From positions 1 through 26,871 of IMG/VR virus record IMGVR_UViG_3300032332_001057: a DNA stretch of 26,871 nucleotides. One strand, 5' to 3'. Shown one piece after another: positions 1 to 26,871 of the stretch (positions are counted from its first letter, which is position 1; every line of letters starts with the position of its first letter). The stretch comes from a virus (taxonomy: Duplodnaviria > Caudoviricetes). Position numbers and translations under genes: made by a program. A model generated the notes under the pieces. It was not told where the DNA came from. It made no database searches and saw nothing but the letters and a program-made list of their open reading frames with translations.

Positions 1-3000
1 ATGTTCCAGACCCAAGAGGAGTCTGGAATGCCCGACGCCGAATGGGCCGCGTACAAGCAAATGCTTGAGGAGGCGCATCAGGCCGCGGTGACCGACCTGA
101 CCGCAGCGTCGATCCGTCAGATGCAGTGGCTTGGCAACGCGCAGTCACGCGTCATGCGCGAGATGCAGGCAAAGAACCGCGCGATCCGCAAGGACATCCG
201 AGACAAGGTCGAAGAGGAAGTGCGTGCGGAGCCCGTGTACCGCGCGATGGATTTCCTCAAGTACGGCGTGACCGTGTCCGAAAGCGGCGAGCGCGTTCCC
301 GTTGACACGCCTGCGAAACTCGATGTGCGCGCTGTGAAGGCAATCATCGGAGACGAGGCTGGCGCGAAACTCGGATACGGCAAGTACGGCATGCTTTCAA
401 AGGAAGGGCTTCCGCCCGACGTGGTTGCCGAGATGTTCGGCTTTGCCAGCGGCGAGGAGTTCGTCAAGGCGCTTGCGGCTGCAAGGAAGCCCAAGGAGGA
501 GATCGAGGCGCGCACCGACGCTCGCGTGCTGAAGGAGCACGGCGACCTCAACGATCCCGACAAGATGGAAGCCGCCGTCAACGCCGCGCTTCACAACGAG
601 GCGCGCGCTCGGTTCGTCGCGGTCGAACTGCGCTACCTCGCGAAGGCGACGCAGCCCGTTGCCACGATGGTCGCTGCGGCTCGCGACGCTGCTCGCGACC
701 ACATCAACAACCGCAAGATCAAGGACATCAAGGTCAACGAGTTCGTGAGCGCCGAGGCCCGTGCGGCTCGCGACGCGATGGGAACGGCTGGCGTGACTGT
801 CGATCCCGAGAAGACGGGCAGGACCGTGCGTACCCGCGTCTACAACAAGTCGATCGAGGCTGGACTAGACGAGGCCGCCGCGACGGCTGCCGCCGACAAG
901 GCGGGCGCGGAAGCACAGGCGCGCGCAGAAGAGCGTCTGAAGGCGCACAAGGCGAAGTACGGCGACCGTACCCCCGAGGAGGTTGCCCGTCGCGCCAAGC
1001 AGCAGCAGTTGTTCCAGAACCAACTGGCCGCCGAGGCGGGCAAGGTGAAGGACGAGATCAGCGCAGCCGTCAAGGACATGCGCAAGTTCTTTGGTCCCGA
1101 CGCGAAGATCGGCAAGTCGCGCGACATCGAGATGGTGATGGCTGCGCGCGCGATCCTTGCATCGTTCGGCTTCGGTCGTTCCGACAAGGCGCCGAGCGAA
1201 TACACCAAGCAGATCCAGGCTTTCAATCCAGAACTCTACGCCGCCCTTGAGCCGATCATCGAGCGCACGACGAAGGGCGCGCAGGACTACCGACAACTGA
1301 CGGTCAACGAGTTCCGAGCGTTGAAGGATGCCGTCGATGCGTTGTGGAACGACTCGCGGCGCGACAAGCAGATCGTCGTCGCTGGTCAGAAGATCGCCGT
1401 CGAGCAAGCGGTCGGGGAACTTGTCGGCAGGATGACCGAGATCGGCGTGCCCGAGACGCTGCCTGGACAGGCTCATGCTCCGACTCGTCGCGATCACATG
1501 ATGCGCACGCTGAACAGCGTGAAGAACATCATGCGACGAGTCGAGCATTGGTGCGATGCCGTTGACGGTCTTGGCAACGTCGGCGGTCCTTTCACCAAAT
1601 ATGTCTTCCGTCCTGTGGTCGATGCGCTCGACGCATACCGCGCCGATCGAACCAAGTACCTGACGAAATACGCCGAACTGTGCGCGACTGTCGAGTTGCC
1701 AAAGGGCAAGATTGCAGCGCCAGAGATCGGATACACGTTCGGCGCGGGAAGCGGAGGACAAGGCAAACTCGAACTGCTTGGCGCGATGCTGCACATGGGC
1801 AACGACAGCAACCTCCGCAAGTTGCTGCTTGGCCGCAAGTGGGGTGAACTCAACGACGAAGGCAATCTCGATTCGTCGCGTTGGTCCAAGTTCATCAACC
1901 GCATGGTTGCCGAAGGAACGCTGACGAAGAAGGATTTCGATTTCATCCAGGGCGTGTGGGATCTCACCGAGGAACTCAAGCCGATGGCGCAGAAGACCCA
2001 TCGCGACTTGTACGGGTTCTACTTCAAGGAGGTCGAGGCAACGCCGCTCAATACGCCGTTCGGCGCCTATCGCGGCGGATACGTCCCTGCCAAGGTCGAT
2101 CCGTTCATGGTGAAGGACGCGCAGCGCAACGCCAAGATGGATGCGCTCGAAAGCAACTTCAACCAGGTGATGCCGAGCACGGGGCTCGGATTCACCAAGT
2201 CGCGCGTCGAGTACAACGAGGCTCTTGCCCTCGACCTGCGCCTGATCGGCAAGCACATTGACGACGTGATCCGCTTCTCGCACGTTCAGCCTGCAATCAA
2301 GGACGTGCTGAAACTTCTCCGCAACAAGGAGTTCTCGGCGACGCTGTCGAAGATCGACCCGACGGCCATCGAGGCGATGCTGATCCCTTGGCTCAACCGC
2401 GCTGCAAAGCATTCCGCAGTGGAGCGCGGGCGGTCGGAGAAGATCGACAGGTTTTGGAGCACGGTGCGTTCCCGCACCAGCCTCATGTACATGTCGTTCA
2501 ACCTGCGGCAAATCGGCGACTTCGGAGGAATCTCCACATCGTTCCTCAAGGTCAACAGGAACGAGATGGCGTCCGCGCTCAAGCAGTATCTTTCCGACCC
2601 GCATCAGGTGGCGACCGAGATCGCGGACATGTCGCCCATGATGGACGAGCGCATGAACAACCAGATCAACGACACGCGCGAGCGTCTCGAAGAACTGATT
2701 GGAGACAGGGGGGTGTACGGAAAGACGCAGGCGTTCTTCCGTGCGCACGGCATGATCCTCAACACGGCGCTCCACAATCAGATGGACATCGTGACGTGGC
2801 TCGGCGCGTTCAACCAGGCGATGGCGGAGATCGGTGCAGGCGTCAACGACAAGGATGCGCAGCGAGAAGCCGTGTCTCGCGCAGATGCAGCCGTCCGACT
2901 CACGCAGGGCTCGATGCATCCCGAGGACGTGTCTGCGTTCGAGCAAGGCACTCCGTTCTACCGAACGATCACGCAGTTCACCACCTACCTCAACACGCTG

Positions 3001-3591
3001 GCGAATCTCAACGCGGACGAGTACGGAAAGATCATCCGCGACATGGGTATCCGCAAGGGCGCAGGCCGATTGGTGAAGGCGCACATCCTCGCGTACGCCG
3101 CTCCGATGATCATCTTCGGAATCTGGAACGACCTGATCAGCGGCGGATGGAACCTTGACGACGACGACTCGATGGCAGCGCACATGCTCGGAGTCCTGTT
3201 CGGCTCGTACTTCAGCGGAGGCATCGGAATGGTTCCGTTCGGCGCGCAGGTTCAGGGCGTCGGCGAGGCGGCGATCGCCAAGGCCGTCGGTGAATCGGTG
3301 ATCCCAGCCAAGGAGCACATCAACGTCAGCCCGAGCCTCAGCGCGCTTGAAGGAGCCGTGCTCGGCAGCGTCGATACAACCTACAAGGGCGTCGCTGGCA
3401 AGAAGATCACGGGCAAGAACATCAAGGACGTTCTCTCGCTCATCAGCCTGTACACGGGCATCCCGCTGACTCCCGTCGGAAAGACGATCGGATACGAGAT
3501 GGACGTTGAGAACAAGAAGATCCGACCGACCGACGACCTCGACTACATCCGCGGGCTCATCACGGGCTCGGCGAGCCCCGCTAGCAAGTAA
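1..3591 (+). CDS. Large internal virion / DNA-ejection protein, probably 5'-truncated by the window edge
   Basis: 1196-aa ORF with a helical, Ala/Lys/Glu-rich composition, directly upstream of the tail fibre as in podoviruses. The C-terminus has hydrophobic segments (LVKAHILAYAAPMIIFGIW; MLGVLFGSYFSGGIGMVPFG). The ORF is open at base 1. Confidence 0.65.
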   Translation: MFQTQEESGMPDAEWAAYKQMLEEAHQAAVTDLTAASIRQMQWLGNAQSRVMREMQAKNRAIRKDIRDKVEEEVRAEPVYRAMDFLKYGVTVSESGERVPVDTPAKLDVRAVKAIIGDEAGAKLGYGKYGMLSKEGLPPDVVAEMFGFASGEEFVKALAAARKPKEEIEARTDARVLKEHGDLNDPDKMEAAVNAALHNEARARFVAVELRYLAKATQPVATMVAAARDAARDHINNRKIKDIKVNEFVSAEARAARDAMGTAGVTVDPEKTGRTVRTRVYNKSIEAGLDEAAATAAADKAGAEAQARAEERLKAHKAKYGDRTPEEVARRAKQQQLFQNQLAAEAGKVKDEISAAVKDMRKFFGPDAKIGKSRDIEMVMAARAILASFGFGRSDKAPSEYTKQIQAFNPELYAALEPIIERTTKGAQDYRQLTVNEFRALKDAVDALWNDSRRDKQIVVAGQKIAVEQAVGELVGRMTEIGVPETLPGQAHAPTRRDHMMRTLNSVKNIMRRVEHWCDAVDGLGNVGGPFTKYVFRPVVDALDAYRADRTKYLTKYAELCATVELPKGKIAAPEIGYTFGAGSGGQGKLELLGAMLHMGNDSNLRKLLLGRKWGELNDEGNLDSSRWSKFINRMVAEGTLTKKDFDFIQGVWDLTEELKPMAQKTHRDLYGFYFKEVEATPLNTPFGAYRGGYVPAKVDPFMVKDAQRNAKMDALESNFNQVMPSTGLGFTKSRVEYNEALALDLRLIGKHIDDVIRFSHVQPAIKDVLKLLRNKEFSATLSKIDPTAIEAMLIPWLNRAAKHSAVERGRSEKIDRFWSTVRSRTSLMYMSFNLRQIGDFGGISTSFLKVNRNEMASALKQYLSDPHQVATEIADMSPMMDERMNNQINDTRERLEELIGDRGVYGKTQAFFRAHGMILNTALHNQMDIVTWLGAFNQAMAEIGAGVNDKDAQREAVSRADAAVRLTQGSMHPEDVSAFEQGTPFYRTITQFTTYLNTLANLNADEYGKIIRDMGIRKGAGRLVKAHILAYAAPMIIFGIWNDLISGGWNLDDDDSMAAHMLGVLFGSYFSGGIGMVPFGAQVQGVGEAAIAKAVGESVIPAKEHINVSPSLSALEGAVLGSVDTTYKGVAGKKITGKNIKDVLSLISLYTGIPLTPVGKTIGYEMDVENKKIRPTDDLDYIRGLITGSASPASK

Positions 3592-3609
3592 CCACACAAA
3601 GGCACCACC

Positions 3610-4776
3610 ATGACCATCAGCAGCACAACCCGATACTCGCAGGCCAACGGCAACGGCGTGACCCTGACGTTCCCGTTTGCGTTCAAGGTGTTCCAGACGA
3701 CCGACCTCGTCGTGTACTCGACCGTGATCGCCACGGGCGTGGACACGCTGCTGACGTTGAACACCGACTACACCGTGTCGTTGAACGCCGATCAGAACTA
3801 CAACCCAGGCGGCAACATCGTGTTCTACGTCGCGCCTGCCTCGACCGTGAAACTCACGATCTCGTCGGCCGTTCCGAACCTACAGCCGACCGACCTGTCG
3901 AACCAAGGCGGCTTCTACCCCGATGTCATCAACGATTCGTTCGACCGCTCGACCATTCAGATCCAACAGGTCAGCAACCTCAACGCACGCGGGCTCGTGA
4001 CTCCGATCTCCGACGGCGTGAGCACGAACCTGACTCTGCCGAGCATCGCCAACCGCGCGAACAAGTACCTTGCGTTTGACGCGAGCGGCGTGCCGATGGG
4101 GGCGACGGGCACGAACACCCCAGGCGTGTCGTTCCCTGGCAACGTGGAACTGACGGCCAACAACGGCGGCAGCAACGTGGCGCGCGACCTCGTGTTCTAC
4201 GACAACACGACCGAGCGCATGCGCCTGCTCGGCGCAACGGGTCGGCTCGGCATCGGCACTGCGTCTCCGTCGGCGGCGCTTGATGTCGTCGGGTCGGCCA
4301 ACGTGAGCGGCACCGTGACGGCGGCAACGCTGTCCGTCACCAATGCCCTAGTGTCCGCGGCGATGGCGTCGGGGTCTGTGCTTCAGGTCGTGTCTGCCAG
4401 CACGACCACGACCTACGCGTTGACGACTTCCTACGGTGCGACATCGCTTGCCGTCACGATCACGCCAAAGCGCAGCACGAGCACGATCTACCTGATCGCG
4501 TCGGCGTCGTTCTACAACGCAACCTCTGGTGCGGTCATCGACGCAAAGTTTGTGCGCACGGCTGGAACGCTCGATGTCGGCGAGCATCTTGGCATTCTCA
4601 CTCAAACGGGAACTACTCCGTCGGTGAAAGCCAACGTGATGATGCTTGCGTCCGATGCGCCTGCCACCACGTCCGCGACGACGTACACGCTGCACGCAAA
4701 GACCAGCGCAACGGTCTGCGAGTTCAGCCGCTCATCGTCGCGTTCGACGATGTTCGCCATCGAGGTTGCCACTTGA
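3610..4776 (+). CDS. Tail fibre / receptor-binding protein
   Basis: N-terminus MTISSTTR..GNGVTLTFPFAFKVF..DLVV..LTLNTDYTV is a typical podovirus fibre attachment domain. The middle has a TERMRL..GRLGIGTASPSAALDVVG fibre motif. The C-terminus is a beta-rich GSVLQVVS..VTITPK..MFAIEV domain. Confidence 0.8.
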   Translation: MTISSTTRYSQANGNGVTLTFPFAFKVFQTTDLVVYSTVIATGVDTLLTLNTDYTVSLNADQNYNPGGNIVFYVAPASTVKLTISSAVPNLQPTDLSNQGGFYPDVINDSFDRSTIQIQQVSNLNARGLVTPISDGVSTNLTLPSIANRANKYLAFDASGVPMGATGTNTPGVSFPGNVELTANNGGSNVARDLVFYDNTTERMRLLGATGRLGIGTASPSAALDVVGSANVSGTVTAATLSVTNALVSAAMASGSVLQVVSASTTTTYALTTSYGATSLAVTITPKRSTSTIYLIASASFYNATSGAVIDAKFVRTAGTLDVGEHLGILTQTGTTPSVKANVMMLASDAPATTSATTYTLHAKTSATVCEFSRSSSRSTMFAIEVAT

Positions 4777-5249
4777 TCCGAATCGGGCACAACTCGGGCA
4801 GCGTGATCAAGACGACGCCGACGACGGCGATCAGGTCATGCATCGACTCGTGCTTCGTGCCCTACAAGACGACGGTCACGCCGTCTCTATCGTTCCTGAC
4901 CCCGTACCTGTTCGTGTCGCTTGGCTCGACCGAGTGGGTGCGCACGCTCGGATTCGAGTGGGGCGTGCTGCTGTCGTTCGAGAACTCGTACAACTCCGAC
5001 TACACGGTGTCGATTTCGTACGGGGCTGGCACGGGTGTAGGGCAGTACACCACCATTCCCGCCACCCCTGCGGGCGTGGGGGGTAACGGCATCACGACGT
5101 TCTTCATGCAGCCTGGTTGGTACATGCGGTTCACCTTCATCGACGGATTGGATCAGGGCGCACCGCAGTCACCGTTTACGATTCGCAACGTGTCCGACGG
5201 CAACGTCGTTCTAGCCGTCATCCAGGTCGAGATCATCCAACCCGTTTGA
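4773..5249 (+). CDS. Hypothetical beta-rich protein, probable tail accessory
   Basis: TTGA start/stop overlap with the fibre gene; Thr/Ser/Gly/aromatic-rich; fills the gap in the operon. Confidence 0.55.
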   Translation: MIRIGHNSGSVIKTTPTTAIRSCIDSCFVPYKTTVTPSLSFLTPYLFVSLGSTEWVRTLGFEWGVLLSFENSYNSDYTVSISYGAGTGVGQYTTIPATPAGVGGNGITTFFMQPGWYMRFTFIDGLDQGAPQSPFTIRNVSDGNVVLAVIQVEIIQPV

Positions 5250-5256
5250 GGCGCTC

Positions 5257-5568
5257 ATGGCAGTCAATTCGCAGGCAACCATTACCGCGGCCAATACGTT
5301 CACCACGCCGCTTCAGATCGTCGGGTGGTACAACGTGTCGGTCTGGCTGCCCTCGGGCGCCACGGGCAGCCTAGGCGGCTCTACGGTCACCGTGCAGCGG
5401 TCGTTCGATTCGGGCGCGACGTGGCGCGACCTGAAGCAGTGGCAGGTCACTGCCGAGGAGTACGGCTTCGAGTGCGAGGGCGCCTTGATCCGCATAGGTT
5501 GCAAGACGGCAAACTACACCGCGAGCGTGAACGTGCGGATCGGGCACGAGGGCGGCATGACGAAATGA
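5257..5568 (+). CDS. Small beta-rich putative virion protein with Asp-box motif
   Basis: GAGG RBS upstream; contains VTVQRSFDSGATW (SxDxGxTW Asp-box). Confidence 0.65.
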   Translation: MAVNSQATITAANTFTTPLQIVGWYNVSVWLPSGATGSLGGSTVTVQRSFDSGATWRDLKQWQVTAEEYGFECEGALIRIGCKTANYTASVNVRIGHEGGMTK

Positions 5569-5581
5569 TCTACGGCGGCGG

Positions 5582-5609
5582 TTGAGCCGTTCAAGAAACC
5601 GCATAAACT
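5582..5609 (+). promoter_or_regulatory. Possible sigma70-like promoter for the lysis cassette
   Basis: TTGAGC-16 bp-TAAACT, 21 bp upstream of the ATG at 5631. Confidence 0.35.
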
Positions 5610-5630
5610 TGCGGCACAGGAATCAACCCC

Positions 5631-5813
5631 ATGAGCATCGAGGCCGTCGCAGCCGCCCTGACCATCATCGCTACCATCGTCAGCACGACCATGATCGTGG
5701 TCAACAAGATGACCAAACTTGAAGTCTTGATCGCTGAACTGCGTGTGCAGGTCGCTGCGTTCGAGACTCGCATCGCCCGCCTTGAGCGGGCAGAGGAGAG
5801 CAACAATGGATAG
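5631..5813 (+). CDS. Small membrane protein (1 TM + coiled coil), holin-associated
   Basis: N-terminal hydrophobic helix AVAAALTIIATIVSTTMIVV followed by heptad-like LEVLIAELRVQVAAFETRIARLE; first gene of the lysis cassette. Confidence 0.6.
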   Translation: MSIEAVAAALTIIATIVSTTMIVVNKMTKLEVLIAELRVQVAAFETRIARLERAEESNNG

Positions 5814-5994
5814 CGTGAAGCCTGGCTACAAGACTTCGGAGTTCTGGCTGTCGATGGGTGCGCTCATCGTCGGCGCCCTGTTTGCGTCGGGCGTGTTCCC
5901 TGCCGAGAGCGGCGGCGAGAAGGTGCTCGGCCTTGCGGCGACCGTACTGACCACGCTTGGCTACACGGTGTCGCGCTCGATCGTGAAGCGTTGA
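5806..5994 (+). CDS. Putative holin (62 aa, 2 TM)
   Basis: GAGGAG RBS before ATG 5806. MDSVKPGYKTSEFWL followed by two hydrophobic segments and a basic C-terminus (SRSIVKR). Confidence 0.65.
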   Translation: MDSVKPGYKTSEFWLSMGALIVGALFASGVFPAESGGEKVLGLAATVLTTLGYTVSRSIVKR

Positions 5995-6033
5995 CATGGT
6001 TGGCGCCGACTACGACGACTTCATGGAGGAACG

Positions 6034-6234
6034 ATGCTCGACCGCATCATCGCTGCCATCGCGCTTGCGCTCGTGGATTACCTCGCTGGCCGCGTGGAGC
6101 GTGGGCGCGTGGCCATTGATGCGCTACCTGATCCCGATCGGCTTCACCGCGCTGGTGATCGCATTCGCGAGTGGGTGCGGGCGAACGGTACTCGTGTCGG
6201 AGGGCAGTCCGATTCGGATCGGCCCGTCGGCTAA
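6034..6234 (+). CDS. Putative i-spanin (Rz-like)
   Basis: GGAGGA RBS; N-terminal anchor MLDRIIAAIALALVDYLA followed by a charged helical region; overlapped by a lipoprotein ORF in another frame. Confidence 0.5.
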   Translation: MLDRIIAAIALALVDYLAGRVERGRVAIDALPDPDRLHRAGDRIREWVRANGTRVGGQSDSDRPVG

Positions 6235-6340
6235 GGCGCGCGTGTACGCGATGGTCGATGGCGAGTGGCAACTGTCGCAGAATGCCGTGGCGATTCCCGA
6301 GGGTTGGTACGTCGTCAGCCCGTCGTTCGTAGACAAGTGA
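6119..6340 (+). CDS. Putative o-spanin lipoprotein (Rz1-like)
   Basis: From ATG 6119: signal peptide MRYLIPIGFTALVIAFASG-C with a lipobox Cys; starts inside the i-spanin candidate in the +1 frame. Confidence 0.6.
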   Translation: MRYLIPIGFTALVIAFASGCGRTVLVSEGSPIRIGPSAKARVYAMVDGEWQLSQNAVAIPEGWYVVSPSFVDK

Positions 6341-6347
6341 GCACGCC

Positions 6348-6521
6348 ATGATGATCCCACTTTCCGAGCAGGTGTTCGTCCCGCTGCACCGCGTCGAGAG
6401 AATCTCGTTCTTTGCGGAGCACGCCATCGTCAAGTTCACCGACGACCGCACCGTCGAGAAGATCGACGGCGAGGACGCCCAGCGCCTGCGCGAGTACTTG
6501 CGCGACCGTTGCGGGCTCTGA
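6348..6521 (+). CDS. Hypothetical protein (57 aa, not in the ORF track)
   Basis: Manual translation MMIPLSEQVFVPLHRVERISFFAEHAIVKFTDDRTVEKIDGEDAQRLREYLRDRCGL; typical codon usage; ends at the terminator. Confidence 0.6.
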   Translation: MMIPLSEQVFVPLHRVERISFFAEHAIVKFTDDRTVEKIDGEDAQRLREYLRDRCGL

Positions 6522-6570
6522 CAAACGAAAGCGGGGCGCACGCTGCATGCCGTGCGCCCCGCGGGTTTGT
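6521..6570. terminator. Probably bidirectional intrinsic terminator between convergent genes
   Basis: Perfect 12-bp stem GCGGGGCGCACG (6531-6542) / CGTGCGCCCCGC (6551-6562), flanked by ACAAACGAAA and GGGTTTGT. Confidence 0.7.
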
Positions 6571-6580
6571 CGTCGTTCGA

Positions 6581-6967
6581 TCACTTCATCAGGTCGCTGA
6601 GGACAGGCGCGCCGTACTTGCCGCTGCGCGCTGCCTGCTGCACCTTCGCAGACGAGACTTCACGCATCATTGCGTACGCGCGCAGCCGCGCGCTAGCACG
6701 AAGGCTGTGCAGCAGTTCCGCCGTCTCGACGCTGATCGCCTGGATCTCGACCGAGAAGATGATGCACGACCGAAGCGCGCGGTGCAGGCGCTCGATCGGT
6801 TCGCCGCCTTCGAGGGCTGCTTGAAGCGGGTCGCTGTCGGCGAGCGCGTCGGCCCGAGCAAGCAGGTTGGCGAGCGCGACATTCGATTCGGCGAAGTCTC
6901 GAAGCGGGTCGGCGATCGAGCGGTAGTCGGCGGTGAGTTCGGCGATCTGACGGTTGTTCTTGGCCAT
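6581..6967 (-). CDS. Hypothetical helical protein; the only clear reverse-strand gene
   Basis: 128 aa; preceded on the minus strand by a GGAGTAGAAC RBS, a leader hairpin and a conserved promoter. Confidence 0.75.
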   Translation of the reverse strand: MAKNNRQIAELTADYRSIADPLRDFAESNVALANLLARADALADSDPLQAALEGGEPIERLHRALRSCIIFSVEIQAISVETAELLHSLRASARLRAYAMMREVSSAKVQQAARSGKYGAPVLSDLMK

Positions 6968-7012
6968 GTTCTACTCCGTTGGTTGTGGTCGAGCGACATG
7001 CCCGACCTGCGT

Positions 7013-7041
7013 AGTCTACCCTACATCGGCGCAGAGTGCAA
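7013..7041 (-). promoter_or_regulatory. Conserved phage promoter (leftward copy)
   Basis: Minus strand reads TTGCAC-tctgcgccgatgtaggg (17)-TAGACT, then hairpin GGTCGGGC-atgtc-GCTCGACC and GGAGTAGAAC-ATG. Confidence 0.75.
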
Positions 7042-7080
7042 GTCGTCTTGAGAAGATTTTCCAAGATCGTCGTCGTCGGC

Positions 7081-7320
7081 CTGCTCCGCAGTTCGTTTGG
7101 TGAGCAGCAGGAAGACCATGACCCTGCGAAAGCAGGGCCATGTGTTCAGCCCGATCGGAGCCGCACGAGGTTTCCCTTTGCCGATGCTTTCACCATTTCG
7201 CTGGGTGGTGCCAGCCGCCTCTGCATCGGGAGAGCGCGCGGAGGAATCCGCGGCGTGCGCTAGGGTCAAGACGCACGACTAAACCACTCTCCACCTACAG
7301 CGGCGTGGAGAACTCCGACA
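7081..7320. other. Hairpin-dense non-coding segment (structured RNA or origin)
   Basis: Stems: CTGCTC/GAGCAG (7081/7102); CCCTGC-GAAA-GCAGGG (7122-7137); CCGATGC/GCATCGG (7181/7223); CGCGGA-GGAA-TCCGCG (7237-7252); CGTGCG/CGCACG (7254/7272); TCTCCAC/GTGGAGA (7288/7305); possible long-range TCGGAG/CTCCGA (7155/7313). No convincing ORF. Confidence 0.5.
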
Positions 7321-7323
7321 GTC

Positions 7324-7352
7324 TTGCGGCGCACCGCTTGTTGCGTTAGACT
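7324..7352 (+). promoter_or_regulatory. Putative rightward promoter of a small RNA
   Basis: TTGCGG-17 bp-TAGACT; same -10 hexamer as the 7013 promoter. Confidence 0.5.
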
Positions 7353-7358
7353 GCGAAC

Positions 7359-7452
7359 GCTCGGGTCTTGCAACCTGCACGATACGCGTTCAGCGCGGTT
7401 CGCGCAAGAGCCCCCGCCGCAGGCGCACCCGCCCTGCGGCGGTTTTATTTTT
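7359..7452 (+). ncRNA. Putative ~95-nt small RNA, antisense to a leftward transcript
   Basis: Lies between the 7324 promoter and the 7414-7452 terminator; folds GGGTCTTGC/GCAAGAGCCC plus the terminator hairpin; no credible coding sequence. Confidence 0.45.
7414..7452 (+). terminator. Intrinsic terminator
   Basis: CCGCCGCAGG (7414-7423) / CCTGCGGCGG (7433-7442) followed by TTTTATTTTT. Confidence 0.75.
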
Positions 7453-7453
7453 G

Positions 7454-7500
7454 CCCATAAACAAACCGCGCGCGATCGGGCCGCGCGCGGTCTGCATGGG
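7454..7500 (-). terminator. Long hairpin; possible attenuator/terminator on the leftward transcript
   Basis: ACCGCGCGCG (7465-7474) / CGCGCGCGGT (7482-7491), extended by CCCAT/ATGGG; followed by TTGTTT on the minus strand. Confidence 0.5.
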
Positions 7501-7515
7501 GGAAAAGATGCAGCC

Positions 7516-7543
7516 ATTGTAGGCGGTGATTTTTCCAAGTCAA
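7516..7543 (-). promoter_or_regulatory. Leftward sigma70-like promoter firing into the non-coding region
   Basis: Minus strand TTGACT-16 bp-TACAAT (near consensus); no credible ORF downstream. Confidence 0.6.
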
Positions 7544-7555
7544 GTGCAATACACC

Positions 7556-7584
7556 TTGCACCCTAGCATTCCGATATGTATCCT
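7556..7584 (+). promoter_or_regulatory. Conserved phage promoter for the regulator/methylase operon
   Basis: TTGCAC-cctagcattccgatatg (17)-TATCCT; the -35 is one arm of GTGCAA-N6-TTGCAC (7544-7561). Confidence 0.7.
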
Positions 7585-7605
7585 ACGCGCACAAGGAGCA
7601 AGACC

Positions 7606-7944
7606 ATGAGACACTCAGCAGACGGCAACGAACCGCGCCGCACCCGATCGCAGCGCACAAGATGGAACACGCAGGACGCAGCGTGGCACGAGATCCAGCC
7701 CGCGCTGTCAGGCATCGGCGCGCGCGTGTTCGATTCGATCCTCAGCAGCCCCGCGACCTGCGACGAACTTGAAACGAGGCTCGACCTCACGCATCAGACG
7801 TGCAGCGCCGCCGTCAACAAGTTGATGCGCGACGGCCGCATCGTCGCCGACGGCGCTCGCCCGACGCGCTCGGGTCGATCCGCCCGCGTGTGGAAGGTCG
7901 CCATGCCCGAGTCGCTGTTCTCGTTCAACCTGGGGGCAGCGTGA
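7606..7944 (+). CDS. Winged helix-turn-helix DNA-binding protein
   Basis: AAGGAG RBS; ATCDELETRLDLTHQTCSAAVNKLMRDGRIVADGARPTRSGRSARVW is a wHTH with a wing. Confidence 0.75.
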   Translation: MRHSADGNEPRRTRSQRTRWNTQDAAWHEIQPALSGIGARVFDSILSSPATCDELETRLDLTHQTCSAAVNKLMRDGRIVADGARPTRSGRSARVWKVAMPESLFSFNLGAA

Positions 7945-8222
7945 AAGCGTCGTTGAAACTGTGGCACCACGCGTGCGACCTCGTGCTGCTCGCCGACTCG
8001 GGCGTGCAGCCGAACCGCATCGTGCTCGCGAAGCGTTGGAAGTGCACGATCAGAAACGTGTCGGCCGTGCTCGCGCGCGCGCACGCTCTGTACGGGATCG
8101 AGGTCGAGAGCCAGCGCCGCGACGACGGCACGCACGGCTACAACCTTGTGACCGCGGGGCTGATCGACCTGTCGCAACTCAAGCGCACCGCGCGCAGCGC
8201 CAAGCGAAAGAGGAAGGCATGA
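7941..8222 (+). CDS. Putative winged HTH regulator
   Basis: GTGA overlap; PNRIVLAKRWKCTIRNVSAVLARAHALYGIEV..GYNL pattern; basic C-terminus. Confidence 0.6.
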   Translation: MKASLKLWHHACDLVLLADSGVQPNRIVLAKRWKCTIRNVSAVLARAHALYGIEVESQRRDDGTHGYNLVTAGLIDLSQLKRTARSAKRKRKA

Positions 8223-8503
8223 GCGTTAACAAGCCAGGCAAGGCTCACCCTTGGTCGTTTCATCACGCAAGCAAGGGCACGCCGAAACCTCCGAGCGTGA
8301 AGGGCTTGACGTTCAGCGTGATCCGCAAGCCGTCGTTCACGTCCGTTGTGCGCGATGGCCTGCTCTCGATTGCGGGCAACTACCTGCCCCGCAGCGAGGA
8401 CGAACGTCGCGCGATTCAATGGATCCGCGAGGCGGCAGACCATGCCGAGCGCGCGCTCGTGCAGCAGAAACTCCGCGACCACGAGAGGAGATCCCATGGC
8501 TAA
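8219..8503 (+). CDS. Hypothetical protein
   Basis: ATGA overlap and GAGGAAGG RBS; MSVNKPGKAHPWSF..., 94 aa. Confidence 0.6.
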   Translation: MSVNKPGKAHPWSFHHASKGTPKPPSVKGLTFSVIRKPSFTSVVRDGLLSIAGNYLPRSEDERRAIQWIREAADHAERALVQQKLRDHERRSHG

Positions 8504-8696
8504 GAAGACCAAGGGCAAGCGGCAGAACTGGGCGGTCGCGGTGGACCACGCAATGCACGCCGACATCTCCGCGCTTGCGGAGGAATACAGCGCGACGCTT
8601 GGTTTCCGCGTCAGTCGCACCGCGGTGATCCGCATGAGCCTCACCGCGCTGCGCTACCTGCGCGATCGAAAGGCGGCTCGCAATGCAAAGCGATGA
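8496..8696 (+). CDS. Ribbon-helix-helix-like small DNA-binding protein
   Basis: GAGGAG RBS; MAKKTKGKRQNWAVAVDHAMHADISALAEE..VSRTAVIRMSL strand-helix-helix pattern. Confidence 0.6.
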   Translation: MAKKTKGKRQNWAVAVDHAMHADISALAEEYSATLGFRVSRTAVIRMSLTALRYLRDRKAARNAKR

Positions 8697-8973
8697 CTTC
8701 GTGGAGCGGCTGCGCCGTTACGATCAGGTTGGACCAAAGACGATCATTACCGAAGCCGCAGACGAGATCGATCGGCTGCGCGAACAACTGCGGCTCGCGA
8801 ACATCGACAACTTCAACACGACCGCAGAGGTCGAGCGGATGCGCACCGAGCGCGACGCGGCGCGGCGCGAGGTTTGCGCTTTGCGTCCAAGCGTTTGTCT
8901 TGGTGCGCAGACCGCTGTCGAGTTTGCAAACCATCGCGGATGGGACTGCTTTGACAACGACAAAACGGAATGA
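8683..8973 (+). CDS. Hypothetical phage coiled-coil protein (DxVERLR..EAADEIxRLR type)
   Basis: DDFVERLRR..EAADEIDRLREQL..ERDAARREVC..RGWDCF; overlaps both neighbours. Confidence 0.7.
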   Translation: MQSDDFVERLRRYDQVGPKTIITEAADEIDRLREQLRLANIDNFNTTAEVERMRTERDAARREVCALRPSVCLGAQTAVEFANHRGWDCFDNDKTE

Positions 8974-10658
8974 CCATGAAATATCTCAGCATTTGCTCTG
9001 GAATTGAGGCCGCAACAGTTGCATGGCATCCGCTTGGATGGACGCCCGTAGCGTTCAGCGAAATCGAGCCGTTCCCGTCTGCTGTACTCGCGCATCACTA
9101 TCCCAACGTGCCCAATCTTGGAGACATGACCCAACATGCAACTTGGCCTATTTACGCAGGAGACATTGATCTTCTCGTCGGTGGAACCCCTTGCCAGTCC
9201 TTCAGCGTTGCAGGACTCCGCAAAGGACTCAGCGACCCACGCGGAGGACTCATGCTTACCTACCTTGAGATCGCTCGGCGTTTACGGCCTCGATGGGTTG
9301 TCTGGGAAAATGTCCCAGGTGTCCTGTCATCAAACGGCGGACGGGATTTTGGTTCCTTCCTCGGGGCGCTGGGAGAATTGGGGTATGGGTGGGCCTACCG
9401 CGTCTTGGACGCTCAATGGGTGCGAACACAACGGCATCCCCGCGCCGTCCCGCAGCGCAGGCGACGTGTCTTTGTTGTCGGATGTCTTGGAGACTGGACC
9501 GCTCCAGCCGAAATACTCTTTGAGCGCGAAAGCGTGCAGCGGGATTCTGCGCCGCGCCGAGCGAAGGGGCAAGGCGCTGCCGCCGATGCTGCGGATGGCG
9601 CTCGCGCAGGGCAGTGGTGGGACGGAAGCGACTGCGCCGCGACCCTGACCAAGCAGAACGCCAACGGCGCGCAGCGGATGCCAGACAAGGACAACCTGGG
9701 CGCGGTGCTGACCTTGTTCCGCGCGGGTTCGATCAGCGGCTACACGGAGGGCGACGCGGCGGGCACGCTCCGCGCGGGGGGCGGCGGCAGGGCGGCGAAT
9801 CTAGCGGCGATGCAGCCCGTCCCCTTCCGCAAGTCGAAGCGCGCGCAGGTTCCGATGGCGACCATCGACATGCAGGCTTGCAAGGGAAGCGCCAACATCG
9901 GAGATGGAACGGTAAGTCCGACGCTGTGCGCGCCAAGCGGGAACGATGTTCACGCGGTGGCGTATGGCACCGACATGTACAACCACGCGATCACTGGCGA
10001 TGTCGTTGCAACGATGACCAAGGCGAGCGGTAGCGCATGCGCAACGGGGCCGACGGTGATGCAGGCAATCGGCTTCAACTGGCAGAACGCGGGCGGCTAC
10101 GGCAACGCCAACGAGGGACTCGGGATCACGGTCGAAGGCACGGGGCCGTTGCAGCGGTGTCAGACGCCAGCCGTCGCATTCTCGTGCAAGGATCACGGCG
10201 CAGACGCGGGAACGGTTGCGCCGACCTTGCGCGCGATGCCGCATGATGGTTCGCACGCGAATGGGGGCGGGCAGATTGCCGTTGCCCACGCCCTGCGCGG
10301 CGAAGGATTCGACGCAAGCGAAGACGGCACAGGGCGCGGCACGCCGATCATTCCTGTTGCGCCCTCCCTCACCGCATCGAACGACCCGTCGCGGTCGCCG
10401 CAGTCGGCAGAGGTGACGCAGCAGGTCGCGGCTGTCCATGCTGCGACCATGGCCTTGCGCCGCCTCACCCCGCGCGAGTGCGAGCGGCTACAGGCGTTCC
10501 CCGACGACTACACGCTGATCCCGTGGCGCAAGAAGCCAGCCGACCAATGCCCTGACGGGCCACGCTACAAGGCGCTCGGCAACTCAATGGCCGTGAACTG
10601 CATGGAGTGGATTGGGCAAAGGATTGACGCATGGGAACAAGGACAACGTCATGCATAG
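8970..10658 (+). CDS. DNA (cytosine-5)-methyltransferase with an expanded variable region (start may be 8976)
   Basis: Motif I YLSICSGIEA, IV GGTPCQSFS, VI WENVPG, VIII PQRRRRVFVVG, IX RRLTPRECERLQAFPD, X YKALGNSMAV. Confidence 0.93.
   Translation: MTMKYLSICSGIEAATVAWHPLGWTPVAFSEIEPFPSAVLAHHYPNVPNLGDMTQHATWPIYAGDIDLLVGGTPCQSFSVAGLRKGLSDPRGGLMLTYLEIARRLRPRWVVWENVPGVLSSNGGRDFGSFLGALGELGYGWAYRVLDAQWVRTQRHPRAVPQRRRRVFVVGCLGDWTAPAEILFERESVQRDSAPRRAKGQGAAADAADGARAGQWWDGSDCAATLTKQNANGAQRMPDKDNLGAVLTLFRAGSISGYTEGDAAGTLRAGGGGRAANLAAMQPVPFRKSKRAQVPMATIDMQACKGSANIGDGTVSPTLCAPSGNDVHAVAYGTDMYNHAITGDVVATMTKASGSACATGPTVMQAIGFNWQNAGGYGNANEGLGITVEGTGPLQRCQTPAVAFSCKDHGADAGTVAPTLRAMPHDGSHANGGGQIAVAHALRGEGFDASEDGTGRGTPIIPVAPSLTASNDPSRSPQSAEVTQQVAAVHAATMALRRLTPRECERLQAFPDDYTLIPWRKKPADQCPDGPRYKALGNSMAVNCMEWIGQRIDAWEQGQRHA
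9136..9648 (+). CDS. Nested +1-frame protein within the methyltransferase (beta-subunit-like)
   Basis: 170-aa ORF with GGAG upstream; C-terminal LSDVLETGPLQPKYSLSAKACSGILRRAERRGK resembles the LxDILE..KYxLS segment of C5-MTases. Confidence 0.65.
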   Translation: MQLGLFTQETLIFSSVEPLASPSALQDSAKDSATHAEDSCLPTLRSLGVYGLDGLSGKMSQVSCHQTADGILVPSSGRWENWGMGGPTASWTLNGCEHNGIPAPSRSAGDVSLLSDVLETGPLQPKYSLSAKACSGILRRAERRGKALPPMLRMALAQGSGGTEATAPRP

Positions 10659-10956
10659 CAACATCGACATCGTGACCGTTCTTCGTGCAAGGCTTGATGA
10701 TTGCGGATGTGAGAGCAAAGCAAACCAACCCTGCGGAGGGTGTGCGCACGACCAGCGCACGCTCAACGAGATCACGCGCCTGCGCGATGCGATCGCGAAC
10801 TGGTCGCGCGTCGATCAGGAATGGCTGAACATCGACGTGCCGACGGCCGAGGCGATGGAGAAACTGCGCGTCGCCGAACGGCATCTGCGCGCGGTGGCTA
10901 ACATTCCGCAACCGCGCGAGAGAACCGACGCGACTCTCGATGGAGAACTCGAATGA
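10651..10956 (+). CDS. Hypothetical protein with a Cys cluster and coiled coil
   Basis: AAGGA RBS; IDIVTVLR..CGC..PCGGC..NEITRLR. Confidence 0.65.
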   Translation: MHSNIDIVTVLRARLDDCGCESKANQPCGGCAHDQRTLNEITRLRDAIANWSRVDQEWLNIDVPTAEAMEKLRVAERHLRAVANIPQPRERTDATLDGELE

Positions 10957-11192
10957 GCGACCGACCCGACATCGTCGTCCGCCTGCGCAACATCGCGATG
11001 CCGCTGCTGGCCGACGAGGCGGGCGACATCGCCGAGGCTGCGGCCACGATCGAGGAACTCCGCGAGCAGTTGCGCCAGGCTGCCGAGGCGTACGCCGAAC
11101 TGCAACTAGCAGGACGGCAGATCATCGCGCGCAAGGTCGGCGACATCATCGCCCGCCAGTCGCTCGGCAATCATGCCAAGGAAGGCGACTAG
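10953..11192 (+). CDS. Hypothetical coiled-coil protein (DIVxRLR type)
   Basis: ATGA overlap and GGAG RBS; PDIVVRLR..EAAATIEELREQLR. Confidence 0.7.
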   Translation: MSDRPDIVVRLRNIAMPLLADEAGDIAEAAATIEELREQLRQAAEAYAELQLAGRQIIARKVGDIIARQSLGNHAKEGD

Positions 11193-11623
11193 TGCGGGCG
11201 TACGTCATCGACGTGCGCGGCACGCCAGCCGCGCAGGGCTCGAAGCGCGCGATTCGGTGCGGGTCCCGCACCCTGCTCATCGAGCAATCGAAGCGCGTCA
11301 AGCCGTGGCGCGCAGCCGTCGCCGCCGCTGCCGCCGAGGCGGGGTGCGTGCCCCGAGACGGCGACATCGAGGTGCGGATCACCATTCGCCTAGCCCGACC
11401 AGCCAACCACTACAACAGCAAGGGCGGCCTGCGCAGCGGGCTGCCGATCTACCCTGGGCGGATCGACATCGACAAGGGCGCGCGCGCCGTGCTTGACGCG
11501 CTCACGGGCATCGCCTACCGCGACGATCGGCAGGTCTGCCTGCTGTTCGCGCAACGCGTATGGGCCGACGATCCCGCGAACGAAGGCGCATTGATTTCGG
11601 TTTCCTTTGCACCGACGCCTTGA
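11192..11623 (+). CDS. rusA: RusA-family Holliday junction resolvase
   Basis: GTG start overlapping the upstream TAG; GTPAAQGSK, KPWR, DIDKGARAVLDALTGIAYRDDRQV catalytic pattern. Confidence 0.9.
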   Translation: MRAYVIDVRGTPAAQGSKRAIRCGSRTLLIEQSKRVKPWRAAVAAAAAEAGCVPRDGDIEVRITIRLARPANHYNSKGGLRSGLPIYPGRIDIDKGARAVLDALTGIAYRDDRQVCLLFAQRVWADDPANEGALISVSFAPTP

Positions 11624-11691
11624 CAGCCTACGAATCCGCAGGTAACTTGTTCGAGCCAACCGATTGTGGTTGGCTCAACTAGGAGTAGAAC
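11620..11691 (+). promoter_or_regulatory. Promoter + leader hairpin + conserved RBS for bet
   Basis: TTGACA-17-TAACTT (11620-11648); hairpin GAGCCAACC-gattgt-GGTTGGCTC (11653-11676); AGGAGTAGAAC (11681-11691). Confidence 0.75.
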
Positions 11692-11694
11692 GCC

Positions 11695-12666
11695 TTGGAA
11701 AGCACCGCCCTTACTGTCTCGTCGCCCGCCCAATCGCTCAGTCGGTTCGGCCAGGATCAGGTGGATCTCATCGCGCGCACCATCGCGAAGGGATGCAGCA
11801 ACGACGAACTCAGCCTCTTCATTCAAATCTGCAACCGCACGGGGCTCGACCCGTTCGCGCGGCAAATCTACGCCATCCGCCGCTGGGACTCGCGCGAGAA
11901 GCGCGAGATCATGCAGACCCAAATCTCGATCGACGGCGCGCGCCTGACCGCGCAGCGCAGCAACGAGTACGCGGGTCAAGACGGCCCGTACTGGTGCGGC
12001 GCCGACGGCGTGTGGCGCGACGTGTGGCTGTCGCCCGAGCCGCCGACCGCGGCGAAGGTCGGCGTCCTGCGCCGCGGCTTTGACGCCCCGCTGTACGGCG
12101 TCGCCCTGTTCAACGAGTACGCGCAGCGCAACCGCGACGGCGGGCTGTCGCCGATGTGGGCGCGCATGCCAGCCGTGATGATCGCCAAGTGCGCGGAAGC
12201 CTTGGCGCTGCGCAAGGCTTTCCCTGCGGAGTTGAGCGGGCTCTACACCACCGAGGAGATGGCGCAGGCCGACGGCCCTGCGGAAATCCCGACGGCACGC
12301 AAGTCGGAAGTTGCCGAGTTGTTTTCGCCGACATCAAAGCCCGCCGCGGCGCCCTCTGCTCCTGCTGTCGTTCAGACCGTGCCGACGACTGAAGCGCCCG
12401 CCTCTGCGGGGTGGTCGTTCCAAGGGTCGGACGTTGTCTCTGTAGTCAAGATCGTGCCCCGCGACAACGGGCAGACGGCGGTGCTGTTTGCCGACAGCGC
12501 GGGCGTCCGCAACTGGGTCGCGGTGGCGTCGGACATGGCGGGCTCGCTCGCCGTCGGCGCGCGTCGTGAACTCGCGTGGGATTGGGACGCCAAGGGGCAG
12601 TTCTTCCGCGCCGTGACCATCGAGCCCGCACCCGCGCAGCCGTCTGACGACGGCGTCGCATTCTGA
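11695..12666 (+). CDS. bet: Phage recombination protein Bet (RecT/Red-beta family)
   Basis: ELSLFIQICNRTGLDPFARQIYAIRR, QISIDGARLTAQRS, MWARMPAVMIAKCAEALALRKAFP..LSGLYTTEEM; TTG start after a strong RBS. Confidence 0.92.
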   Translation: MESTALTVSSPAQSLSRFGQDQVDLIARTIAKGCSNDELSLFIQICNRTGLDPFARQIYAIRRWDSREKREIMQTQISIDGARLTAQRSNEYAGQDGPYWCGADGVWRDVWLSPEPPTAAKVGVLRRGFDAPLYGVALFNEYAQRNRDGGLSPMWARMPAVMIAKCAEALALRKAFPAELSGLYTTEEMAQADGPAEIPTARKSEVAELFSPTSKPAAAPSAPAVVQTVPTTEAPASAGWSFQGSDVVSVVKIVPRDNGQTAVLFADSAGVRNWVAVASDMAGSLAVGARRELAWDWDAKGQFFRAVTIEPAPAQPSDDGVAF

Positions 12667-12683
12667 GATCGGAGCACCATACC

Positions 12684-13196
12684 ATGAGTCTCTACGCAAT
12701 CCAAAACGAATTGATGATTCTGCTCGATGCGTGCGCCGACAGCGCGGGCAACCTCGACCCAGCCACCGAGGCCGCGCTTGCCGAGCACACGCTCGCCCTC
12801 ACCGAGGCGTTCGACAGCAAGGCTGACGCGTACGCCGCGCTGATCCGCACGGCTGAGGTCCGAGCCGAGGCGCGCCGAGCCGAGGCCAAGCGGATGGTCG
12901 CGCTCGCCGAATCCGACGAGGCGCTTGCGTCGCGCCTGTCTCGCGTGCTGATGGACGCGATGGTCGCGACGGGCAAGCAGAAGGTGGACACCGAGCGGTT
13001 CCGTCTGAGCGTGCGCGCGAACGGCGGCAAGGCGCCGCTCGTGATTCACGACGAGGCCGCGTTGCCGCCCGACTACCGCGTGCCCGTATACTCCGAGCGG
13101 CTCGACCGCGACGCAATCCGCACCGCGTTGGAGCAGGGCACGGCCGTGCCTGGCGCCGCGCTCGGGCAGCGCGGCGTGCGGCTCGACATCCGCTGA
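12684..13196 (+). CDS. Siphovirus Gp157-family protein
   Basis: MSLYAI..KADAYAALIR..EAKRM..LMDAM..KVDTERFRLSVRANGGK..LDRDAIRTALEQG..VPGA.L..LDIR pattern; next to bet. Confidence 0.85.
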   Translation: MSLYAIQNELMILLDACADSAGNLDPATEAALAEHTLALTEAFDSKADAYAALIRTAEVRAEARRAEAKRMVALAESDEALASRLSRVLMDAMVATGKQKVDTERFRLSVRANGGKAPLVIHDEAALPPDYRVPVYSERLDRDAIRTALEQGTAVPGAALGQRGVRLDIR

Positions 13197-13211
13197 TTCG
13201 ATTCTACTCCG

Positions 13212-13252
13212 CCCCGTCGCGCGGCCTCGGCTGCGCGGCGGGGTTCTTTTTT
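13212..13252 (+). terminator. Intrinsic terminator after bet-gp157
   Basis: CCCCGTCGCGCGGC / GCTGCGCGGCGGGG stem (with G-U pairs) followed by TTCTTTTTT. Confidence 0.8.
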
Positions 13253-13272
13253 GCAAAATGTGTGCAGACCCC

Positions 13273-13356
13273 TTGCACCCTATGCCGATGCAGTGTAATG
13301 TCCCCGCAGGTCGATCGCGTGATCGACCGACGGACAGCAAACACAGGAGTAGAACC
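13273..13356 (+). promoter_or_regulatory. Conserved promoter-hairpin-RBS cassette
   Basis: TTGCAC-cctatgccgatgcagtg (17)-TAATGT; hairpin GGTCGATC-gcgt-GATCGACC; AGGAGTAGAAC. Confidence 0.8.
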
Positions 13357-13722
13357 ATGTGCAAGACCAAGTACAACACGACCCAGCGCGCCGCAGCCAT
13401 CGAGTCCATCGCGAACCGCATCTCCGAGTTTGGCGCTCGCGTGTGGAAGCGCAGGCCTGGCAAGGGCACGGTGTGGGCGATCGAGGGCCGCGCCGCGATT
13501 CAGGCCGCGATTGATGTCGTCTGGCAGGCCGACGTGATCAGCCTTGACGACAAGAAAGCGTTGCACCGCGAGATGGCGATCGCCGAAAAGGGCGAAGCCA
13601 TGCACCTGATGCAGTGCGATGGTTGCCAGGGCGCGATGCCGAGCGACATGCTGACCGAGGTCGGCAACGCCGACGACGGCCAATTCGCGTTCTGCGCCTG
13701 CTGCTTGTCCGACAACCGCTAA
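13357..13722 (+). CDS. Hypothetical early protein with a C-terminal zinc-ribbon-like motif
   Basis: ATG after the cassette RBS; CDGC...FCACC. Confidence 0.7.
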   Translation: MCKTKYNTTQRAAAIESIANRISEFGARVWKRRPGKGTVWAIEGRAAIQAAIDVVWQADVISLDDKKALHREMAIAEKGEAMHLMQCDGCQGAMPSDMLTEVGNADDGQFAFCACCLSDNR

Positions 13723-13745
13723 CCCCAAACCCCAGGAGAAACCCC

Positions 13746-14051
13746 ATGAGCACCACCGAATCCAATCGCAACATCGGCAACGCCCTGCTGGCCCGCATCG
13801 AAACCTACCGCGAGGAGATCCTCAAGTCGTTCCCGTCGCCGAACAACTACGACTACAACCTGCGCCTGTTCCACGGCGCGCAGGCGCTGATCGCGTTCGC
13901 CGATGAATGCTGCGTGCTCGATCCGCGCGCCGCCCGCCTGCATTTCGCGACGCTCGACAACGCGTTCGCGCCGCACCGCGCCGCCGAGGAGCGGCGCCGC
14001 TGGCCGAGCCTGAGCCCTGCGGGGCTCGGCGGCACGGGAGGTGGCGCGTGA
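13746..14051 (+). CDS. Hypothetical early protein
   Basis: AGGAG RBS; MSTTESNRNIGNALLARIE..., 101 aa. Confidence 0.7.
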   Translation: MSTTESNRNIGNALLARIETYREEILKSFPSPNNYDYNLRLFHGAQALIAFADECCVLDPRAARLHFATLDNAFAPHRAAEERRRWPSLSPAGLGGTGGGA

Positions 14052-14146
14052 GCAATCGCAACCCGCCCGAGCCGACCACGGCCGACCTCGTCGGCGGCGC
14101 CCTGACGTTCGCCGCCATCCTCGGCATCGTCATCTACCTGGTCTGA
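14048..14146 (+). CDS. Small membrane peptide (32 aa)
   Basis: GGAGGT RBS and GTGA overlap; MSNRNPPEPTTADLVGGALTFAAILGIVIYLV, single TM. Confidence 0.6.
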   Translation: MSNRNPPEPTTADLVGGALTFAAILGIVIYLV

Positions 14147-14148
14147 CC

Positions 14149-14352
14149 ATGCACGCACACAACACCACAGAATCGAAACTCCGAGACGCGCTCGCCGCGG
14201 CGCATCACGTTCCGCAACCGCACGGCGTGCACCTGCGCACCGCGATCGAGGTCGGCCGAACGATGTTGCAGCGCCCGACCACGCAGTCCTCGATGGACGT
14301 ATGGGCGGGAGTCATCCGCGCCTGCATCCGCGACGCCCGCCAGCCTGCCTGA
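14149..14352 (+). CDS. Hypothetical protein
   Basis: ATG 2 bp after the previous stop; ends just before a terminator. Confidence 0.55.
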   Translation: MHAHNTTESKLRDALAAAHHVPQPHGVHLRTAIEVGRTMLQRPTTQSSMDVWAGVIRACIRDARQPA

Positions 14353-14359
14353 CTCCGAC

Positions 14360-14395
14360 GATCGCGGTGCCCGAGAGGGTGCCGCGATCTTTTTT
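14360..14395 (+). terminator. Intrinsic terminator
   Basis: GATCGCGGTGCCC-GAGA-GGGTGCCGCGATC followed by TTTTTT. Confidence 0.8.
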
Positions 14396-14415
14396 CAGAA
14401 TCTTGTGCAGAGGGG

Positions 14416-14499
14416 TTGCACCCTACACCGATACAGAGTAGAGTCCTCGCATCGGACACGCGTCCGACTCAGACACCCCAACCGCAGGAGTAGAACACC
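14416..14499 (+). promoter_or_regulatory. Conserved promoter-hairpin-RBS cassette
   Basis: TTGCAC-cctacaccgatacagag (17)-TAGAGT; hairpin TCGGAC-acgc-GTCCGA; AGGAGTAGAAC. Confidence 0.8.
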
Positions 14500-14502
14500 A
14501 TG
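14477..14502 (+). repeat. 26-bp perfect direct repeat, copy 1
   Basis: CCCAACCGCAGGAGTAGAACACCATG, identical to 15544-15569. Confidence 0.9.
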
Positions 14503-14781
14503 CTGGCAACGACGATCGCGACCGTTCATTTCACCCGCGTCACCAACACCCACGGCACCCACTGCGTGCTCAAGTGTGAAGGCAAGGCCTACCGCTCGGA
14601 GCGCGACTTCGAGTTCAATCGTGACGAGCAGGCCGTGCATGCAGTCCGCGCGTTCGCGCAGGAGCGCAACCTGTGGGTGATCGGAGTCGCGCGCGTCGTG
14701 ATGCCGCGCACAGGCATCACGCAGTGGGTGTTCACGCTGGCGGCGCAGCCCGTGCAGGCCATCGAGGGAATCCGCTGCTGA
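14500..14781 (+). CDS. Hypothetical early protein
   Basis: 93 aa after the cassette RBS; TIATVHFTRVTNTHG..AVHAVRAFAQERN. Confidence 0.75.
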   Translation: MLATTIATVHFTRVTNTHGTHCVLKCEGKAYRSERDFEFNRDEQAVHAVRAFAQERNLWVIGVARVVMPRTGITQWVFTLAAQPVQAIEGIRC

Positions 14782-14863
14782 CGATCACCCGCTAGGCGCG
14801 CGCTACGGCGCGCGCCGTGCGGGCGACCGTCGCCCATGAGAACACCTACACAGGAGCAGAGCA

Positions 14864-15166
14864 ATGTCCAGCCAGATTCACGGTTACATCGGCGACTACA
14901 AGGTCACGCACGCGAAATCCCCCGCGCTGTTCGCGCGCTACGGCTTCGGCTCGTCGCTTTCGATGGAATGGTCTGCGGACAGCGACGGCGTCGCGTGCGA
15001 CGCCGTCACGATCGAGCAGGCCGACGGCACGTTGCACGAATGCGACGAGCGCGACATCGACGGCCTGCCGACCGACGTGCTTGCCGATCTCACCCGCATC
15101 GCCGTCGATGCCGCCGCCGTGTACCGCTCGGACAACGGCCTGGTGCATCGGGGGTACGGCCGATGA
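14864..15166 (+). CDS. Hypothetical acidic early protein
   Basis: AGGAGCAGA RBS; 100 aa, Asp/Glu-rich. Confidence 0.7.
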   Translation: MSSQIHGYIGDYKVTHAKSPALFARYGFGSSLSMEWSADSDGVACDAVTIEQADGTLHECDERDIDGLPTDVLADLTRIAVDAAAVYRSDNGLVHRGYGR

Positions 15167-15447
15167 TCACGATCACGCTCACCGCCGCCGAGGCCAACGC
15201 GCTCGCGTACGCGATCGGCGCCCGTCGCCGAGAGATCGAGGACCGCGTCGATGTCGCCGAGCGCCGCCGCGCCGTCGCCGTCGCCCGAGCGTACGCAAAG
15301 GAAGACAGCATGCTCGGCGCCGTCGCCGTGCAACTCGACCGCCAGATGGTCGAGGCCGACCGCGCCGAGCGCGAGGAGCGCGGCGACATCCAGGCGCTCG
15401 ACGGCATCCCGCTGTGGATGCTGGGCATGCCCGTCGAGCAGGACTAA
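15163..15447 (+). CDS. Hypothetical coiled-coil protein
   Basis: ATGA overlap; MITITLTAAEANALAYAIGARRREIE... Confidence 0.7.
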   Translation: MITITLTAAEANALAYAIGARRREIEDRVDVAERRRAVAVARAYAKEDSMLGAVAVQLDRQMVEADRAEREERGDIQALDGIPLWMLGMPVEQD

Positions 15448-15490
15448 AGATCCGCCCGAAACTTTTTTCCAAGATTCTTGCCCGACCTAC

Positions 15491-15566
15491 TTGCACCCTA
15501 CGCAAACGAAGAGTACAGTGTGTCCGTCGCACATGTCGTGCGACCCAACCGCAGGAGTAGAACACC
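15491..15566 (+). promoter_or_regulatory. Conserved promoter-hairpin-RBS cassette
   Basis: TTGCAC-cctacgcaaacgaagag (17)-TACAGT; hairpin GTCGCAC-atgtc-GTGCGAC; AGGAGTAGAAC. Confidence 0.8.
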
Positions 15567-15569
15567 ATG
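15544..15569 (+). repeat. 26-bp perfect direct repeat, copy 2
   Basis: Identical to 14477-14502. Confidence 0.9.
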
Positions 15570-16232
15570 TCGAACACCACGACCCCCCGCATCGTTACCG
15601 TCAGTTTCGTCCGCACCCGTCATTCAAGCAACCTGCGCGTGTGGGTGGATGGCAAGCGTCAGAAGGACCAGTGGGCGGGTAACAATGACGAGGCACGCGA
15701 CCGCGCGCGCACCTTCGTCGCAAACTTTGCCGCCCGCCACAACTGCTTTGTCTGCGGCGAGACGAAGAAGTGGTCGGATTCTCAACAGACCGTGTTCACC
15801 CTTGTGTTTGTCCTTGCCACCAAGGCAGCCGAGGCCGCCGCCGCGCAGCCCGTCGCCGAGGTCGCGCCCGCCGCGTTCGATCCCGCCGCGCCGAGCGCGA
15901 CCAAGTTCGCCGTTGAAAGCCTTTGCAAGTTCGCCGTCGCCCGCGGCTGCCTGCTCAGCCTCTCGAACAACAGCGAGGGCATCGTGATCGAGCCGACCGA
16001 CGACGTTGCCGCCGTCCTCGCCGCGCTCGCCGAGATCGGCGATGTCTGCATGCTGACCATCAAGCGCCGCAACCCGCAGTCCGCCATGCTGTCGGGCCTC
16101 GACAACGCAGGCGCCGCGTGGGTGCTTCCCAACGACGGCGACGTTTGTCAAACCGACACCGTGTCCGACTACAGCGACGCCCCGCTGATCGAGGAATGGG
16201 CCGAGGCGTTCGACCGCCGCACCTACAACTGA
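15567..16232 (+). CDS. Hypothetical two-domain early protein
   Basis: 221 aa; basic N-domain and acidic C-domain joined by an Ala/Pro linker (AAEAAAAQPVAEVAPAAFDPAAP). Confidence 0.75.
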   Translation: MSNTTTPRIVTVSFVRTRHSSNLRVWVDGKRQKDQWAGNNDEARDRARTFVANFAARHNCFVCGETKKWSDSQQTVFTLVFVLATKAAEAAAAQPVAEVAPAAFDPAAPSATKFAVESLCKFAVARGCLLSLSNNSEGIVIEPTDDVAAVLAALAEIGDVCMLTIKRRNPQSAMLSGLDNAGAAWVLPNDGDVCQTDTVSDYSDAPLIEEWAEAFDRRTYN

Positions 16233-16302
16233 TTCACCCCGAACACGCCGAGCAATGGGCACACGACTCAATGCCCGCTCGGCCAGGGTGCTCACGCGCC
16301 CC

Positions 16303-16336
16303 ACGCAGCCCCGACACGATCGGGGCTGCGTTGCTT
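16303..16336 (+). terminator. Hairpin, probable terminator
   Basis: ACGCAGCCCCGA / TCGGGGCTGCGT 12-bp stem followed by TGCTT (weak U-tract). Confidence 0.55.
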
Positions 16337-16359
16337 CTACACCCCGCACCGCGTACCCT
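16331..16359 (+). promoter_or_regulatory. Putative promoter for the HTH gene
   Basis: TTGCTT-17 bp-TACCCT, 10 bp before ATG 16370. Confidence 0.45.
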
Positions 16360-16369
16360 AGAGGAACAT

Positions 16370-16651
16370 ATGTCCACCACACTCAACTCGCCAGCCGATT
16401 GGAAAGCAGCCGTCACCGCACATCTCGCCGAGCACGGCGTCAGCCGATACGCGTTCGTCCGCGCATGCGCAGCCCACGACCTGTGCGCCGCACACACCGC
16501 CGAATGCCTGCTCGCAGCCCCCGACACCGTCACAGGCCAGCGCATGCCGTCGCTTGAAACCGCCATCGAGATGGCACGCCTCGCAGGTCTCGACCTCGTG
16601 CTCGTGCCCGCCCGAGCGCCGAGCCGAGCACCGACCGAGGTGATCGCGTGA
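16370..16651 (+). CDS. XRE/Cro-like helix-turn-helix protein
   Basis: GAGGA upstream; HLAEHGVSRYAFVRA..PSLETAIEMARLAGLDLVL, an XRE-like C-terminal motif. Confidence 0.65.
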   Translation: MSTTLNSPADWKAAVTAHLAEHGVSRYAFVRACAAHDLCAAHTAECLLAAPDTVTGQRMPSLETAIEMARLAGLDLVLVPARAPSRAPTEVIA

Positions 16652-16914
16652 ACCCGAGCGCAGCCACAAGCACCATCCTCGCGTTTCAAGCCCGCCAGAG
16701 GTCGCTGGAGGCGTCGCTGCTGTCGGAGCGCCGACGGGCCTCCCGAATCGTTCAAGAGGCGCAGGCGGCCTTGGCGGCGGCTCTGACGGAACGCGATGAC
16801 GCGCGACGCACCGCATGCGACGCGATCGTGGCCGCCGACCCCTCGATGACCGTCAACGACGCAGCCGAGGCAAACGGCTGGTTCGGGCTGTACGCTGCGC
16901 CGTCGCTGCCGTAG
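16648..16914 (+). CDS. Hypothetical coiled-coil protein
   Basis: GAGGTG RBS and GTGA overlap; ERDDARRTAC..AEANGW resembles the C-terminus of 8683-8973. Confidence 0.65.
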   Translation: MNPSAATSTILAFQARQRSLEASLLSERRRASRIVQEAQAALAAALTERDDARRTACDAIVAADPSMTVNDAAEANGWFGLYAAPSLP

Positions 16915-16923
16915 ACTGCGCGC

Positions 16924-17385
16924 ATGCCACGCAAGCCGAAGCCGAAGCCGCCGACCACGCAGGCAAAGCGCCCGCGCGGTCGGCCTGTCACGTTCGACCC
17001 CGCCGTCGCAGACGAGATCCTGATCCGCATCGCCGAGGGCGAGTCGCTGCTGTCCGTCTGCCGAGCGCCTGGGATGCCGCCGCATTCGACTGTGTGCGGG
17101 TGGGTTGTTGATGATAGAGAAGGGTTTGCAGACCGCTACGCGCGCGCGCGCCGACTGTGCGCCGAGCGTTGGTCGGCCGAGGTGCTCGCGCTCGCCGACG
17201 AGTCGCCCGCCGTGTCGCCCGACGGGCGCGTTGACTCTGCCGCCGTGCAACACCAGCGCCTGCGCGTCGATGCCCGCAAGTGGTTGCTCTCGAAGATCGT
17301 GCCGAAGGTCTACGGCGACCGCGTCGCCGTCGATCACGCGGGCGGCGTCGCCATCAACGTGACCACGGGCGTGCCTGACGCGTGA
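16924..17385 (+). CDS. terS: Terminase small subunit (Sf6 gp1-like)
   Basis: GRPVTFDPAVADEILIRIAEGESLLSVC..GMP..TV..W..F..RYARAR..RLRVDARKWLLSKIVPKVYGD; directly upstream of terL. Confidence 0.9.
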   Translation: MPRKPKPKPPTTQAKRPRGRPVTFDPAVADEILIRIAEGESLLSVCRAPGMPPHSTVCGWVVDDREGFADRYARARRLCAERWSAEVLALADESPAVSPDGRVDSAAVQHQRLRVDARKWLLSKIVPKVYGDRVAVDHAGGVAINVTTGVPDA

Positions 17386-18719
17386 CGGCTTCGCAGGCAA
17401 TCACGCTCGACTACAGGCCGCGCGAGTGGCAACGCGAATGCCACCGCGCGCGCGCGCGTTTCACCGTGCTCGCGCTGCACCGCCGAGCAGGCAAGACCGA
17501 ACTCGCGCTGATGGAACTGATCGACAAGGCGCTGCGTTGCGCGCTGCCGCTCGGGCTGTTCGTGTACATCGCGCCGTTGCAGCGCCAGGCGAAGGCGATC
17601 GCGTGGGCTCGGCTCAAGCATCGGCTGCGCCCGCTCGAATCGGCTGGGGCCGTCGTGTACAACGAGGCCGACCTGATCGTGACGATGCGGCACAACGGCG
17701 CGACCATCCGCCTGTTCGGCGCCGACAACCCCGACGCGATGCGCGGCGTGCGCCTCGATGGCTGCGTGATCGACGAGGTCGCGCAGATCAAGCCCGAGGT
17801 ATGGCAGGAGATCGTGCAGCCCGCGCTATCCGACCGCAAGGGCTGGGCGATGTTCATCGGCACGCCGAACGGCATCAACCTGTTCAGCGAGTTGTTCCAC
17901 CGAGCAGCCGCGCTGCCCGATTGGCGCGGGGCTCGGTACACCGTGTACGACACGCATGCGCTCGACGCCGACGAGGTCGAGCGCCTCAAGCGCGACATGC
18001 CCGAGGCGGCGTTCGCGCGCGAGTACCTGTGCGACTTCGCGGCTGCGGGCGACGACCAGTTGATCGGGCTCACCGACGCAGAGAACGCGGCACGCCGAGA
18101 ATACACCGAGCGCGACGTGGCCGACGCGCCGCTGATCATGGGCATCGACCCTGCGCGGTTCGGCGGCGACCGCAGCGTGCTGATCATGCGCCGAGGCTTG
18201 CAGGCGTACGCGCCGACCGTGTGGCGCGGGCTCGACAACATGGAAGTGGCTGCGCGCTGCGCGAACCTGATCGAGCAGCATGCGCCCGACGCGGTGTTCG
18301 TGGACGCAGGCGCGGGCGCTGGCGTGATCGACCGCCTGCGGCAACTTGACTACGACGTGGTCGAGGTTCCGTTCGGCGGGCGGCCGATGCTGCCCGAGCA
18401 GTTCGTGAACCGTCGCACCGAGATGTGGTGGCTGATGCGCGAGTGGATCATGTCGGGCGGCGCGATCCCGAACGATGTGGGGCTGAAGACGGAACTGAGC
18501 ACGCCCGTCTACTGGTACGACCCTACGGGCAGGAAGGTGCTCGAGGGCAAGGACGACATCAAGAAGCGGTTGCAAGGCGGCGCGTCGCCCGACATGGCCG
18601 ACGCGTTGGCGCTGACGTTCGCGTACCCCGTGCGGAAGCGCACGGCGATCGAGACGGCGCGCAACACGCGCAAGGCGGAGCGCGACGAGTACGACCCCTA
18701 CGCGAGGGTACGCGAGTGA
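17382..18719 (+). CDS. terL: Terminase large subunit
   Basis: Walker A HRRAGKT, Walker B CVIDE, coupling motif IGTP, nuclease motifs MGIDPA and SPDMADALAL. Confidence 0.95.
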   Translation: MTASQAITLDYRPREWQRECHRARARFTVLALHRRAGKTELALMELIDKALRCALPLGLFVYIAPLQRQAKAIAWARLKHRLRPLESAGAVVYNEADLIVTMRHNGATIRLFGADNPDAMRGVRLDGCVIDEVAQIKPEVWQEIVQPALSDRKGWAMFIGTPNGINLFSELFHRAAALPDWRGARYTVYDTHALDADEVERLKRDMPEAAFAREYLCDFAAAGDDQLIGLTDAENAARREYTERDVADAPLIMGIDPARFGGDRSVLIMRRGLQAYAPTVWRGLDNMEVAARCANLIEQHAPDAVFVDAGAGAGVIDRLRQLDYDVVEVPFGGRPMLPEQFVNRRTEMWWLMREWIMSGGAIPNDVGLKTELSTPVYWYDPTGRKVLEGKDDIKKRLQGGASPDMADALALTFAYPVRKRTAIETARNTRKAERDEYDPYARVRE

Positions 18720-19192
18720 GCATCGTGCGCCGCGCGACGGCTGCCGACGTGCCTGCGGTCGTGCGGATGGGTCGCGCGTTCATCGACTACTTGCCTCATT
18801 CGTCGGCGATCGGTGCGATCGTCGACGACGAGTCGATGTCGGCGCAGGCGCACGCGTGGTTGGCGTCGGATGCGACGGCGCTGTTCGTGGCCGACCGCGA
18901 CGGCGACGTGTGCGCGATGCTGGTCGGCGCGTTGGTCCCGCTGTGGTTCGCGCCTCGGACGGTGATGGCGGCGGAACTAGCGTGGTGGGTCGAGCCGCGT
19001 GCGCGCGGCACGACGGTGGCGGTGCGGCTCGTGCGGGCGTACGAGGAGTGGGCGCGCGCGTCGGGCGCGACGGTCACGACAATGTCGTCGCTTGACGGTT
19101 GCAATGGCGCTGATGTCGCTACGATGCTGTCGCGTCTCGGCTATACGCGCAGCGAGATGACCTACCTCAAGGGAACACCATGCCAGCACTGA
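18716..19192 (+). CDS. GNAT-family acetyltransferase
   Basis: GTGA overlap with terL; MSIVRRATAADVPAV..AELAWWVEPRARG..LVRAYEEWAR..LSRLGY. Confidence 0.8.
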   Translation: MSIVRRATAADVPAVVRMGRAFIDYLPHSSAIGAIVDDESMSAQAHAWLASDATALFVADRDGDVCAMLVGALVPLWFAPRTVMAAELAWWVEPRARGTTVAVRLVRAYEEWARASGATVTTMSSLDGCNGADVATMLSRLGYTRSEMTYLKGTPCQH

Positions 19193-19518
19193 CCACCATA
19201 TTCGCAGGTATCGCAGCAGGCGCAGCCGCAGCAGGCGCTGGCGTTTCGGCGTATCAGGGGCAGAAGGCCTCGACGGCGCAAGGGCACGCGCTGGACCAGC
19301 AGAAGCGCGCGCAGACCGAGGCCGTCGCCGCCGCGAAGTCTCAGCAGCGCGAGAGCGAGCAGGCGACGGCGATGGCGAACAGGCGCGAGCCCGATGTCGC
19401 GTCGATCATGCGCGCCGCCGCGAAGGAAGGCGGCAACAGCGGCACGATGCTGACGGGTCCGACGGGTTCGAGTCCTGCGCAGGCCGCGCTCGGCCGCACA
19501 TCGCTGCTCGGGGGTTGA
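19180..19518 (+). CDS. Small virion-associated protein preceding the portal
   Basis: Gly/Ala-rich N-terminus, Gln-rich coil, C-terminal GTMLTGPTG..LGRTSLLGG typical of pre-portal proteins in this phage type. Confidence 0.7.
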   Translation: MPALTTIFAGIAAGAAAAGAGVSAYQGQKASTAQGHALDQQKRAQTEAVAAAKSQQRESEQATAMANRREPDVASIMRAAAKEGGNSGTMLTGPTGSSPAQAALGRTSLLGG

Positions 19519-19521
19519 CGC

Positions 19522-21240
19522 ATGAGCCAATACACCAGCGACGCACAATCGTACAAGGGCGCGCCTCGGCGCGATCAGTTGTACACGCGCTGGGGTCAAC
19601 TCAAGATCGAGCGCGCGACGTGGTGGGCGCACTATCAGGAACTGACGACGTTCCTGCTTCCCCGCAACGGCCGCTACTTTCGGCAGGACCGCGACAAGGG
19701 TTGGCGCCGCCACAACTCGATCTACGACAACACGGGCACGCGCGCGCTGCGCACGCTCGGCGCGGGCATGATGGCGGGCGCGACGAGCCCCGCGCGCCCG
19801 TGGTTCCGCCTTGCGACGCCCGATCCCGACCTGAACAAGTACCAGCCCGTGAAGGTCTGGCTTGACGACGTGACGAAGCGGATGCTGATGGTGTTCTCGA
19901 AGTCGAACACCTACCGCACGCTGCATCAGATGTACGAGGAACTCGGCTGCTTCGGCACCGCGGCGTCGATCGTGCTGCCCGATTTCAAGAACGTGATCCA
20001 CCACTATCCCGTCACGACAGGCGAGTTCTGCATCGCGCACGACTACCAGGGCCGCGTGTGCACGCTGTACCGCGAGTTCGAGAAGACCGTCGGCGAGATC
20101 GTGAAGGAGTTCGGCTACGAGAACTGCTCGAACACGGTCAAGCACATGTACGACCGCGGCACGCTCGACAAGTGGATCCCGATCATCCATGCGATCGAGC
20201 CGCGCGTTGACCGCGACATCCGCAAGAAGGACTCGAAGAACATGCCGTGGGGCTCGTGGTACTTCGAGGTCGGCGGCGAGCCGCACAAGTTCCTGCGCGA
20301 GTCGGGCTACAGGAACTTCCCGTGCGTCGTCCCTCGGTGGGCCGTTGGCGGCGGCGACATCTACGGGAACAGCCCTGGCATGGAGGCGCTCGGCGACGTG
20401 AAGCAGTTGCAGCACGAGCAACTCCGCAAGGCGCAGGTGATCGACTACCAGACGAAGCCGCCGCTCCAGGTGCCGACCGCGTACAAGAACCGCGACGTGG
20501 ACACGCTGCCTGGCGGCATCACGTTCGTGGACGGCGCGACGGCTCCGATCCGCACGGCGTTCGACGTGAACCTCAACCTTCAGCATCTGCTCATGGACAT
20601 CCAGGACTGCCGCGAGCGCGTGCGCGGCGCTTTCTACGCCGACCTGTTCCTGATGCTGGCGAATGCGACGGACACTCGGATGACGGCGACGGAGGTCGCC
20701 GAGCGCCACGAGGAGAAGTTGCTGATGCTCGGTCCCGTGATCGAGCGGCTCCACAACGAACTGCTTGAGCCGCTCGTTGACATCACGTTCCAGCACATGC
20801 TTGAGGCGGGGATGCTTCCGCCTGCGCCCGAGGAGTTGCAGGGCATGGACCTGTCGATCGAGTTCGTGAGCATGCTCGCGCAGGCGCAGCGTGCGATCGG
20901 CACGAACGGCATCGACCGATTCGTCGGCAGCCTCGGCGCGGTGGCGCAGTTCAAGCCCGACGTGCTCGACAAGTTCGACGCGGACCACTGGGCGGACGCG
21001 TACAGCGACATGCTCGGCGTCGATCCGAGCCTGATCATCGCCGACAAGCAGGTCGCGCTCGTGCGCGACGCGCGCGCGAAGGCGCAGGCGGCGCAGGCGC
21101 AGGCGGCCGCGATGCAACAGAACTCGCAGACGGTGCGCAACCTCGCGCAGGCACCGACGGGCAGCGCGCAGCCGAACGCGCTGTCCGACATGATGAACCA
21201 GTTCTCGGGGTACGGCTCCCCTAGCCCCGTGGAGATTTGA
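19522..21240 (+). CDS. Portal (head-tail connector) protein, T7 gp8/BPP-1-like
   Basis: IYDNTG..LGAGMMAGATSPARPWFRL, FGTA, PRW..YGNSPGM.AL, MTATEVAERHEEKLLMLGPVIERL. Confidence 0.95.
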   Translation: MSQYTSDAQSYKGAPRRDQLYTRWGQLKIERATWWAHYQELTTFLLPRNGRYFRQDRDKGWRRHNSIYDNTGTRALRTLGAGMMAGATSPARPWFRLATPDPDLNKYQPVKVWLDDVTKRMLMVFSKSNTYRTLHQMYEELGCFGTAASIVLPDFKNVIHHYPVTTGEFCIAHDYQGRVCTLYREFEKTVGEIVKEFGYENCSNTVKHMYDRGTLDKWIPIIHAIEPRVDRDIRKKDSKNMPWGSWYFEVGGEPHKFLRESGYRNFPCVVPRWAVGGGDIYGNSPGMEALGDVKQLQHEQLRKAQVIDYQTKPPLQVPTAYKNRDVDTLPGGITFVDGATAPIRTAFDVNLNLQHLLMDIQDCRERVRGAFYADLFLMLANATDTRMTATEVAERHEEKLLMLGPVIERLHNELLEPLVDITFQHMLEAGMLPPAPEELQGMDLSIEFVSMLAQAQRAIGTNGIDRFVGSLGAVAQFKPDVLDKFDADHWADAYSDMLGVDPSLIIADKQVALVRDARAKAQAAQAQAAAMQQNSQTVRNLAQAPTGSAQPNALSDMMNQFSGYGSPSPVEI

Positions 21241-21242
21241 CG

Positions 21243-21665
21243 ATGATCCCCTCGAAGTCACCGATGGCATCCCTGCTCTACGACTCCGACACGGGCGACG
21301 CGTCCGCGGCGAGCGAGTTCATCGCGCGCCTGCTGAACGGCGCGACCGCGATCCACATGCACCACCTGATGGTGACGGGCGCGGGCTCGTTCGCGAGGCA
21401 CATGGCGCTCGGCGTGTACGACGACCTGACCGAGGCGACGGACAAGTTGGCCGAGGCGTACATCGGATGCACGGGCACGCCGCTCGTGTTCAAGGGCGGC
21501 ACGGTGACGATGAACCCCGACTGCGTCGCCGAGGTGAAGGCGCTGTACGAGTACGTCGAGACTGCGCGCGGCGCGATGGGCACCGAGTCCCACATCCAGA
21601 ACGAGGTTGACGGCATCGCCACGATCCTCTCGGGCGCGCTGTACAAGTTGACGAGGCTCTCCTGA
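21243..21665 (+). CDS. Ferritin/Dps-like four-helix protein (DUF5856-like)
   Basis: GGAGA RBS before ATG 21243; IHMHHL..SFARHMALG.YDDL....DKLAEAYIG..HIQNEVD.I....YKL, a metal-ligand-like pattern. Confidence 0.65.
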   Translation: MIPSKSPMASLLYDSDTGDASAASEFIARLLNGATAIHMHHLMVTGAGSFARHMALGVYDDLTEATDKLAEAYIGCTGTPLVFKGGTVTMNPDCVAEVKALYEYVETARGAMGTESHIQNEVDGIATILSGALYKLTRLS

Positions 21666-21916
21666 TGGCTGTTCCCACTGGCATTTCCGTCTCGGACACG
21701 ATCGTGAACTACACCTGGGCCGAGCCCATCACGGTGAACACGGCGTTCGCGGGCGTGAGCCGCGCGATCTACAACGGGACCGCGGCGCAGGACATCACGG
21801 TGCTGATGCAGAACGGCGACTCGGTCCTGTTCAAGGCGGTGCCGATCGGAATCCTTCCCGTGCGGGCGACGAAGGTGACGGTCGCCGCGTCGGGCACTCT
21901 CGTGGCGCTGTACTGA
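21665..21916 (+). CDS. Head spike base protein (RcGTA Rcc01079-like)
   Basis: SRAIYNGT..DITVLMQNGDSVLFKAVPIGILPVRATKV...LVALY matches the family pattern as I recall it. Confidence 0.7.
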   Translation: MAVPTGISVSDTIVNYTWAEPITVNTAFAGVSRAIYNGTAAQDITVLMQNGDSVLFKAVPIGILPVRATKVTVAASGTLVALY

Positions 21917-21926
21917 GGATCAAACG

Positions 21927-22901
21927 ATGGCCGTACCTGCATCACTTTCCCTTTCGTCCTCGATGGTCGATTACGACTTCAGCGAGTTGGCGTCGTCGCC
22001 GAGCGTGACGGTGCCGCTGGCTACGACGATGGCTATCACGCAGTCGGGACACGGCCGTTCCGTCGGCGATCCGATTCGGTTCACGGTGGCGACGGGTTCG
22101 GCGCCCTTGAACCTCGCGAACGCGACGACGTACTTCGTCAAGCGCGTGCTGAGTTCGAGCACCTACACGCTGTCGGCGACGGCTGGCGGGCAGGAGATCG
22201 CGTTTCCGACGGTCGTGTTCAGCATGCTGACGACGGGCGTGATCAACGTGAACTGGCCCTTGCACGGGCGCGCCGTGGACACGGCGATCAGGTTCGTCAG
22301 CACGGGCAACCTTCCTGCGGCGATCACGTCGGGAACGACGTACTACGTCAAGAGCCAATCGACCAACGACATCACGTCGTTGAGCGCATCCACCCCGTCG
22401 TCGGGCGGCGCCGCGCTGTTGTATCCGACCGCCACGGTGACGATCGCGAACCCGTGCGTGGTGACGCGCACCAGCCACGGTCTTGCGTCTGGCGCGACGG
22501 TTCAGTTTGGAACGGGCGGCTCGTTGCCGACGGGTCTTGCCGCGAAGACGACCTACTACGTCGCCAACGTGGTGGATGCAAACACGTTCACGATCTCGGC
22601 GTCGCTTGGCGGCGGCGAGATCATTACAACGGGCACGCAGTCGGGCACGCACTACATCGACACGGGCGCCGTCACGGGAACGTCGTACGTCGATCTTTCG
22701 GTGGCGAGCACGTTCACCGTGAACTCGTACTTCAGCGGCACGGCGCGTTCGCTGTACGTCGGCACCGCTGGCAACATGACTCTCGTGATGCCGAACAACG
22801 ATGTCGTCGCATTCACCGCTGTGCCCGTCGGGATGTTCCCCGTGCGGGCCCGAGCCGTCCTTGTCCACTCCGCGCCGACTACCATCGCCGCAATGTACTG
22901 A
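21927..22901 (+). CDS. Spike-base paralog with three inserted beta-domains (head decoration)
   Basis: N- and C-termini align with 21665-21916; the interior has three HG...IRF/VQF...TTY(Y/F)V repeats resembling E1-FCCH-like phage repeats. Confidence 0.75.
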   Translation: MAVPASLSLSSSMVDYDFSELASSPSVTVPLATTMAITQSGHGRSVGDPIRFTVATGSAPLNLANATTYFVKRVLSSSTYTLSATAGGQEIAFPTVVFSMLTTGVINVNWPLHGRAVDTAIRFVSTGNLPAAITSGTTYYVKSQSTNDITSLSASTPSSGGAALLYPTATVTIANPCVVTRTSHGLASGATVQFGTGGSLPTGLAAKTTYYVANVVDANTFTISASLGGGEIITTGTQSGTHYIDTGAVTGTSYVDLSVASTFTVNSYFSGTARSLYVGTAGNMTLVMPNNDVVAFTAVPVGMFPVRARAVLVHSAPTTIAAMY

Positions 22902-22910
22902 GACACAACC

Positions 22911-24230
22911 ATGCCACTCCGAACCTACGCACCAAACAGCCCGTTCCTCGTCGAAGACACGACCAGCACGATCGCCGCCGTGATGGGCCCGACGGGTGTC
23001 CAGCGGCTGTATCCGTACAGCATTCGTTCCACGACGGAACTGATCGCGATTGCGCCCGCAGCGACGTTCACCAGCCCGACCGTCGATGGCAACGGTGGTC
23101 TTGTGCGCCTGACGAGCGCGGGCGCGCATGGCCTTACGGCTGCCGTCGCCGTCGGCAAGTCGGTGTACATCACATGGTCCGCTGGCAATGCGCCGAGCGG
23201 ATATGCAGCCATCACCTCGGTGCCGACCGATACCTCGGGTCTCTTGTTCACCGTGAACCTGCCGTACGCGAGCAGCACCGTGACCGTGGGCATCACGAGC
23301 GTGACCGTGACGTTCGGCGCGTACAACCTCGTGTCGGGTCAGGTGACGGCGTCGCCGACCTATGGCGGGCCGATGGTCGTTCAGAAGTCGTCTCACGGCC
23401 TCACTCCTGGCGCGGCGCTTCGGTTCACGGCAGGTACGTCGCTTCCGTCTCCGCTTGCCGCAAGCACGACCTACTACGTCAACAGGGTGCTTTCGACAAG
23501 CGAGTTCACGATCTCGACCGTGCAGTACAACGGCGCCGACGTGTATCAGACGACCGCCACGGGCGACAACGGTTCGGGCACGTTCACCATGTATCCGATC
23601 ACGTCGTCGCTGACGTGGACCTCGCATGGCCGTTCGGTCGGCGATCAGATCCGTTTCACCACGGCGACCACGCTGCCGTCTCCGTTGGCGCTTGCCACGA
23701 CCTACTACGTCGTGAAGGTGGTCGATGCAAACACCTTGCAGATCGCCACGTCCGCGGGCGGCACTCCGATCGTGTTCACCGATGCGGGTACTGGCGCGCA
23801 CACCGCGACGCTGTACTACGGCACTCCGACCGTGACCCTTGCGGGCGGCACGTTCACGCTTGCGACCATTCCCGTTCCAGCGGGCTCGGTCACGCAGTTG
23901 GGCCGAATGGAAGTGAGCGTGCTGTACACGCTGTCGAACAGCGCGAACAACAAGACCTTCGTCGCGACCTATGGATCGGGACAGACGTTCCTGAGCACGG
24001 GCAACATCACGGGCGCAGGCTCCATCCAGTTGAACAAGGTTCTGATTCCCAACGGAACGGGAACGCTTGTCACTTCTGCGCAGGCGGCGACGGGACATGG
24101 TTCCTCTCCGAACGCGTTCACGACCCTGACTACGAACTACTCTGCTGCGCAGAACATCGTGCTGACCGCGACCATCGCGACGGCCAACGAATGGCTCGGC
24201 TACGAGTACTACGACATTGCCTGCGAATGA
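22911..24230 (+). CDS. Thr/Ser/Gly-rich head fibre/decoration protein with repeated beta-domains
   Basis: AHGLT, SHGLTPGAALRF..LPSPLAASTTYYV, SHGRSVGDQIRF..LPSPLALATTYYV; beta-rich C-terminal domain. Confidence 0.7.
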   Translation: MPLRTYAPNSPFLVEDTTSTIAAVMGPTGVQRLYPYSIRSTTELIAIAPAATFTSPTVDGNGGLVRLTSAGAHGLTAAVAVGKSVYITWSAGNAPSGYAAITSVPTDTSGLLFTVNLPYASSTVTVGITSVTVTFGAYNLVSGQVTASPTYGGPMVVQKSSHGLTPGAALRFTAGTSLPSPLAASTTYYVNRVLSTSEFTISTVQYNGADVYQTTATGDNGSGTFTMYPITSSLTWTSHGRSVGDQIRFTTATTLPSPLALATTYYVVKVVDANTLQIATSAGGTPIVFTDAGTGAHTATLYYGTPTVTLAGGTFTLATIPVPAGSVTQLGRMEVSVLYTLSNSANNKTFVATYGSGQTFLSTGNITGAGSIQLNKVLIPNGTGTLVTSAQAATGHGSSPNAFTTLTTNYSAAQNIVLTATIATANEWLGYEYYDIACE

Positions 24231-24231
24231 C

Positions 24232-24561
24232 ATGAGCAACTACGATCCCCTCGACATCAAGGCGCAGGAGCGCGGCAAGTCCGACAAGGACATGCAGGCG
24301 CGGCTGTTCCGCGAGTCGGAGGAATCGGACGTGAGATGGCTGATGGGAAACAAGCGCGGGCGCCGCATCGTGTGGCGCCTGCTGGACCAGAGCGGCGTGT
24401 TCCGCTCGTCGTTCAACGCCAACGCGATGCAGATGGCATTCGCGGAAGGCAACAGGAACTACGGGCTCCGCACGCTCGCGATGGTCCATGCGCTCTGCCC
24501 CGAGCAGTATCCAACCATGATGAAGGAAGCGACCAGTGAACGAACCAACAACGATGAGTGA
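24232..24561 (+). CDS. Bbp19-like head protein
   Basis: DVRWLMGNKRGRRIVWRLLDQSGVFRSSF..MAFAEGNRNYG; located just before the scaffold. Confidence 0.8.
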   Translation: MSNYDPLDIKAQERGKSDKDMQARLFRESEESDVRWLMGNKRGRRIVWRLLDQSGVFRSSFNANAMQMAFAEGNRNYGLRTLAMVHALCPEQYPTMMKEATSERTNNDE

Positions 24562-25204
24562 AGCCGCGCCAATCACAAGCGGCAACCCATCTAGTCCAAT
24601 GTCGGGCATACCCGCGGCGACGGCCGAGGCGTTGTACGGCGATCAGCAGAAGGCTTCGAGCGACCAGACGCAGGCGACGGCGGATGCCGCGCGCACTGCG
24701 GAGTCCAACGGCAACAAGACGGAGACGCCGAACGGCGCTCCCGAGAAGTACGAGTTCAAGGCTCCCGAAGGGCGCCAGTTCGACGCCGAGGTGATCACTT
24801 CATTCTCGGAAGTCGCCAAGGAACTCAACCTGTCGCAGGAAGCCGCGCAGAAGGTGCTTGACCGAGTCGCGCCGAAGATGGCCGAGCGTCAAGCCGCACA
24901 ACTCGAAGCGTTCCGTTCGCAGTGGACGGAGGCATCGAAGGCGGACAAGGAGTTCGGTGGTGAGAAACTCACCGAGAACCTGACCGTCGCTCGGAGGGCG
25001 CTCGACTCGTTTGGCACCCCCGAACTGCGCACCCTGCTCAACGAGTCTGGCCTGGGGAACCATCCCGAACTCGTTCGGTTCATGTTCCGCGCAGGTCAGT
25101 CGATTTCGGAAGACCGCTACGTCGGGTCGTCCACGGGCACAACCGCGTCGAAGGGCGCGCCCAAGGACTTCAACTCCGCCGCAGCGGCCTTGTATTCGTC
25201 TTGA
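24536..25204 (+). CDS. Capsid scaffolding/assembly protein
   Basis: Disordered N-terminus; APEKYEFKAPEG, AKELNLSQE.AQK, LLNESGLGNHPELVRFM..ISED; upstream of the major capsid protein. Confidence 0.85.
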   Translation: MNEPTTMSEAAPITSGNPSSPMSGIPAATAEALYGDQQKASSDQTQATADAARTAESNGNKTETPNGAPEKYEFKAPEGRQFDAEVITSFSEVAKELNLSQEAAQKVLDRVAPKMAERQAAQLEAFRSQWTEASKADKEFGGEKLTENLTVARRALDSFGTPELRTLLNESGLGNHPELVRFMFRAGQSISEDRYVGSSTGTTASKGAPKDFNSAAAALYSS

Positions 25205-25236
25205 TTTAGAACCACTAGCACAAGGACAGAATCAGA

Positions 25237-26265
25237 ATGGCAACCGCACTTTCAACCAACAACCTGACGCTCGCCGATTGGGCGAAGCGCACCGATCCAG
25301 ACGGTCGCATCCCGATCGTCGCCGAACTCCTCTCGCAGTCCAACGAGATCCTTGAGGACGCCGTCTTCAAGGAAGGCAACCTGCCGACGGGCGAGCGCGT
25401 CGTCATCCGTACGGGTCTTCCGACCGTGTACTGGCGCGCGCTCAACCAGGGCATCCCGAGCAGCAAGTCCACGACCGCGCAGGTCGATGAGGCTTGCGGC
25501 ATCCTCGAAGCCCGCTCCGAGGTTGACAAGGATCTCGCGATGCTGAACGGCAACACCGCTCAGTTCCGCCTGTCCGAGGACACCGCCTTCCTTGAGGCGA
25601 TGAACCAGACGCAGGCAAACACGATGTTCTACGGCAACCCCGCCACCGACGCCAAGCAGTACCTCGGCCTTGCGACGCGCTACGGCGCTCTCAGCGGCGC
25701 GGGCAACTCGCAGAACGTCATCAGCGCAGGCGGCGCGACGGCCACGTCGCAGACCTCGGTCTACCTCGTCGTGTGGGGCGACAACACCGTCTACTGCCCG
25801 TTCCCGAAGGGCAGCAAGGCTGGTCTCATCCACGAGGATCTCGGCGAGCAGACCGTGTACAACTCGGACGGCACCCGTCTTCAGGCGTACGCGACCCGCT
25901 ACCAGTGGAAGAACGGTCTCGTCGTCAAGGATTGGCGTTACGTCGTTCGCGTCTGCAACATCGAGCCGACCCTGCTGCTTGGTCAGTCGGGCGCTCAGGC
26001 GTCCACCGCGAGCACCGCGCTCATCAAGTTGATGGCGCGCGCTCTCTACCGCATCCCGAACATGAGCATGGGTCGTGCGTGCTTCTACATGAACCGCACC
26101 GTCCACAGCGGCCTGAGCGTCATGGCTCTCGACAAGAGCCAGTACGTCCTCAAGGTCAACGAAGGCCTGTCGCAGTTCGGCACTCCGTACTCGTGGCTGT
26201 CGTTCCTCGGCGTGCCGCTCCGTCGCGTCGATTCCATCCTCAACACCGAAGCAGTCGTCTCCTGA
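25237..26265 (+). CDS. Major capsid protein (BPP-1 Bbp17-like, HK97 fold)
   Basis: TLADWAKRTDPDG..IVAELLSQSNEILED, RTGLP..WRALNQG, GLVVKDWRYVVR, FLGVPLRRVDSILNTE. Confidence 0.95.
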   Translation: MATALSTNNLTLADWAKRTDPDGRIPIVAELLSQSNEILEDAVFKEGNLPTGERVVIRTGLPTVYWRALNQGIPSSKSTTAQVDEACGILEARSEVDKDLAMLNGNTAQFRLSEDTAFLEAMNQTQANTMFYGNPATDAKQYLGLATRYGALSGAGNSQNVISAGGATATSQTSVYLVVWGDNTVYCPFPKGSKAGLIHEDLGEQTVYNSDGTRLQAYATRYQWKNGLVVKDWRYVVRVCNIEPTLLLGQSGAQASTASTALIKLMARALYRIPNMSMGRACFYMNRTVHSGLSVMALDKSQYVLKVNEGLSQFGTPYSWLSFLGVPLRRVDSILNTEAVVS

Positions 26266-26292
26266 TAGACGACAAGAAGGGAACACGCACAC

Positions 26293-26799
26293 ATGATTTC
26301 CGACAACAATCTCCGCCTTTCGGGCACTGCGACCGCAGGGCAGGCATACACCAACACCGTAAGCGGCGTGTGGTACTCAACGAACGTCGTTGACCTCTCA
26401 TCTGGAACCAACGTCTCGGGCGGTACCACCACTTCGCAGAACCGCGACATCGGCGAAGGCGAAGACCTCTACGTCGTGCTCACCATCGGCACCCTGCCGA
26501 CGGGCGCGGCGGGATCGGTGACAACCGCAGAAGTCACCATCTCCACGAGCGCAACCGATGGTGGAGGCACCATCACCGTGCTGGGCACCACGTCGTTGGC
26601 GTACACGGGCATGATTGCAGGCCAGCAGTACGTCATGCGCATCAACCCGCAGTTGGGAACCCCTGGCGCCCGCTACCTTGGCGTCCGCTACACCAACAAC
26701 GCGACGGCGTGGACGGGCTCGGGCACGATCTTCGCCGATGTCGTCACCGACATCGCTGACAGCAAGAAGTTCTACGGCTCTGGCTTCACAGTCACCTGA
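26293..26799 (+). CDS. Capsid cement protein (Bbp16-like)
   Basis: MISDNNL.LS..STNVVDL..RDIGEGEDLYV..RYLGVRY..K.YGSGFTV; follows the major capsid protein. Confidence 0.85.
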   Translation: MISDNNLRLSGTATAGQAYTNTVSGVWYSTNVVDLSSGTNVSGGTTTSQNRDIGEGEDLYVVLTIGTLPTGAAGSVTTAEVTISTSATDGGGTITVLGTTSLAYTGMIAGQQYVMRINPQLGTPGARYLGVRYTNNATAWTGSGTIFADVVTDIADSKKFYGSGFTVT

Positions 26800-26818
26800 T
26801 CCGAAGGAGGATCCCTCA

Positions 26819-26871
26819 ATGAAGGTACGCGCTACAACCAAGTGCTACGTCGGCAACACCATCCGCGAGGA
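26819..26871 (+). CDS. Start of the next structural-module gene (3'-truncated)
   Basis: AAGGAGG RBS; MKVRATTKCYVGNTIRE runs off the window. Confidence 0.7.
   Translation, partial: MKVRATTKCYVGNTIRE

Follow-up and report, generated by a model that had tools for sequence, protein, structure and literature searches.

Plasmids of the ColE1/pMB1 type (NC_001371) have no element-coded initiator. They have a long structured pre-primer, RNA II, under a host-type promoter, and an antisense RNA I; an opposing promoter lies inside the 5′ part of RNA II, which is 550 nt long with an overlap of 110, according to the available part of PMC5043065. The MRB (Marine RNA-Based) plasmids of Vibrio have a Rep-less origin of ~500 bp with two opposed RNAs, conserved across unrelated backbones, and the accessible portion of PMC3035462 describes a 68-nt RNA I that is fully complementary to RNA II. 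ARRPOF, PAGEV and GEBRO are multi-pseudoknot plasmid motifs of 220-350 nt in Rep-independent replication regions (PMC5737381 and PMC12990946, in the sections available). At the R-loop origins of phage T4, a phage transcript is the primer, as stated in the part of PMC3016281 available to us. Other phages have initiator and loader modules, in which a protein initiator (DUF1376/phrog_270, 9474, 3992) is followed by a G39P-like gene. T4 codes for its own replisome, and a conserved tertiary RNA fold is, to our knowledge, not part of the T4 R-loop origin model.

Here we compare with these systems a non-coding element, module A, located at 7089-7372 on the minus strand of a 26.9-kb tailed-phage record (IMGVR_UViG_3300032332_001057; the whole stretch of 26,871 nucleotides is referred to as the window). 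Module A resembles ColE1/pMB1 in that no element-coded initiator was detected, in that it would give a long structured RNA from a predicted host-type promoter and in having an opposing promoter inside the 5′ part of that predicted RNA. It is shorter (~285 nt), its predicted overlap is only ~14 nt, and it is found in tailed phages rather than in plasmids. With the MRB plasmids, compared by description with pB1067, it shares a Rep-less region and, as predicted, two opposed RNAs, but its predicted counter-RNA is not fully complementary to the long RNA. The plasmid motifs are similar in size and in their pseudoknots, yet they belong to different hosts and elements and none was matched here through Rfam. 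If module A works as proposed below, its transcript would be a primer in an R-loop, as in T4. The initiator and loader modules occupy the same gene slot in two genomes (G024 and G025); those modules carry a protein initiator, whereas module A genomes carry a non-coding RNA module.

Likeness to ColE1 does not extend to sequence. The Rfam RNAI model scored 22.6 against a threshold of 47 bits, on one flank. Searches of ColE1-type origins with the phage HMM and CM gave best E-values of 1.1 and 0.24, respectively, and an HMM of seven ColE1-type origins found no match at E 20 among the 28 representative elements described below. Sequence searches against plasmids gave no match to module A. A short likeness to ColE1 RNA II, picked out by eye, was not significant in the HMM and CM tests and was rejected as homology. 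Because the homology tests failed and the antisense geometry differs, we do not count module A as a member of the ColE1 group.

Location, conservation and fold of module A

The record is 66% complete and includes genes for head proteins, portal, terminase, RecT, RusA, a Gam-like protein and a methyltransferase. Sequencing runs with near-identical DNA are labelled freshwater, estuary or aquatic. In agreement with the original prediction, no replication gene was found among the 43 window proteins scanned. Matches to phrog_864, annotated as DNA primase, fall on the methyltransferase part of that profile and therefore were excluded from all counts of primases. A search for tRNA and tmRNA genes found none.

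The element sits between a leftward gene for a 128-aa protein (6967-6581, minus strand) and a rightward HTH gene (7606-7944), each of which has its own TTGCAC-type promoter. That of the 128-aa gene (TTGCAC-17-TAGACT, 7013-7041, minus strand) belongs to a promoter family of the phage and is not part of the RNA; that of the HTH gene is TTGCAC-17-TATCCT (7556-7584, plus strand). Members of this repeated family lie at window positions 7041, 7556, 13273, 14416 and 15491, most of them with CCTA next to the promoter and CCGAT in the spacer, and the repeat is possibly an operator for a phage HTH protein. The 128-aa protein has no usable family or Atlas match, and the search for relatives was also empty. 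Its gene forms a cassette with the RNA (~6520-7455), and this cassette is inverted in the two closest relatives, L004 and L005 (L004:5350-6320). No recombinase was recognised, and no joint of an actively inverting cassette was present in the contigs of four runs, contigs being assemblies that drop rare forms.

Relatives were found via neighbouring proteins, and their common non-coding core is 70-83% identical by blastn. A pattern built on the core retrieved true homologs at 83 of 85 viral loci and at none of 66 cellular loci, while 51 of 120 metagenome matches were true. The resulting 106 loci, with some contigs taken twice, contain 64 distinct cores, which we reduced to 28 representatives below 93% identity to one another; these are 49-71% identical to the window. 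Across their alignment, a structure of 62 base pairs is formed in 96.7% of cells, and 33 of the 62 pairs show two-sided change, a count reached by none of 500 shuffles. Slid controls pair in 38-43% of cells; the structure was derived from the same 28 sequences and so is favoured over these controls, yet single helices show three to four pair types. The stems are therefore conserved and covarying, which is what the original prediction required of them. Its statement that the region has no credible ORF also holds. Raw ORFs of 61-90 aa cross the region, but the reading frame is not conserved, and in 11 of 27 relatives the difference in length to the window is not divisible by three.

Folding of the single sequence is less telling. 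On either strand, the stretch 7040-7510 has a better fold than any of 100 shuffles (z -3.6 on plus, -4.6 on minus). Under a crude shuffle, the z of the 300-nt core alone is about -2.5, while 18 control windows from the same contig reach values as low as -3.4. Single-sequence folding of the core is unexceptional, and the real support is comparative.

The 5′ end of module A is placed by its promoter, and conservation ends on the 3′ side at GAACTG (7094-7089). Four helices cross others. A long-range pseudoknot pairs 7286-7283 with 7209-7206, with covariation in two of its four pairs. P5 crosses P6 and P6 crosses P8; P5 and P8 covary in one pair each. The crossing helix 7268-7263 with 7124-7119 has no covarying pair, and 7124-7119 can alternatively pair with 7139-7134. 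The core has invariant segments without covariation; helix P9 never varies.

No Rfam family accounts for this fold. With Rfam 15, including ARRPOF, PAGEV, GOLLD, ROOL and C4, the window and eight homologous loci all scored far below the gathering thresholds, and the check suggested at the outset returned no family at any threshold tried. Comparison by blastn with phages, plasmids and E. coli genomes gave short chance matches or none. A search with the module A model, with 20 candidates scored per genome and no positive control, gave no match in 151 genomes from the phylum to which a Phycisphaerales MAG belongs, a choice guided by a guess at the host. Our literature searches, whose scope left out most subscription papers, turned up no description of this RNA; the candidates of PMC10690425, which derive from IMG/VR and are at most 151 nt long, may include parts of it. 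Judged by the alignment, 7089-7372 is a new structured RNA family with multiple pseudoknots and no Rfam match. It occurs together with different head and tail modules.

A reduced relative containing the P6/P7 subdomain was also observed (L393:11170-11330, minus strand; L391:18770-18935, plus strand). It lies upstream of an operon with ParB-like, SF2 helicase and primase-like genes in two siphovirus-like genomes.

Strand and facing promoters

The original prediction left the strand of the long RNA uncertain, since two GNRA loops favoured plus and the strongest promoter favoured minus. These loops, GAAA at 7128 and GGAA at 7243, do close stems in the plus-strand fold, but the comparative data favour minus. 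When the named helices are read on the minus strand, there are 135 G-U against 18 A-C cells, and a strand-symmetric helix search gives 70 against 10, again for minus. In most relatives the variable loops are GNRA or UNCG on the minus strand, and a strain variant at 7135 is a wobble on minus only. On this pairing evidence the question is settled, and the long RNA is on the minus strand.

Its promoter was missed by the original prediction, which had assigned leftward transcription to a near-consensus site (TTGACT-16-TACAAT, 7516-7543, minus strand). That site is present in the window, but a second leftward promoter of this kind is found in only 2 of 28 representatives, that is, with a counterpart in one of the other 27. 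The conserved leftward promoter is TTGCGC-17-TATCGT at 7379-7407 (minus strand); all but one of the 28 representatives have its -10 box, and 21 have a TTG -35. Near-identical strains have TTGCAC or TTGCAT as its -35 (variants at 7403 and 7402), which shifts it towards the family consensus. Facing it is the rightward promoter TTGCGG-17-TAGACT (7324-7352, plus strand), correctly identified from the start and conserved, with a -10 box in all 28 representatives and a TTG -35 in 25. This -10 box lies in helix P1 of the long RNA and covaries with it (two-sided change in five of six pairs). The two -10 boxes are 31-37 nt apart in 27 of 28 representatives.

From these promoters, starts are predicted at ~7372 on minus and ~7359 on plus. 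Since the conserved leftward promoter is 7407-7379 and faces 7324-7352, the two RNAs would overlap by only ~14 nt. A short counter-transcript (7359-7452, plus strand) is predicted to end at an intrinsic terminator with stem and U-tail (7414-7452), located where the original prediction had placed it; on its way it would cross the promoter of the long RNA. The length of this transcript is not conserved. A terminator ~95 nt downstream of the rightward start is present in 5 of 28 representatives, and the layout in which a ~95-nt RNA is fully complementary to the 5′ part of the long RNA is not conserved.

These data bear on a true ColE1-style pair, in which a primer transcribed from 7543-7516 would be controlled in copy number by a fully complementary inhibitor RNA of ~95 nt (7359-7452). 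The window does contain the two promoters and the terminator, compensatory changes preserve the terminator stem in L004 and L005, and the layout is one that ColE1 and MRB plasmids use, as far as the available parts of PMC5043065 and PMC3035462 describe it. However, besides the rarity of the upstream promoter and of the terminator among relatives, the conserved leftward promoter falls inside the supposed antisense unit, and the 7543-7516 promoter lies outside the cassette that is inverted in L004 and L005. We consider such a pair quite improbable.

No conserved 3′ terminator of the long RNA is evident in the flanks. In L022 and its relatives, the motif CCCCCGGAAGC is conserved 130-250 nt to the right of the promoter pair, with a hairpin and a T-run after it. 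The same CCCCCGGAAGC motif flanks the slot in module A, B and C genomes (see below) and is absent from the window.

The gene slot and replication genes

Forty-four long related records were retrieved, selected for length among the loci already collected, and a simple script predicted their genes. Twenty carry full module A and are near-complete (19 of them at least 90% complete). The gene 3′ of module A belongs to eight families and is convergent in 5 of 20 genomes and co-directional in 15 of 20. In 7 of the 20, it is a member of a family whose profile matches, in G024 and G025, the gene that immediately follows the protein initiator (E 3e-6 and 4e-5). A neighbouring Atlas cluster of this family has G39P_N in 11% of its members; the link to G39P is weak, with a pairwise E of 0.054 and no PHROG or Pfam match.

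The variety of next genes is informative about a cis-acting role in controlling adjacent genes, whether as a leader, an attenuator or a genetic switch. Face-to-face promoters, the alternative pairing of 7124-7119 and a co-directional gene in most genomes would all suit such a switch. A leader or riboswitch, however, would always lie upstream of, and co-directional with, one gene class, and this is not what we find: the next genes are of eight families, they are convergent in a quarter of the genomes, and the co-directional ones have their own promoter-like site in the cases read. For these reasons, we do not regard module A as a leader and find cis control very unlikely.

The slot itself is exchangeable. 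In one tight clade of 23 near-identical loci it holds module A in seven, module B in seven and module C in eight, with flanks ~87-100% identical. Modules B and C are unrelated to A. Module B is a conserved non-coding stretch of ~350 nt (L389:4558-4944, minus; L387:7933-8291, plus; L373:3164-3520, minus) with its own promoter-like site and 12 viral loci by pattern. Module C is non-coding and ~500 nt long (L413:5759-6257 and L382:12178-12669, both plus), with 17 viral loci that are 83-100% identical; in G022 an HNH gene lies just upstream of it. Neither has an Rfam match. Their folding z values are -1.3 for B and -2.4 for C, and their diversity is too small for covariation. No initiator was found in the three module B and two module C genomes fetched.

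Within the detection limits of our searches, no initiator, primase, helicase or polymerase was detected in any of the 20 near-complete carriers, extending the earlier observation that no replication gene is visible. The searches comprised PHROG and Pfam scans of family representatives (structural families left out) and of 90 of the 148 gap ORFs, a six-frame search of 45 records for each of three initiator families, and phmmer with four initiators. Among the 24 related non-carriers, 12 have a replication protein: ten an initiator, and two (G016 and G017) a primase-like gene and a helicase. The contrast of 0/20 with 12/24 has a Fisher P of 1.3e-4 with kinship ignored; shared ancestry of the genomes makes the counts non-independent, and some of the non-carriers probably have different hosts. 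G016 and G017 have a partial A-like subdomain (27-29 bits), and the genes they share include the primase-like protein and an SF2 helicase (the G017 copies were scanned). The other 12 non-carriers divide into five with other non-coding modules and seven unexplained (five near-complete, two fragments). In these seven we recognised no initiator and none of the modules A, B and C, so carriers are not alone in lacking an initiator, and some initiators may have escaped detection.

Two further observations concern individual genomes. L361 (16388-16935) and L371 (11226-12038) have non-coding gaps with AG-repeat tracts, in genomes without a recognised initiator or module A, B or C; these gaps are possible further origin types. 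Carrier G010 (L255:3922-5498) has a Tet/JBP oxygenase beside a TET-associated glycosyltransferase, which suggests DNA base modification.

A putative RNA-primed origin

Directly 3′ of the RNA core, the minus strand, which would be the one displaced by an R-loop, has a C(GNA)G DNA mini-hairpin at 7081-7091. A strain variant at 7086 alters only N of its loop. Hairpins of this type have greater stability in DNA than in RNA, and they are found at the G4 and ssiA priming sites, according to the available part of PMC13037366. Within 150 nt 3′ of the core, they occur on the RNA-like strand at 23 of 37 loci and on the other strand at 4 of 37, over a genome background of 6% and a shuffle mean of 2.2 (maximum 7) for the 37 loci. 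The other 14 loci lack them, among these the loci of the clade in which the slot holds A, B or C. ColE1 has a C(GNA)G mini-hairpin at its own G-tract, and ColE1/pMB1 and some carriers have in common a G-run accompanied by a GC(GNA)GC mini-hairpin close to the 3′ transition. GC skew, proposed originally as a check, was of little help: the window has no skew switch, and the cumulative skew reverses close to the element (within 1-2 kb) in two of five complete carriers and not in the other three.

Such hairpins could mean that the whole structure acts as single-stranded DNA, as a lagging- or complementary-strand priming signal, with the promoters serving only to open the region. Covariation does not distinguish RNA from single-stranded DNA (PMC5737381, in the part available), and the mini-hairpins adjoin the core. 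Yet only three of them lie inside the 37 cores, the G-U excess and the GNRA or UNCG loops are on one strand, and a promoter is situated exactly at the 5′ end. We give this reading only a slight chance.

A rather unlikely but more serious contender is a trans-acting role of a large structured RNA that has nothing to do with priming (as a scaffold, a decoy for proteins, or an anti-defence or ribozyme-like RNA; compare GOLLD and ROOL), initiators being undetected or unnecessary. The invariant core segments, such as P9, and the several pseudoknots resemble a catalytic or binding RNA, and module A has its own promoter in a variable context. The seven non-carriers without any recognised initiator fit this reading too, as does the co-occurrence of a partial module A relative with primase and helicase genes. 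It leaves unexplained, however, the difference in replication proteins between carriers and non-carriers, the position held in common with a protein initiator and the strand-specific DNA mini-hairpins 3′ of the core, and the flanks show no conserved 3′ terminator for such an RNA.

Because module A is found in genomes without a detectable initiator gene, at the spot where some relatives carry one, we consider it likely to be an RNA primer. Our preferred reading, at a probability of roughly 55%, is an RNA-primed origin that would work like ColE1 without being homologous to it; that module A is a replication origin of some kind appears somewhat more probable still. The ColE1-like origin of the original prediction survives in this modified form. 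Covariation, initiator absence, slot position and mini-hairpins lend real support to a structured RNA at an origin; the ColE1 layout gains no such support, and no homology to ColE1 RNA I or RNA II was detected.

As an RNA-primed origin, module A might work as follows. Host RNA polymerase would start near 7372 and transcribe the minus strand through 7089 into a folded pre-primer RNA, from which host enzymes would start replication in place of a phage initiator protein. The ~285-nt domain would fold, with its pseudoknots, and so cause the growing 3′ part to remain paired with the template just beyond 7089 as an R-loop. The displaced strand would form the C(GNA)G mini-hairpins, which would keep it single-stranded and serve for loading of a host helicase or primase. 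The RNA end, perhaps trimmed by RNase H, would be extended by a host polymerase. The facing promoter at 7324-7352 may limit firing, through polymerase collision or a short duplex at the 5′ end, with no antisense RNA of ColE1 length.

A wider and more tentative proposal, which we would not yet bet on, is that lytic-type tailed phages have replaced the protein initiator by RNA more than once. At least three non-homologous RNA initiators (A, B and C) would then be swapped as cassettes in the protein-initiator slot, each a new class of primer RNA under face-to-face promoters.

Taken together, our results indicate that module A is a new structured RNA family and probably a variant of the RNA-primed replicon. 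Initiator-free replicons of this kind are known from a few plasmid families, and here a non-homologous one would be present in abundant freshwater tailed phages. If true, this would explain how phages of ~40 kb without a recognisable replication gene copy their DNA, and a single gene slot would be shown to alternate between RNA and protein initiators. Even for ColE1, the way in which a folded RNA brings about a persistent R-loop is speculative, in the account given by the available part of PMC5043065, and independent families with deep covariation are natural comparisons for this step. Even if module A is no origin, it adds an RNA family with multiple pseudoknots that is new and already aligned, and modules B and C are two further candidates beside it.
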